Positions 1-59,840 of a DNA stretch of 59,840 nt are shown here, in pieces (position 1 is the stretch's first letter; each line of letters begins with the position of its first letter). The DNA lies in IMG/VR virus record IMGVR_UViG_3300001336_000006, positions 1-59,840 of that record; one strand, written 5' to 3'. The stretch comes from a virus (taxonomy: Duplodnaviria > Caudoviricetes). Under the pieces are notes generated by a model. That model did not search any database and had not been told where the DNA came from. It was given only the letters and a program-made list of their open reading frames with translations. A program made the position numbers and the translations under genes.

Positions 1-24
1 GTTAGTTCTGGTGGCACTTTCTAA
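1..24 (+). CDS. 3' end of upstream gene (partial; ...VSSGGTF*)
   Basis: Open frame from base 1 ending TAA at 22-24, 10 nt before the ATG at 35; GGxF* is a C-terminus typical of phage structural proteins. Confidence 0.5.
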   Translation, partial: VSSGGTF

Positions 25-34
25 GAAACAATAG

Positions 35-3000
35 ATGGCAAACACAATAATTACACTCAAAAGTTCTGGTGTTTCCGGAAACGTACCAAGTTCCCTTCAG
101 TCTGGTGAATTAGCAATTAACTATGCTGACGGGAAACTTTTTTATGGTGACTCTTCAAACACTGCTGTTTTGTTTGATGTTATCACAGAACCTGCTGGAT
201 TAAACGGTGAAGTTCAGTTTAATGACAGTGGTTCTTTCGGATCATCTTCAGGATTCACTTACAATCAATTAACAGAAGCATTAACTGTTACACTTTTGAA
301 TGTTGACAGTGATGCTCAGATTGATGGTGACACGACTTCCAACACATTCATTTCTTCTAAGTTAGCATTAGCGAAACCAGAACCGGGTAATTATACTGGT
401 GAAAGAATTCGTCTTTACGATTTTAATTCGCCTTCAAAAGTAAATTATTCTATTGGTGTTGAAACGAGTGCTATCTGGAATGCGGTTGATACCAATCTTG
501 AAGGTCAAGGTTTTAAGTGGTATGGCGCAAACACTGAGATTGCAAGACTTTCTGCAACAGGTAACTTAAAGACTTCTGGTGTTGTCACATCACAGGGTTT
601 TGTTGCAAACACATTCATTGAATTTCCTGACGGCACCAGACAGTTCAGTAGCGCAGACATTGTAGGTAACTACGCAAACTCTGCTTACGATCACGCAAAT
701 TCATCTTATTTACACGCCAACTCAGCATACGATTTCGCAAACACTAGAGTAAGTGACTCTGGTGATACAATGACTGGTGATTACTTTATTAATGGTAATC
801 TCACTGCAACCTATGTAGAAGTTGAAACGGAACTTTTTGCGGGTATTGCAACTTCTCAAGCAACATTACTTCCAAACATTATTGCTCAGTTTACAAGTAA
901 CTCTGAGACATACACTCAAGTCAATCAACAAAACATTAATCCAAACGGTTCGGCAGACTACGTTGTTACTGCTGATGTTGGTGATGATGATACATTCTAT
1001 GTTGATATGGGTATCAAAGGATCAGGTTATAGTTATTCTGGCGCACCAGTACATTATCCACTAGATTCATACTTGATCGCTAAAGGAAGCAATATCGGTC
1101 AACCCGGTGGTAATCTTGTAATCGGTACAATCACATCCTCATATGATACGGAAATAAAGTTTATTGTTGGTGGTGAATATACAGAAAATGTTGTTTCTTC
1201 AATTGACAAAAGTGGAATGTATGTTAATGGTCAATTCACAAGTGAAACAACAAACACTATTGCATCATACGCAAATTCTTCTTTTGGTGCCGCAAATGTT
1301 GCTGATCAGAAAGCAGTAAGTGCGGGTTCATACGCAAATTCAGCATATACTCAAGCAAACACCGGAACTCAATATGCATTGTCTGCTGGATCATATGCGA
1401 ACTCTGCTTATTTACAAGCAAATACTGGTACCCAATACGCACTTTCTGCTGGTTCTTATGCGAACTCTGCGTACACTCAAGCAAATACTGCAACAACTAA
1501 TGCGGCACAAGCAGATCAGAGAGCAGTAACATCTGGTGATTATGCTAATAGTGCATTTGCATTGGCAAATACTGCAAATGTACATTCAATTTCTGCGTAC
1601 AATCAAGCGAACACTGCGACAACAAATGCCGCAACTGCTGATCAAAAGGCAGTATCTGCTGGATCGTTTGCTAACAGTGCGTTTGATACTGCGAATACTG
1701 CAATCACGAACGCCTCTATTGCTGATCAACGTGCTGTAACTTCTGGTGACTATGCGAACTCAGCATACACACAAGCAAATACTGCAACAACTAATGCCGC
1801 AACTGTTCAATCACACGCTGACTCTGCATACGATCAAGCAAACACAGCAACTACTAATGCGGCAACTGCTGATCAACGTGCTGTAACATCTGGTGATTAT
1901 GCGAATAGTGCTTACACACAAGCGAACACTGCAACCACGAATGCATCAATAGCACAATCACATGCTGACTCAGCATACAATCAGGCAAATACTGCGACTA
2001 CAAATGCGGCAACAGCAGATCAAAAAGCAGTCTCTGCTGGTTCATACGCAAACAGTTCTTTCAATACTGCCAATACTGCAATCACAAATGCCTCTATTGC
2101 AGATCAAAAGGCAGTCTCTGCAGGTTCTTATGCGAACAGTGCTTTCTTAACTGCCAACTCTAAAGTAAGTAAGTCTGGTGATACAATGACCGGACAGTTA
2201 ATTATAACTGTTGAAGATGCACCATTCATTGTCGCAAATACCACATTAGTTGCAAATCTAAATGCAGACTTGTTGGATGGTTTAGATTCAACTGCATTTG
2301 CTAACGCAGATTTTGCGAACACAGTCAACACACAATCTTTAACTACTGGTGTGTATGCTAATGCCGCATTTGATCAGGCAAATACCGCAACGACTGATGC
2401 CGCAGTTGCTGATCAACGAGCAGTAACATCCGGTGATTACGCTAATAGTGCTTTTACTGCTGCAAACACGGCAGACCAGAAAGCAGTAACATCTGGTTCT
2501 TATGCAAATTCAGCATTTATCCAATCAAACACTGCTACTACTGATGCAGCAACAGCAGATTTGAAAGCGGTTATTGCGGGTTCGTATGCAAACTCAGCAT
2601 TTAATCAGGCAAATACAGCAACAACAAATGCCTTAAATGCACAAACACATGCTGACTCTGCTTATGATCAGGCAAACACATCAACTACAAATGCCGCAAC
2701 AGCAGATCAGAAAGCGGTAACATCTGGTGTTTATGCTAATGCCGCATACACTCAAGCGAATACTGCAACTACCAATGCTTCTATTGCAGATCAGAAAGCA
2801 GTGTCTGCTGGATCATATGCCAACTCATCATTTTCTGTTGCAAACACAGCAAATCAACGTGCAGTCACTTCTGGTGTTTACGCTAATGCGGCATACACTC
2901 AAGCAAATACTGCGACAACAAATGCCGCAACTGCTGACCAAAAAGCAGTTAGTGCTGGAGTTTATGCCAATAGTGCATTTGCAACAGCGAACTCAAAAGT

Positions 3001-4381
3001 AAGTAAATCTGGTGACACGATGACCGGACAGTTGATTATAACTGTTGCGGATGCTCCTTTTATTGTTGCCAATAATACTTTAGTTGCGAATCTGAACTCT
3101 GATCTGTTGGATGGATTAGATTCAACATCTTTCGCTAATGCATCTTTCGCTAACATCGTTAGTGCAAGTGCAACTACGACTGGTGTTTATGCTAATGCGG
3201 CATACACTCAAGCAAATACTGCAACGACAACTGCACAATCTGCTTATGATCAGGCAAACACATCAACTACAAATGCCGCAACTGCTGATCAGAAAGCAGT
3301 ATCTGCAGGTTCATATGCTAACTCAGCATTTGTTCGTGCGAATAGTGTTCAAACACATGCGACTTCCGCTTACAATCAAGCAAACACTGCCACAACTAAT
3401 GCCGCAACTGCTGACCAAAAAGCAGTATCTGCAGGTTCATATGCTAACTCAGCATATAATCAAGCGAACACAGCGACCACTAATGCCGCAACTGCTGACC
3501 AGAAAGCAGTATCTGCAGGTTCATATGCTAACTCAGCATACGCATTCGCAAATACCAGATATGCATCAACAGGTGGAACAATTGATGGTGACGTTACTAT
3601 TACTGGTAACTTGAATATTACAGGTAATGTGGTTTCGCATGGTTCGGACGATTTAATTATTGATGATCCAATCGTGTTGTTGGCAAATAATAATACATCA
3701 AATACAATTGATATTGGTTGGTCAGGAACATATAGAGATAATGGCACAGACAAACATCTTGGTGTTATTTCTCATGCCGCAACAAATACATTTTATGTTT
3801 TTAATAATTATGAACCGAGTTTTCTAGACTCCAACATACTAGACATAAACGATGCGTCATTTAGAGTTGCAAATTTAACTGCAAATCTTATCACCGATGT
3901 TGTTCAAGTTCGTGGTTATGATCCAATTGATCATGCGAACGCAGCATTTTCAATTGCAAATAGTGCTGCAAGTTTAGCAAACACAAAAGTAAGCAAGTCT
4001 GGTGATGTAATGACTGGTTCATTGACAGGAGTTACAACTCTTGGTGTCAATGTTATCACATTAGAACAGTCACAGATAACAACAAATACGTTCACAACAT
4101 CTTCCACTTCTCAAGTTTCTGTGGATGAGTTTTCATCAACAGCTTATAGGTCTGCTAAGTATTATGTCCAGATGACAAGTGGATCAGCGTATCATGTGAT
4201 TGAGTTGAGTTTGTTGCACGATGGATCAACAGTTAACTTAGTTCAGTATGGAGAAATTAGAACTGGAGCATCTTTAGGTACATTTGATGCGTCTATAACA
4301 ACAGGTACTTTAAGTTTATTGTTCACACCAACTAATGCGACAACAACAGTAAAACTAACAAGAACAACAATAGAAGTATAA
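35..4381 (+). CDS. Long repetitive virion fibre protein (Mtd_N-like N-terminus, Ala/Asn-rich coiled-coil repeats, conserved C-terminal beta domain)
   Basis: 1448-aa ORF; N-term LKSSG..P..L.SGELAINYADGKLFY; many ~28-aa AVSAGSYANSAYxQANTATTNAATADQK repeats; KVSKSGDTMTG motifs; C-terminal YRSAKY..LLHDG..YGEI domain; lies upstream of gp13. Confidence 0.8.
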   Translation: MANTIITLKSSGVSGNVPSSLQSGELAINYADGKLFYGDSSNTAVLFDVITEPAGLNGEVQFNDSGSFGSSSGFTYNQLTEALTVTLLNVDSDAQIDGDTTSNTFISSKLALAKPEPGNYTGERIRLYDFNSPSKVNYSIGVETSAIWNAVDTNLEGQGFKWYGANTEIARLSATGNLKTSGVVTSQGFVANTFIEFPDGTRQFSSADIVGNYANSAYDHANSSYLHANSAYDFANTRVSDSGDTMTGDYFINGNLTATYVEVETELFAGIATSQATLLPNIIAQFTSNSETYTQVNQQNINPNGSADYVVTADVGDDDTFYVDMGIKGSGYSYSGAPVHYPLDSYLIAKGSNIGQPGGNLVIGTITSSYDTEIKFIVGGEYTENVVSSIDKSGMYVNGQFTSETTNTIASYANSSFGAANVADQKAVSAGSYANSAYTQANTGTQYALSAGSYANSAYLQANTGTQYALSAGSYANSAYTQANTATTNAAQADQRAVTSGDYANSAFALANTANVHSISAYNQANTATTNAATADQKAVSAGSFANSAFDTANTAITNASIADQRAVTSGDYANSAYTQANTATTNAATVQSHADSAYDQANTATTNAATADQRAVTSGDYANSAYTQANTATTNASIAQSHADSAYNQANTATTNAATADQKAVSAGSYANSSFNTANTAITNASIADQKAVSAGSYANSAFLTANSKVSKSGDTMTGQLIITVEDAPFIVANTTLVANLNADLLDGLDSTAFANADFANTVNTQSLTTGVYANAAFDQANTATTDAAVADQRAVTSGDYANSAFTAANTADQKAVTSGSYANSAFIQSNTATTDAATADLKAVIAGSYANSAFNQANTATTNALNAQTHADSAYDQANTSTTNAATADQKAVTSGVYANAAYTQANTATTNASIADQKAVSAGSYANSSFSVANTANQRAVTSGVYANAAYTQANTATTNAATADQKAVSAGVYANSAFATANSKVSKSGDTMTGQLIITVADAPFIVANNTLVANLNSDLLDGLDSTSFANASFANIVSASATTTGVYANAAYTQANTATTTAQSAYDQANTSTTNAATADQKAVSAGSYANSAFVRANSVQTHATSAYNQANTATTNAATADQKAVSAGSYANSAYNQANTATTNAATADQKAVSAGSYANSAYAFANTRYASTGGTIDGDVTITGNLNITGNVVSHGSDDLIIDDPIVLLANNNTSNTIDIGWSGTYRDNGTDKHLGVISHAATNTFYVFNNYEPSFLDSNILDINDASFRVANLTANLITDVVQVRGYDPIDHANAAFSIANSAASLANTKVSKSGDVMTGSLTGVTTLGVNVITLEQSQITTNTFTTSSTSQVSVDEFSSTAYRSAKYYVQMTSGSAYHVIELSLLHDGSTVNLVQYGEIRTGASLGTFDASITTGTLSLLFTPTNATTTVKLTRTTIEV
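1245..3560 (+). repeat. Degenerate tandem 14/28-aa (42/84-bp) repeat array within the fibre gene, including a duplicated spacer domain at about 2130-2370 and 2970-3210
   Basis: Repeated YANSAY/F..QANTATTNAATADQ(K/R)AV; the block NSKVSKSGDTMTGQLIITV.DAPFIVAN.TLVANLN.DLLDGLDST occurs twice, 840 bp apart. Confidence 0.9.
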
Positions 4382-4405
4382 AATCAATTAAGGGGATAGT
4401 GAACC

Positions 4406-6433
4406 TTGGCAGCAGATAAGACTTTCGTAGTCCGCAACGGAGTACGAGTTGGCACAACAGATGTCATAGACAGTTCTGGAAACTGGATTGGACCCGGTAC
4501 TAACATCACAGGAGATGTTGGTTTTCAGGGTGCATCTGGTCGTCAAGGTATTCAAGGTGCTCAAGGACCAACTGGTGCAACAGGTCCACAGGGTATTCAA
4601 GGTTCAACAGGATCAACTGGTGTACAGGGTGCAACTGGTGCCACTGGTGTGTCTGGAGTTTCTGGAGCACAGGGACCTCAAGGACCCGCAGGAGCACAAG
4701 GTCGTCAAGGTTCAACTGGTCCTACCGGAGTATCTGGAACACAAGGTGATACTGGAGAAACTGGAGTTTCTGGAGCACAAGGTCCGCAAGGAACAGTTGG
4801 ACCTCAAGGACCTCAAGGTAGACAAGGAGCAACTGGTCCACAAGGAAGGCAAGGAACACCGGGAGCGCAAGGTGTAGCAGGAGCACAAGGACCACAGGGA
4901 TCAAGAGGACCCCAAGGACTTCAAGGTGTACAAGGAGCAACTGGTCCACAGGGCGTACAGGGTTTAGTCGGTGCAACAGGTCCACAAGGGTTTCAAGGAA
5001 GACAAGGTTCCACTGGATCAACAGGTGCAACAGGAAGACAAGGATCAACTGGAGGCACTGGATCTCAAGGTGTTGCAGGTGTCACTGGTGCAACTGGATC
5101 ACAAGGATCACAAGGACCTCAAGGACCACAAGGAGTTCAAGGAGCACAAGGTTCAATTGGTGGTACAGGACCGCAAGGTGTTGCAGGTGTCACTGGTGCA
5201 ACAGGATTCACTGGCAGACAAGGTTCTACTGGTCCTACAGGAGCAACAGGAAGACAAGGATCAACTGGAGGCACTGGATCTCAAGGTGTTGCAGGTGTCA
5301 CTGGTGCAACAGGTCGTCAAGGAGCACAGGGTCCACAAGGACCTCAAGGAAGACAGGGATCGCAGGGTTCTATTGGTGGTACTGGATCTCAAGGTATCGC
5401 AGGTGCAACAGGACCAACAGGATTTCAAGGTAGACAAGGATCAACTGGTCCAACAGGAGCAACAGGAAGACAAGGTGCAACTGGGGGTACTGGTCCTCAA
5501 GGTGTTGCGGGAGTTACAGGCGCAACAGGTAGTCAAGGTTTTCAGGGTAGACAAGGTGTACAAGGTTCTACTGGACCACAGGGAGTTCAGGGTGCAATTG
5601 GTGTAACAGGATTTCAAGGTGTCGTTGGTGTTCAAGGAGCGCAAGGTCGTCAAGGATCGCAAGGTCCACAAGGAAGACAAGGAACAGCACCAACTGGTGC
5701 AACGGGTCGTCAAGGAGCACAAGGTGCGACAGGAGTAACAGGATTTCAAGGTAGACAAGGAACACAAGGACCCCAAGGACCTCAAGGATCAACGGGAGCG
5801 ACTGGTCCACAAGGAAGACAAGGTATTGCGGGTGTCACTGGTGCAACAGGTCGGCAAGGAGCACAGGGCCCTCAAGGACCACAAGGTCCTCAGGGTCCTC
5901 AAGGATTTCAAGGAAGAGTTGGAACATCTATAACGGGTGTCTCTGGAAGACAGGGAGCAGTTGGACCTCAAGGAGCACAGGGTAGACAAGGTGCAACACA
6001 AACACTTCAGACATCAGTATCTGCACTGGGAGTTGGCACTGCTGCTGGTCCCACAGGAACCATTCGTGCGACTAGTGATATCACATCGTTCTATTCTGAT
6101 ATCAGACTCAAAGATAATATTGAGTATGTAAAAAATGCAGGAGAAAAACTGTATAGACTCAATGGTATGTTCTATAAACAAAACGAATTGGCAGAAAAAT
6201 ACGGTTACAGAAATTATTCACAACAAGTTGGTCTATTAGCACAAGAAGTTCAGAATGTTGTTCCTGAAGCGGTGTTTCCTGCACCATTTGATTTGGATGC
6301 AAACGAAAATAGTAAGTCTGGTATGAATTTTCTGACGATTAAATATGAGATGTTAATACCTCTTATTATTGAAACTATCAAAGAACAACAAAGAGATTTA
6401 GAAGAAATTTCTGAGAAATTAAATGGCAACTAA
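4406..6433 (+). CDS. Collagen-like fibre protein 1 with C-terminal peptidase S74 intramolecular chaperone
   Basis: TTG start after AGGGGA; Gly-X-Y from aa 36 to 531; [11 protein letters not shown] autocleavage motif, [12 protein letters not shown] and terminal coiled coil. Confidence 0.9.
5027..5310 (+). repeat. Exact 68-bp direct repeat (5027-5094 = 5243-5310), part of a 216-bp higher-order period in collagen 1
   Basis: gcaacaggaagacaaggatcaactggaggcactggatctcaaggtgttgcaggtgtcactggtgcaac present twice; degenerate third copy at about 5459. Confidence 0.9.
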
Positions 6434-8438
6434 TAAAAACTTTGTAATCAAAAATGGACTGACGATATCTGTTAATGACAGAATTGCAGCGAACGGAGTT
6501 TGGACAGGACCACCTTCCAACTATCCCGGAGCGCAAGGTCCTCAAGGTGTACAAGGTTTAACTGGTGCAACAGGAGTTGTTGGAGCACAGGGACCTCAGG
6601 GTCTTCAAGGTGTTACTGGTGCTCAGGGACCACAGGGAGTCGCAGGAGCACAAGGTCCACAAGGATCAACTGGTGTGACTGGTCCAACTGGATTTCAGGG
6701 TGTTCAAGGAGCAACAGGAGTTGCAGGAGCACAAGGGTCAAGAGGACCACAGGGTCCACAAGGTACATCACCAACTGGTGCAACTGGTCCTCAAGGATTT
6801 CAGGGTGCCCAAGGATTTTCTGGATTTCAAGGTCGTCAAGGCACTCAAGGACCTGCAGGTAGACAAGGATCATCACCTACGGGTGTAACGGGTCCTCAAG
6901 GTAGACAAGGAGCACAAGGATTCACTGGATTTCAGGGTGTCTCTGGAGCACAAGGACCGCAAGGTAGACAGGGTGCATCACCGACTGGCGCAACTGGAAC
7001 AACTGGTGTTTCGGGAGCACAGGGACCCCAAGGACCACAAGGAGTTTCTGGAGCACAAGGTCCTCAAGGACCACAGGGTACTGCACCAACAGGAGCAACT
7101 GGTGCAACTGGTGTTTCTGGTTATCAAGGCTTTCAAGGAAGAAGTGGTGTTGCTGGATCACAAGGACCACAAGGACCACAAGGCACTGCACCTACGGGAC
7201 CACAAGGAGTTCAGGGTGTTGCGGGAGCACAGGGTCCACAAGGAACTCAAGGAGTTGCAGGAGCACAAGGTCCTCAAGGTCCACAAGGTACTGCACCAAC
7301 AGGAGCAACAGGTACAACTGGTGTTTCTGGATATCAAGGTTTTCAAGGTCGTGCGGGTGTTTCTGGCACACAGGGTCCTCAAGGTCCACAGGGTACTGCA
7401 CCCACAGGTGCAACAGGCGCAACGGGAGTCTCTGGTGCTCAGGGACCTCAAGGATCACAGGGAGTTGCAGGAGCACAAGGTCCTCAAGGTCCACAAGGTA
7501 CTGCACCCACAGGAGCAACTGGTGCAACTGGTGCAACAGGAGTAGCGGGTGTCTCTGGAGCACAGGGCACACAAGGTAGACAAGGTGTTCAAGGACCCCA
7601 AGGACCACAAGGAGTTGTTGGTGCAACAGGTGTAACTGGAATTGTTGGTGCAACTGGTTTTCAAGGCGTTCAAGGAGCACAGGGTCCACAAGGATCACGA
7701 GGACCTCAAGGACCACAAGGTTCAGCAGGAGCAACAGGAGCAACGGGTCTAACAGGAGTATCTGGTTTTCAGGGTAGACAGGGAGCACAAGGACCTCAAG
7801 GAGCACAGGGTAGACAAGGTACTGCACCAACAGGAGCAACTGGTGCGACAGGTGTAACTGGAGCACAAGGATTTCTAGGAAGAACCGGATTTCAAGGTCG
7901 TCAAGGAGCACAAGGTCCTCAAGGACCTCAGGGATCAACTGGACCGCAAGGTGTACAAGGTCCTCAAGGTTTTCAAGGAAGACAGGGTGCAACTAGTACC
8001 GCATCAACACCAAACGTTTCTGCATTAGGTGTTAATGCCGCAGTAGGACCAACAGGTTCTATTCGTGCATCATCAACAATTACCTCTTTTTATTCTGACG
8101 AAAGACTGAAGAAGAATATTGAGACAATAGATAATTGTTTAGAGAGAATAACAAACATCACTGGAATTTATTACACACAAAATAAATTTGCAGAAAAGTT
8201 TGGTTATAAAGATTATCGCAGACAAATAGGTGTGATTGCACAACAAATTAAACCTTTTGCTCCAGAAATCGTAAAAATTGCACCATTTGATTTGGATGAA
8301 AACGGCAACAGTAAATCTGGTGAAAATTATTTGACTGTTCAGTATGAAAGACTGATACCTATGTTAGTTCAGTCAATTAAAGAACAACAAGTGCAAGTTA
8401 AAGAATTGTTAAAGAAAATAGAAGATAGAGGCAAATAA
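6423..8438 (+). CDS. Collagen-like fibre protein 2 with C-terminal peptidase S74 chaperone
   Basis: Gly-X-Y aa 36-524 with nine G-x-x-P-T-G interruptions; [11 protein letters not shown] and GVIAQQI motifs. Confidence 0.9.
6762..7520 (+). repeat. 105-bp (35-aa) tandem period in collagen 2
   Basis: (T/S/A)(A/S)PT interruptions start at 6765, 6870, 6975, 7080, 7185, 7290, 7395 and 7500. Confidence 0.9.
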
Positions 8439-8440
8439 TC

Positions 8441-10465
8441 TTGGCAAACAACTCAATTTTTATCGTAAAGAATGGATTGACCGTTGGTGTCAGTGATGTC
8501 ATTGCCGCAAACGGTGTTTGGATTGGTTCTACACAAAACATCAAAGGACCACAAGGACCTCAAGGTTTTCAAGGTCGTCAAGGTGTGCAAGGATCAACTG
8601 GTGCAACAGGACCCGCAGGTATTCAAGGCAATGTTGGTGTTACTGGTCCTAGTGGTTTTCAGGGAGTAGTTGGAGCACAGGGCAGACAAGGAACTCAAGG
8701 TCCGACCGGATTAGCGGGCGCATCTGGTGTGCAAGGTTCACAAGGTGCAACAGGACCACAAGGAGCACAAGGTTTTGCTGGATTTCAAGGAGCACAAGGA
8801 GCACAAGGTCCTACTGGTCCAACAGGAAGAACTGGAGTCGCTGGTGCTCAGGGTCCTCAAGGTATATCTGGAGCACAAGGCATACAGGGTGCAACAGGAG
8901 CACAGGGTTCACAGGGTGCAATTGGACCAACTGGAGTAATCGGAGTTTCTGGATCACAAGGAACAAACGGTTCAACAGGTCCACAAGGATTTCAAGGTAG
9001 ACAAGGAGCACAGGGAGCACAGGGACCTCAAGGCGTTCAAGGTGTTACTGGTCCCGCAGGATTTCAAGGTCGTCAAGGTGTAACTGGTCCTAGTGGTTTT
9101 CAAGGTAGACAAGGAGCACAAGGTGTTCAAGGTCCACAAGGTCCAACTGGTGCATCTGGTCCAACAGGTAGGCAAGGTTCAGTTGGTGTAACTGGTCCTG
9201 CAGGATTTCAAGGAAGACAAGGAGCACAGGGAGCACAAGGACCTCAAGGTCGTCAAGGTGTTACGGGACCAACAGGGTTCCAAGGTAGACAAGGTGTTAC
9301 TGGTCCTAGTGGATTTCAAGGAAGACAAGGAGCACAAGGCGTTCAAGGTCCACAAGGAGTAACTGGTGTTTCTGGTCCTCAGGGTAGACAGGGTGCAGTT
9401 GGCACAACAGGACCTACTGGTTTTCAGGGCAGGCAGGGAGCACAAGGAGCACAAGGTCCACAAGGAGCGCAAGGTGTTACTGGACCAACGGGATTTCAAG
9501 GTAGACAAGGCGTTACTGGTTCAAGTGGTTTTCAAGGAAGACAAGGAGCACAAGGTGCTCAGGGAGCGCAGGGACCTCAAGGAACACAGGGTTCAGCTGG
9601 AGCGACTGGTCCTCAAGGTAGACAAGGAGTTGTCGGTGTTCAGGGTGCCCAAGGTCGTCAAGGAGCACAGGGTCCTCAAGGACCTCAAGGTGCAACTGGA
9701 TCACAGGGTGTTCAGGGTATCGCTGGCGCAGCAGGATTTCAAGGAGCGCAAGGATTTACAGGATTTCAAGGAGTTCAAGGACCTCAAGGATCACAAGGTC
9801 CAACAGGCTCAACAGGACCAACAGGAGTCACTGGTGTCGCAGGTTTTCAAGGTAGACAGGGTGTACAAGGAGCGCAAGGAGCACAGGGTCCTCAAGGAGC
9901 AACTGGCGCAACTGGTCCAACAGGTGTAACTGGTCCCCAAGGTCCTCAAGGTTTTCAAGGTGTTGCGGGAGCACAGGGAGCACAAGGAGCACAGGGTCCT
10001 ACAGGCAGAAATGGTTTTCAGGGTAGACAAGGTGTTGCAGGACCAGTAGTAACTCAAGTTGCAGCACTGGGGGTCAACACAACAGCAGGACCAACTGGTT
10101 CTATTCGTGCAACAAACTCTATCACATCATTCTATTCAGATGAACGACTTAAAGAAATTGTAGGTTCTGTTGACCGTCCACTAGAACGCATAGATAGAAT
10201 TAGAGGAGTTTATTACGAACAGAGTGACTTGGCGAAAGACCTTGGTTTCGAAGACAGAGGTAAACAAATTGGGTTGATTGCACAAGAAATGAAAGAAGTA
10301 TTACCTGAAGTTGTTTCCAATGCTCCCTTTGATGTAAACAAACACGGACACAGTGTTTCGGGTGAAAATTATTTAACAGTTATGTATGAAAGAGTTGTAC
10401 CATTGTTGATTGAAGCATTGAAAGAACAAAAGGATCAAATAGAGTACATAAAATCTAAATTGTGA
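8441..10465 (+). CDS. Collagen-like fibre protein 3 with C-terminal peptidase S74 chaperone
   Basis: TTG start after GAGG; uninterrupted Gly-X-Y from aa 36 to 533/536; [10 protein letters not shown] and GLIAQEM..VLPEVV motifs. Confidence 0.9.
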
Positions 10466-10472
10466 GGTTAAA

Positions 10473-11048
10473 ATGGTAGGTGAATGGTGTTACTTTAAAT
10501 CATATTTCAGTAAAGATTATTGTAATGAAATTATAGAAAAAGCAAAAACGATTCCGAGTCAGGATGCATATGTTGGCATCAACGGAGAAGAATCTACGAG
10601 TCATGAAAGCAGGAGAAGTGAGATCAGATTCGTAAATAGTGGCGACTGGATGTTTAAAGATTTGTTCGATGATTTGTGGTCAATGTGTATTCAGGCAAAC
10701 AGCGACTTCTTCAATGTTCATGTTACAAAGTTAGACTTCATTCAAATTGCAGAATATGATGCATCATATAAGGGCGAGTACAAAGCACACCATGATGTTT
10801 TCTGGTTAAACAACGATCCGTTCTATCACAGAAAATTGTCATGTGTCATTCAGTTATCTGATCATAATGATTATGAAGGCGGTGATCTGGAATTGATAGA
10901 CACTTCAACATTTCCAGATAAAAATGAAATGCGTCAACAAGGAACTGCAATCTTTTTTCCTTCATTCTTCACACATCAAGCACACCCGGTTTTGAGGGGA
11001 ACTAGATATAGTATAGCAGCATGGTTTGAAGGACCCAAGTGGAGATGA
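10473..11048 (+). CDS. 2OG-Fe(II) oxygenase (PKHD / prolyl-hydroxylase-like)
   Basis: HxD (HHD), RKLSCVIQLS, YEGGDL, distal His and Arg (HQAHPVLRGTRYS). Confidence 0.88.
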   Translation: MVGEWCYFKSYFSKDYCNEIIEKAKTIPSQDAYVGINGEESTSHESRRSEIRFVNSGDWMFKDLFDDLWSMCIQANSDFFNVHVTKLDFIQIAEYDASYKGEYKAHHDVFWLNNDPFYHRKLSCVIQLSDHNDYEGGDLELIDTSTFPDKNEMRQQGTAIFFPSFFTHQAHPVLRGTRYSIAAWFEGPKWR

Positions 11049-11057
11049 TTTATTATT

Positions 11058-11768
11058 ATGGAAAAATACAATGAACCTTTTGAGTATTATGTACTTGATA
11101 ATTTCTTAGAAAAAGAAGTTGCAGAAAAGTTATCAGAAGAGTTTCCTTCTTATGACTATGACAAATGGTTTTCATATGAAAATCCTCTTGAAGTAAAGAA
11201 AACAATCAATAATTGGTATGAGTTTCCATCAGAATCTTATAAATTTTTCAGTTATCTGAATTCGAGTTTTTTTGTTAACGTTATAAAGAAAATAACAGAA
11301 ACTGAAAATCTGTATTGCGATCAAGGTCTTCATGGCGCAGGTTGGCACATTCACGGCAACGGTGGAAAATTAAATCTACATCTTGATTACGAGATTCATC
11401 CCAAACTGAATCTATTGAGAAAGTACAATCTTATCATTTACCTTTCAAAAGATTGGAATCCTGAATGGGGCGGTAATCTTGAATTTTGGTCGCATGATGA
11501 AGAAACCAATTTACCAAAAGAAAGAAAGGCAAAAATTGATTGTGTTTTCAATCGTGCAGTTTTGTTTGATGCATCTCAGAATTCATGGCACGGGTTTCCA
11601 GAACCAATCAATTGTCCAGAAGGCATGTATAGAAAGAGTATTGCGATGTACTATCTAACCGACATTCCAGACAACATTCAAAACAGAAAACGTGCGCTGT
11701 ATAGTCCAACAGAAAAACAAAAAAATAATCCAGAAATAATTGAGTTGATCCAGAAGAGAACAACATGA
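11058..11768 (+). CDS. 2OG-Fe(II) oxygenase (2OG-FeII_Oxy_3/4, prolyl-hydroxylase-like)
   Basis: GGKLNLHLD, IIYL..DW.PEWGGNLEFW, FNRAVLF, SWHG, RKS. Confidence 0.88.
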   Translation: MEKYNEPFEYYVLDNFLEKEVAEKLSEEFPSYDYDKWFSYENPLEVKKTINNWYEFPSESYKFFSYLNSSFFVNVIKKITETENLYCDQGLHGAGWHIHGNGGKLNLHLDYEIHPKLNLLRKYNLIIYLSKDWNPEWGGNLEFWSHDEETNLPKERKAKIDCVFNRAVLFDASQNSWHGFPEPINCPEGMYRKSIAMYYLTDIPDNIQNRKRALYSPTEKQKNNPEIIELIQKRTT

Positions 11769-13483
11769 GTGAAAAAAAGTGTAAAATTGTGATGATAACG
11801 ATGTTCAAGAATGAGGCATCAGTTATAAAAAGAATGTTGGATTCGTGTTTACCTTATGTTGATCATTATGTTATGCAGAACAATGGTTCAACAGATGGTA
11901 CAGACGAGCTTGCAAAACAGTTTTTAATCGATAACAAATTATCTGGTGAAATTTACGAAGTAGAAGAAGGATGGGTTGGTTTTGGTTGGAATCGTGATCA
12001 CCTGATTCAATATTGCCAGAATACTGATCATGGTTGTGATTGGATTCTCAAGATGGATTGTGATGAAGTATTGGAAGTTGATGATGATTTTGATTGGAGT
12101 TTACTTGATGATAAGTCGATTCAAGCATTCCATATACCAGCAGTAAGTGGCACATGTATCTATCATAGAGCGTGGATGTATAATGCAAATCTGCCTTGGA
12201 AATTTAATCACGATCTTTGTCACGAGACCGTCTACTGCGATATACCAGAAATTGGTCAGAATTTTCAACGATTTGATTTGCCACCATCATTCAGACAAGT
12301 CGGCACAAATGAAGGACAAAGTTGGGGTGTACCCACTAAGTTTGTTTCAGATTCATTGAAACTGGAAGAAGAGTTGATTCGTGAACAATCAATGTTGGAT
12401 AGAGAATACCACTTTTGGTATCTTGGTAAAAGTTACACTGATGCTTATCCATGTAGTGCATTTCCTCTAGGACATTCACAACAAAGGGAGTATGCAAGAC
12501 GAAGTATATATTACTTTCAAGAATTTTTGAATCACAAGTATGGTAATAAAAACATTGTTGATACAGACGAAACTGCATACATGTCTTTAATCTTCATTGC
12601 AGAAGCGTATACATTCTTGAAAGAGTATGAATCAGCAATTGTTTCATATAAACTTGCAGAAAAGTTTGCACCAGAGAGAAATGATCATTTGATTGGTCTC
12701 GCTAATTTATATCAACAAGAAAAAGATTATGAAAATATGTTGCAAGCCACAACAAAGATGATGCAACCAGAAAGAACAAATCCTTTCCCTAAGTATTGCA
12801 ACTTCATTGACACATCAATGTACAACGATAGTCCAGTTGGCACCGTTCAACAATTGCATGAAATCGCTGTAGTAAATACAAAAGATAATGAGAAAAATAT
12901 GATTGAAACATTTTACATTAACAAGTTACCGCAGAAGAGATTGTTTGTAGTAGATAATTTCTATTCAGATCCAGATTCTATTAGAAATTTTGCATTAACG
13001 CAAGTTCAATATAAAACAGACTTGAACTGGTACAAAGGTTATCGTTCGGTTACTGCTTATCATCCACCCGGTATCGTTGGAGCATTCGAAGACATCATCG
13101 GACAGAACATAGTTTCATTTCCTACAGGAACTGTAAATGGTTGTTTTCAGATTATGATGGCGATTGATAATCAAGTTTGGCACTATGATGAGCAGAAGTG
13201 GGCAGCAATGATTTACCTAACACCAAACGCACCGATTGAAAGTGGTACAAGACTTCATCGTGCAAAAGGTAACAATCTAATCAGACATAAAAATGATTCG
13301 GGGGTAGACGAACACTTCAATGGTAATTTTTATGATAGTACAAAGTGGGACATTGCAGATTCTGCAGGAAACTTCTACAATAGATTAGTTATCATGGACG
13401 CACAATGTGTTCATTCAGCAGGTTCTTATTTTGGTGACAGTTTTGAAAATGGTCGATTAACACACTTATTCTTTTTTGATTGA
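11765..13483 (+). CDS. Fusion: GT2-like glycosyltransferase + TPR-like helices + C-terminal 2OG-Fe(II)-type oxygenase (DUF6445-like)
   Basis: KNEA..I.R.L, NGSTDGT, DCDE (DxD), HET; helical FWYLGKSY..AEAY..LANLY region; VVDNFY.DPD.IR, HYD, AAMIYLTP, YNRLV..H..RLT. Confidence 0.8.
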   Translation: MSEKKCKIVMITMFKNEASVIKRMLDSCLPYVDHYVMQNNGSTDGTDELAKQFLIDNKLSGEIYEVEEGWVGFGWNRDHLIQYCQNTDHGCDWILKMDCDEVLEVDDDFDWSLLDDKSIQAFHIPAVSGTCIYHRAWMYNANLPWKFNHDLCHETVYCDIPEIGQNFQRFDLPPSFRQVGTNEGQSWGVPTKFVSDSLKLEEELIREQSMLDREYHFWYLGKSYTDAYPCSAFPLGHSQQREYARRSIYYFQEFLNHKYGNKNIVDTDETAYMSLIFIAEAYTFLKEYESAIVSYKLAEKFAPERNDHLIGLANLYQQEKDYENMLQATTKMMQPERTNPFPKYCNFIDTSMYNDSPVGTVQQLHEIAVVNTKDNEKNMIETFYINKLPQKRLFVVDNFYSDPDSIRNFALTQVQYKTDLNWYKGYRSVTAYHPPGIVGAFEDIIGQNIVSFPTGTVNGCFQIMMAIDNQVWHYDEQKWAAMIYLTPNAPIESGTRLHRAKGNNLIRHKNDSGVDEHFNGNFYDSTKWDIADSAGNFYNRLVIMDAQCVHSAGSYFGDSFENGRLTHLFFFD

Positions 13484-13485
13484 TT

Positions 13486-14745
13486 ATGAAATTTAGTTTA
13501 ATTACTCCAGAACACAGTCCAGAAAATATTCCATTTTTATTGGAACTTTATGACTCAATAAAGGAACAGACTTATCAAAATTGGGAATGGGTCATTCTCA
13601 TTAATGGTAAATTTACACAAAACCATATTCCTTTGGAACTGATTGCAGATTCAAGAGTCAAGTTTGTTCAAGCACAAACAACGAGTACTAATATTGGCGC
13701 AATAAAAAACGAAGCATTTCATTCAGGAACTGGAGATGTTCTTGTTGAATGTGATCATGATGATATGTTAACGCCAGATTGTTTGGAAGAGTTATTCAAA
13801 GCGTATCAAAATCCAGAAGTCGGATTTGTTTACAGTGATAATGCAGTTCTTCATATGAATGGTGAGTTCGTTCCTTACGACCAATCATTCGGATGGACTT
13901 ACACAAATTTCAACTGGAAAGGTCGAGATTTAATTGCAATGAATTCTTTTGAACCATCAAGTCATTCATTAGGGTATATTTGGTACGCACCGGATCACGT
14001 CAGGTCTTGGAGAACATCTGTTTATAAAGAAATTGGTGGTCATAATCCAGAACTTTCTATTTGTGATGATCATGAATTATGTATTAGAACTTACCTTCAT
14101 ACTAAGATGTATCGCATACCCAAAGTATTATACATTTATAGAATTACTGGTAATAACACTTGGTTAGAAAGAAATGAAGCAATCCAAATTAAAACTGTAG
14201 AACTATTCAATGAATATGCACAAAAATTGGCAGAAAGAGATGCTGATATTAAAGGATTACTTAAAGTTGATATTGGTGGCGGTTTAAATCCGTATCCCGG
14301 TTACACGACAGTTGATCTAAGAGAAACTGCTGACTATGTTGCCGATCTGAATGAGGGAATTCCTTTAAATGACAATAGTGTTGGTGTGCTGAATGCAAGT
14401 CATATTTTAGAACACCTACACGATAAACATAAAATTATGGCAGAGATTCATCGTGTCCTCGCCCCCGGTGGTTGGGCTTTTATTGAAGTTCCCAGCACTG
14501 ATGGTAGGGGGGCGTTTCAAGATCCAACTCATGTTAGTTATTGGAACGAGAATTGTTTTCTTTATTATACAGACAGTTATCTTGGCGATTTTATTGATAA
14601 TAAAGAGATAAGATTTCAAGAATATCGCAGACAAACTTGGTTTCCTAACGAATGGTTACAAAAAATGAACGTGTGTGTGTCCACTGCGTGGTTAGTAGCA
14701 ATTGAAGATGGTATGGAAAGGTTGCCCGGTCCATTAAACATATAA
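13486..14745 (+). CDS. Fusion: GT2 glycosyltransferase + SAM-dependent methyltransferase
   Basis: FSLITP, QTY.NWEW, DHDD, IGGH..DDHEL; C-terminal DIGGG, SHILEHL, EIHRVLAPGG, DPTH; ATG at 13486 preferred over TTG at 13480. Confidence 0.85.
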   Translation: MKFSLITPEHSPENIPFLLELYDSIKEQTYQNWEWVILINGKFTQNHIPLELIADSRVKFVQAQTTSTNIGAIKNEAFHSGTGDVLVECDHDDMLTPDCLEELFKAYQNPEVGFVYSDNAVLHMNGEFVPYDQSFGWTYTNFNWKGRDLIAMNSFEPSSHSLGYIWYAPDHVRSWRTSVYKEIGGHNPELSICDDHELCIRTYLHTKMYRIPKVLYIYRITGNNTWLERNEAIQIKTVELFNEYAQKLAERDADIKGLLKVDIGGGLNPYPGYTTVDLRETADYVADLNEGIPLNDNSVGVLNASHILEHLHDKHKIMAEIHRVLAPGGWAFIEVPSTDGRGAFQDPTHVSYWNENCFLYYTDSYLGDFIDNKEIRFQEYRRQTWFPNEWLQKMNVCVSTAWLVAIEDGMERLPGPLNI

Positions 14746-14748
14746 ATA
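14741..14748 (+). promoter_or_regulatory. T4-type late promoter TATAAATA
   Basis: Exact gp55 consensus 25 nt upstream of gp13. Confidence 0.8.
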
Positions 14749-14773
14749 AGATAATAACAATAGGTAAAAGCAC

Positions 14774-15727
14774 ATGGCAAATCCTACTACCAGACACCAA
14801 TTTAAAGAATATTGTTTAAGGAGACTTGGACATCCAGTTATTCATATTAACGTGGATGATGACCAAGTTGATGACAGAATTGACGAGGCATTAGAATATT
14901 GGAACGACTATCATTTCGATGGTTGCCAACAAATCTATATGAAACACCAAATTCAACAAGCAGATATTGATCGTGGTTGGATTTATTGTCCGGATTCAGT
15001 TTTGTTTGTTACCGGGGTGTTGCCCTTTGATCAGTCCAATTCTTCAGTCAACATGTTTGACTTGAGATATCAGTTGCGTCTTCACGATTTGTATGATTTC
15101 ACGTCTGTTTCGTATGTTTCATATGAAATTACGATGCAACACATTAGAACGTTGAATCTTCTGTTCTCTGGCACACCAATGTTTAGATTTAATCGCCACG
15201 AAAACAAACTGTTTTTAGATATCGATTGGGGTAGAGATGTAAAACCCGGCGAATATGTAGTTATCAATGCATACAGAAGATTGGAACCAGATAACTTTTT
15301 AATGTCTGGGAAATCATCAACCGAATCTGGGTCGAACACTGTTATAGGTACTTCAACCGCATTCGATCAACAAATGCTTCCCGGCGACGAAATATCAATA
15401 GGTGGTGAAACCAGAAGAGTTATCGACATATCGTCTCCAACAGTAATGAACGTTTTTCCGGAAATGACAAGCACACAATCTGATCTTCAAATAATTAAAT
15501 CAGGGCAAACAGATGTGTGGAATGACCGTTTCCTTAAAAAATATGCCACAGCTCTTATAAAACTGCAGTGGGGCAACAATCTAAGTAAGTTTGCGGGTAT
15601 TCAAATGCCGGGGGGTGTGACATTAGATGGTGTTCGAATTGCTTCAGAAGCACAAGCAGAAATAGATAAGCTAGAAGAAGAAATGCAATCATATAACGTT
15701 CTTCCGAACGAAATTTTCATGGGCTAG
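14774..15727 (+). CDS. gp13: Neck protein gp13
   Basis: YCLRRLG.PVI.INVDDDQ, KLQWG.NL.KF.G.Q.PGGVTLDG; T4 synteny. Confidence 0.93.
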   Translation: MANPTTRHQFKEYCLRRLGHPVIHINVDDDQVDDRIDEALEYWNDYHFDGCQQIYMKHQIQQADIDRGWIYCPDSVLFVTGVLPFDQSNSSVNMFDLRYQLRLHDLYDFTSVSYVSYEITMQHIRTLNLLFSGTPMFRFNRHENKLFLDIDWGRDVKPGEYVVINAYRRLEPDNFLMSGKSSTESGSNTVIGTSTAFDQQMLPGDEISIGGETRRVIDISSPTVMNVFPEMTSTQSDLQIIKSGQTDVWNDRFLKKYATALIKLQWGNNLSKFAGIQMPGGVTLDGVRIASEAQAEIDKLEEEMQSYNVLPNEIFMG

Positions 15728-15728
15728 A

Positions 15729-16628
15729 ATGTCAACAAATTTTTATTTTAATAATTTCCCATATCATCAAGTAACAAGTGAACAACTTTTAGTTGAAGAT
15801 CTTGCGATTGAAGCTATGCAAATTTATGGTATGGATATTTTATATTTGACTAGATCAAGTAGAGATGATGACGGTGAAGATTATCTGTATGGTGAAGACA
15901 CATTAAAACAATATAGACAAGCTTATCCTATAGAAATGTATCTAGAAAACGTTTCGGGTATGGATGGCGAAGGGGACTTCATTTCTAAGTTTGGTTTGGA
16001 AATTAGAGATGAAGTTACTATGTTGGTTTCAAGAAGAAGATTTAAAGCAACAGTTCCTCTTGATCGAGCTAGAGAAGGCGATTTGATTTATATTCCAATG
16101 CTAAATTCGTTTTTTGAGGTTACTTTTGTCGAACATGAAAATGATCAAGCTATGTATTATACATTAGGTCGTGGTCGTGGTGCTAACGTTTATCTTTATG
16201 CGTTGAAATTGAAAAAATATGTTTTCTCGGAAGAAATTATTGATACTGGAATAGCAGAAATTGACGAGAATGCATTGAATTATTATAAGAGAACCCGATT
16301 GTCTGTTGCGAACACTGGTTCGGGAACATTCATTCCAAATGAAATTGTTTATCAAGGAACCAGTTTAACTGAAGCTACAGCTAAAGCAATAGTTTATTCT
16401 TATGAACCACATTCACATTTGGAAGTTATTCAAGTAAATGGTATGTGGGAAAGTAGTGCCAACTTGATCGGAACAACTAGCAATGCTTCTAGACCACTGC
16501 TTGTTGAAAGCGAATTTTCTCAAGTTGACGATAATATTTTTGAAGACATTGCTAACAATTTACAAATAGAAACGGAAGCTTCAAACATTATAGATTTTAC
16601 TGATAGAAATCCGTTTGGAGAACCATAA
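15729..16628 (+). CDS. gp14: Neck protein gp14
   Basis: EQLLVEDL, SKFGLEIRDE, EGDLIY.P, C-terminal NPFGE. Confidence 0.93.
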   Translation: MSTNFYFNNFPYHQVTSEQLLVEDLAIEAMQIYGMDILYLTRSSRDDDGEDYLYGEDTLKQYRQAYPIEMYLENVSGMDGEGDFISKFGLEIRDEVTMLVSRRRFKATVPLDRAREGDLIYIPMLNSFFEVTFVEHENDQAMYYTLGRGRGANVYLYALKLKKYVFSEEIIDTGIAEIDENALNYYKRTRLSVANTGSGTFIPNEIVYQGTSLTEATAKAIVYSYEPHSHLEVIQVNGMWESSANLIGTTSNASRPLLVESEFSQVDDNIFEDIANNLQIETEASNIIDFTDRNPFGEP

Positions 16629-17632
16629 TGTTAGGAAATGGACATTTTTACAACAGAACAATTAGAAAGATCGTTGTCGCTTTTGGAACGCTTTTTAATG
16701 ATTTACAGATTGTTCGTTACAGTAGAGATGGTAATACATCTTACGAAAGATTTAAGATTCCGTTGTCATATGGACCCAAAGAAAAATATGTTACACGATT
16801 ATCTTCTGACCCAGATTTGTTAAAAGTTTTTGGATCAGTAATTCCGAGAATGAGTTTTAATCTTGAAGGTATTGAATATGATCCATCAAGAAAACAGATG
16901 ACAATGAATAAAACTTTAAATGTCACTGAAGATAATTTTTATTATCAATATGGTCCGATCCCATATAATTTTACTTTCTCCTTATCCATTTATGTGAGAA
17001 ACACCGAAGACGGAACTCAAATTCTAGAACAAATTCTTCCTTTTTTTACTCCAGATTTCAATGTAACGGTAAATTTAGTTAAAGAAATGGATAGAAAATA
17101 TGATTTACCTATCATTTTAAATACAGTCACTCCACAGATTGATTATGAAGGTGATTTGGTTTCTACTAGATTAATTATTTGGGATTTATCGTTTACGGTT
17201 AAAGGTTTTATTTTTCCACCAGTAAAAGATGCTAGGTCGGATGGATTAATAACACAAGCGAATACTAACATATATGTTGACAGTAGAATAAGAGATTCTC
17301 AAAAAGTTTTTGTTGATTTTGCGAATGGGAATGGGGTTTTTACTACGGGAGAAACTATACGTGTAGAGAATCGACCTATTACTGGAACAGTAACTTATTT
17401 TAGTAATAATTCCACTGGTACATTGATAGTGGAAAACTTGTCAGACTTATTGCAAGAAGATCAAACAATAGTAGGTGATTACTCTAATGCTAGATATACC
17501 ATAGATATAGTAGATCTATCGCCAATCAAAGCTGTTGCAATCGTAACAACCACAGATCCTGTAGACGCTAATCCAAATGATGATTATGGGTTTATTGATA
17601 CTATCACAGAATATCCTGATACATTACTATGA
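16628..17632 (+). CDS. gp15: Tail sheath stabiliser/terminator gp15
   Basis: FY..TIRK.VVAFGTLFN, PL.YGPKEK, PRMSF, QILEQILPFF.P. Confidence 0.93.
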   Translation: MLGNGHFYNRTIRKIVVAFGTLFNDLQIVRYSRDGNTSYERFKIPLSYGPKEKYVTRLSSDPDLLKVFGSVIPRMSFNLEGIEYDPSRKQMTMNKTLNVTEDNFYYQYGPIPYNFTFSLSIYVRNTEDGTQILEQILPFFTPDFNVTVNLVKEMDRKYDLPIILNTVTPQIDYEGDLVSTRLIIWDLSFTVKGFIFPPVKDARSDGLITQANTNIYVDSRIRDSQKVFVDFANGNGVFTTGETIRVENRPITGTVTYFSNNSTGTLIVENLSDLLQEDQTIVGDYSNARYTIDIVDLSPIKAVAIVTTTDPVDANPNDDYGFIDTITEYPDTLL

Positions 17633-18057
17633 AAAAATTAGATGAGAACTTGTCGGAAATTTTTGACATTGAACCTATAACAAAAAAAGAAAAAACTGAA
17701 ATAGTTCCTGTTGTTGATGAACTTGAAGATACTAATTCAGAAATGGAAACAGATTTTGAATTTGCCAGAAATAACATTAAAGATCTTTTAAAAAAAGGTG
17801 ATTCTGCAATAGAAAATCTTTTAAAAGTTGCAGATGAATCTGAACATCCTAGAGCATATGAAGTTGCCACAGGATTAATAAAGACGATGGCAGATCTTAA
17901 TAAAGATTTACTTGAAATAAGAAAAAAGAAAAAAGAACTCGATGGAAAATCTGCAGTTGAAAATAATAACACTAGAATAGATAAAGCGGTTTTTGTTGGT
18001 TCGGCTTCCGAAATAGTGAAATTAATAAAAGGTAAAAACGACCCAAACAATGAATGA
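17629..18057 (+). CDS. gp16: Terminase small subunit gp16
   Basis: DFEFAR.N, SEHPRAYEV, VFVGS. Confidence 0.93.
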   Translation: MKKLDENLSEIFDIEPITKKEKTEIVPVVDELEDTNSEMETDFEFARNNIKDLLKKGDSAIENLLKVADESEHPRAYEVATGLIKTMADLNKDLLEIRKKKKELDGKSAVENNNTRIDKAVFVGSASEIVKLIKGKNDPNNE

Positions 18058-19684
18058 TTTATATTACTCAGGAAATATCAAGTTAAGAAAAGCTGGCGCA
18101 CAAATATCATATACTGAGGAGCAATTAGTAGAAATTGCCAAGTGTATCGACGATCCAATATACTTCATCAAGACCTACGTAAAAATTGTTAACATTGACC
18201 GAGGTCTCATTCCATTTGAAATGTGGGATTTCCAAGAGGAAATGGTTAACACATTTCATAATAATAGATTTTCTATAGCAAAGATGCCGAGACAGGTTGG
18301 GAAAACCATAACTTCGGCAAGTTATATGCTTTGGTGTGTTTTGTTTCAAGAAGATTTCAGTATAGCTATTTTAGCAAACAAAGGCATATTGGCGCAAGAT
18401 ATTTTAGGAAGAATTCAATATGCTTTTGAATATTTACCAATTTGGTTACAGCAAGGTATTGTTACTTGGAACAAAAGAAACATAGAACTCGAAAATGGTT
18501 CTAAGATAGCAGCTTATTCAACATCAGCTTCGGGGGTTCGTGGGGGAACTTACAACTTAATTTTTCTCGATGAGTTTGCTTTCGTACCACAGAATATGGC
18601 AAACGAATTTTTTACTTCTACATACCCAGTTATCTCTTCTGGTAAAACGTCAAAAGTTATAATTGTGTCCACACCAAAGGGTTTGAATCATTTTTATAAG
18701 ATGTGGGTTGATGCTGAAGAGAATAGGTCGATGTATAAAACCGTCGAAGTTCATTGGACAATGGTTCCGGGTAGAGACGAAGCATGGAAAGACGAAACTA
18801 TCAAGAATACCAGTCAGGAACAGTTTGAACAAGAATTTGAGTGTGAGTTCTTAGGTTCTTCCGCAACATTGATACCGGGTTCGAAACTTAGAACACTGAC
18901 TTTCAGGAATCCTAAAAAATCTGTTGATGGTATGGATATATATCGTGAAGCAGAAAAAAACAGACTATACATGATAACCGTAGACTGCTCGGAGGGTGTC
19001 GGTCAAGATTTTTCAGCTTTTTCTGTTTTCGATGTCACCGAAATACCTTATAGACAAGTTGCTAAATATAAAAACAATGAAATATCACCCTTATTTTATC
19101 CCACATTAATATACAACGCAGCAAGAAAATATAACAATGCTTTTGTTCTCGTAGAAACAAATAACGTGGGACAACAAGTCGTTGATATTTTACACTACGA
19201 TTTAGAATACGAAAATGTTTTAACTTTAGAAAAACACAATATTAAAGGTCAAAGCATTTCATCGGGGTTTAAAAGATCTTTGTCTTATGGTATCAAAACA
19301 ACCAAGTCTGTTAAAAAGATCGGTTGCGCTAACTTAAAAACCCTTATAGAAAATGACAAACTTCTTATTGAAGATTTTGACACGATTTCCGAATTAAACA
19401 CTTTTGTTAGGGTTCGTGATTCTTATCAGGCAGAAGAAGGTGATCATGATGATGTGGTAATGACACTAGTTTTCTTTGCTTGGTTGACTGCACAGAGTTA
19501 TTTTAAAGAGCTAACAGACTCTGATGTCAGAGAAAGAATGCTTAAAGAAATGGATATGCGTTTGGAAGAAGACATGTCACCAATTGGTTTTTTGGATGAA
19601 GAAGTATATAAGCAAGATACATTCAAAGAAGGTGAGGATATTTGGAAATTAGCAGAACTACCAAAAGAATTCCCTATGTATTGA
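18050..19684 (+). CDS. gp17: Terminase large subunit gp17
   Basis: PRQVGKT Walker A, LIFLDEFAF Walker B, STPKG, C-terminal nuclease HDD. Confidence 0.97.
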   Translation: MNDLYYSGNIKLRKAGAQISYTEEQLVEIAKCIDDPIYFIKTYVKIVNIDRGLIPFEMWDFQEEMVNTFHNNRFSIAKMPRQVGKTITSASYMLWCVLFQEDFSIAILANKGILAQDILGRIQYAFEYLPIWLQQGIVTWNKRNIELENGSKIAAYSTSASGVRGGTYNLIFLDEFAFVPQNMANEFFTSTYPVISSGKTSKVIIVSTPKGLNHFYKMWVDAEENRSMYKTVEVHWTMVPGRDEAWKDETIKNTSQEQFEQEFECEFLGSSATLIPGSKLRTLTFRNPKKSVDGMDIYREAEKNRLYMITVDCSEGVGQDFSAFSVFDVTEIPYRQVAKYKNNEISPLFYPTLIYNAARKYNNAFVLVETNNVGQQVVDILHYDLEYENVLTLEKHNIKGQSISSGFKRSLSYGIKTTKSVKKIGCANLKTLIENDKLLIEDFDTISELNTFVRVRDSYQAEEGDHDDVVMTLVFFAWLTAQSYFKELTDSDVRERMLKEMDMRLEEDMSPIGFLDEEVYKQDTFKEGEDIWKLAELPKEFPMY

Positions 19685-19698
19685 CAAATCTTAAAATT

Positions 19699-19706
19699 CC
19701 TAAATA
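19699..19706 (+). promoter_or_regulatory. Late promoter variant CCTAAATA
   Basis: TAAATA core in the intergenic region upstream of gp18. Confidence 0.6.
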
Positions 19707-19761
19707 AATGATAAAAATGAGATAAATTTCATGGTAATGAATAAATTAAGGAGAAAATAAT

Positions 19762-21429
19762 ATGGCTTTTCAATTGTCACCCGGAGTTAACGTCTCCGAA
19801 GTAGACTTGACAACGGTTGTTCCTTCCGTTGCAACTACGATTGGTGGTTTAGCCGGACATTTTGCGTGGGGACCAGTTGAGGAAATCGTCAGTGTTCCAA
19901 ATGAAATCCGTTTAGCAGAAGTTTTCGGTAAACCAAATAGTAACACGTTCCAACACTTTTTTACAGCGGCTAACTTTTTGTCGTATGGTAGCAATTTAAG
20001 GGTAGTAAGAGCTGTTAGTAATACTGCATTAAACTCCACAACTTCAGGTAATGGTGTTCAAATTAAAAATCAAATTGATTATGAACAGAACTACTCTGGA
20101 GGAACTGGAAGCGATGACTTTGTTGCAAAGTATCCCGGAGCTTTAGGCAATGCTCTGACGGTTTCTATTTCAGATTCTAATACACATTCTACATGGACAT
20201 ATTCGGGATTCTTCGATTCTGCTCCAGAAACTTCTGAATATGTGGAAACAAAACTGGGAAGTGATGATGAATTGCATATTGTTGTGGTTGATAGAACCGG
20301 AGAAATTACTGGAACAGCTAATACAGTTTTAGAAAGATTTGGTTATGTTTCAAAAGCTTCTGATGCAAAGAACTCAGACGGTACATCTAATTACTATAAA
20401 GATGTTATCAACAGTCGTTCACGCTATGTTTGGTGGACTAAACATAACGATGAAGGTACGAATTGGGGTTCAGAAGCTTCTGGAACAGATTTCGAGCTTT
20501 TAACTGCCGCTGATACCTTCAACCTTGCCGGTGGGGTTGATGTGACACCGGCAACCGGTGATCTTGTCAGAGCTTATGGGTTCTTTGAAAATGCAGATTC
20601 TGTAGATGTTTCATTGTTAATGGCGGGACCCGCTACAGATGAAACTGTTCCAAACTATCTTAAAAATTTGGCTGAATCGAGAAAAGATTGTTTGGTTTTC
20701 GTTTCACCCAAACAAACTGATGTTGTTGATAACTACGGTTCCGAAGCAAATTCTATCATTTCTACAAGAAATTCTTTTGAATCTTCGTCTTATGTAATTA
20801 TGGATAGTGGATACAAATATCAATATGATAAATATAATGACGTTTACCGTTGGGTTCCTTTGAATGGTGATATTGCTGGTTTAACTGCTAGAACAGATAA
20901 TGAGCGTGATCCTTGGTTCTCTCCAGCAGGATTTAATCGTGGAGCAATTAAGAATGTTGTTAAGCTTGCATACAATCCATCAAAAGATGATAGAGATTCT
21001 TTATATAAACTTGGAATAAATCCAGTAGTTACTTTTCCCGGTGAAGGAACAGTTCTTTATGGTGATAAGACTTTATTGTCAAGACCAAGCGCATTCGACA
21101 GAATCAATGTTCGTAGATTGTTTATAGTTTTAGAAAAATCTGTTGCTCGTGCCGCAAGAACAACATTATTCGAATTTAACGACGAGTTTACTCGTGCTCA
21201 GTTCGTTAACTTGGTAGAACCGTTCTTACGTGACGTGCAAGGTCGTCGTGGTATTTTTGACTTCCGTGTTGTTTGTGATACTACAAATAACACACCAGAA
21301 GTTATTGACCGTAATGAATTTGTCGGTGACATATACATTAAACCTGCACGTTCAATTAACTTTATCCAACTCAATTTCGTGGCTGTACGCACAGGCGTAA
21401 CCTTTCAGGAAGTGGTGGGACAATTTTAA
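19762..21429 (+). CDS. gp18: Tail sheath protein gp18
   Basis: SPGV.V.E.DLT, PWFSPAG.NRG, FDRINVRRLF, IKPARSINFI. Confidence 0.97.
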   Translation: MAFQLSPGVNVSEVDLTTVVPSVATTIGGLAGHFAWGPVEEIVSVPNEIRLAEVFGKPNSNTFQHFFTAANFLSYGSNLRVVRAVSNTALNSTTSGNGVQIKNQIDYEQNYSGGTGSDDFVAKYPGALGNALTVSISDSNTHSTWTYSGFFDSAPETSEYVETKLGSDDELHIVVVDRTGEITGTANTVLERFGYVSKASDAKNSDGTSNYYKDVINSRSRYVWWTKHNDEGTNWGSEASGTDFELLTAADTFNLAGGVDVTPATGDLVRAYGFFENADSVDVSLLMAGPATDETVPNYLKNLAESRKDCLVFVSPKQTDVVDNYGSEANSIISTRNSFESSSYVIMDSGYKYQYDKYNDVYRWVPLNGDIAGLTARTDNERDPWFSPAGFNRGAIKNVVKLAYNPSKDDRDSLYKLGINPVVTFPGEGTVLYGDKTLLSRPSAFDRINVRRLFIVLEKSVARAARTTLFEFNDEFTRAQFVNLVEPFLRDVQGRRGIFDFRVVCDTTNNTPEVIDRNEFVGDIYIKPARSINFIQLNFVAVRTGVTFQEVVGQF

Positions 21430-21455
21430 GTAGGTAGTAGGTAAGTTCTAATAAT

Positions 21456-21489
21456 CATAAATACTCTCAATAAAACGGGAGTATTTATG
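21456..21489 (+). promoter_or_regulatory. Late promoter (CATAAATA) embedded in a 13-bp hairpin that sequesters the SD and ATG of the endonuclease gene
   Basis: CATAAATACTCTC (21456-21468) pairs with GGGAGTATTTATG (21477-21489), one G-U pair. Confidence 0.8.
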
Positions 21490-22104
21490 ATAAAAATATA
21501 CACAATTTATAAGGCAACAAATATAAAAAACAATAAATGTTATATTGGAATAGATTTAAACTGGTCACATAGAATTTCGGCCCACAAAGCTGCTGTGAAA
21601 CGAGGTTCAAATCTTTTATTCCATAATGCAATTAGAAAACATGGATTGGAAAATTTCAAGTGGGAAATACTTTATCAATCTAAAGATTTATTCCACGCAA
21701 AAAATGAAATGGAAAAATTTTTTATATTAAGAGAAAATTCTTTTTTTGAAAACGGTTTTGGATACAACATGACTTTGGGTGGTGAAGCAACTCTTGGTTG
21801 GAAACCATCTCTGGAAACTAGAAAAAAAATTAGTGAATCAAAAAAAGGAACTGCTGCGTGGAATAAAGGTAAAAAAATGTCGGAAACGTTTATTGAAAAT
21901 AATAGAAAAGCACAAACAGGATTGGTGCGAGAAAAACAAAGAAAAACGTATATGATAACAAACCCCGAAGGAAAAAAATTTGTCATTAAAGGATTAAAAA
22001 AATTCTGCAAAGAAAATAATCTCCATGTTGGTAATATGTGTTCGGTTTCCCAAGGAAAATTGAATCATTATAAAAAATGGAAATGTATCCGTTTAGACAC
22101 ATAA
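21487..22104 (+). mobile_element. Free-standing GIY-YIG (Seg-like) homing endonuclease
   Basis: TIYK.TN..N.KCYIG, R..H, GYNMT.GG, NUMOD3-like SLETRKKISES; inserted between gp18 and gp19. Confidence 0.9.
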
Positions 22105-22107
22105 ATA
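22100..22107 (+). promoter_or_regulatory. Late promoter CATAAATA
   Basis: Upstream of the gp19 RBS (AGGAG). Confidence 0.7.
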
Positions 22108-22132
22108 ATAAAAAGATAGGAGAAACACTAAA

Positions 22133-22678
22133 ATGGCTTTTTCAGTAAATGAATTCCGCTCTCAAATGCAGGGAGATGGTGCTCGTCCAAATTTGTTCGA
22201 GGTCACTATGCCTTTCCCTGCCTTTGCTGCTCCGGGAAACGCACAAACAAAAATGACGTTCATGTGCAAAACCGCTCAGTTACCGGGTGCCACAGTAGGT
22301 ATCGTTCCCGTTCAATATTTTGGACGTGAATTGAAATTTGCTGGTAATCGTACCTTTGTTGATTGGACGGTTTCTGTTTTGAACGATGAGGATTTTGTGG
22401 TTCGTAACGCTTTTGAAAGGTGGCTGAATGGGATCAATTCCCATGCAGGTAACTTGAGAACAGAAGCTGCACAAACTCCTCTTGGTTACACAGTAGATTC
22501 AGAAGTTAGACAGTTTGCAAAAGCTGGTGACACTATTAAGAAGTATAAGTTTATTGGAATGTTTCCAACAGACGTGTCACCTATTGATGTTGATTGGGGT
22601 TCTAACGATGTTATTGAAGAATTTACAGTAACCTTCTCATACCAATGGTGGGAGTCCGTTGAGGACAACGTAGCATAA
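22133..22678 (+). CDS. gp19: Tail tube protein gp19
   Basis: GARPNLFEV, GRELK.AG.RTF.DW, IEEF.VT..YQWW. Confidence 0.96.
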   Translation: MAFSVNEFRSQMQGDGARPNLFEVTMPFPAFAAPGNAQTKMTFMCKTAQLPGATVGIVPVQYFGRELKFAGNRTFVDWTVSVLNDEDFVVRNAFERWLNGINSHAGNLRTEAAQTPLGYTVDSEVRQFAKAGDTIKKYKFIGMFPTDVSPIDVDWGSNDVIEEFTVTFSYQWWESVEDNVA

Positions 22679-22683
22679 GTAGA

Positions 22684-22712
22684 GAGAGGGATTGATTCCC
22701 TCTCCTATCTTC
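22684..22712 (+). terminator. Hairpin after gp19 (possible weak terminator or processing site)
   Basis: GAGAGGGA-ttgat-TCCCTCTC with a poor U-tract. Confidence 0.5.
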
Positions 22713-22735
22713 ATAATGATTAAAAGGAAAATTGA

Positions 22736-24346
22736 GTGGCTGTAAAACTATTTGGATTCACACTAGGAGCTAAAGACATTGTTCGGGAAGAAAAACCTGA
22801 ACAACGATCTTTTGCGCTCCCAACAGAAGCACTTGATGATGGTGCTGTAACTATTACACAAAATGCTCACTACGGAACATATGTTGATCTGGAGGGGGCT
22901 GCTCGTAATGACTTAGAATTGATTACTCGTTATCGTGAAATGGCTAATCACCCGGAATGTGATAATGCCGTTACAGAGATTGTTGACGAAGCAATCACGA
23001 GCGATCCTTCGGGAAAAACTGTAGATATCGTTTTAGACGAATTGAAACAACCAGATAGTATCAAGAAGAAAATTAATGAAGAGTTCCAGAATATTCTTCG
23101 TTTAATGAATTTTCAAAATCTTTCTGATGACATTTTTAGACGATGGTATATTGATGGTAGATTATATTATCATGTTGTCGTAAACGAAAACAATCCAAAA
23201 CAAGGAATTCAAGAACTTCGTTATGTCGATCCAAGAAAAATACGTAAAGTGCGTGAAATCAAAAAAGATCGTGACCCAAAAACTGGAGCACAAATAATTG
23301 TTTCTATTGCTGAGTATTATGTTTTCAACGATAAAGGAACAACTACTCAAACTTATACTTCAGGAACAAATCAGGGGCTAAAGGTTGCGGCAGAATCTGT
23401 TATTAACGTAAATTCAGGATTAATGGATGCCAAAAGTACATTCGTTATTTCATATTTACATAAAGCAATCAAGCCGCTAAATCAACTTCGTATGGTTGAA
23501 GATGCTGTAGTTATCTACAGACTATCGAGAGCACCAGAAAGAAGAATTTTTTATATTGATGTTGGTAACTTACCTAAAGGTAAAGCGGAACAGTATCTGC
23601 GTGACATCATGATTAAATATAAAAACAAAATGGTTTACGATGCCAACACTGGCGAACTTCGTGATGATCGTAAACATATGTCGATGCTTGAAGATTTCTG
23701 GTTGCCTCGGAGAGAGGGTGGTAAAGGTACTGAAATTACAACGCTACCCGCTGGTCAGAACTTAGGTGAAATGGATGATGTTTTATACTTCCAAAAAAAG
23801 CTTCTTCAATCTATGAATGTTCCATATTCTAGACTAGACCCACAAGGCGGTGGTTTAGTAGGTATTGGAAGATCAACTGAAGTTACTAGAGATGAACTTA
23901 AATTCAATAAATTCATTCAAAAAATCAGAAATAGATTTTCTCAAATTTTTGATGATGCATTGAAAATTCAATTGGTATTAAAAGGTATTTGTACCGAGGA
24001 AGAGTGGGACGAATTTAAAGAATATATTTCTTACGATTTTAAAAGAGATAATAATTTTACCGAACTTAGAGAAGCTGAACTTTTAAGAGAAAGGCTTGCC
24101 ACTTTAGCTCAAGTAGATCCTTTTGTGGGAAGATATTTTTCGGAAACATGGGTGAAGAAAAATATTTTGATGTTGACAGACGAACAAATAGAAGAAATGG
24201 TCAAAGAAATGGAATCTGAAGAACCATCAGAAGAGGAACAGCAAATGAATCAGTCTCAACAACCTCAAGACAATTCTCGCAACTCGAATGATCAAACAGA
24301 GTCTGCAACACCAGATTTAGATAGCAATATTCAGAAGTATACATAA
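22736..24346 (+). CDS. gp20: Portal vertex protein gp20
   Basis: WYIDGR, YRLSRAPERRIFYIDVGNLPK, EDFWLPRREGG.GTEI; GTG start. Confidence 0.97.
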   Translation: MAVKLFGFTLGAKDIVREEKPEQRSFALPTEALDDGAVTITQNAHYGTYVDLEGAARNDLELITRYREMANHPECDNAVTEIVDEAITSDPSGKTVDIVLDELKQPDSIKKKINEEFQNILRLMNFQNLSDDIFRRWYIDGRLYYHVVVNENNPKQGIQELRYVDPRKIRKVREIKKDRDPKTGAQIIVSIAEYYVFNDKGTTTQTYTSGTNQGLKVAAESVINVNSGLMDAKSTFVISYLHKAIKPLNQLRMVEDAVVIYRLSRAPERRIFYIDVGNLPKGKAEQYLRDIMIKYKNKMVYDANTGELRDDRKHMSMLEDFWLPRREGGKGTEITTLPAGQNLGEMDDVLYFQKKLLQSMNVPYSRLDPQGGGLVGIGRSTEVTRDELKFNKFIQKIRNRFSQIFDDALKIQLVLKGICTEEEWDEFKEYISYDFKRDNNFTELREAELLRERLATLAQVDPFVGRYFSETWVKKNILMLTDEQIEEMVKEMESEEPSEEEQQMNQSQQPQDNSRNSNDQTESATPDLDSNIQKYT

Positions 24347-24348
24347 TA

Positions 24349-24356
24349 TATAAATA
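24349..24356 (+). promoter_or_regulatory. Late promoter TATAAATA
   Basis: Exact consensus upstream of the gp67-like ORF. Confidence 0.8.
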
Positions 24357-24378
24357 AAAATATAGTAAGGAGTTACAC

Positions 24379-24552
24379 ATGGATCAAATTAAAAATTTTA
24401 TTAATGCTATTGCTAAAGGTGAAAATACTGAAGCTAAATCTTTTTTGGAAGATGAGCTGGCAGCTAGAGCTTTTGAAGCCCTTGAAGATAAAAAAAGAGA
24501 TATTTCAGCAACATTGTTTGGGACAGTGGAAGCAACCGAAGACACTGAATAA
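24379..24552 (+). CDS. gp67: Small prohead core protein (gp67-like), 57 aa, absent from the ORF track
   Basis: AAGGAG RBS; MDQIKNFINAIAKGENTEAKSFLEDELAARAFEALEDKKRDISATLFG...; position after gp20. Confidence 0.75.
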   Translation: MDQIKNFINAIAKGENTEAKSFLEDELAARAFEALEDKKRDISATLFGTVEATEDTE

Positions 24553-24563
24553 ATGGATTTAAA

Positions 24564-25427
24564 ATGAAATCTTTAAAAAACTTCAAAAACGAATTTTTAG
24601 AAACACTGGATGAAGGTATTCAATATTCTTCTGATTACAAACTTTCTGCTTCAGGTAGAAAAGTTCGTGCACGAAGATTGAAACTTTCTGACGATCCACC
24701 TTCGAGTGAAATTTCTGCAGTTAAAGAAGGTTTAGAAGAAAGTGTTATTTACTCGTCAGATTTTAAACTTTCACCTTCGGGTAGGAAAATTCGTGCACGA
24801 AGATTTAGAATTTCAGACGATCCTAACATTGTTGACGATGAATTGGAATTAGAAAGGCAAGAAAAAAGAGATAAAGAAACAGAAAGAGAACTAGAAAAAG
24901 AAAAAGAACAAGCAGACAAATATAATCAAAAGAAAGATCACACTAAAGAAAAAAAATCAAAAGAAAGAAACAAACAAGTTAAAGAAGATTATGAAATTTA
25001 TGAATCTTCCAATAAAGCACCATACCGAGGAATGCCTCCATTTACTTTGGTATTAAAAAGAAAAGCTATTAGACAATATCCAAATGATACAAGAGTAGCT
25101 TTATATTGGAGCGACAAACTAAAAACAAACTTCACTGTTCCTTATGAAGATAAAGGAAAAATTTCTGGTGTAATTCAAGCGGAATCTGTTGATTTGAAAG
25201 AAAATGTGTTGGATAAACTGAATCAAATTGTTCAAGATAAAAAATCTATGATGATAGAGTTTAATTCTGGTCACACAAAAAAAATTGATCATTTAACTGC
25301 TTTTGCAATTACTAATGTTTACGGTAATTTGAACGAAGAAAATAAAAAGAAGTTTTCTAATATGTTAGAAGAATCTCCAGAACATTTTTCTAAAGCAACA
25401 GATTTCGCTTTTAAAAACATAAAATGA
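24564..25427 (+). CDS. Putative prohead core/internal protein with a duplicated basic module
   Basis: Lies between the gp67- and gp68-like genes; PP..LVLKRKAIRQYP..VALY motif; two YSSDxKLSxSGRK.RARR copies. Confidence 0.7.
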   Translation: MKSLKNFKNEFLETLDEGIQYSSDYKLSASGRKVRARRLKLSDDPPSSEISAVKEGLEESVIYSSDFKLSPSGRKIRARRFRISDDPNIVDDELELERQEKRDKETERELEKEKEQADKYNQKKDHTKEKKSKERNKQVKEDYEIYESSNKAPYRGMPPFTLVLKRKAIRQYPNDTRVALYWSDKLKTNFTVPYEDKGKISGVIQAESVDLKENVLDKLNQIVQDKKSMMIEFNSGHTKKIDHLTAFAITNVYGNLNEENKKKFSNMLEESPEHFSKATDFAFKNIK

Positions 25428-25876
25428 AAATAATAAATTTAATTGCGACAAACAAATTGTCTGAAGCAAAAAACCATATTGTTGATAATCTAAATACAAT
25501 TTTAGAAAGAAAATTGCAACAGTATAAAAAATATGTTTCCGAAATGGTTTATGAGCCTGATGATGAGGTTCTTAATGAAGCTGTTGCGAGAAAAACAACA
25601 AATATTATTCGTATGGGTCGAGTTAATAGAATACGAAGAAGAATACGAAGAAATAAACAAGGAAGAATAGTAGTACAAACTAATAGACGAAGATCTAATG
25701 TAGCGGGATTCAGAATTTCCGGAAGCGGGATGAAACGGATTACCGCAGTTCAAAGAATCAATAAAGCAAGAAAATTAAAAAGATATTGGAAAGCTAAAGG
25801 TCGTGCATCATTGCAGAGAAGAAAAATAAAAAGAACCATGTCTATGCGTAGACGTGCATCTATGGGAATAAGATAA
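25424..25876 (+). CDS. gp68: Prohead core protein gp68-like
   Basis: Highly Arg/Lys-rich C-terminus ending SMRRRASMG; synteny. Confidence 0.7.
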   Translation: MKIINLIATNKLSEAKNHIVDNLNTILERKLQQYKKYVSEMVYEPDDEVLNEAVARKTTNIIRMGRVNRIRRRIRRNKQGRIVVQTNRRRSNVAGFRISGSGMKRITAVQRINKARKLKRYWKAKGRASLQRRKIKRTMSMRRRASMGIR

Positions 25877-25877
25877 T

Positions 25878-26231
25878 ATGGCATACGAAGTAACAAACAC
25901 TAGAAGAGGATCTTCTATTATTAGATGTGAAGGTGCAAGCACAAACAATATTGCACTTTCAGAACTTTCAACGAACACATCAATAGAAACTATTTCGAAC
26001 GCACAAATAAAACGTGTTGCTTGGTCCACGGGTGGAAGTATTGAAATTTCTAGAGATTCTGACACGGTTGCAACGTTGTATGGAAGTGGTGAAATGAGGT
26101 TGGATGATTTTGGACATTCTATTGCGAATAATGCTACATCAGATATCACGGTTACTATTGCGACAGGCGGAACATGTTTCATCGAAGTTTCTAAAACCGC
26201 AGTTTACACAACAGATTTGGATCAACTATGA
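25878..26231 (+). CDS. Hypothetical virion protein
   Basis: 117-aa ORF coupled between the gp68-like gene and gp21. Confidence 0.7.
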   Translation: MAYEVTNTRRGSSIIRCEGASTNNIALSELSTNTSIETISNAQIKRVAWSTGGSIEISRDSDTVATLYGSGEMRLDDFGHSIANNATSDITVTIATGGTCFIEVSKTAVYTTDLDQL

Positions 26232-26878
26232 AATTAATTACAGAAACCACCGAAGACGTACAGTATTTGGTTGAAGCAACTGAAGACGGTAAAAAGTCAT
26301 TGTATATAACTGGACCTTTTTTAGTTTATGATCGTCCTAATAGAAATGGAAGAATGTATTCTAAACCGGTTTTGGAAAGAGAAGTCAATAGATACAATGA
26401 ACAATATGTTCAAACAAAAAGAGCGTTAGGTGAACTTGGACACCCAGATACCCCAACAATTAATTTAGAGCGTGTATCACATGTTATTACTGAATTAAAA
26501 GATGATGGTGAATGTTTCATAGGTAAAGCAAAAATTCTTGAAACGCCATACGGAAATATCGTTAAAAATTTTATGGATTCTGGTGTCAGTTTGGGTGTTT
26601 CTTCTAGAGGCATGGGTTCTTTAAAACCTAACAATGAAGGTATCAATTTGGTACAAGACGATTTCAAACTTGCAACTGCTGCAGACATTGTTGCTGACCC
26701 TTCAGCACCCGGAGCGTTCGTTAACGGTATTATGGAAAACAAAGAATGGTTATTTGTCGAAGGTCGGTTTGTTGAAATTGATATCGACAATGCTAAAAAA
26801 CAAATAAGACAAGCGAGTAAAAAGGAAATTGAAACAGTTGCATACAAATTGTTCGAAAACTTTTTATCAAAACTTTAA
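26228..26878 (+). CDS. gp21: Prohead protease gp21
   Basis: NRNGR.Y, ALGELGHP, LGVSSRGMGS, DIVADPSAP.AFV. Confidence 0.97.
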   Translation: MKLITETTEDVQYLVEATEDGKKSLYITGPFLVYDRPNRNGRMYSKPVLEREVNRYNEQYVQTKRALGELGHPDTPTINLERVSHVITELKDDGECFIGKAKILETPYGNIVKNFMDSGVSLGVSSRGMGSLKPNNEGINLVQDDFKLATAADIVADPSAPGAFVNGIMENKEWLFVEGRFVEIDIDNAKKQIRQASKKEIETVAYKLFENFLSKL

Positions 26879-26881
26879 TTT

Positions 26882-26889
26882 TATAAATA
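26882..26889 (+). promoter_or_regulatory. Late promoter TATAAATA
   Basis: Exact consensus upstream of gp22. Confidence 0.85.
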
Positions 26890-26913
26890 AGATAATACAA
26901 AAGGAGATTCCTA

Positions 26914-27984
26914 ATGGCAACAAACAAATTATTTGAAGCTGCTTCCGACATTCTTTCTAAGAGTCATTCGGCGGCTCCAGCAATGCCTCCAGAAAAATTG
27001 GATGGTGAAGTTCAGGATTTGGGTGGACCAACATATCAAAATGCTGCTCCCATGAATCATTCTGAAAGAATTAAAGCATCAGATAAAGCTCCTGATACTT
27101 CAGCAAAAAATAAACAATCAATTTCAACAAAGCCATCTGCTGCTTCACCAGACAAGCAAGAAATGCTTGGTAAAGGTAAGAAAACCATGCACGGTGAAGA
27201 TGTTGATTCTGACGACGAAAACTATATTGCTGAAGATGAGCAAGAACAACAGGGTTTAGATCTTTCAGAAGACATCAACGCTATGTTTGGAGATGAACAA
27301 ATTTCTGAAGAATTCCGTTCAAAAGTTACAACCATTTTCGAAGCTCGTGTTTACGATAAACTTTCTCAAATTCAAGAACAAATGGAATCTGAATATGCTT
27401 CTATGTTAGAAGAAGCTGTTGATTCTATTCAACAAGATTTAACAGAAAAAGTAAACGACTATCTGTCATATGTTGTTGAACAGTGGATTAGTGAAAACGA
27501 AATCGCTGTAGAATCTGGTTTGCGTTCTGAACTGACCGAAGAGTTTATTGTCGGTTTGAGAAATCTATTTGCTGAACATTATATCGATGTTCCAGAAGAA
27601 AAAACCGATTTGGTTGAAGAGTTAGCTACAAAAGTGGAAGAACTCGAATCCAAGTTAAATGAAGAAATTGAATATGGCATCGAAATCAAAAGAGCATTAG
27701 TCGAGGCTGTTAAATTAGAAATCGCCCATCAAATCACTGAAGGGTTGACTGCAACTCAAGCTGAAAAAATCAAATCACTCGCAGAGGGTGTAGATTATTC
27801 CACAGAGGAAGATTATAGAGAAAAGCTTGAAACAATTCGTGAAAATTATTTCCCATCGGAAACAAAAAAAGCGGATGCTCGTCAACTTCGTGAACAGGTG
27901 GAAGAAAACGATGAACAAAAGAGTGTCTCATCAGACCCATATGTTCAATCTGTTATGCAAGCTATTACAAAAACTAAAATTTAA
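26914..27984 (+). CDS. gp22: Prohead scaffold protein gp22
   Basis: SEEF..K..TIFEA, YL.YVVEQW, LF.EHYI.VP, KL.TIRENYF. Confidence 0.95.
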   Translation: MATNKLFEAASDILSKSHSAAPAMPPEKLDGEVQDLGGPTYQNAAPMNHSERIKASDKAPDTSAKNKQSISTKPSAASPDKQEMLGKGKKTMHGEDVDSDDENYIAEDEQEQQGLDLSEDINAMFGDEQISEEFRSKVTTIFEARVYDKLSQIQEQMESEYASMLEEAVDSIQQDLTEKVNDYLSYVVEQWISENEIAVESGLRSELTEEFIVGLRNLFAEHYIDVPEEKTDLVEELATKVEELESKLNEEIEYGIEIKRALVEAVKLEIAHQITEGLTATQAEKIKSLAEGVDYSTEEDYREKLETIRENYFPSETKKADARQLREQVEENDEQKSVSSDPYVQSVMQAITKTKI

Positions 27985-28009
27985 AAAAGTAATCTAAAAG
28001 GAGACATTT

Positions 28010-29344
28010 ATGTATTTGTCAGAAAATTTACAAAAAAAATGGCAACCAGTTCTCGAACACACGGATTTGCCAGAAATTAAAGATCCATATCGCAAAGCTA
28101 TTACAGCTTTGGTTTTGGAAAACCAACAACAGTCTATGTTGAAGGAAGCTGGTATTCTTAACGAATCATCTCCAGCTAACTCGGCTGGTACCGGTGGTTT
28201 CACTGCTGGTGCTACTGCAACAGGTCCAGTCGCTGGTTTCGATCCAATTCTAATTTCGTTGGTTCGCCGTTCACTTCCAAACTTGATCGCTTATGACGTT
28301 TGTGGTGTTCAACCAATGACGGGTCCTTCAGGTTTGATCTTTGCAATGCGTTCAACATACGGCACAAACCGTGACATTAATAATAATGCAGTTGAAGCAT
28401 TCTATAACGAAGCTAACACTCAGTATGCTGGTGCAAACACACACGGTGCGTTTTCTCTTGCTGCTAATACAGCTTTGGGTAACGGTAACGTTTTCGCTTC
28501 AAACATGACAACAGGTACAGGTATGCCAACAGCTACCGCTGAAGGTTTGACACCTGAAGAAATGGGATTCTCTATCGAGAAAGTTAACGTTGTTGCTAAG
28601 ACACGTGCTCTGAAAGCTGAGTACTCAATCGAATTGGCTCAAGACTTGAAAGCTGTTCATGGTCTTGACGCTGAAACAGAATTGGCTAACATTCTTTCTT
28701 CAGAAATTCTTGCCGAAATCAACCGTGAAGTTCTTCGCACAATCTATCTAACCGCTAAGGTTGGTGCTCAAACAGGTACTACAACTGCTGGTACTTTTGA
28801 CTTGGATACCGATTCGAATGGTCGCTGGATGGTCGAGAAGATCAAAGGTTTGGCATATCAGTTGGAGCGTGAAGCTAATACTATCGCCAAGACAACTCGT
28901 CGTGGTAAGGGTAACGTTATCATCTGTTCTTCAGATGTAGCGTCTGCTTTTGCAATGGCTGGTATTCTTGACTATAACTCAGCTTTGCAAAGCCAAGTTA
29001 ATCTGCAAGTTGATGACACCGGTAATACTTTTGCTGGTACAATGTTTGGTCGTCTGAAGGTCTATATCGACCCATACTTCCCAACAACTTCAACTTCAGA
29101 GTTTGCAGTTATTGGCTTCAAAGGTTCAAATGCTTATGACGCTGGTTTGTTCTACTGCCCATACGTTCCTCTGCAAATGGTTCGTGCAGTTGACACAAAT
29201 ACCTTCCAACCAAAGATTGGCTTCAAGACTCGTTACGGTCTAGTTGCTAACCCATTTGCTGAAGGTACAGCTCAAGGTCAAGGCGCATTGAATCCAATGA
29301 GCAACGTTTACTACAGAGCCATGAAAATAGCTAACATAATGTAA
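28010..29344 (+). CDS. gp23: Major capsid protein gp23
   Basis: FDPILISLVRR..PNLIAYD.CGVQPM.GP, ELAQDLKAVHGLDAE, FQPKIGFKTRYG. Confidence 0.98.
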   Translation: MYLSENLQKKWQPVLEHTDLPEIKDPYRKAITALVLENQQQSMLKEAGILNESSPANSAGTGGFTAGATATGPVAGFDPILISLVRRSLPNLIAYDVCGVQPMTGPSGLIFAMRSTYGTNRDINNNAVEAFYNEANTQYAGANTHGAFSLAANTALGNGNVFASNMTTGTGMPTATAEGLTPEEMGFSIEKVNVVAKTRALKAEYSIELAQDLKAVHGLDAETELANILSSEILAEINREVLRTIYLTAKVGAQTGTTTAGTFDLDTDSNGRWMVEKIKGLAYQLEREANTIAKTTRRGKGNVIICSSDVASAFAMAGILDYNSALQSQVNLQVDDTGNTFAGTMFGRLKVYIDPYFPTTSTSEFAVIGFKGSNAYDAGLFYCPYVPLQMVRAVDTNTFQPKIGFKTRYGLVANPFAEGTAQGQGALNPMSNVYYRAMKIANIM

Positions 29345-29375
29345 ACAAAAAAATCACCGTTAAGAGTGATATTTT

Positions 29376-29406
29376 AGAGGGAGGACGAAAGTTCTCCCTT
29401 TTTTTA
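29376..29406 (+). terminator. Rho-independent terminator after gp23
   Basis: AGAGGGAGGAC-GAAA-GTTCTCCCTTT followed by a T-run. Confidence 0.9.
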
Positions 29407-29414
29407 TATAAATA
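29407..29414 (+). promoter_or_regulatory. Late promoter TATAAATA
   Basis: Consensus only 5 nt before the gp3 ATG, so the transcript would be essentially leaderless. Confidence 0.7.
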
Positions 29415-29419
29415 AAGAC

Positions 29420-29953
29420 ATGAGCATACTAGATAAAATACCAACCAATCCGAATTTTCTTCAACCGAACAAGTATCAGTTGAGCTTTTCGAGATCCCCA
29501 AGTTTACAATATTTTTGTCAAGCTCTTAGTGTTCCGGGTATAGCTTTAAATGAAATACCTAGACAAACACCATTTGTAGATTTATATCATCCGGGCGAAA
29601 AAGCTATTTACGATGTATTAAACGTCACCTTTATTGTTGATGAAGAAATGAAATCTTGGTTAGAAATACATGATTGGGTTAGAGCTTTGACCTTTCCAAA
29701 AGAATTTCAAGAATATCAAGATTTGGCTAGGTTGTCTAAGTATACTGGTAATGTTGATAGACCACAATATTCTGATGCAACATTAACTTTTTTATCTTCC
29801 GCAAATACACCGGTAGTTAGATTCAAGTTTTATGATTGTTTTCCGTTATCTGTTTCGGCATTTGTTATGTCTTCACAAGAGTCACCTGACAATATAGTAA
29901 CAGCGGATGCAACTTTTCGATACGCATATTATGATATTGAAAGATTAAATTAA
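29420..29953 (+). CDS. gp3: Tail completion/tube terminator gp3
   Basis: NFLQP, YFCQ...PG, FIVDE, YSDATL, F.D.FP. Confidence 0.88.
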   Translation: MSILDKIPTNPNFLQPNKYQLSFSRSPSLQYFCQALSVPGIALNEIPRQTPFVDLYHPGEKAIYDVLNVTFIVDEEMKSWLEIHDWVRALTFPKEFQEYQDLARLSKYTGNVDRPQYSDATLTFLSSANTPVVRFKFYDCFPLSVSAFVMSSQESPDNIVTADATFRYAYYDIERLN

Positions 29954-29965
29954 TTATGTTATAAT
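29937..29965 (+). promoter_or_regulatory. Sigma70-type (early/middle) promoter for uvsY
   Basis: TTGAAA-N17-TATAAT with an extended TG. Confidence 0.75.
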
Positions 29966-29986
29966 CCTCTTAGGAGGTTATTGTTT

Positions 29987-30421
29987 ATGAAAAAAATTGA
30001 TGAAATATTATTAGAATGGGAAAATGATTCTGAAATCGACAGAACTGAACCCGGACGAGAACTCTTAAAAATACCAAAACTACACAGTAAATACCTTTCC
30101 TTTATGTCTTATTATAGACAATTGGTAAGGAGTATAGAATTCAAATATTCTGAATTGAAAAAACTTAAGTGGCAGTATTATACTGGTAAAATGTCTAAAG
30201 AAGATTTAGAACAAAATGGATGGGAACCATTTCCTTATGTTCTTAAATCTGACGTGTCTACATATATTGAAGGTGATAAAGATTTGAATAAATTGTTAGC
30301 TCAAAAAGCTATGTATCAAGAAAGTGTTACTGTATGTGAATTCATATTAAAAGAATTACATAGTCGCACATTCCAACTCAAATCTTTTATAGAATATGAG
30401 AGATTTATACAAGGTGCTTAA
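29987..30421 (+). CDS. uvsY: Recombination mediator UvsY
   Basis: W..DS.ID, IPKLHSKYL, YYTGK, R.FQLK..IE; ATG at 29987 after AGGAGG. Confidence 0.9.
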   Translation: MKKIDEILLEWENDSEIDRTEPGRELLKIPKLHSKYLSFMSYYRQLVRSIEFKYSELKKLKWQYYTGKMSKEDLEQNGWEPFPYVLKSDVSTYIEGDKDLNKLLAQKAMYQESVTVCEFILKELHSRTFQLKSFIEYERFIQGA

Positions 30422-30446
30422 TGTAAAAAGTTAAATGTTCATAATT

Positions 30447-30478
30447 TATAAATATGCCATAAGGAGGTGTTTTATGGC
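30447..30478 (+). promoter_or_regulatory. Late promoter TATAAATA plus a hairpin over the HNH start codon
   Basis: TATAAATA at 30447-30454; GCCATAA (30456-62) pairs with TTATGGC (30472-78), which contains the ATG; SD AAGGAGGT lies between. Confidence 0.7.
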
Positions 30479-31043
30479 TAAAAAAGTAAATTTAAATTAT
30501 AGAAAAATTTGTCAAGAACATTATGGATATACTGACGATGAAATGAAGGGAATGGATGTTCATCACATTGATGGTAACAGAGAAAATAATCATCCTTCAA
30601 ACTTAAAACTCTTAACTCCAGAAGAACACGCCGAGTTGCACAAAGATGAATTTATTTTGTGGGCACGTAAAGGATCAAAATTGGGAAACGAAGCTCTAAG
30701 GAAAAGATTGAGAGAAAAGGGTAAAACTGAAAAAGAAATAGCCCATCAGAAAAAATTAAGTATTTTAAGGAAAAAAGGACTTCATAGAATACCACATTCC
30801 GATGAGACTAAAAGGATAATTAGCGAAAATAAAAAAGAATTATTAAAAGACAAAACTAAACATCCTATGTGGGGGAAAACAACATATGAGGTAACTTCTC
30901 CAGATGGAGATAAAACTATAGTTTCGGGTGGTTGGAAACAATGGTGTATTGATAGGAATTTGAATCCTTCTAATCTGATGGGAGTAGCTAAAGGAAAAAG
31001 AAAACACTGCAAAGGATGGAAAGCGAGAATAATAAATGATTGA
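30474..31043 (+). mobile_element. Free-standing HNH homing endonuclease (Mob-like)
   Basis: DVHHIDGNRENNHPSNL..LT.EEH..LH, NUMOD3-like HSDETKRIIS and HPMWGK; inserted between uvsY and uvsW. Confidence 0.9.
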
Positions 31044-32511
31044 CGTTTTAAAACTCACAAAGAAAAACGAAGCGTATATCAAAATAGATTGTGAAAAAAG
31101 TGTCGCTCAAGAATTATATCATTATTTCTCTTTTAGAGTTCCGGGGTATAATTTTATGCCAGCTTATAAAAATAAAATATGGGATGGTTTTTTAAGAATT
31201 TTTTCTCTTAAAGATTATACAATTTATTTTGGACTCTTGCCACAAATAAAAAAGTTTTGTGAAGACAGGAATTACAAATTAGAAATACATCCAAACTTAA
31301 CTTTGACCACTGAGTTTTCATTAAAAGAAGCTGAAGATTTTATTTCCAGATTAAAACTTCCATTTAAACCAAGAGACTATCAAATCAATGCATTTGTTCA
31401 TGCTGTCAGAAATAAAAGAGCACTGATTTTATCTCCTACCGCTTCCGGTAAGTCTTTAATATTATATCTCATTTTGAGACAACTTCAATCCAACGGTTCA
31501 AAAAAAGGCGTTTTAGTAGTCCCGTCCACATCTCTAGTAGAACAGATGTATGGTGATTTCAAATCATACGGTTATGACGTTGAAAAATATTGCCATAAAC
31601 AATATTCAGGTAAAGAAAAAAACACCGATAAATTTTTAACCATAACAACTTGGCAAAGTATTTACAACAGAGAACCAGAATATTTTAAACAATTTGATTT
31701 TGTTTTTGGTGATGAGTGTCACTTATTCAAAGCAAAATCTCTAACACAAATTTTGGTTCAGCTAACAGACTCAAATTATAGGATCGGTCTAACAGGAACT
31801 TTAGATGGTACTCAAACACACAAATTGGTTCTTGAGGGATTGTTCGGTTCAGTTTATAAATCGGTTACCACAAAAGAATTGATTGATAAAAATTACTTGT
31901 CTGAATTTAAAATTAAATGTTTAGTTTTAAAGTATCCAGAACAAACTTGTAAACTTGCAAGATCAAAAAAATGGAAATATCAAGACGAAGTTGATTATAT
32001 CATAAACAATAAAGCAAGAAACAATTTTATAAAAAATTTAGCAATATCATTGAAAGGTAATTCACTAATACTTTTCAATTATGTGGAAAAACATGGCAGA
32101 GTATTACACAAAATAATAAAAGAAGAAGCTGGTGATAGAGAAGTATTTTTTGTTTTTGGTGGAACTGATGTTGAAGTTAGAGAATCTATTCGAGCCATTA
32201 TTGAAAAAAAGAATGACGCTATCATTGTAGCTTCCTACGCCACGTTTGGGACAGGTATAAATATTCGTAACTTACATAATGTGGTTTTTGCATCACCATC
32301 CAAATCTAGAGTTAGAAACTTACAATCTATAGGTAGGGGTCTTAGAAAAGGTGATAATAAAACTGAAGCAGTACTTTATGATATATCAGACGATTTCCGT
32401 TGCAGTTCATATGTCAACACGACACTTAAACACTTCATAGAAAGACTCAAAATATATGATGAAGAGAAGTTTAAATATAAAATTTATAATGTGGAGTTAA
32501 AAAATGGATGA
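31036..32511 (+). CDS. uvsW: Helicase UvsW
   Basis: SPTASGKS, DECH, GLTGT, LQSIGRGLR. Confidence 0.96.
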   Translation: MIDVLKLTKKNEAYIKIDCEKSVAQELYHYFSFRVPGYNFMPAYKNKIWDGFLRIFSLKDYTIYFGLLPQIKKFCEDRNYKLEIHPNLTLTTEFSLKEAEDFISRLKLPFKPRDYQINAFVHAVRNKRALILSPTASGKSLILYLILRQLQSNGSKKGVLVVPSTSLVEQMYGDFKSYGYDVEKYCHKQYSGKEKNTDKFLTITTWQSIYNREPEYFKQFDFVFGDECHLFKAKSLTQILVQLTDSNYRIGLTGTLDGTQTHKLVLEGLFGSVYKSVTTKELIDKNYLSEFKIKCLVLKYPEQTCKLARSKKWKYQDEVDYIINNKARNNFIKNLAISLKGNSLILFNYVEKHGRVLHKIIKEEAGDREVFFVFGGTDVEVRESIRAIIEKKNDAIIVASYATFGTGINIRNLHNVVFASPSKSRVRNLQSIGRGLRKGDNKTEAVLYDISDDFRCSSYVNTTLKHFIERLKIYDEEKFKYKIYNVELKNG

Positions 32512-32944
32512 TATTAGAATTTTACGACTTCAAACTGGTGAAGATGTTATAGCAAAATATCGTGAAGATGATATCACTGCTACAATAATAATGACTGATC
32601 CCATGACTTTAATGTTTAAGAGACTTGCCTCTGGCAAGTCAATAATGATGTTGAGTCCTTGGTTACCTTTAGAATTGATTGAAAGTAATAAAGCAACCAT
32701 CTTTGTTGGTGATGTCATCACTAACTTTAAACCCAAAAAATCTTTTATTACTTATTACAAAAAATTAGTTAATGAAACTAATATTGATCTTCTGGAAACT
32801 AGTAAACAGATAGAAGAATCGTTGCTTAACCCAATTGATGAAAATGATCTATTTGATGATAATGATGATAATGAAGAATACTTAGAAGAAGATATAGAAG
32901 ATTATTTGTATTCTAATATTCCTAATAAGAATACTATACATTAA
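32504..32944 (+). CDS. Conserved hypothetical protein (T4-like, between uvsW and gp55)
   Basis: LRL.TGEDVIA, PWLP, acidic tail. Confidence 0.75.
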   Translation: MDDIRILRLQTGEDVIAKYREDDITATIIMTDPMTLMFKRLASGKSIMMLSPWLPLELIESNKATIFVGDVITNFKPKKSFITYYKKLVNETNIDLLETSKQIEESLLNPIDENDLFDDNDDNEEYLEEDIEDYLYSNIPNKNTIH

Positions 32945-32964
32945 ATTTCAACCCTGACACCGAG

Positions 32965-32994
32965 AGTGTACACCTTGTCAAGGGGGTATGTCAA
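32965..32994 (-). promoter_or_regulatory. Possible antisense sigma70 promoter TTGACA-N18-TACACT
   Basis: Reverse complement of agtgta...tgtcaa; overlaps the hairpin CCCTGACA/TGTCAAGGG. Confidence 0.4.
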
Positions 32995-33023
32995 TAGTAT
33001 TTCTGGTAATAATGTTATTATGA

Positions 33024-33055
33024 TTGATTTTTATTATCATATATGTTATTATAAT
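33024..33055 (+). promoter_or_regulatory. Sigma70-type promoter for gp55
   Basis: TTGATT-N17-TATTAT with TG; overlapping TATAAT at 33050. Confidence 0.6.
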
Positions 33056-33078
33056 TATGTTGAAAATACGGGAGCATC

Positions 33079-33639
33079 ATGACAAAAAAGAATGCAAAAC
33101 ACTATGTGAACAATGGAGATTTTTTAAATTCTCTAGTAACGTATCACGAAAAATGTTCGGAAGCTAAAGAGAAAAATCTTATTGAACCCCCTATACCTAA
33201 TTATATCGGTGAATGTTTTTTAAAGATTGCTGAACACTTATCAAGAAAACCAAATTTCATTTCATATTCGTTTAGAGAAGAAATGATATCAGATGGAATT
33301 GAAAATTGTATTATGTACTTTAGAAATTTTGATCCATCTAAAACAAAAAATCCATTTGCATATTTCACTCAAATCATATATTATGCTTTTTTAAGAAGAA
33401 TTGCCAAAGAAAAAAAACAATTGTATGTTAAGTATAAAGCAACTGAGCAGTTTGCTATTCTTGACGAAGGAGAATTGTTTGAAGACGAGAATGGTAATAT
33501 GAGACAATTTGAATTGTACGAAAACATTTCAGAATTCATTCAAACTTTTGAAGAAGCGAAGAAAGCGAAGAAAGAGAAAAAGAAAGGTCTGGAAAAGTTT
33601 ATTGAGGATGACAGCAATGCAGATAGCTCTGATAAATGA
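33079..33639 (+). CDS. gp55: Late sigma factor gp55
   Basis: HYVNN, YIGECFLKIA, NPFAYFTQIIYYAFLRRI.KEKKQ. Confidence 0.97.
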   Translation: MTKKNAKHYVNNGDFLNSLVTYHEKCSEAKEKNLIEPPIPNYIGECFLKIAEHLSRKPNFISYSFREEMISDGIENCIMYFRNFDPSKTKNPFAYFTQIIYYAFLRRIAKEKKQLYVKYKATEQFAILDEGELFEDENGNMRQFELYENISEFIQTFEEAKKAKKEKKKGLEKFIEDDSNADSSDK

Positions 33640-34687
33640 TACACATATGGGTGCTAGAGGAGACAGCACAATTTTCAATGAATTCTTTTTAAAATTTTGG
33701 GAGGACACCTTTTTTCCATATTTGAAGAAAAATAAAATTAAACACATATGTCATTTGGGTGATGTTGTAGATCGTAGAAAATTCGTTAATTTCGTTACCT
33801 TGAATTCGTGGAGAAAAAGATTTTTTGATGTCCTGAAAAACGAAGGTATAACGATGGATGTCATCGTTGGCAACCATGATGTTTTTTACAGAAACACTAA
33901 TGAAATAAATGCGATGCACGAATTGTTTTATGGATACGAAAACATTAATGTTTACATCGATCCTATTGATATCACATATGATGGATTGTCTGTTGCAATG
34001 GTTCCATGGATAAATTCAGGCAATTATGAAGCTTCAATGGAATTTTTGAAAACAACCAAATCTAAAATTGTTTTTGGTCACTTTGAGATTTCCGGTTTTG
34101 AGATGGATCGGGGTAATGTTTGTCAGTCTGGTATGGACAGAAAAACTTTTGATCGGTTCGATTTAGTTTTGTCTGGACATTTCCATCACAAGTCCACTAG
34201 CGGAAACATTACATATCTTGGTAACCAGTATGAAATGACTTGGGCTGATTATAATGACAAAAGAGGTTTTCATTTATTCGATACCAAAACCAAAAAAGTA
34301 AAGTTTATCGAAAATCCACATAAAATTTTCCATAAAGTAACCTATGATGATGAGACTCAAGATTTGGAATATTGGAAATCTTTTGACTATTCTAAATTTG
34401 AAAATTGCTTTATCAAAATTGTTGTCGTGAATAAATGTAACCCATATATGTTTGACAATATTATAGAAAATTTTTATAAAGTAGATGTTGCGGATCTTTC
34501 TATCGTTGAAGACTTAGTTGAGTTTAATGAAGGTGAAGATGGTGACTTAATCGATCAAGCGGAAGATACGATGACAATTCTTTCACATTACATTGATGGG
34601 TTGACTTTAAATGTCGAATCAGATAAACTTAAAAAACTTATGCGTGAACTTTATGTTGAAGCTTTGGATACAGAAACTACAGAATGA
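33617..34687 (+). CDS. gp47: Recombination nuclease subunit gp47 (Mre11-like)
   Basis: DTH.GAR, LGD..DRRK, GNHD, GHFH; ATG at 33617 preferred. Confidence 0.95.
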   Translation: MQIALINDTHMGARGDSTIFNEFFLKFWEDTFFPYLKKNKIKHICHLGDVVDRRKFVNFVTLNSWRKRFFDVLKNEGITMDVIVGNHDVFYRNTNEINAMHELFYGYENINVYIDPIDITYDGLSVAMVPWINSGNYEASMEFLKTTKSKIVFGHFEISGFEMDRGNVCQSGMDRKTFDRFDLVLSGHFHHKSTSGNITYLGNQYEMTWADYNDKRGFHLFDTKTKKVKFIENPHKIFHKVTYDDETQDLEYWKSFDYSKFENCFIKIVVVNKCNPYMFDNIIENFYKVDVADLSIVEDLVEFNEGEDGDLIDQAEDTMTILSHYIDGLTLNVESDKLKKLMRELYVEALDTETTE

Positions 34688-36396
34688 TTAATTTCAAAAC
34701 AATTCGTTACAAAAATTTCATCAGTTCGGGGAATTATTTCACTGAAATAAATCTTAACCGTTCTCAGAACACACTTATTGTTGGTTCTAATGGTGCTGGT
34801 AAAAGTACAGTTCTTGATGCATTATGTTTTGGTTTATTTGGAAAAGCTTTTCGCAATATCAATAAATCGGCTTTGGTTAATAGTATTAATCAAAAAGAAT
34901 GTGTTGTAGAAATTGAATTTGATATCGGAAACAAATCCTATAAGATTGTGAGGGGCATTAAACCAAATGTTTTTGAAATATTCGTTAATGAAGAATTGCT
35001 AAATCAATCTGCCGCAATTAAAGATTATCAAGAATATCTTGAGAAGATTATTTTAAAGCTTAACTACAAATCATTCACACAAATTGTTATTCTGGGTTCA
35101 GCTTCATTTACACCGTTCATGCAATTGTCTGCCGCTGACCGTAGAGCTATCATCGAAGACTTATTAGACATACAAATTTTTTCTACCATGAATGGTGTGT
35201 TGAAAGAAAAAGTTTCTATAAACAAAGAAGAGTACAATGAAAATAAACACAAGATTGAATTTGCTAATCAGTCTTATGTTTTACAAAATAAACACATAGA
35301 AGAATTGAAAAAGAATAATCAAAATAATATAAAAAAATATCAAAAAGAAATTGAAGAAAACGAAGGTAAAACGCAAATTGGTTTAATGGAGTGTGATGAG
35401 CTTCGTGGTAAAATTGAAGACCTAAAAGCTTCTGTTAGTAACAAAGATTCAGTTTCAAAAAAAATTAAAAGTTTGAATCAATTAGAGGTTCAAATCAAAT
35501 CTAATTTGAGAAAGCTTAAAGATGATTTAAAATTTTTTAGTGAAAGTGATTCTTGCCCAACATGCAAGCAAACTATAGAAGAAGATTTTAAAGAAAAGCA
35601 AATCGATTCTTTATCTGAAAAATCTAAGGCATGTGATCACGGCTTGAAAGATTTGGCTAAAAAGCTCGAAGACGAACAACAAAAACTTGAGTACATTACA
35701 CAAGTAATGAACCAGATAAATAGTGTTCAAGTTGAATTGGCAACTAAAAATGCTACAATTGATGAAATTAATAAGTACATCAAAAAACTCAAAGAAGAAA
35801 TTGAAAACTTAAAAAATGTGGAAAATAATTTAAATTCTGAAACAAAAAAACTTGATAAGATTAAAAACGAGTTGAACTCTCTTAGAGAAAATCAAAAAAG
35901 ACTGATCGAGGAAAAAGAATATTTGGAATCTGCATCAATCCTTCTTAAAGACAATGGAATTAAAACTAGAATCGTAAAACAATATTTGCCTATCATAAAC
36001 AAACTTGTTAATAAATACCTTTCATCTTTAGACTTTTTTGTAAACTTTAATTTAGACGAATCATTTAAAGAATCTATTAAATCAAGACATCGTGATGAAT
36101 TTACATATGCGTCATTTTCTGAGGGAGAGAAACAACGTATTGATATGGCTTTGCTATTAACGTGGAGAGCTGTAGCTAAACTGAAAAATTCTACTAACAC
36201 GAATCTTCTAATTCTTGATGAAGTTTTTGATTCTAGTTTAGATAATAATGGAACTGAATATTTGATGAATATTCTTCACATGTTGGAAGACGTTAATCTT
36301 TTTGTAATTAGTCACAAAGGCGATATCTTGCAGGATAAATTTAGATCGGTAATACGTTTCGAGAAACATAATAATTTTTCTAGGATAGCAAAATGA
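34684..36396 (+). CDS. gp46: Recombination ATPase gp46 (Rad50-like)
   Basis: GSNGAGKS, CPTC zinc hook, FSEGEK, LILDEVFD. Confidence 0.97.
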   Translation: MINFKTIRYKNFISSGNYFTEINLNRSQNTLIVGSNGAGKSTVLDALCFGLFGKAFRNINKSALVNSINQKECVVEIEFDIGNKSYKIVRGIKPNVFEIFVNEELLNQSAAIKDYQEYLEKIILKLNYKSFTQIVILGSASFTPFMQLSAADRRAIIEDLLDIQIFSTMNGVLKEKVSINKEEYNENKHKIEFANQSYVLQNKHIEELKKNNQNNIKKYQKEIEENEGKTQIGLMECDELRGKIEDLKASVSNKDSVSKKIKSLNQLEVQIKSNLRKLKDDLKFFSESDSCPTCKQTIEEDFKEKQIDSLSEKSKACDHGLKDLAKKLEDEQQKLEYITQVMNQINSVQVELATKNATIDEINKYIKKLKEEIENLKNVENNLNSETKKLDKIKNELNSLRENQKRLIEEKEYLESASILLKDNGIKTRIVKQYLPIINKLVNKYLSSLDFFVNFNLDESFKESIKSRHRDEFTYASFSEGEKQRIDMALLLTWRAVAKLKNSTNTNLLILDEVFDSSLDNNGTEYLMNILHMLEDVNLFVISHKGDILQDKFRSVIRFEKHNNFSRIAK

Positions 36397-36971
36397 GTGA
36401 AGTATTAACTATAGACACATCGTCAGATGTAATTAAAAGTTTTAAGATGGAGCCTCTTCCAGTTTTCACTGAAGATTATTCTTTGTTAAAAGAGGTCATG
36501 CCAGAATTTGATGTTAGTCAGTTACCTAACGAAGCAGTTTCCAAATTAATTTCTAGAATGAAATTAACGATGGTCACTTTCTCCGGTGTCGGTCTTTCTG
36601 CTAATCAATGTGGCGTTAGATCACGTATTTTTGTAATAGGTTCTGATGATTTTCAAATGGCTTGTATCAATCCTAAAATTAAAACTTTTCATGGGAAAGA
36701 AATAAAAATGAACGAGGGATGTTTATCGTCGCCGGGATTGTTTATGAAAATTCCTAGGTATGAATCTATTGATGTTGAATATTATGATGAGAGCGGACAG
36801 ATAGTTAATAAAACACTAGATGGAGTTACTGCACAATGTTTTCAACATGAACTCGATCACTTAAATGGAATATTTTTTACTGAAAAAGCTGGTGAAACAA
36901 GTCTTATTCTTGCTAGGAAAAAACAAAAAAAAATTATTAAACAAATAAAAAAGGATTACAAACACGTTTAA
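36393..36971 (+). CDS. def: Peptide deformylase
   Basis: GVGLSANQ, EGCLS, QHELDH motifs. Confidence 0.95.
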   Translation: MSEVLTIDTSSDVIKSFKMEPLPVFTEDYSLLKEVMPEFDVSQLPNEAVSKLISRMKLTMVTFSGVGLSANQCGVRSRIFVIGSDDFQMACINPKIKTFHGKEIKMNEGCLSSPGLFMKIPRYESIDVEYYDESGQIVNKTLDGVTAQCFQHELDHLNGIFFTEKAGETSLILARKKQKKIIKQIKKDYKHV

Positions 36972-37002
36972 TATTTAAAATTGGTAATAATGAAAAATTT
37001 AA

Positions 37003-37045
37003 TTTACATGTCCACATTTTTATTATAAAATAGATATGTGGACAT
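37003..37045 (+). promoter_or_regulatory. Sigma70-type promoter overlapped by a 10-bp inverted repeat
   Basis: TTTACA(37003)-N17-TAAAAT(37026); ATGTCCACAT (37008-17) and ATGTGGACAT (37036-45). Confidence 0.6.
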
Positions 37046-37064
37046 TTTTAATAATGGATAAATT

Positions 37065-37880
37065 ATGGAAATAAAAGTTAAAGTTGATGACTTGAAAAAT
37101 TTTAAAGTCTTTGTTGCTACCCCTATGTATGGGGGAATGACTCATGGTATGTATGTAAAATCGTGTTTAGATTTACAAGGTCTTCTTTCTAGATATGGTG
37201 TTGATGTAAAGTTTTCTTTTCTCTTTAATGAGTCTTTGATTACTCGTGCAAGAAATTATCTTGTTGATGAATTTTTGAGGTCGGATTGTACACATCTTTT
37301 GTTTATCGATTCAGATATTCATTACAATCCTCAAGATGTTGTAGCACTCTTAGCTCTAGATAAAGAAGTTATTGGTGCTCCTTATCCAAAAAAATCTATT
37401 AATTGGAAGAGTATTGCTTCAGCGGCTAGAAATCATCCCGATTTGGATCCCGGAGAACTTGAGAAACTTGTTGGTGAATATGTTTTCAATGTAGTTAAAG
37501 GAACACAAAAATTTACCGTTACAGAACCTTTAGAAGTTCTTGAGATTGGAACAGGATTCATGATGGTTAAGCGTGATGTTTTTGAGAAGATGTCAGAAGC
37601 ATATCCCAACATCAAATATAAACCCGATCATATCGGACAAGCTAACTTTGATGGATCACGTTATATTCATGCTTATTTTGATACTGTGATTGACACTACA
37701 GATAGCATGACAGGAGGTGGTTCGGATCGTTACTTGTCCGAAGATTATATGTTCTGTCAGATGTGGAGGAAAATCGGCGGACAAATCTACTTGTGTCCAT
37801 GGATGAAGACTCAACATATTGGAACATATGCTTTCAGTGGAAACATGCCAGCCATTGCTCAATATACAGGAAAATTGTAA
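37065..37880 (+). CDS. GT-A-fold glycosyltransferase-like protein
   Basis: ATPMYGG, NESLITRARN, LFIDSDI (DxD), GTGFM, YLSEDY.FC. Confidence 0.75.
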   Translation: MEIKVKVDDLKNFKVFVATPMYGGMTHGMYVKSCLDLQGLLSRYGVDVKFSFLFNESLITRARNYLVDEFLRSDCTHLLFIDSDIHYNPQDVVALLALDKEVIGAPYPKKSINWKSIASAARNHPDLDPGELEKLVGEYVFNVVKGTQKFTVTEPLEVLEIGTGFMMVKRDVFEKMSEAYPNIKYKPDHIGQANFDGSRYIHAYFDTVIDTTDSMTGGGSDRYLSEDYMFCQMWRKIGGQIYLCPWMKTQHIGTYAFSGNMPAIAQYTGKL

Positions 37881-38488
37881 TGTTGATAGGTATTGTCGGA
37901 TTCATTTCTAGTGGTAAAGGAACTGTTGGAGAAATTTTTTATGAACACGGTTTCGTTCGTGATAGTTTTGCTAGACCTCTTAAGGATGCGGCTTCGGTTA
38001 TTTTTGGTTGGCCTCGTGAATTATTGGAGGGTGATACAGAACTTTCAAGAAAGTGGCGAGAGGAACCTGATGCTTTTTGGAGTGAACAATTTAAAAAAGA
38101 ATTCACTCCAAGACAAGCTCTACAGTTAATGGGAACTGAAGCAGGTAGGAATGTTTTCCATCCAGACATTTGGGTGATCTCCTTGTTGAATCGTGCAAAA
38201 GGTAAAGACGTTGTTGTTACTGATGTTAGATTCAAAAATGAAATAGATTACATCCAAAAAAATGAAGGGCTTGTTATTCGAGTCAAACGAGGACAAGATC
38301 CTGCTTGGTATGATATACTATCGAAAGAACCTGATGAATTTTATCGTGAACAGATAATGAAAGGAAGTGGTGTTCATCAATCAGAATGGGATTGGGTTGG
38401 TTGTGATGTAGATTATGAAATTGAAAATGACGGTTCTCTTCAGGATCTACGAAAAAATATTGAAGACATTTTGTCTAAAATAAAGTAA
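37880..38488 (+). CDS. gp1: Deoxynucleoside monophosphate kinase gp1
   Basis: IGIVG..SSGKGT, FA.PLK, TPR.ALQ.MGTE, DVRF.NE, H.SE. Confidence 0.92.
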   Translation: MLIGIVGFISSGKGTVGEIFYEHGFVRDSFARPLKDAASVIFGWPRELLEGDTELSRKWREEPDAFWSEQFKKEFTPRQALQLMGTEAGRNVFHPDIWVISLLNRAKGKDVVVTDVRFKNEIDYIQKNEGLVIRVKRGQDPAWYDILSKEPDEFYREQIMKGSGVHQSEWDWVGCDVDYEIENDGSLQDLRKNIEDILSKIK

Positions 38489-38519
38489 ACTATTATATTA
38501 TGATTTTTATGGAGTTGTT

Positions 38520-39200
38520 ATGAAATTATCGAATGAGACTATTAACATTTTGAAAAATTTTGCTAGTATCAATCAAGGAATTTTCTTGAAGAAAGGGCAT
38601 GTTATCAAAACAGTTTCACCAATGAAAATGATTTTAGCTGAAGCTAAAGTACAAGAAGAAATTCCTATTGACTTTGGTCTATACGATCTGAATAATTTTC
38701 TTTCAGTTATTTCTTTACACAAAGACGATACCTCTTTTGATTTTGATGATAAGCACGTTGTTATATTGGGTAACGGTGGCAGATCTAAAATCAAGTATCG
38801 TTTCTGTGATCCTGAAATGATTGTGGTCCCTCCAGACCGGGATATTAAATTAGAGGAGCCAGAGATAGTTTTTGATTTGAAAGAATCTGATATGGATTGG
38901 GTTCTGAGAGCGGCGGCAATTTTAGGTTCACCTCAAGTTTCTGTCGAATCTGATGGTTCTAAAATTAGTTTGGTTACGTTTGACTCATCAAACGATTCAG
39001 CACATACAGATTCGCTTGAGATAGCTGAAGGTAATGGTGATACTTATAAAATGGTTTTTAAGACTGAGACTTTGAGGATGATTCCGGGTGATTATGGTGT
39101 TTCTATTTCATCTTCCGGTGTTTCTAAATTTGAAAATAAAAAGATCGATTTGAAGTATTGGGTTGCAACGGAGCAAGGATCAACCTACACTAAGTCTTAA
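38520..39200 (+). CDS. gp45: Sliding clamp gp45
   Basis: MKLS.ET..ILKNFASINQ, FG.YDL..FL, PGDY, YWVA.E; upstream TTGTCT-N17-TATATT. Confidence 0.95.
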   Translation: MKLSNETINILKNFASINQGIFLKKGHVIKTVSPMKMILAEAKVQEEIPIDFGLYDLNNFLSVISLHKDDTSFDFDDKHVVILGNGGRSKIKYRFCDPEMIVVPPDRDIKLEEPEIVFDLKESDMDWVLRAAAILGSPQVSVESDGSKISLVTFDSSNDSAHTDSLEIAEGNGDTYKMVFKTETLRMIPGDYGVSISSSGVSKFENKKIDLKYWVATEQGSTYTKS

Positions 39201-39227
39201 AAATTAATTATATTATGGAGCAAGTGA

Positions 39228-40160
39228 ATGGAACACTTTTTGTGGACAGAGTCTCATCGTCCTAAAACTATTGATGATTGCATACTACCTGAAAGGTTGA
39301 AAAAGTCTTTTCAGGAATATGTGAACGAAAAAGAAGTTCCCAACCTAATTTTGTCTGGTGGTCCCGGTGTCGGTAAGACAACAGTGGCTAAAGCTTTGTG
39401 TGAAGAAATTGGTTGCGATTATATGGTTATTAATGGTTCAGATGAATCCGGTATAGATATATTCAGAACTAAAATTAAAACCTATGCTTCTTCTATGTCT
39501 CTTTCTGGTGGACGTAAAGTTATCATTATTGATGAAGCAGATTATTTGAATCCAAATTCGACACAACCTGCTCTTCGCAATGCTATTGAAGAATTTGCGA
39601 AGAATTGTTCTTTTATTTTTACTTGTAATTATAAAAACAGAATCATCGAACCTCTTCATAGTCGTTGTGCAGTAGTTGATTTCACTTTGAAAAATGATGA
39701 AAAGTCTAAGATGGCGGGTTTGTTTTTTAAGAGAATTCAAAATATACTGAAAGTGGAAAAAGTAGAATATGATGATAAAGTCATTGTTGAATTGATCAAG
39801 AAACATTTTCCAGATTTTAGACGAGTTATTAATGAGCTTCAGCGTTATTCAAAGTTCGGTAAAATAGATATTGGTCTACTTTCACAAATTGAAGATGTTG
39901 CAATTAACGATGCTATTAAATTTCTTAAAGATAAGGATTTTGGTTCATTAAGAAAATGGGTTGCCACAAATGATGTTGATCCTACTTCGTTATTTCGCAA
40001 GCTATACGATTCATTATATGATTTTTTACAACCACAAAGCATTCCACAGGCTGTTGTTGTTTTAGCCGAATATTCGTACAAGTCGGCATTTGTTTCGGAT
40101 CAGGAGATAAACACAGTTGCGTGTTTAACTGAGCTTATGGTTTCAGTGGAGTTTAAATGA
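39228..40160 (+). CDS. gp44: Clamp loader large subunit gp44
   Basis: GGPGVGKTT, INGSDE, IIDEAD, PLHSRC, FPDFRR. Confidence 0.97.
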   Translation: MEHFLWTESHRPKTIDDCILPERLKKSFQEYVNEKEVPNLILSGGPGVGKTTVAKALCEEIGCDYMVINGSDESGIDIFRTKIKTYASSMSLSGGRKVIIIDEADYLNPNSTQPALRNAIEEFAKNCSFIFTCNYKNRIIEPLHSRCAVVDFTLKNDEKSKMAGLFFKRIQNILKVEKVEYDDKVIVELIKKHFPDFRRVINELQRYSKFGKIDIGLLSQIEDVAINDAIKFLKDKDFGSLRKWVATNDVDPTSLFRKLYDSLYDFLQPQSIPQAVVVLAEYSYKSAFVSDQEINTVACLTELMVSVEFK

Positions 40161-40444
40161 ATGATCTTTACATTTCCACCCTACAATGGATCCGTGATGA
40201 TTTTAAATCTAATCCATTCCGCTTTTTTATAGAGTTGCTTGCTTGGGCAATTAGTATTGGGTGTGCTATAACGATGGCGGCAACCGTTCCCAATCCCCCT
40301 CTAATTTTCTTATACCCTGTTTGGATTTTGGGGTGTTCACTATATGCTTGGGCGGCTTTTACTCGAAAGTCTTTTGGTATGTTGGCTAATTACCTATTGT
40401 TGGTAACTATTGATACAACGGGTTTAATTAGGATGCTGTCATGA
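40157..40444 (+). CDS. Small membrane protein
   Basis: About three hydrophobic segments; ATGA overlaps with gp44 and gp62. Confidence 0.75.
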   Translation: MNDLYISTLQWIRDDFKSNPFRFFIELLAWAISIGCAITMAATVPNPPLIFLYPVWILGCSLYAWAAFTRKSFGMLANYLLLVTIDTTGLIRMLS

Positions 40445-40824
40445 CTCCCTTTGATTATGTGAAAGAAATATTATACGGGAAGAAAAATCTTATAGTAGAT
40501 GATCTTACAGAAAAAGATTATAAGCCTTTTTTGGTTAATCGTAGTCTTTCATATCATTTGGATTGTGTTATGTACGCAAATGAGATGAATCGCAGACACC
40601 ACACAGACAATAAGCTTCAGTTTGACTATTATATAAATACCGTTAGGTCTAAGAAAAGACCTTTCGCTAAGTGGATCAAACCAGAGAAGAGTGGCGATTT
40701 GGAGACATTGAAAACATATTTCAAATTTTCTGATTCGAAAGCTCGTGAAGCGTTGAGAATACTTGGTGATGAAGATATCAAAACAATAAGAGAAAAAACC
40801 GATATCGGTGGCATGAGGAAATAG
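40441..40824 (+). CDS. gp62: Clamp loader small subunit gp62
   Basis: PFD, Y.PFLVNR.LS, ANEMN, R.KKR.F.KW. Confidence 0.93.
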   Translation: MTPFDYVKEILYGKKNLIVDDLTEKDYKPFLVNRSLSYHLDCVMYANEMNRRHHTDNKLQFDYYINTVRSKKRPFAKWIKPEKSGDLETLKTYFKFSDSKAREALRILGDEDIKTIREKTDIGGMRK

Positions 40825-40825
40825 G

Positions 40826-41227
40826 ATGATCGACTTATCGACATTTATTGAGATAAAATTAAATGAGGAAGATGATTTTTTGAAAGTCAGAGAAACTTTG
40901 ACACGTATCGGGGTTTCTTCTCGAAAAGAAAAAACATTGTTCCAATCATGTCATATTTTGCATAAAAGAGGGAAGTACTATCTGGTACATTTTAAGGAAA
41001 TGTTTGCGTTAGACGGTAAACCTTCTAGTATTTCGGAAAATGATATTCAAAGAAGAAATGCTATTGCTAAACTTTTGGAAGAGTGGGAGTTGATCGAGAT
41101 TGTAAATTCTCAAATTATGATCAACAATATTGCTCCAATCAGTCAGATTAAAATTATTTCTTATAAAGAGAAAGATGATTGGCAACTGGTGAGTAAATAT
41201 AGCATGGGTAAGAATAAATTTGAATAG
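40826..41227 (+). CDS. regA: Translational repressor RegA
   Basis: DDFLKVRETLTRIG, QSCHILHK.G.YY.VHFKE.F.LDG. Confidence 0.97.
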   Translation: MIDLSTFIEIKLNEEDDFLKVRETLTRIGVSSRKEKTLFQSCHILHKRGKYYLVHFKEMFALDGKPSSISENDIQRRNAIAKLLEEWELIEIVNSQIMINNIAPISQIKIISYKEKDDWQLVSKYSMGKNKFE

Positions 41228-41241
41228 AGGAGTTTTTTATT

Positions 41242-41412
41242 ATGAAAGTTGTGAAACTCAAAAATATTTACACAGGAGAAACTGTAGTCTGTGAAAAATT
41301 TGAAGAAACAGTACAGAGTGATGGGAAAGTTTTTGTTAGGGTATATAAAGAAGAAAATCCTTTAAGAACTTTTCTGGTCAATCGAGAAGCTTTTGTTGTT
41401 TTAAATAAATAA
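41242..41412 (+). CDS. Small hypothetical protein, 56 aa, absent from the ORF track
   Basis: GAGGAG RBS; MKVVKLKNIYTGETVVCEK...RTFLVNREAFVVLNK*. Confidence 0.7.
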   Translation: MKVVKLKNIYTGETVVCEKFEETVQSDGKVFVRVYKEENPLRTFLVNREAFVVLNK

Positions 41413-41421
41413 CAATACAAA

Positions 41422-41545
41422 TTTCCACTACCTTAGGAAACGTTTAACCGACACAACGATATGGTGTCCCTGCATTCGGTAAGCAGGTTGTTACGCCTCA
41501 TGGGTAACTTTTTTATCAATCTTGCTTTTTAAGGAGAAAAGTATG
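41422..41545 (+). ncRNA. Structured hsp20 5' leader, ROSE-like RNA thermometer
   Basis: Five consecutive hairpins; the last pairs UCUU(G bulge)CUU with the SD AAGGAGA. Confidence 0.65.
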
Positions 41546-41983
41546 ACTAATAATCTTATCAATAAAATTATGAACAATCCATACGTGATTGGTTTTGATC
41601 GTTTTGATGACATCTTCAGTGCTATCGACGAAAGTCCTAGATTCCCACACCACAACATTGTAAAGAATACTGATAACGAATATACAGTAGAACTTGCTGT
41701 TGCTGGTTTTTCTGATGATGATATTGATATCGAACTTGCAAACAATGTTCTAAGTATCAAAGGTAAAATGGATAAAATGGAAGATAAAAATTATCTACAT
41801 CACGGCATTGCCACTCGCTCTTTCCATAAAACAATTACTGTTACAGATACTGTAGAAGTTGTTGGTGCAGAACTCTATAATGGAATTCTATCGGTAAATT
41901 TGAGAAATATTATTCCTCAAGAAAAATTACCCAAAAAAATTCCCATCAACACTGTTTCTGGTAAACAATTATTGAATGAGTAG
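41543..41983 (+). CDS. hsp20: Small heat-shock protein Hsp20 (IbpA-like)
   Basis: IGFDR, P.HNI, ELAVAGF, YLH.GIA.RSF, A.L.NGIL, P.KI.I; ATG at 41543. Confidence 0.95.
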   Translation: MTNNLINKIMNNPYVIGFDRFDDIFSAIDESPRFPHHNIVKNTDNEYTVELAVAGFSDDDIDIELANNVLSIKGKMDKMEDKNYLHHGIATRSFHKTITVTDTVEVVGAELYNGILSVNLRNIIPQEKLPKKIPINTVSGKQLLNE

Positions 41984-41989
41984 ATGTTC

Positions 41990-42018
41990 TTGACAGCCGG
42001 TGGTTTTCAATATATAAT
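41990..42018 (+). promoter_or_regulatory. Perfect sigma70 consensus promoter (early)
   Basis: TTGACA-N17-TATAAT. Confidence 0.9.
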
Positions 42019-42041
42019 GAAATTTGATTTGGAGATATATT

Positions 42042-42923
42042 ATGAAATTAGCAATCTGTTCAGATCTCCATTTGGAGTTCGGAACACTTGAACTGAAAAA
42101 CACCGAAAACGCAGATGTTCTAGTTCTTGCTGGCGACATCTGCGTTGCTTCAGATTTTAAAAAAAATCCCACATATCTGAAATTTTTTGAACAAGTATCT
42201 AAGGAATTTAATCATGTACTATATGTCATGGGCAATCACGAACATTATCAAGGCGATTTCGCTACGAGTGAAAAAATTCTCAAAGAAAATCTCTCACACT
42301 TGGAAAACGTACACCTCTTAGAAAAGTCAACTTTTCTGTTGAACGATTATTTGTTTGTCGGTGGAACATTGTGGACTGACATGAATGGTGGAGACACTAT
42401 GACAATGAATCATGTTCGCAGGATGATGAATGATTTTCTTATCATCAAAAATTCGAACAACTATGTTTATAGAAAAGTTCCTATCTACGAGAAGACTGAT
42501 GATGGTAAATTGATAAAAGATGAATCTGGTAGAATGATTCAAATCGGTATGAAAATGAAAGAAGAAGTTTCTAAGTTTTCACCCGAAGATGCTGTGAAAG
42601 ATCACAAGTTTTTCATGGACTATCTAACACATGTTTTTGCTTCTAACAAAGACAAAAAAGTTGTTGTGATTGGACACCATGCCCCAAGTAATCTTTCTGT
42701 TCATCCACGTTATTCAAATGATGACTTGATGAATGGTGCATACAGATCAAGTCTCGACTTTTTTATTGAAGATCGTCCAGAAATTGTTTTGTGGATTCAT
42801 GGTCACACACATGAAACTTTTAATTATGAATTAGGAAACACAAAAGTGGTTTGCAATCCTCGTGGTTATGTTAATTATGAATTGAGAGCCGATTATTTTC
42901 AACTTAGGTTTGTTGACGTATGA
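42042..42923 (+). CDS. Calcineurin-like metallophosphoesterase
   Basis: SDLHLE, LAGDI, GNHEHY, HHAP, HGHTH, NPRGY. Confidence 0.92.
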   Translation: MKLAICSDLHLEFGTLELKNTENADVLVLAGDICVASDFKKNPTYLKFFEQVSKEFNHVLYVMGNHEHYQGDFATSEKILKENLSHLENVHLLEKSTFLLNDYLFVGGTLWTDMNGGDTMTMNHVRRMMNDFLIIKNSNNYVYRKVPIYEKTDDGKLIKDESGRMIQIGMKMKEEVSKFSPEDAVKDHKFFMDYLTHVFASNKDKKVVVIGHHAPSNLSVHPRYSNDDLMNGAYRSSLDFFIEDRPEIVLWIHGHTHETFNYELGNTKVVCNPRGYVNYELRADYFQLRFVDV

Positions 42924-43369
42924 AACAAAAATATATTGATGCACATATGGAAGTCGCTGAAGTCTATGCAAAACTTTCAACAGCAAAAAGGCTTCAGGTT
43001 GGTTGTGTCGCTGTAAAGAATGATACGATTATTGGTATTGGTTATAACGGTATGCCTTCTGGGTGGGATAATAACTGTGAAGACGAAACCGTAGAATTGT
43101 ATTCTGGGTTTGAAGGTGCAATACACAGAACTGTACTAAAAACTAAACCAGAGGTACTTCACGCTGAACAAAATTGTATTGCAAAAATTACAAAATCTAC
43201 CAACTCAAGTGATGGGGCTTCATTATTTGTAACACATGCACCATGTTTAGATTGTGCTAAGGTTATTCATCAGTCTGGAATCAATTCTGTTTACTATCGA
43301 AACACATATCGTAGTGAAGATGGTGTTAAATTTTTAGAAAAGTGTGGAATAAATGTCCAAAAAGTATAA
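42920..43369 (+). CDS. cd: dCMP deaminase
   Basis: GYNG.P.G, HAE.N, PC..C. Confidence 0.92.
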   Translation: MKQKYIDAHMEVAEVYAKLSTAKRLQVGCVAVKNDTIIGIGYNGMPSGWDNNCEDETVELYSGFEGAIHRTVLKTKPEVLHAEQNCIAKITKSTNSSDGASLFVTHAPCLDCAKVIHQSGINSVYYRNTYRSEDGVKFLEKCGINVQKV

Positions 43370-43526
43370 TGCAAAAGTTCTAGAAATCTGTGATAATGGT
43401 GATGCCATTATTGAGATACCACCCGAAATGAAAGAAGAGTTGGGGTGGGAAGTGGGTGATGTGATTGAAATCAAAGAAGAGGAAAATTGCATCGTTTTGA
43501 TTAATAAAACAAGAGAGAATAAGTAA
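43353..43526 (+). CDS. AbrB/MazE/SpoVT-like small DNA-binding protein, 57 aa, absent from the ORF track
   Basis: NGDAIIEIPPEMKEELGWEVGDVIEI; its stop overlaps the next ATG. Confidence 0.75.
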   Translation: MSKKYNAKVLEICDNGDAIIEIPPEMKEELGWEVGDVIEIKEEENCIVLINKTRENK

Positions 43527-43978
43527 TGGCTTTTAAACTATCAAGTAGATCATTAAAAAATCTTGAAGGTGTGGATGAACGATTGGCTGAAGTTGTTCAT
43601 TATGCAATTGATGTAACTAAAGTAGATTTTGGTGTAATTGAAGGGATGCGTACTGTAGACCGCCAACGTCAACTTGTAGCATCTGGTGCAAGTCAAACAA
43701 TGAATTCAAAACACCTTACAGGAAATGCTGTTGATTTGATGGCATACATTGGTAAACGTGCATCATGGGAATTAAATCTTTATGATGACATTGCTGACGC
43801 AATGAAGTTGGGTGCAATCGAAGTTGGTGTTTCAATTCGTTGGGGTGCCGCATGGAATGTACCAGACATTCGTGACTGGGATGGCACCATGCAAGACGCA
43901 ATGGATTTTTATGTTGATACTCGACGTTCACAAAAACGTAGAGTGTTTATTGATGGTCCCCACTTCGAGATTAACTAA
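43526..43978 (+). CDS. Peptidase M15 (L-Ala-D-Glu peptidase-type) endolysin
   Basis: EG.RT..RQ, SKHLTG.AVD, RWG, DGPHFE. Confidence 0.9.
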   Translation: MAFKLSSRSLKNLEGVDERLAEVVHYAIDVTKVDFGVIEGMRTVDRQRQLVASGASQTMNSKHLTGNAVDLMAYIGKRASWELNLYDDIADAMKLGAIEVGVSIRWGAAWNVPDIRDWDGTMQDAMDFYVDTRRSQKRRVFIDGPHFEIN

Positions 43979-44328
43979 TGAATATGTATGATGATGTAGT
44001 TAAATTTATTGAAGCGTGTGATCAGAAACCATCAGAAGAAACCTTCAAGTTGTATTCTAGATTGATTGAAGAGGAGTTTCAAGAATTCTGTTCAGCGTAT
44101 CATATGAATGATGAGATTGAACAACTTGACGCTTGTATGGATATGATTTGGGTTATTCTTGGTTATTGTTATGTTAAGGGTTACAACGTTGAAGGTGCTT
44201 GGGATGAAGTTGCAAAATCAAATCTTTGCAAGATTGATCCTGAGACGGGCAAAGTAATTAAAAGACATGATGGTAAAATTTTAAAACCTGAAGGTTGGCA
44301 ACCACCAAATTTAACTTCTTTTGTATGA
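43978..44328 (+). CDS. MazG-like / all-alpha NTP pyrophosphohydrolase
   Basis: LIEEE..E, D...D, EV..SN..K, DGKILKP.GW. Confidence 0.88.
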   Translation: MNMYDDVVKFIEACDQKPSEETFKLYSRLIEEEFQEFCSAYHMNDEIEQLDACMDMIWVILGYCYVKGYNVEGAWDEVAKSNLCKIDPETGKVIKRHDGKILKPEGWQPPNLTSFV

Positions 44329-44903
44329 TGGACGACTCTGACGTATGGAAGTTTATTAAACCAGACGATATCTGGATATATGATAAACTTATTTTATCCA
44401 AAAAACTAGGCTACAATTGTGGACCCGCTGGTGTTGCACCCAAAAAAGCTGGTGATTATATTGTTAGACCTTGTGTCAACTTTAGAATGATGGGTCATGG
44501 TGCATCAATAAAACACTTGACACCTGATGATCATGATAAAGTTCCCGATGGGTATTTTTGGTGTGAAACCTTTAAAGGTAGACATTTAAGTTTCGATTTT
44601 GAAAATGGTAAACAAGTGCTTGCTGTTGAAGGTTTCAGAAAACAAACCAGATTAGACAGGTTTTTTAAATGGCAAAAATGTGATGATGTATTGAAACTTC
44701 CGGAGTTTCTTGTTAAAATTACACAAAAGTATCGTTGGTTAAATGTAGAATGTATTGGTAAGAATATCATTGAAGTACATTTGAGATATAATGATGATTT
44801 TTCCAATCATAATGCAAGGATTATATATCCTATTTGGAAAGAGAACTTCTATGAAAGTAGATGTGGTGATCGTGTAGGATTCATTTTAGAGGAAAATAAA
44901 TGA
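44325..44903 (+). CDS. Hypothetical protein, possibly ATP-grasp-like
   Basis: YIVRP..N..MG, FWCE.F.G.HLS.D, NVE.IG..IIEVHLR. Confidence 0.6.
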   Translation: MMDDSDVWKFIKPDDIWIYDKLILSKKLGYNCGPAGVAPKKAGDYIVRPCVNFRMMGHGASIKHLTPDDHDKVPDGYFWCETFKGRHLSFDFENGKQVLAVEGFRKQTRLDRFFKWQKCDDVLKLPEFLVKITQKYRWLNVECIGKNIIEVHLRYNDDFSNHNARIIYPIWKENFYESRCGDRVGFILEENK

Positions 44904-45124
44904 ACATTCAAAAAATTGCAAAACAAATCGCAGAGTCATTAGATTTGGCGAAGGCTTATTCATATGATTTATTTTATCGTGAACTGGACAAGATGGTCGA
45001 ACTTGTTGGTCTAGTGGATGACCCCACATATGACATTAAAGATTTTCAAGGACGTGAGATGCTGTTCCCTAAAAAATGGGTGACACTCGAAATACTTGAT
45101 TCAAACTATGAGGTGAAATTATGA
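44900..45124 (+). CDS. Conserved hypothetical protein
   Basis: RBS GAGG, coupled ORF; GLVDDP, GREMLFPKKW. Confidence 0.7.
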   Translation: MNIQKIAKQIAESLDLAKAYSYDLFYRELDKMVELVGLVDDPTYDIKDFQGREMLFPKKWVTLEILDSNYEVKL

Positions 45125-45429
45125 TTAAACTAGTTACATTTAAAACTAATCACACAATTATGGGCGAGGTTGAAGAGAACGATAAAACAAATATTGTCAC
45201 TATAAAGAAACCTGTGCAGGTGGTTTCAGTACCACCCTCACCAGATAATCCACAAGGTGGTGTTGCTTTTTCTCCTTTTGTAGAGTATGCTAGTGAATTC
45301 TTGACTGGTTTTCGTGTTAAATATGAAGACATTCTTATGATCAACACACCAGTCACGGAACTCGAAAATCAGTACAATCAGGTTTTTGGTTCTGGTATCA
45401 CTATTGCAAAAACACTACCTAAGGTATAA
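45121..45429 (+). CDS. Conserved hypothetical protein upstream of gp43
   Basis: Coupled ORF; L.NQY..VFGSGI tail. Confidence 0.75.
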   Translation: MIKLVTFKTNHTIMGEVEENDKTNIVTIKKPVQVVSVPPSPDNPQGGVAFSPFVEYASEFLTGFRVKYEDILMINTPVTELENQYNQVFGSGITIAKTLPKV

Positions 45430-47963
45430 TGAAAAACTTTTATACTAATGTTATATGTGTCGGCAACAACATCCTTTACCGTGGCGTAAAGGATGGTCGA
45501 AGAATAAAACTTAAAATTCCATACAAACCAAGTTTATATTTGCCTTCAAATAAAGAAAGCAAATATAAATCTTTGAATGAAGATTATCTGGAAAAGAAAA
45601 CTTTCGATTCGATCCGTGACGCTAGAGATTTCATCAAAAAATATGATGAAGTGGACAATTTTAAGATATACGGAATGAACCGTTATGAATATGCATTTAT
45701 TGCTGAAGCACATAAAGGTGTCGTAGAGCATGATGTAGACACTATTTCTATTGCTTTTTTGGATATAGAAGTTGGATCTGAGAACGGATTTCCTAATCCA
45801 TACGAAGCCAACGAACCCATTACTGCCATTACTATTCGTTACACAAATGATGATACTCTGGTTTATGGTTGTGGTGATTTCGAAAAGGGAGATAAGGGAG
45901 TAACATATTTCAAATGTGTAGATGAATATTCACTTTGTAAAAAGTTCTTGTCTGATTGGCAAGAACGATATCCCGACATAATTACTGGATGGAACGTCAA
46001 GTTTTTTGACATTCCATATTTGGTTAATCGTTTTAATAAAATTTTGGGTGAAGAGTATTCCAAGAAACTTTCACCTTGGAATTTAATTAATGAACGAAAA
46101 GTTTATGTCATGAACAAGGAAAATATTGCTTATGAGGTTCTTGGCGTATCTACATGGGATTACCTTGAGCTTTATAGATGGTACGCACCCGGCGGGAAAT
46201 CCAGAGAATCTTATAGATTGGATCACATTGCTCATATTGAACTTGGAGAAAAAAAACTATCATATGATGAGTATGACAGTTTACATCAATTATATAAACT
46301 TAACTATCAAAAGTTTATTGAGTACAACATCAAAGATGTTGACTTGATTGTGAGGCTTGAAGACAAATTAAAACTGATCGAGTTAGGTTTAACCTTGTCT
46401 TACGACACCAAATCAAATTATGAAGACATTTTTGCACAGACTAGGATGTGGGATGCAATCATCTATAACGATTTGCTTTCTAAGAACTATATCGTTCCAC
46501 CAAAAAGTGTTGGGGAGAAAGATGATAGATTCGAGGGCGCATATGTAAAAGACCCTCAAGTGGGTATGCATAATTGGGTTGCTTCTTTCGATTTAGATTC
46601 TCTGTATCCACACTTGATGATGCAATATAATCTATCACCTGAAATGTTGATAGATCCTTCAGATTATACTCCAGAAATGAGATATATAATTTCTGAAGGA
46701 ATAAGTGTTGATAAGCTTTTGAACAAAGAGGTGGACACAAGTAATTTGAAGGGTGTGACACTGACTCCTAATGGACAATTCTTCCGCACAGATCGTCAGG
46801 GTTTTTTACCTAGAATGCTTGAAGAAATGTATAATGATAGAAAGAAATTTAAGAATAAAATGCTTGAAGCTAAACAGCAGTTTGAGAATGAGACCGATGA
46901 GCATAAGAAAAACGAATTAGGTAAGCTTATTTCTAGATACGACAACCTTCAGCTCGCCAAAAAAGTTTCTTTAAATTCCGCATATGGTGCTCTCGGATCC
47001 AAGTATTTTAGATTTTATGATTTGCGGCAGGCTCTTGCCGTTACTAGTTCTGGACAATTATCGATTAGATGGATTGAAATGAAGATTAATCAGTTCATGA
47101 ACAATCTTTTGAGAACGGAATCTGATTATGTGGTTGCATCGGATACTGATTCAATTTATCTTAGATTGGATGAACTCGTGAGAAAATTTTTTACTGATCA
47201 TAGTGATAAGCAAAAGATCATTCAATTTATGGACAAAGTGTGTGAAGAAAAGATTTTGCCACACATCCAACAGTCTTATCAGGAACTTGCCGACTATGTT
47301 CACGCATTTAAACAAAAGATGCGTATGAAACGTGAAGGTTTGTCTGATAAAGGAATTTGGACTGCAAAGAAACGTTACATACTTAATGTATATAATAATG
47401 AAGGTGTACAGTACAAAGATCCACATCTTAAAGTGATGGGTTTAGAAATGATCAAATCTTCAACACCATCTGCTATTAGACAGAAAATGGAAGAGACTAT
47501 TCGTATTATTATGAATGGTCAGGAAGATGATGTTCAAAAATATATAACAGAATTGCGGGAAGAATTTAAAACTCTTCCACCAGAAGAAATTTCTTTTCCT
47601 AGAGGGGTCAATGGTCTAGAGAAATATACTGATTCGGTTACCGTATATAAGAAGGGCACCCCCATTCATGTCAAAGGAGCTATTCTATATAACAACTATC
47701 TAAAGAAGCTGAATCTGACAAAAAAATATCCCTTGATACAGGAAGGTGAAAAGTTAAAGTTCACCTATCTTAAGCAACCCAATATACTAAAGGATAGTGT
47801 CATTTCTTATCCGGGAAGATTACCAAAAGAGTTTAACATTCATGGTTGTGTGGATTACGATAAACAATTTGACAAAGCGTATTTGGATCCAGTTAAAGTT
47901 ATTTTGGATTGTATTGGTTGGAAGCACGAAAAGGTAAATTCACTTGAAAACTTTTTCAGTTGA
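45429..47963 (+). CDS. gp43: Family B DNA polymerase gp43
   Basis: DIEV exonuclease, FDLDSLYP, K..LNS.YG, SDTDS, KKRY. Confidence 0.98.
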   Translation: MKNFYTNVICVGNNILYRGVKDGRRIKLKIPYKPSLYLPSNKESKYKSLNEDYLEKKTFDSIRDARDFIKKYDEVDNFKIYGMNRYEYAFIAEAHKGVVEHDVDTISIAFLDIEVGSENGFPNPYEANEPITAITIRYTNDDTLVYGCGDFEKGDKGVTYFKCVDEYSLCKKFLSDWQERYPDIITGWNVKFFDIPYLVNRFNKILGEEYSKKLSPWNLINERKVYVMNKENIAYEVLGVSTWDYLELYRWYAPGGKSRESYRLDHIAHIELGEKKLSYDEYDSLHQLYKLNYQKFIEYNIKDVDLIVRLEDKLKLIELGLTLSYDTKSNYEDIFAQTRMWDAIIYNDLLSKNYIVPPKSVGEKDDRFEGAYVKDPQVGMHNWVASFDLDSLYPHLMMQYNLSPEMLIDPSDYTPEMRYIISEGISVDKLLNKEVDTSNLKGVTLTPNGQFFRTDRQGFLPRMLEEMYNDRKKFKNKMLEAKQQFENETDEHKKNELGKLISRYDNLQLAKKVSLNSAYGALGSKYFRFYDLRQALAVTSSGQLSIRWIEMKINQFMNNLLRTESDYVVASDTDSIYLRLDELVRKFFTDHSDKQKIIQFMDKVCEEKILPHIQQSYQELADYVHAFKQKMRMKREGLSDKGIWTAKKRYILNVYNNEGVQYKDPHLKVMGLEMIKSSTPSAIRQKMEETIRIIMNGQEDDVQKYITELREEFKTLPPEEISFPRGVNGLEKYTDSVTVYKKGTPIHVKGAILYNNYLKKLNLTKKYPLIQEGEKLKFTYLKQPNILKDSVISYPGRLPKEFNIHGCVDYDKQFDKAYLDPVKVILDCIGWKHEKVNSLENFFS

Positions 47964-47971
47964 TGTATAAT
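47944..47971 (+). promoter_or_regulatory. Sigma70-type promoter for uvsX
   Basis: TTGAAA-N16-TATAAT, with a second TATAAT at 47971. Confidence 0.55.
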
Positions 47972-47993
47972 ATAATTTATTACAGGAGTTGTG

Positions 47994-49055
47994 ATGTCAT
48001 TACTTGATAAACTAAAAAAGAATACTACTATCAAAGATAGTTCTATATTATCAGAATCGAAATTTTTTACAGAAAAGGATATGGTTCCAACGTCTGTACC
48101 CATGATGAATGTTGCATTATCTGGTACTTTGGATGGTGGTCTAACCCCCGGATTAACCATGTTTGCGGGACCGTCAAAGCACTTCAAGACAGCTTTTAGT
48201 TTGTTGATGGCAAAATCCTATATGGAAAAATATCCAGATTCCATTATGTTGTTTTACGATTCAGAATTCGGTACCCCAACGAAATATTTTGAAACATTCG
48301 ATATCGATATGAATCGTGTTCTACATACTCCATTAACCGATATTGAACAGTTGAAATTTGATATTATGAAACAGCTTCAAGAAATCGAAAGGGGGGACAA
48401 ACTTATTATCATTTTAGATTCTATTGGTAACCTAGCATCGAAGAAAGAAGTTGAAGATGCGTTGGATGGTAAATCTGTTGCCGATATGTCAAGAGCAAAA
48501 CAAGTTAAATCTTTGTTTAGGATGGTAACACCACATTTGACGATGAAAGATATTCCAATGATAGTTGTCAATCACACGTACAAAGAAATTGGAATGTTTC
48601 CGAAAGATATTGTTGGGGGAGGTACTGGATCATATTATTCAGCAGACAACATTTATATTCTTGGTCGTCAGCAAGAAAAGACTGGAACAGAAATTACCGG
48701 TTACAACTTTATCATTAATGTTGAGAAATCTCGTTTTGTAAAAGAAAAATCTAAAATCCCTATTGCAGTTTCATTTGAAGGTGGTATCGAAAAATATTCA
48801 GGTCTAATGGATATTGCTCTGGAAGGAAACTTTGTTGTTAAACCTACTAATGGTTGGTATGCAAAGGTTGATATTGAAACAGGGGAAGTTGGTGATAAGA
48901 AACGTTTAGCTGATACGTTGAATTCTGAATTTTGGGAACCTCTTTTGTCGAATCAAAGTTTTAAAGATTATATAAGGAAAAAGTATGCAATCGCTTATGG
49001 TAGCATTATGGGAAAAACTTCTGTTTTGGAAGAAGCCGAAGAGACCGAAACTTGA
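47994..49055 (+). CDS. uvsX: RecA-like recombinase UvsX
   Basis: AGPSKHFKT, FYDSEFG, DSIGNLASKKE, VNHTY, VGGGTG. Confidence 0.97.
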   Translation: MSLLDKLKKNTTIKDSSILSESKFFTEKDMVPTSVPMMNVALSGTLDGGLTPGLTMFAGPSKHFKTAFSLLMAKSYMEKYPDSIMLFYDSEFGTPTKYFETFDIDMNRVLHTPLTDIEQLKFDIMKQLQEIERGDKLIIILDSIGNLASKKEVEDALDGKSVADMSRAKQVKSLFRMVTPHLTMKDIPMIVVNHTYKEIGMFPKDIVGGGTGSYYSADNIYILGRQQEKTGTEITGYNFIINVEKSRFVKEKSKIPIAVSFEGGIEKYSGLMDIALEGNFVVKPTNGWYAKVDIETGEVGDKKRLADTLNSEFWEPLLSNQSFKDYIRKKYAIAYGSIMGKTSVLEEAEETET

Positions 49056-49359
49056 TGCAGATTATGAGTTTTTTTACATAGATGAAAGTGACTATACAGC
49101 AATACGTTTATTGAATAATGAGTATGCTGGAGTCACTTACTATTATGGAACAGTGTCCCTCCAAGAAATACAAGACACATTAAGTGTGAAGTTTGAATAT
49201 CGGATCATCGACTCTGGTAAGTATACCGAAGAGTCCTTGAATTCCGATTCAAATTTTGTTAAAATTATTGGAGACATACTAACTGAAATTTTAATTGAAG
49301 AAGAAGCTAAACATGAGTCGGATAGAAAAGACGATACTGAAGAATTTGATATACAATGA
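48985..49359 (+). CDS. Hypothetical protein in the gp40 position (between uvsX and 41)
   Basis: 124-aa ORF overlapping both neighbours; Y.YG.V, IGDIL motifs; start uncertain. Confidence 0.6.
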   Translation: MQSLMVALWEKLLFWKKPKRPKLDADYEFFYIDESDYTAIRLLNNEYAGVTYYYGTVSLQEIQDTLSVKFEYRIIDSGKYTEESLNSDSNFVKIIGDILTEILIEEEAKHESDRKDDTEEFDIQ

Positions 49360-49954
49360 AGAATACACTAGAAAGGTTATACCGTTTATTAAATCAGATT
49401 ATTTCACAGAAAGTTCGGAGAATGTTTTATTTCAAAAAATTGAAAACTTTGTTGATACATACAAAACTCTTCCCACACACGAAGCTCTCGTAATTGATAT
49501 CACAGATTCAAAAAACTTAACTGAAAAACAAGTTTCTTCTTCCATTGAATTATTGAAGGAACTTAACTCTAACAAGGAAGAGAAATCTGAAATTCAATGG
49601 TTAACTGACCAAACAGAAAAGTTTTGTCAAGATAAAGCAATTTATAATGCTATCATGGAGTCGGTTCAGATTCTGGATGACAACACCAACAAAAAAAGTA
49701 AAGGAGAAATTCCAGAGCTTCTAGCTGATGCTTTGGGTGTTTCTTTTGATTCCCATGTTGGACACGATTATTTGAATGATTCGGATGCTCGATACGATTT
49801 CTATCATCGTAAAGAAAAGAAGATTCGTTTTGATTTGGATTTCTTCAACAAAATAACCAAAGGTGGAATACCAATCAAAACATTGAATATTGCATTAGCG
49901 GGTTGTGTTCATCCAGAAACAAAAGTGAGGATAAGATTTAGGAAAAAAGTTTGA
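49313..49954 (+). CDS. gp41: Replicative helicase gp41, N-terminal part, fused to a 16-aa split-intein N-fragment
   Basis: IE..IL.NL..NEEY.RKVIPF, TEKFCQDKAIYNA, GHDY, KTLNIALAG, then CVHPETKVRIRFRKKV*. Confidence 0.93.
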   Translation: MSRIEKTILKNLIYNEEYTRKVIPFIKSDYFTESSENVLFQKIENFVDTYKTLPTHEALVIDITDSKNLTEKQVSSSIELLKELNSNKEEKSEIQWLTDQTEKFCQDKAIYNAIMESVQILDDNTNKKSKGEIPELLADALGVSFDSHVGHDYLNDSDARYDFYHRKEKKIRFDLDFFNKITKGGIPIKTLNIALAGCVHPETKVRIRFRKKV

Positions 49955-50384
49955 AACCTCTTTTATTTATATGAAATGGAATTTTATAATGGAAAAATGG
50001 ATTGAAAAGCAAACATGTATTGCTGAAATAAAAACACTTTTGGAAAACGGATATGAAGTTGAAGTGGATTCCCCTGATGGATTTGTCCCAGTTTCAACTT
50101 TTGTTAATAAGGGGTTGTGGGAAAAATACACATTGACTCTACAGGACGGTAGAGAAGTTAATGTTAATGAAAATCATTTGTTTGAGACTGATGCAGGATG
50201 GAAATTTGCTAAAGATATTGTTCATGAACAACAAATATTGGGACAAACACCATTAAAATATTTGTGTGATAATGGTTGGCAATCCGGTATTGTTGAAAAA
50301 AATAATCACAAAATTCCTATTGTTGATATACAAGTAGAACACGAAAATCATCGTTATTACACTAATGGAATTTCTTCTCACAAC
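49904..50384 (+). mobile_element. Atypically split mini-intein (IntN 49904-49951; IntC about 49989-50384)
   Basis: Block A C1-VHPET; block B-like VNENHLF; block F/G PIVDIQV..ENHRYYTNGISSHN followed by Thr+1; flanks rejoin as the Walker A ALAG|TGVGKS. Confidence 0.93.
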
Positions 50385-51197
50385 ACTGGTGTTGGAAAAT
50401 CTTTGTTTATGTGCCATGTAGCGGCTTCATGTATTAGTCAAGGACATAATGTCCTCTATATCACACTCGAAATGGCAGAAGAGAAGATTGCTGAGAGGAT
50501 TGATGCTAACCTTCTGAATATCCCAATTGATGATCTCCACACAATTTCTAAGGAAGATTACGAAAGGAGATTTTCGTCACTCAAGAGTAAAACACAAGGC
50601 AAACTGATCATTAAGGAATATCCCACAGCAAGTGCTAATGCCGGACACTTTCGTTCTCTCTTGAATGAATTGCGTTTGAAAAAGAATTTTGTTCCAGAAA
50701 TTATATTTATTGATTATTTGAATATTTGCAGTTCATCACGAATTAAGATGGGTGCTTCTGTAAACTCATACTCTTATATTAAAGCTATTGCGGAAGAGCT
50801 TCGTGGTTTAGCTGTTGAATTTGGAGTTCCTGTTGTTTCTGCTACACAAACTACTAGAAGCGGTTTCACAAATACAGATGTTGGGCTTGAAGATACTTCA
50901 GAATCATTTGGTTTGCCAGCCACTGCCGACTTCATGTTTGCTTTGATTTCAACTGAAGAGCTTGAACAGACGAATCAAATTATGGTTAAGCAACTCAAGA
51001 ATCGATATGGTGATCCCAATAAAAACAAAAAGTTTGTCATTGGTGTTGATAGGTCAAAAATGAAGCTTTACGATGCGGAAATGTCTGCTCAGAAAGGCTT
51101 ATCTGACTCTGGTCAAGAATACAATTATGATTCAGTCAATACCTTTGGTAATCGTGAAAGAAACATTAACAACAAGTTCAGTGGTATTCGTGTATAA
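49989..51197 (+). CDS. gp41: Split-intein C-fragment fused to the gp41 helicase C-terminal (RecA-like) part
   Basis: ...SHN-TGVGKSLFMCH, LEMAEE.IAERIDAN, IDYLNIC, ATQT.R.G, SESFGLPATAD, KQLKNRY; alternative start at 49971. Confidence 0.93.
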   Translation: MEKWIEKQTCIAEIKTLLENGYEVEVDSPDGFVPVSTFVNKGLWEKYTLTLQDGREVNVNENHLFETDAGWKFAKDIVHEQQILGQTPLKYLCDNGWQSGIVEKNNHKIPIVDIQVEHENHRYYTNGISSHNTGVGKSLFMCHVAASCISQGHNVLYITLEMAEEKIAERIDANLLNIPIDDLHTISKEDYERRFSSLKSKTQGKLIIKEYPTASANAGHFRSLLNELRLKKNFVPEIIFIDYLNICSSSRIKMGASVNSYSYIKAIAEELRGLAVEFGVPVVSATQTTRSGFTNTDVGLEDTSESFGLPATADFMFALISTEELEQTNQIMVKQLKNRYGDPNKNKKFVIGVDRSKMKLYDAEMSAQKGLSDSGQEYNYDSVNTFGNRERNINNKFSGIRV

Positions 51198-51202
51198 TAT
51201 AT

Positions 51203-51210
51203 TATAAATA
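51203..51210 (+). promoter_or_regulatory. Late promoter TATAAATA
   Basis: Exact consensus after gp41. Confidence 0.75.
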
Positions 51211-51218
51211 GTAAAATA

Positions 51219-51710
51219 ATGAAAGACATACACTTAAAAATAATCAGAAATGGTGCCAAAGGTTCTAGGGAAACAATCGAAAGGTTGGGGTCTCAAGTAG
51301 AATTTTTGACTAAAAAGAGCTTTTTAAATGATACAGAAAATATATTGTTGAAAAAGAAAATATCTGAAGCAGAAAGAATTTTAAATTCTATAAGTTCTTT
51401 GATTCTCAATAAAATTTCTATTGTGGAAAAGATATCTTCACAAATCATAGAATATGTTAAAGAGAATAAAAAAATTAGTGATTCCAGTAAATATACTGTA
51501 AGTTTTATTAAATGGGCTGAATCACAAATGAACAAAAAAATTCTTTCTGCTAAACGCCAAGATACTAAAATCAATAGGTATCGAGAGAAAAGCGAACTTA
51601 TTAGGTTTTATAGGAAAAATCAAACGACACTTAAACACATTTTTGATTTTATGAATATTATCATGGAAGTTGAAAAACAAATAACACAAAGAATCCAATC
51701 GCAGGAATAG
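51219..51710 (+). CDS. Hypothetical helical protein
   Basis: 163-aa ORF after a late promoter. Confidence 0.6.
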   Translation: MKDIHLKIIRNGAKGSRETIERLGSQVEFLTKKSFLNDTENILLKKKISEAERILNSISSLILNKISIVEKISSQIIEYVKENKKISDSSKYTVSFIKWAESQMNKKILSAKRQDTKINRYREKSELIRFYRKNQTTLKHIFDFMNIIMEVEKQITQRIQSQE

Positions 51711-51712
51711 CC

Positions 51713-51988
51713 ATGAAATATGATATTGACAAAATAATGGAAGAATATGATGAAGAATTCGATTTTGATTTTGATACTGAATCCGAAGAAGACTTTACTG
51801 CAGTAATAGCTGAAAAAGATCAAACAGTAGAACAGTACAAAGAACGGTTAGAACAGGTTGAAAAAATTATTATGCCGTTTCTGACAAAGTTGTTGAAAAC
51901 CGCAGATCAACCTATTATCAAATGGCCCAATAGAGGACCCGTGATAGAAAAACAAATTCAAAAAATACTTTCCTTAACCAGAGACTGA
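51713..51988 (+). CDS. Conserved hypothetical protein
   Basis: DFDF acidic N-terminus, I.PFL..L, I.WPNR. Confidence 0.75.
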   Translation: MKYDIDKIMEEYDEEFDFDFDTESEEDFTAVIAEKDQTVEQYKERLEQVEKIIMPFLTKLLKTADQPIIKWPNRGPVIEKQIQKILSLTRD

Positions 51989-51989
51989 C

Positions 51990-52433
51990 ATGATAAAACT
52001 TATAGACGGTAGATGGGCTTTTGTTTCTAGAAAAACACAAAGACCCCTAGCATATTATAATGGACCGGGCACCCCTCCTAGCAGTTGGGTGGAGAAACAT
52101 GATAGACGATATCAACAAACAAAAAATATCGAGGAAGCATCTTATGTTGGTAATATGGGTGTTATGGAACTAGTAAAATTTCATAAAACCGCTACCCCTG
52201 AACAGAAAAAAAAGTTCGAAGATCACAAAAATAAAAATCGACATAAAGATGCTTGGAATCTCGTTCAAAAGGTTACTGGAACTAAACTTCACAAAAGTGT
52301 GATGGAATCTAAAGATATTCTATCAAAAGCTGGTGCTGGGCAAGAAGGGACGGATGAGTTAGCGAAAACATATATGAAAGACACACCGGGTCAAAATTTT
52401 AAAAGCTTTAAGTCATATATAAAAAATAAATAA
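51990..52433 (+). CDS. Hypothetical modular (head-internal-type) protein
   Basis: EASYVGNMG.MEL..F and GAGQEGTDEL..TY.KDTPGQ modules separated by I/V-x-E sites. Confidence 0.6.
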   Translation: MIKLIDGRWAFVSRKTQRPLAYYNGPGTPPSSWVEKHDRRYQQTKNIEEASYVGNMGVMELVKFHKTATPEQKKKFEDHKNKNRHKDAWNLVQKVTGTKLHKSVMESKDILSKAGAGQEGTDELAKTYMKDTPGQNFKSFKSYIKNK

Positions 52434-52448
52434 TTTTTTGGAGTTATT

Positions 52449-53288
52449 ATGGAACAACGTGATTTGATTGTTGGTTGTGCCAACAATTACGACTGGGATA
52501 AACTAAAGTATTGGATTAACTCAATCAATCAATCTGGTTTTGAAGGCGATAAAGTTCTTATTTTGATGAACGCCGATAGAGAAACCTGTCAAAAAGTAAA
52601 CGAAGCAGGATTTAAAATTATTGGATTTAAACAAGATAAAGACGGTAATCTTTTTCTCGAATCCGATATGGTGGTTCATGTGGAAAGATTTCTTCACCTC
52701 TATACATTTCTTGCAAACACAAACTATAGATACGTGATCACGACAGATGTTCGTGATGTTGTATTTCAAAAAAATCCAATCGAATGGATTGAAAATAATC
52801 TAGGTGATCGTGCATTAATTTTTTCGTCAGAGAGTATCAAATATAAAGACGAACCATGGGGTAAACAAAATCTTCTAGACACATATGGTGGGTTCATCCA
52901 TAACATCTTCAAAGAAAATGAAATATTCAATGTAGGCGTTCTTGCTGGTCGTGCAAACTACATGCGGGATTTGTGTATGAACATTTTTGTTGCATGTGTG
53001 GGAGCTAGAATACCCATTTGTGATCAATCAACTTTCAACTTTCTCATCACTCAACATCCCTATACTGATCTGTGTTTGTACACCAAATCTGAACAGGGGT
53101 GGGCATGTCAGTTAGGAACTACTGCTGATCCAAACAAATTGGAACAGTTCAAACCTTACCTATTAGAACCATTACCAAAATTAGATGGTGATATGGTTGT
53201 AACTTCTGAAGGTATAGAGTATACTGTTGTTCATCAGTACGATAGAGTTCCTGAATGGCGTGAAGTGATTGAGAAAAAATATGGCTAA
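52449..53288 (+). CDS. GT-A-type glycosyltransferase-like protein
   Basis: TDVRDVVFQ (DxxD), IFSSE, NVGVLAG, DQSTFN, VHQYDR. Confidence 0.7.
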   Translation: MEQRDLIVGCANNYDWDKLKYWINSINQSGFEGDKVLILMNADRETCQKVNEAGFKIIGFKQDKDGNLFLESDMVVHVERFLHLYTFLANTNYRYVITTDVRDVVFQKNPIEWIENNLGDRALIFSSESIKYKDEPWGKQNLLDTYGGFIHNIFKENEIFNVGVLAGRANYMRDLCMNIFVACVGARIPICDQSTFNFLITQHPYTDLCLYTKSEQGWACQLGTTADPNKLEQFKPYLLEPLPKLDGDMVVTSEGIEYTVVHQYDRVPEWREVIEKKYG

Positions 53289-54240
53289 AATTTTATATGT
53301 TGTGCATCGATATGCTCCATATCCCGGTGGTTCGGAGAACTATGTTCGTGATATGGCAGAAGAAACGCTAAGACGAGGACATGAAGTTGCAGTCTTTGCT
53401 GGTGAACATAAGGGTATGCATAATGGCGTTATGGCTACTAGTGATCCTGCAATCTTCGGTCTTCCTTGGGACTTAGTTGTTGTTCATGGTGGTGATGTCG
53501 GTTGGCAAGACAATGTGCTAATGCAATGTAAAAAGCTTCAGTCACCAGTTTTGTTCATGTTGATTATTCCCTCAGAAAGTCCTGTTTACAAATATGCTCG
53601 TGATAATGTTGATTATATTGGATGTTCAACATTTGAAGATTGGAGTTATGTCACACATCATGGTCTAAGAAAAAAATCTGTTAGAATTAGTCATGGCATC
53701 GATCCTAAGATTTCAGTTGGAACATCGGGATTTCGTGAGAAGTATGGCATAAAAACAAAATTCATGTTCCTTTCTTGTGGTGGATATTGGCACAACAAAC
53801 GCATGAAAGAGCTTGTCGATATTTTCAACAAGGTAGGCAGAACGGACATTACTCTTGTGACAACTGGTTATGACAATCGGTTTGATATTAAACCAGAAGA
53901 TTCTGGGTTTGTAAAAAACCTCATGTTAGATGATCGTGAAGAGGTGATGTCTGCAATCAATGAAGCGGATTTGTATATCATGCATTCCAATCGTGAGGGA
54001 TTTGGTCTCGTATTGTTAGAGTCCATGTTAAACAAAACTCCATGGGCGGCAACAAACATGGCAGGCGGAAGATTGATGAACGAGTTTGGTTTTGTTTATG
54101 ATACAGATGATCAGCTTCTAGATTACATGAAAAATTTTAAACCAGTAGATCAAAGTAAACTAGAAAAATCTTATGAGTATGTGACGATGAATCACATGAT
54201 AAGTAACACTGTTGATGATATTTTGAAACTTGTAAAATGA
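53281..54240 (+). CDS. GT4 (GT-B) glycosyltransferase
   Basis: P..GGSE, HGID, K.M, EGFGLVLLESM (EX7E). Confidence 0.9.
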   Translation: MAKILYVVHRYAPYPGGSENYVRDMAEETLRRGHEVAVFAGEHKGMHNGVMATSDPAIFGLPWDLVVVHGGDVGWQDNVLMQCKKLQSPVLFMLIIPSESPVYKYARDNVDYIGCSTFEDWSYVTHHGLRKKSVRISHGIDPKISVGTSGFREKYGIKTKFMFLSCGGYWHNKRMKELVDIFNKVGRTDITLVTTGYDNRFDIKPEDSGFVKNLMLDDREEVMSAINEADLYIMHSNREGFGLVLLESMLNKTPWAATNMAGGRLMNEFGFVYDTDDQLLDYMKNFKPVDQSKLEKSYEYVTMNHMISNTVDDILKLVK

Positions 54241-54863
54241 ACTTTTCTTTTTGTATAACGACAGACTATAGTGATATTAATCGATTGAATGAAGTCATGA
54301 ATTCTATTCATACTTTAAATATACCATATTATGAAATCAATGTTATCGGTGGCATGGATTCGCATGAAGATGGTTATTATGTCAGCTATATATATTTCAA
54401 TGAAAATCAAAAACCCGGTTGGATAACTCGAAAGAAAAATATTCTAGCAAATTATTCAAAGTACGATAACTTGGTTTATCTACATGATTATTATGTGTTT
54501 GATAAAAATTGGTACAACTCATATAAAAAATTTGGAGATGACTGGGACATATGTTCTAATCAACAACTTCTGAGCACTGGAGAAAGACACTTCACTGATT
54601 GGGTCACATGGGACGATCCAATATTTCCTAGATATACTGCATTACCTTATGATGAATGGTCAAGAACAAAACACATGTACGTTTCTGGTGGTTATTTTCT
54701 AGTGAAGAAACATGTGGCAATGAATAATCCATTCAACGAAGAATTGACACACGGACAAGCAGAAGATGTGGAATGGTCACTTAGAGTTCGTGATAAGTAT
54801 GTGATGAAATGTAATGGTGATGCAATAGTAAAGCACAACAAAAGGCACAGAGATGCAAAATAG
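54237..54863 (+). CDS. GT2-like glycosyltransferase
   Basis: WITRKKN, YLHDY, SGGYF, F.E.L...EDVEWS. Confidence 0.75.
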   Translation: MNFSFCITTDYSDINRLNEVMNSIHTLNIPYYEINVIGGMDSHEDGYYVSYIYFNENQKPGWITRKKNILANYSKYDNLVYLHDYYVFDKNWYNSYKKFGDDWDICSNQQLLSTGERHFTDWVTWDDPIFPRYTALPYDEWSRTKHMYVSGGYFLVKKHVAMNNPFNEELTHGQAEDVEWSLRVRDKYVMKCNGDAIVKHNKRHRDAK

Positions 54864-56226
54864 ATTATGTATAATGGATTTAGATGGTGTACTGATTGAA
54901 TCTAGAGACTTACACTTCCACGCATTGAATGATGCTCTGTGGAATATATCAGAAGAGTATGTTATCAGTCGTGAAGAACATCTATCTCTGTATGATGGAT
55001 TAAACACAACAAAGAAACTCAACATGTTGACTGAAAGAAAAGGTCTTCCTGTTGAGTATCATAATCAGATTTGGGCAGACAAACAAACTGCAACCTTTGA
55101 TCTGATTCGTGAGTTTCCACAAGATGAAAAGTTGATTTCATTCTTCAAAAAAATTAAATCCCATAACATTAAGATTGCAATCGCAAGTAATTCTATTAGA
55201 GAAACTTTGAAACTTGCACTGATCAAGATTGGTGTCATCGAATATGTTGATTGTTTTGTAAGTAACGAGGATGTTTCACGAGCGAAACCTTATCCAGAAA
55301 TGTATTGGCAAGCAATGACAAAAATGGATTGTCTTCCTAAGAATACAGTGATCATTGAAGATAGTCACATCGGAAGACAAGGCGCATTAGACTCTGGAGC
55401 ACATCTAGTTCCAGTTAAAGACACAACAGATTTAACAGAAGAAAAAATAGATGAAGTGATTGACATTTTAAATGGTGTCAAAAGAAAATCAATACCATGG
55501 AGAGATAATAAGATGAATGTTTTGATTCCTATGGCGGGGGCGGGTTCACGATTTGCTCAAGCAGGATACACATTTCCTAAACCGTTGATTGAAGTTAACG
55601 GTAAACCGATGATTCAAGTTGTTGTTGAGAATCTTAATGTTGAGGCACACTTTATTTTTCTAGTACAGAAAGAACACTATGAAAAGTATAATCTTAAACA
55701 ACTATTGAATCTTATTGCTCCCGGTTGCGACATCATTCAAGTCGATGGCGTAACAGACGGTGCGGCAAGAACAACACTACTTGCCAAAGAACTCATAGAT
55801 AATAACAGTCCATTGTTGATGGCAAACTCAGATCAATTCGTGGAATGGAACTCAAATGAATGTTTATATGCCTTTACTGCTGATGGTGTTGATGGCGGTA
55901 TCGTTACCTTTAAAGCAACCCATCCAAAGTGGTCTTTCGCCAAGATTGGAGATGACGGTTTTGTATCCGAGGTAGCAGAAAAAAATCCCATTTCAGATAA
56001 TGCAACTGTAGGAATTTATTATTGGAAACGTGGGTGTGATTATGTCAAGTATGCAGAGCAAATGATTTCTAAAGATATCAGAACAAACGGTGAGTTCTAT
56101 GTCGCACCAACATTCAACGAGGCGATTGGGGACGGAAAGAAAATTCGTGTAAAAGAAATTCAAAAAATGTTTGGACTAGGCACACCCGAAGATTTGAATT
56201 ATTTCTTGGAGAATCACAAATCATGA
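54853..56226 (+). CDS. HAD phosphatase + sugar-phosphate nucleotidyltransferase fusion
   Basis: DLDGVL, ASNS, KP.PE, IEDS..G; then IPMAGAGSRF...PKPLI, NSDQ, EK, GEFYV, LGTPEDL. Confidence 0.9.
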   Translation: MQNRLCIMDLDGVLIESRDLHFHALNDALWNISEEYVISREEHLSLYDGLNTTKKLNMLTERKGLPVEYHNQIWADKQTATFDLIREFPQDEKLISFFKKIKSHNIKIAIASNSIRETLKLALIKIGVIEYVDCFVSNEDVSRAKPYPEMYWQAMTKMDCLPKNTVIIEDSHIGRQGALDSGAHLVPVKDTTDLTEEKIDEVIDILNGVKRKSIPWRDNKMNVLIPMAGAGSRFAQAGYTFPKPLIEVNGKPMIQVVVENLNVEAHFIFLVQKEHYEKYNLKQLLNLIAPGCDIIQVDGVTDGAARTTLLAKELIDNNSPLLMANSDQFVEWNSNECLYAFTADGVDGGIVTFKATHPKWSFAKIGDDGFVSEVAEKNPISDNATVGIYYWKRGCDYVKYAEQMISKDIRTNGEFYVAPTFNEAIGDGKKIRVKEIQKMFGLGTPEDLNYFLENHKS

Positions 56227-56936
56227 AAGTGGCTGTAGTTTTAACGGGACATCTTAGATGTTGGAAAGATGTTTACCCTAACTTCAAAGAAAAAGTGATT
56301 GATCGATACAATCCAGATATCTTTATTCATACATGGGATGAAGAAGGTTGGTGGGTTCCCGGAGACAAACAAAACGAAAAAGGTTATCATGAAGAGACTC
56401 CAAAGATAGATCAGAAAGAAGTTCTAGAAGCATATAATCCTAGAGGTATCACAGTAGAGTCTTGGGAAACATACAATAAGATGTTTGAGGATAGGGGCAA
56501 ATTATATGAAAACTTTGCACATCGTCCTAAAAATATTTTATCGATGTTCTATAAGTTGAATCGTGGCATTTCTTTGATGGAAGATTACGTTTCTCAAATT
56601 GGTGTGTACTATGATTTGGTGATTCGTATGCGTCCAGATATGATTTTTCATGAAGACTTACCAGAATTTCAACCCAACTACTTTTACACTTTGGCACACA
56701 GAAATCATTTGGGACAAGGTACAGGAGATATGATTCATGTTGGTAATATGTTTAACATGATTATGTTTTCTAAGATTTCTTGTTTCATCAATCAGCTATA
56801 TTTACAAACCAACCTTTTATGCCCCCATGTACTGTCAACTAAGTATATTGATAACATAGGATTATCTTGGAAAGAATTCAACATACATAAAACAATACAA
56901 CATACTCCTGCGGGACAATATCAGGAAATGAAATGA
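56223..56936 (+). CDS. Putative glycosyltransferase-like protein
   Basis: KVAV.LTG.LR, DIFIHTW, SMFYK, YDLVIRMRPD. Confidence 0.6.
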   Translation: MKVAVVLTGHLRCWKDVYPNFKEKVIDRYNPDIFIHTWDEEGWWVPGDKQNEKGYHEETPKIDQKEVLEAYNPRGITVESWETYNKMFEDRGKLYENFAHRPKNILSMFYKLNRGISLMEDYVSQIGVYYDLVIRMRPDMIFHEDLPEFQPNYFYTLAHRNHLGQGTGDMIHVGNMFNMIMFSKISCFINQLYLQTNLLCPHVLSTKYIDNIGLSWKEFNIHKTIQHTPAGQYQEMK

Positions 56937-57619
56937 GTAAAGAAAAATATCTAACGATGCAAAAATCATACTATGATAAAGAAGCGTCAAAGTGGACACT
57001 ACAGAATAAGAATCCTGTTGTCGGATGGTATCATCAACATGAAAATTTTACTGACTATGATGAATTTTTGTTTAAAGGTTTTGAAACAAAAGACTTAGTT
57101 GCACTTGAATATGGTTGTGGTCCGGGAAGAAATCAGATTAGATATGCAAAAAGATTCGCAAGAGTTGATGGTGTGGATATTTCTGAGACAAACATTGAAA
57201 AGGCAAAGATCAACATCAAAGACGCTGGAATAGAACTACCCAATTTGTATGTTAACACTGGCAGTGATATTCCTGTAGACGACCAATATTATGATGTTGT
57301 TTTTGCTGTAATATGTTTGCAACATATTTGTGTACACGAAGTTAGATTTAAAATAATGCAGGAGATACACCGAGTGTTGAAGCCGGGAGGATACTTTTGT
57401 GCTCAGATGGGATTTGGTGGAAGAACCGGTGCAGTTAATTATTATGATAACAATTATGATGCAGAAGAAACCAATGGATTGTGTGATGTTTCCATTGAGA
57501 ACGAAGACTATCTTAAAGACGATCTGAAAAAAATTGGATTCAAAAATTACAAGTCTGATCTCAGAGATCCTTGTCAAGACTTACACAAAAAATGGATTTG
57601 GTTTCAGGTGCAAAAATGA
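56933..57619 (+). CDS. Class I SAM-dependent methyltransferase
   Basis: LEYGCGPGR, GVDIS, YDVV, EIHRVLKPGG. Confidence 0.92.
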   Translation: MSKEKYLTMQKSYYDKEASKWTLQNKNPVVGWYHQHENFTDYDEFLFKGFETKDLVALEYGCGPGRNQIRYAKRFARVDGVDISETNIEKAKINIKDAGIELPNLYVNTGSDIPVDDQYYDVVFAVICLQHICVHEVRFKIMQEIHRVLKPGGYFCAQMGFGGRTGAVNYYDNNYDAEETNGLCDVSIENEDYLKDDLKKIGFKNYKSDLRDPCQDLHKKWIWFQVQK

Positions 57620-58077
57620 TATTGATTGCACATCGTGGAAACTTAAACGGTCCTGACCCATCAAAAGAAAATCATCCAGAATATATTTTAAATGCAATTA
57701 AACATGGATATGATGTTGAGATTGATTTAAGAATGTTTAATGGTGATTTGATGTTGGGACACGATGAACCACAATATGAAGTTGATTTGCACTTCTTGTT
57801 AGAATATTCTGGAAGATTGTGGGTACATTGTAAAGATTTCGAGTCTTTAGATTTTGTTTCGAAATACACCAATCTAAATTTCTTTGCACATTTTACAGAA
57901 GAACCGTATATATTGACCTCTAAGGGGGATTTTTGGGCATATCCCGGATACAACACGTTAGGTAAAAGATGTGTTATGGTTATGCCAGAATTACACTGGA
58001 AAATAGAAGAAATTGTTAATTTTAAGACTTTTGGTGTGTGTTCAGACTATGTTGAACAAATAAAAAATTATAAATAA
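57616..58077 (+). CDS. Glycerophosphodiester-phosphodiesterase/PI-PLC-like protein
   Basis: IAHRGN, EN, DVEID, LGHD, WVHCK, GVCSD; ATG at 57616. Confidence 0.8.
   Translation: MILIAHRGNLNGPDPSKENHPEYILNAIKHGYDVEIDLRMFNGDLMLGHDEPQYEVDLHFLLEYSGRLWVHCKDFESLDFVSKYTNLNFFAHFTEEPYILTSKGDFWAYPGYNTLGKRCVMVMPELHWKIEEIVNFKTFGVCSDYVEQIKNYK
58069..58076 (+). promoter_or_regulatory. Late promoter TATAAATA
   Basis: Exact consensus about 100 nt upstream of the zeta-like gene. Confidence 0.75.
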
Positions 58078-58096
58078 CATTATAAAATCTTGTTAT

Positions 58097-58157
58097 AGAG
58101 ACGAGAATATATCAAAAATCTTCCAAACTAGATGTTTTTTGCATCTGTCTCGTCTCT
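58097..58157 (+). other. Structured leader (10-bp outer stem with an inner hairpin)
   Basis: AGAGACGAGA / TCTCGTCTCT; inner AGATG / CATCT. Confidence 0.6.
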
Positions 58158-58177
58158 CTTTCAAGCCATAAAAAACG

Positions 58178-59728
58178 ATGAAAACAAAAGAAAAAAAACA
58201 TTTGGATATTCCATTAGATTTTTTATTTGAAAACTTTCTTGACGAAGGTGTTCATGATAAATCTATTTTCAAAGCTGTGTTTTTAGCTGGTGGTTCGGGA
58301 TCTGGGAAAGATTATGTCCTAAGCAAAACTTTAGATGGTCATGGATTGACAGAAATCAATTCAGATAAAGCCTTAGAGTTTTTGATGGATAAACATAAGT
58401 TAGATAAAAAAATGCCAGATTCGGAAGAAAGGGAAAGAACCTTTCTTCGTGGAAAAGCCAAAAATATGACAGAGCTAAAACAAAGATTGGCTATTCATGG
58501 TAAAAATGGATTGATTGTTAATGGAACTGGCGCAGATCATGAGCACGTTTCAAAAGTAAAAGATATGTTAGAGAAGCATGGTTATGAAACATCCATGGTC
58601 ATGGTTCATACTAGTGATGAAGCTTCTAGGAAAAGAAATATTGCTAGGGGTGACCGTGGCGGCAGGACAGTTCCAGAAGATGTTAGAGCTGAGAAGTGGA
58701 AGGGTGCTCAAGCAAATAGACCGAAATATAAAGAGTTGTTTGGGGACCATTATCACGAATTTGATAATTCACACGATAAAGACACTGCCCCAAAAGAAGT
58801 CATCAACAAAAAAGAAAAAGAGTTGATGGACATTCATAAGAAAATTAAGAAATTTGTTTCCAAACCAACAGATTCGTTACATGCCAATAATTGGATCGCA
58901 TCAGAATTAGCGAAAAAACAAAACAACACTATAAACAAAAAAGAACAGGTTTTAATGCCACATCCAACATCAACAGTTCATAAGACAGCAACCAATAAAG
59001 GTCTTGAATATTATGGTTCAGGTAAATATGGTCAGAAGGGTAAAGTGACACATCATTCAGTCAATAATAAATTGTTGTCAACGGTTAATGAAAACTTTGA
59101 TCAATTTTTAAACGAAGAAGTTAATATTTCAATATCTGCTGACACACCAGAAGAAGCTATTCACACGATGAATCTACTGAGAGGTGAGCCTTCTAGAGTT
59201 CCGGATACAAATACAATGTCGGACAAAGTTCCTAAAAATCTTTTGACATTAGGTAGAGGTTTTGGTGTTATAGAGCCACAAGTCAGTGCAGGTTCAGTTA
59301 ATATTATGCCGAGCTTGAGTACTGAAGAAGATCAAGAAGAAAAAAAACCACACAATTATCTAGCAGACAAAAATGGTAACCCTAGAGTGTTTATGTTAAG
59401 ACATGTAGCCGCAAAAGAAGCTCATGTCAAAAATGGTGATGTTGTTAAAACACCTAAAGGATATCATGTTAAACTGAAAGAGGATGTTCAGATGATGAGC
59501 GAATCTGTTATTAACGAGATTGATGCAGGTACAGAACAGGGGATGTCTTTGTCTGGACACAACAAAGAGTTCCTTGGTAAAGACGGGAAAATCACATCGG
59601 TTAGAAAAAAAGGTTTGAAAGAACTCACCGGTGATACAACAACTCATAGTATCGGTGCACAGAAAGATGATGAGTTGAAAAAACAAGGCATTTCATTAGC
59701 AACTTTTAGATCAAAGAATCCACTATGA
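58178..59728 (+). CDS. Zeta-toxin-like P-loop kinase domain plus C-terminal modules
   Basis: KAVFLAGGSGSGK, INSD, GLIVNGTG, GYET.MV.V.TS.E..R.RN..R...R.VP, FDNS. Confidence 0.8.
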   Translation: MKTKEKKHLDIPLDFLFENFLDEGVHDKSIFKAVFLAGGSGSGKDYVLSKTLDGHGLTEINSDKALEFLMDKHKLDKKMPDSEERERTFLRGKAKNMTELKQRLAIHGKNGLIVNGTGADHEHVSKVKDMLEKHGYETSMVMVHTSDEASRKRNIARGDRGGRTVPEDVRAEKWKGAQANRPKYKELFGDHYHEFDNSHDKDTAPKEVINKKEKELMDIHKKIKKFVSKPTDSLHANNWIASELAKKQNNTINKKEQVLMPHPTSTVHKTATNKGLEYYGSGKYGQKGKVTHHSVNNKLLSTVNENFDQFLNEEVNISISADTPEEAIHTMNLLRGEPSRVPDTNTMSDKVPKNLLTLGRGFGVIEPQVSAGSVNIMPSLSTEEDQEEKKPHNYLADKNGNPRVFMLRHVAAKEAHVKNGDVVKTPKGYHVKLKEDVQMMSESVINEIDAGTEQGMSLSGHNKEFLGKDGKITSVRKKGLKELTGDTTTHSIGAQKDDELKKQGISLATFRSKNPL

Positions 59729-59840
59729 AAACATTAAGTAACTTTATCACAGAAGATTGGCAGAAAATCAACAGACAAGATAAAACTGATGGTTTATCAC
59801 AGAAAGCTGTTAATGCTTATCGCAGAGAAAATCCGGGTTC
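59725..59840 (+). CDS. Partial ORF (MKTLSNFITEDWQKINRQDKTDGLSQKAVNAYRRENPG...), probable head-internal protein
   Basis: ATGA overlap with the previous stop; open to the window end; N-terminus resembles the T4 capsid-targeting sequence. Confidence 0.7.
   Translation, partial: MKTLSNFITEDWQKINRQDKTDGLSQKAVNAYRRENPG

What the first reader, a model, noticed from the sequence alone, without database searches (positions are those of the whole stretch)
4406..10465. Three collagen paralogs with exactly matched helix length: candidate heterotrimeric phage collagen
Seen: each protein has a 35-aa N-peptide, Gly-X-Y starting at residue 36, and an S74 chaperone. The helical parts are 496, 489 and 498 residues (chain 3 counted to GRQ-GVA, which aligns with GRQ-GAT in the others). 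Chain 1 has two and chain 2 nine single-Gly omissions (G-x-x-x-x-G), chain 3 none. Restoring those glycines gives 498 residues (166 triplets) in all three, although the X/Y residues have diverged. Inference: triplet indels are easy in such repeats, so exact conservation implies selection for a common register, as expected if the chains co-assemble into an ABC heterotrimer about 140 nm long (at about 0.29 nm per residue). Known: characterised prokaryotic and phage collagens are generally homotrimers.
Basis: partly seen in the sequence, partly recalled or inferred. Interest (0 to 1): 0.9.

Follow-up and report, generated by a model that had tools for sequence, protein, structure and literature searches.

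The report
Length-matched three-gene phage collagen cassette
Three neighbouring phage genes encode collagen-like fibre chains whose helix lengths stay matched in related phages while varying eight-fold between them, which is best explained by the three chains winding into one mixed triple helix, something so far described only in animals.

Summary
ORFs 4406-6433, 6423-8438 and 8441-10465 each encode a 35-aa N-domain, a Gly-X-Y helix from residue 36 and a C-terminal Peptidase_S74 chaperone. The helices hold 496, 489 and 498/501 residues. That is 166, 166 and 166/167 triplet-equivalents once the 2, 9 and 0 one-residue gaps are counted as triplets.

I found 21 distinct complete three-gene cassettes on related viral contigs. 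On the tree, 20 hold one member of each of three old paralog classes (A, B, C). Helix length runs from 25 to 203 triplets between cassettes. Within a cassette it agrees to 1 triplet or less in 12 of 21, 2 or less in 15, and 4 or less in 18 (r 0.987-0.998; 0 of 100,000 permutations reach this).

Two cassettes 95-97% identical differ by one 8-triplet indel in each of the three genes. The internal repeat period is shared within a cassette (12 triplets, or 13). I found no gene conversion between the paralogs.

Best reading is an ABC heterotrimeric collagen fibre registered by three paralogous S74 domains (about 0.6). Co-assembly is inferred, not shown. The main rival is three equal-length homotrimers. 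Three cassettes are mismatched by 7 to 36 triplets.

The parts
4406..6433 (+). Chain A gene (675 aa): N-domain, collagen helix, tip segment, S74 chaperone
   Evidence: ORF. Pfam Collagen plus Peptidase_S74. Falls in class A clade.
4406..4510 (+). Chain A N-terminal 35-aa domain (conserved F-x-V-K-N-G ... G-x-W-x-G), presumed virion attachment and N-terminal trimer
   Evidence: Alignment of N-domains. Trp lies 9 residues before the first helix Gly in 55 of 63 chains. The function is inferred.
4511..5998 (+). Chain A collagen helix, residues 36-531: 164 triplets plus 2 two-residue breaks = 166 triplet-equivalents
4871..5538 (+). Tandem array in chain A, period 108/216 nt (12/24 triplets)
   Evidence: TRF. 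Autocorrelation peaks at lags 12, 24 and 36.
5999..6094 (+). Chain A tip segment (32 aa) between the helix and the S-D-x-R-L-K motif. It would be the mature C-terminus after autocleavage.
   Evidence: Cleavage is inferred from the S74 family.
6095..6430 (+). Chain A S74 intramolecular chaperone domain (residues 564-675)
   Evidence: Pfam PF13884 at residues 564-623, 42.6 bits. S, D, R and K of the motif are invariant in 29 of 29 aligned relatives.
6423..8438 (+). Chain B gene (671 aa). It overlaps the end of gene A by 11 nt.
   Evidence: Falls in class B clade.
6528..7994 (+). Chain B collagen helix, residues 36-524: 157 triplets plus 9 two-residue breaks (G-[TSA]-[AS]-P-T-G) = 166 triplet-equivalents
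   Evidence: Breaks lie at triplet positions 27 to 111 in steps of 12, and at 147.
6743..7533 (+). Tandem array in chain B, period 105/210 nt (12/24 triplet-equivalents, each 105-nt unit one residue short)
   Evidence: TRF. Repeat family D6 spaced 105 nt.
8094..8435 (+). Chain B S74 chaperone domain (residues 558-671)
   Evidence: Pfam PF13884 at residues 558-617, 45.4 bits.
8441..10465 (+). Chain C gene (674 aa). It starts 2 nt after the stop of gene B.
   Evidence: Falls in class C clade.
8546..10048 (+). Chain C collagen helix, residues 36-536: 167 unbroken triplets (166 if ended at GVA, nt 10039)
8924..9555 (+). Tandem array in chain C, period 108/216 nt (12/24 triplets)
   Evidence: TRF. 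Autocorrelation.
10136..10462 (+). Chain C S74 chaperone domain (residues 566-674)
   Evidence: Pfam PF13884 at residues 566-625, 39.7 bits.
10473..11048 (+). 2OG-Fe(II) oxygenase (191 aa) directly downstream. Possible but unproven collagen-modifying enzyme.
   Evidence: Pfam 2OG-FeII_Oxy_3 at E 1.5e-16. Nearest solved structures are PKHD-type hydroxylases such as PiuC, E 3.5e-5. An ORF of 190-192 aa follows the cassette in 14 of 16 loci examined, judged by size and position only.
11058..11768 (+). Second 2OG-Fe(II) oxygenase (236 aa)
   Evidence: Pfam. Weak matches to OGFOD1 (E 0.0012) and a prolyl 4-hydroxylase (E 0.013).
35..4381 (+). Upstream 1448-aa repeat-rich fibre protein (context: fibre region upstream of the neck genes)
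   Evidence: PHROGs tail-fibre families. Pfam Alanine_zipper.

Best explanation
The three genes encode the A, B and C chains of one heterotrimeric collagen-like virion fibre of a T4-like aquatic myovirus.

Proposed mechanism:
1. The genes abut or overlap and are probably made together.
2. The three paralogous C-terminal S74 intramolecular-chaperone domains associate one of each. This sets chain composition and register at the C-terminal end.
3. The Gly-X-Y helix zips towards the N-terminus.
4. The three 35-aa N-domains can close into the virion-attachment trimer only if every chain supplies the same number of triplet levels. Any length change in one gene is therefore tolerated only when matched in the other two.
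5. One-residue gaps or insertions, and even whole PA14 lectin domains in relatives, are carried by one chain against two regular partners without changing the level count.
6. After folding, each S74 domain cuts itself off at the conserved S-D-x-R-L-K motif. This leaves a rod of about 142 nm with a small three-chain tip.

Shown here: the architecture, the motif, three ancient paralog classes, tight gene packing, length coupling and shared repeat period. Inferred: co-assembly, 1:1:1 stoichiometry, folding direction, cleavage and the place on the virion.
For: 1. Architecture and counts.

2. Old paralogs. C-terminal domains fall into three clades (98/94, 95/93 and 100/99 support). In the larger tree, classes A and B each hold all 21 cassettes and class C holds 20 of 21. 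Topologies within the classes are largely parallel. The triplication therefore predates the cassettes and the genes travel as a block.

3. Length coupling in 21 distinct complete cassettes. Length runs 25-203 triplet-equivalents. The within-cassette range is 1 or less in 12, 2 or less in 15, and 4 or less in 18 of 21. Pearson r is 0.998, 0.987 and 0.987, ICC is 0.99, and 0 of 100,000 permutations reach the observed sum of ranges. Independent contrasts without L230 give r 0.996-0.998 (n = 19). Sister-tip differences (A/B/C) are 8/8/8, 42/42/42, 44/44/43, 34/34/36 and 172/173/175.

4. L007 versus L034 (95-97% aa identity). Each of the three genes differs by 24 residues, near the C-terminal end of the helix.

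5. Not gene conversion. There is no positional X/Y identity between chains. DNA matches between genes are only background-level, 60-73%.

6. Repeat period is shared within a cassette and differs between them. It is 12 triplets in the window, L004, L008, L102 and L010, and 13 in all chains of L023 and L011. In the window all three arrays have 2.5-3.1 copies of a 24-triplet unit and end near triplet 120.

7. The matched quantity is triplet levels, not residues. The triplet-equivalent range is smaller than the raw-residue range in 18 of 21 cassettes (Wilcoxon p 2.5e-4). L008 has 566/561/584 residues but 188/187/186 levels.

8. With a PA14 domain inserted in one chain (L259 B), the flanking helices sum to 71 + 55 = 126, equal to both partners.

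9. All 42 of 42 gene junctions are -17 to +6 nt.

10. Precedent for three consecutive paralogous fibre genes forming a co-purifying heterotrimer: virophage DSLV2, passages read in PMC12724248.
Against: - No tool result shows that the chains touch. Everything rests on co-variation.
- Interruptions in different chains are neither aligned nor avoided: 21 coincidences within 1 triplet against 20.5 expected. In animal heterotrimers such as type IV collagen many interruptions align (recalled, not checked here).
- Frame-shifting interruptions confined to one chain would each need a local stretch or bulge against two regular chains. Examples are nine -1 gaps in window chain B and 22 +1 insertions in L008 chain C. 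That is untested.
- Fibres with S74 chaperones are described as typically homotrimeric (passage in PMC12220804). [quoted passage not shown]
- I saw no consistent complementary charge or size pattern between classes in the C-terminal helix (by eye on the alignment).
- Three of 21 cassettes are mismatched. L102 is 182/175/181. L238 is 76/61/63, where chain A carries an exact 12-triplet tandem duplication. L230 is 128/128/92. Two partial cassettes are mismatched as well: L009 at 187 versus 168 and L012 at 188 versus 181.
- With L230 included, the A-C and B-C contrast correlations fall to 0.136, because of one near-zero branch.
- The third gene of L250 does not fall in class C.
Confidence: 0.6

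Rival explanations
1. Three separate homotrimeric fibres (AAA, BBB, CCC), each with its own tip, are kept at the same length by a shared geometric need. Examples of such a need are lateral bundling, joining at a common distal or proximal adaptor, or having to reach the cell surface together.
For: All described S74-bearing and prokaryotic collagen fibres are homotrimers (passages in PMC12220804 and PMC8968730). Single-gene collagen plus S74 fibres occur on related contigs (L068, L074, L081). Interruptions are positioned independently in the three chains. In L254 and L004 the chains carrying an inserted domain are 1-4 triplets shorter than the chain without one, as compensation of physical length would predict.
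Against: Agreement within 1-2 triplets (about 1-2 nm in 20-175 nm) in 15 of 21 cassettes, and exact 8/8/8 and 42/42/42 changes, is far tighter than separate fibres should need. These genes clearly mutate in length easily (single-gene variants between 99-100% identical contigs). Exactly one gene of each of three classes is kept in 20 of 21 cassettes, which is the chain number of a triple helix. An eight-fold length range argues against matching a fixed virion dimension such as the tail (inference; tail lengths were not measured here).
Confidence: 0.27
2. The fibres are heterotrimers but not strictly 1:1:1. They could have mixed or alternative compositions (A2B, AC2 and so on), as in the two-gene relatives.
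For: Two-gene cassettes with matched lengths exist (L083 at 158/156, L093 at 192/191). They form their own clade in the tree. If heteromeric, they must use one chain twice.
Against: In the three-gene family all three classes are retained in 20 of 21 cassettes, which argues that each is needed. Nothing here measures stoichiometry.
Confidence: 0.08
3. There is no selection on length. Equal lengths are left over from a recent triplication in each genome, or are kept by gene conversion between the paralogs, or arise from assembly.
For: The genes are adjacent paralogs rich in tandem repeats, the setting in which conversion and assembly collapse happen. Logan contigs break inside two of the window's arrays.
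Against: Orthologs in other cassettes are closer than paralogs in the same cassette (61-70% versus 48-53% C-terminal identity; three supported clades). There is no positional identity between chains in the helix and no long shared DNA tracts. Assembly errors would create mismatches, not matches, across 21 contigs.
Confidence: 0.03

Closest known systems
Complement C1q (A, B, C chains) and other animal heterotrimeric collagens (types I, IV, VIII, IX)
   Same: Three paralogous, neighbouring genes. Collagen regions of equal length. A C-terminal non-collagenous trimerisation domain that selects and registers chains. Interruptions present in some chains but not in others. (C1q details are recalled, not from a call. 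PMC8968730, states that non-collagenous domains direct homo- versus heterotrimer formation.)
   Different: The C-terminal domain here is a self-cleaving phage S74 chaperone, not a gC1q or NC1 domain. There is no hydroxyproline-type sequence (Pro mostly in X, Gln/Thr in Y). The helix is 25-203 triplets long and evolves by tandem-block changes. The setting is viral, not animal. Co-assembly is not shown.
Phage and virus fibres with a C-terminal intramolecular chaperone (Peptidase_S74: endosialidase tailspikes, T5 L-shaped tail fibre, collagen-S74 fibres of polinton-like viruses)
   Same: Pfam PF13884 match above cut-off in all three chains. The conserved Ser and Lys of the cleavage motif are present. 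A collagen repeat fused to S74 is reported in PLVs (PMC12220804 passage).
   Different: Known examples are single genes said to form homotrimers. Here three diverged S74 paralogs (48-53% identical) are kept together with length-matched shafts.
Bacterial and prophage collagen-like proteins (Scl1/Scl2, E. coli O157 prophage collagens)
   Same: Long Gly-X-Y runs without hydroxyproline, flanked by trimerisation domains. Role as a phage tail fibre (PMC3368898 search listing and abstract only. PMC8968730 passages).
   Different: Those are stated to be homotrimers (PMC8968730). No multi-gene length-matched cassette is described in the papers I found.
Tripartite tail proteins of virophage DSLV2 (PMC12724248)
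   Same: Three consecutive paralogous fibre genes. Heterotrimer supported there by co-purification and structure prediction. The proteins are related to Synechococcus phage tail proteins (passages read).
   Different: That is a gp37-tip-like fold about 16 nm long, with no collagen and no S74 ('collagen' and 'S74' occur 0 times in that paper).
T4 fibritin (wac) and fibres of the 'host recognition cluster' of cyano- and pelagimyophages
   Same: The genomic position is just upstream of the gp13/gp14/gp15-like neck and sheath-stabiliser genes. The architecture is a short N-terminal attachment part, a long three-chain rod and a C-terminal trimerisation element. PMC7029224 describes this variable fibre region and mentions collagen repeats in unidentified structural proteins elsewhere in the structural operon (passages). 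The fibritin comparison is recalled.
   Different: Fibritin is a homotrimeric coiled coil with a foldon that is not cleaved off. No sequence relation was found or sought.

Membership tests
Collagen triple-helix repeat proteins (PF01391) | Long runs of Gly at every third residue | tested here: met
   164, 157 and 167 Gly-X-Y triplets. Pfam E 4e-70 to 1.3e-80.
Collagen triple-helix repeat proteins (PF01391) | The chains actually form a triple helix (CD signature, protease resistance) | not testable with these tools
   Needs expression and biophysics.
Peptidase_S74 / intramolecular chaperone fibres | C-terminal domain matching PF13884 above the gathering score | tested here: met
   42.6, 45.4 and 39.7 bits against a cut-off of 22.
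Peptidase_S74 / intramolecular chaperone fibres | Conserved Ser and Lys five residues apart at the cleavage site (the motif definition is recalled from the endosialidase literature) | tested here: met
   S-D-x-R-L-K is present in all three chains. S, D, R and K are invariant in 29 of 29 relatives.
Peptidase_S74 / intramolecular chaperone fibres | Autocatalytic release of the domain after trimer folding | not testable with these tools
   Needs SDS-PAGE or MS of the expressed protein.
Heterotrimeric collagens (C1q-like organisation) | Distinct chains encoded by separate paralogous genes | tested here: met
   Three clades, with one member of each in 20 of 21 cassettes.
Heterotrimeric collagens (C1q-like organisation) | Collagenous regions of the partner chains have equal length | tested here: met
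   166/166/166-167 in the window. Range of 2 triplets or less in 15 of 21 cassettes and 4 or less in 18 of 21.
Heterotrimeric collagens (C1q-like organisation) | A non-collagenous domain that selects unlike chains | tested here: inconclusive
   Paralog-specific S74 domains exist. No complementary interface pattern was evident. Only one complex-prediction job was available, which cannot compare ABC with AAA, so it was not run.
Heterotrimeric collagens (C1q-like organisation) | Physical co-assembly of the chains in one molecule | not testable with these tools
   Needs co-expression with pull-down, native MS or cryo-EM.
Collagen prolyl hydroxylase system (for the downstream 2OG oxygenases) | The enzyme is a P4H-type 2OG-Fe(II) oxygenase specifically linked to a collagen substrate | tested here: inconclusive
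   The 2OG-FeII_Oxy_3 fold is present. The nearest solved relatives are PKHD/PiuC-type and, weakly, OGFOD1/P4H. Similar oxygenases sit beside the neck genes of Pelagibacter phage HTVC008M, which lacks the cassette, so adjacency is not specific.

The most novel reading that the evidence does not exclude
This is an obligate ABC heterotrimeric collagen, the first natural one outside animals, and it is widespread in uncultured aquatic T4-like phages. Chain choice and register are set by three co-evolved, self-removing S74 chaperone domains. Fibre length is tuned over an eight-fold range by coordinated 12- or 13-triplet block changes in all three genes. One chain is free to carry frame-shifting interruptions or a looped-out PA14 lectin domain against two regular partner chains.
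Probability: 0.5. Interest if true: 0.9.

Novelty: new variant of a known kind. Interest (0 to 1): 0.8.

Why it matters
Heterotrimeric collagens are central to animal matrix and immunity. They are hard to make recombinantly because chain composition and register must be controlled, and a 2022 review names this as an open problem and states that prokaryotic collagens are homotrimers (PMC8968730).

If these cassettes encode ABC heterotrimers, they would offer three things:
- a natural, hydroxyproline-free, bacterially expressible system with a removable registration domain;
- dozens of natural length variants (about 21-174 nm);
- examples of how a triple helix tolerates one-chain interruptions and inserted domains.

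For phage biology it would add a new kind of fibre, asymmetric at its tip, in the host-recognition region of abundant aquatic myoviruses.

Even if the fibres prove to be homotrimers, single-triplet coupling of length across three genes is an unusually clean case of compensatory evolution and would still need a structural explanation.

Tried and rejected
- **Close relatives among isolates.** Megablast of the cassette and of its right flank against the phage collection gave no match. No isolate in that collection holds the cassette. The best C-terminal match was 47% identical, in a non-collagen Pseudomonas phage fibre. HTVC008M and S-SRM01 carry single long S74 fibres.
- **Big protein collection.** The search for homologous proteins with the chain C end returned only unnamed or 'hypothetical' metagenome proteins, the best at 60% identity. 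It gave no name and no host.
- **Aligned or mutually avoiding interruptions.** This came out null: 21 coincidences observed against 20.5 expected at tolerance 1, and likewise at tolerances 0 and 2 and from either end.
- **Positional homology between chains.** There is none above shifted offsets. 'No indels since duplication' is therefore rejected as the reason for equal length.
- **Complementary charges or knob-and-hole residues in the last S74 helix.** I inspected the class alignments by eye only. Positions differ by class (for example E-Q-Q in A and B versus E-Q-K in C), but no consistent attractive or repulsive pattern appears. I dropped this as evidence.
- **Co-location of matched indels.** In L007/L034 and L008/L102 the matched indels sit near the C-terminal end of the helix. 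Gap placement in low-complexity or tandem sequence is ambiguous, so I do not rest on it.
- **2OG oxygenase adjacency as proof of collagen hydroxylation.** Rejected as non-specific. In one search the downstream ORFs of relatives were judged by size only.
- **Independent contrasts with all 21 cassettes.** A-C and B-C r fell to 0.136, because of the near-zero branch between L227 and L230. I report this beside the result without L230.
- **Rows dropped before the count of 21.** L229 and L234 were dropped. They have the same lengths as L227 (128/128/127) and were treated as near-duplicates without checking identity. Exact duplicates were removed by sequence.
- **Complex prediction.** Not used. One job cannot compare ABC with AAA, BBB and CCC, and a pass would be expected from likeness to solved S74 homotrimers.
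- **Sequencing runs.** One DNA run holds the stretch, probably the source, and no RNA holder is listed. Contigs laid on the stretch agree but break inside two arrays.
- **Supplementary files of papers.** These were not available. Those of PMC12220804 and PMC7029224 may list collagen-S74 architectures that I could not see.
- **Literature.** Seven searches found no paper describing a heterotrimeric phage or prokaryotic collagen. Subscription journals are not covered.

Full report
**What is in the window.** ORFs 4406-6433, 6423-8438 and 8441-10465 lie on the + strand and encode 675, 671 and 674 aa. Each matches Pfam Collagen (E 4e-70, 5.6e-66, 1.3e-80). Each also matches Peptidase_S74, at residues 564-623, 558-617 and 566-625, above the curated cut-off.

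A triplet walk finds a 35-residue N-peptide and Gly-X-Y from residue 36 in all three.
- Chain A has 164 triplets plus two two-residue breaks, 496 residues in all.
- Chain B has 157 triplets plus nine such breaks, 489 residues. Eight of the breaks are exactly 35 residues apart.
- Chain C has 167 unbroken triplets, 501 residues, or 498 to the point that aligns with the end of the other two.

Counting each break as a triplet lacking its glycine gives 166, 166 and 166/167. The only choice involved is where chain C ends.

The C-terminal 140-147 residues are 53% and 48% identical between paralogs and carry the S-D-x-R-L-K site. X/Y residues in the helices share no positional identity beyond background. 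There are no long DNA tracts shared between genes.

**Context.** The window is a 59.8-kb viral contig judged about one third complete. Downstream of the cassette lie:
- two 2OG-Fe(II) oxygenases and a glycosyltransferase/TPR/DUF6445 protein;
- neck (gp13/gp14-like) proteins, a sheath stabiliser and the large terminase.

The terminase is at best 55% identical to those of T4-like Synechococcus phages. This is therefore an uncultured T4-like aquatic myovirus. The cassette sits in the variable fibre region that a pelagimyophage study calls the host recognition cluster (passages of PMC7029224). Upstream is a 1448-aa repeat-rich fibre protein.

**The comparative test.** I searched viral contigs three times and metagenome contigs once with alignments of the C-terminal domains. 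That gave 292 loci plus the window, which I parsed with one script.

The parse found 23 complete three-gene cassettes with distinct sequences. Two (L229, L234) had the same lengths as L227 and were set aside as near-duplicates, leaving 21.

C-terminal domains form three supported clades. In a tree of all chains, classes A and B each contain all 21 cassettes and class C contains 20. The third gene of L250 falls elsewhere. Gene order is A-B-C or B-A-C. The branching order within the three classes is largely parallel. The triplication is therefore old, and the three genes are inherited as a block.

**Length coupling.** Helix length ranges from 25 to 203 triplet-equivalents between cassettes (about 21-174 nm at 0.286 nm per residue, a recalled figure). 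Within a cassette the three values differ by 1 or less in 12, 2 or less in 15, and 4 or less in 18 of 21.
- Pearson r is 0.998 (A-B), 0.987 (A-C) and 0.987 (B-C), and the ICC is 0.99.
- No shuffle of 100,000 reached the observed sum of ranges: 83 observed, 979 the lowest shuffled, 1773 the shuffled mean.

Cassettes are related, so I also computed independent contrasts on a tree of the joined C-terminal domains. With all 21, A-B gives r 0.996, but A-C and B-C give 0.136, because of one contrast across a near-zero branch (L227/L230). Without L230 all three are 0.996-0.998 (n = 19). Sister-tip differences (A/B/C) are:
- L007/L034: 8/8/8
- L227/L005: 42/42/42
- L241/L233: 44/44/43
- L254/L010: 34/34/36
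- L023/L250: 172/173/175
- L008/L102: 6/12/5

Partial or two-gene cassettes agree as well: 86/87, 115/115, 143/142, 100/99, 126/126, 158/156 and 192/191. The exceptions are L009 (187/168) and L012 (188/181).

**A natural experiment.** L007 and L034 are 95-97% identical in all three proteins. Each of the three genes differs by 24 residues, giving 107/107/107 against 99/99/99. The deleted segments differ in sequence between the genes, so these are three separate events of equal size.

In L008 versus L102 (82-87% identical) each gene again has one indel at a similar place, but of 18, 36 and 18 residues. That leaves chain B of L102 six to seven triplets short.

**Repeat structure.** In the window each gene holds a tandem array with a period of 108/216, 105/210 and 108/216 nt, in 2.5-3.1 copies of the long unit. 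Laid out in rows of 12 triplet-equivalents, the three arrays use different unit sequences but the same period, and all end near triplet 120. Units within a gene match at about 70-83% at the DNA level, while between genes identity is at background.

The arrays therefore grew or were homogenised after the triplication, separately in each gene, yet to the same size. The nine 'missing glycines' of chain B belong to its 105-nt unit and spread with it.

Across cassettes the strongest autocorrelation lag is 12 triplets in every chain of L004, L008 and L102. In the window, lags 12 and 24 are the two strongest in every chain. In L010, lag 12 leads in chains A and C and is third in B. It is 13 in all three chains of L023 and both chains of L011.

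**What is being matched.** The range within a cassette is smaller in triplet-equivalents than in raw residues in 18 of 21 cassettes (Wilcoxon p 2.5e-4). L008 has 566, 561 and 584 residues but 188, 187 and 186 levels, because its chain C carries 22 one-residue insertions, one every six triplets.

Some relatives carry a PA14/GLEYA lectin domain in the middle of the helix of one or two chains.
- In L259 the two helical parts of chain B sum to 71 + 55 = 126, the same as chains A and C.
- In L254 the sums are 170 and 169 against 173.
- In L004 the sum is 182 against 186 and 183.

**Interpretation.** Recent duplication, gene conversion and assembly artefact are excluded as causes of the match. Some strong constraint ties the number of triplet levels in three old paralogs.

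The simplest physical reason is that the three chains share one triple helix clamped at both ends. One clamp would be the conserved N-domain, whose Trp lies exactly 9 residues before the first helix Gly in 55 of 63 chains. The other would be the tip plus S74 trimer.

Other features fit this reading:
- the retention of exactly three classes;
- gene junctions of -17 to +6 nt in 42 of 42 cases;
- the tolerance of many frame-shifting interruptions in one chain of several cassettes, such as the window, L005, L008, L102 and L254.

A precedent exists for three consecutive paralogous fibre genes forming a co-purifying heterotrimer in a virophage, though not a collagen (PMC12724248).

**What speaks against it.**
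- Nothing here shows contact between the chains.
- Interruptions in different chains are placed independently.
- S74 fibres and prokaryotic collagens are described as homotrimers.
- I saw no complementary interface pattern.
- Three of 21 cassettes, and two partial ones, are mismatched by 7-36 triplets.

On the mismatches: L009, L012 and L230 differ from a 99-100% identical contig by a single-gene repeat indel, and L238's chain A carries an exact tandem duplication. These may be assembly collapse or fresh uncompensated variants, and I could not tell which.

The rival of three equal-length homotrimers therefore stands at roughly one in four. It needs an unknown reason for single-triplet precision over an eight-fold range of lengths.

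**Novelty.** Seven full-text searches found no report of a heterotrimeric phage or prokaryotic collagen. Subscription journals and supplements were not searchable. Collagen-S74 fibres and animal heterotrimeric collagens are both known, but the combination and the length coupling across three genes are not. I rate it a new variant of a known kind, with high interest, pending the co-expression test.

Noticed in passing
window 35-4381: A 1448-aa fibre protein made largely of Ala/Asn/Thr-rich repeats. It gives a Pfam Alanine_zipper hit and PHROGs tail-fibre hits. A block of about 330 residues is duplicated; each copy ends in K-S-G-D-T-M-T-G-Q-L-I-I-T.
   Followed up: no
window 10473-13483, and the same positions after the cassette in L004, L007, L008, L010, L023, L066, L034, L102, L093, L011, L028, L067, L070: Gene order after the collagen genes looks conserved. 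In 8 of the 16 loci a 190-192-aa ORF is followed in turn by ORFs of about 236-254 aa, about 570 aa and about 424 aa; in the window these are two 2OG-Fe(II) oxygenases, a GT2/TPR/DUF6445 protein and a 421-aa protein. Relatives were judged by ORF size only. Similar oxygenases flank the neck genes in HTVC008M, which has no cassette.
   Followed up: partly
L254:3264-8327, L259:4815-7034 (PA14/GLEYA); L004:10422-13094 and L147:939-2786 (another domain of about 170 aa with no Pfam match): Globular, probably sugar-binding, domains are inserted in the middle of the collagen helix of single chains.
   Followed up: partly
L250:8531-10426: The third collagen gene of this cassette has an extra N-terminal part of about 430 aa (five or so repeats of about 45 residues, then a Thr-rich linker) before the usual N-domain. 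Its C-terminal domain does not group with class C.
   Followed up: no
L263:4736-5914 and L263:16189-17973: Gly-X-Y proteins with aromatic residues in nearly every second triplet (runs of G-Y-W, G-S-V, G-Y-T). This is an unusual composition for a collagen-like repeat.
   Followed up: no
L066:1-6276 (same contig as L025); L007:4117-5256; L034:3600-4727: Further collagen-like ORFs lie upstream of the cassettes, with no S74 cleavage motif found. One has more than 2092 aa with four helical segments. Another has 380 aa with 52 triplets.
   Followed up: no
L083:1512-5383 and L093:8153-12647: Two-gene collagen-S74 cassettes with matched lengths (158/156 and 192/191) form their own clade. One chain is nearly regular. 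The other has 14 or 21 interruptions, about one every 8.5 triplets.
   Followed up: partly
window 4406 and 8441; the first-listed gene of most cassettes: Class A and class C genes often begin with TTG or GTG where class B begins with ATG. This assumes the first start codon of each ORF is used.
   Followed up: no
L009, L012 versus L008; L230 versus L227; L238 chain A: Contigs 99-100% identical elsewhere differ by whole repeat units in a single collagen gene. These are either population length variants or assembly collapse.
   Followed up: partly
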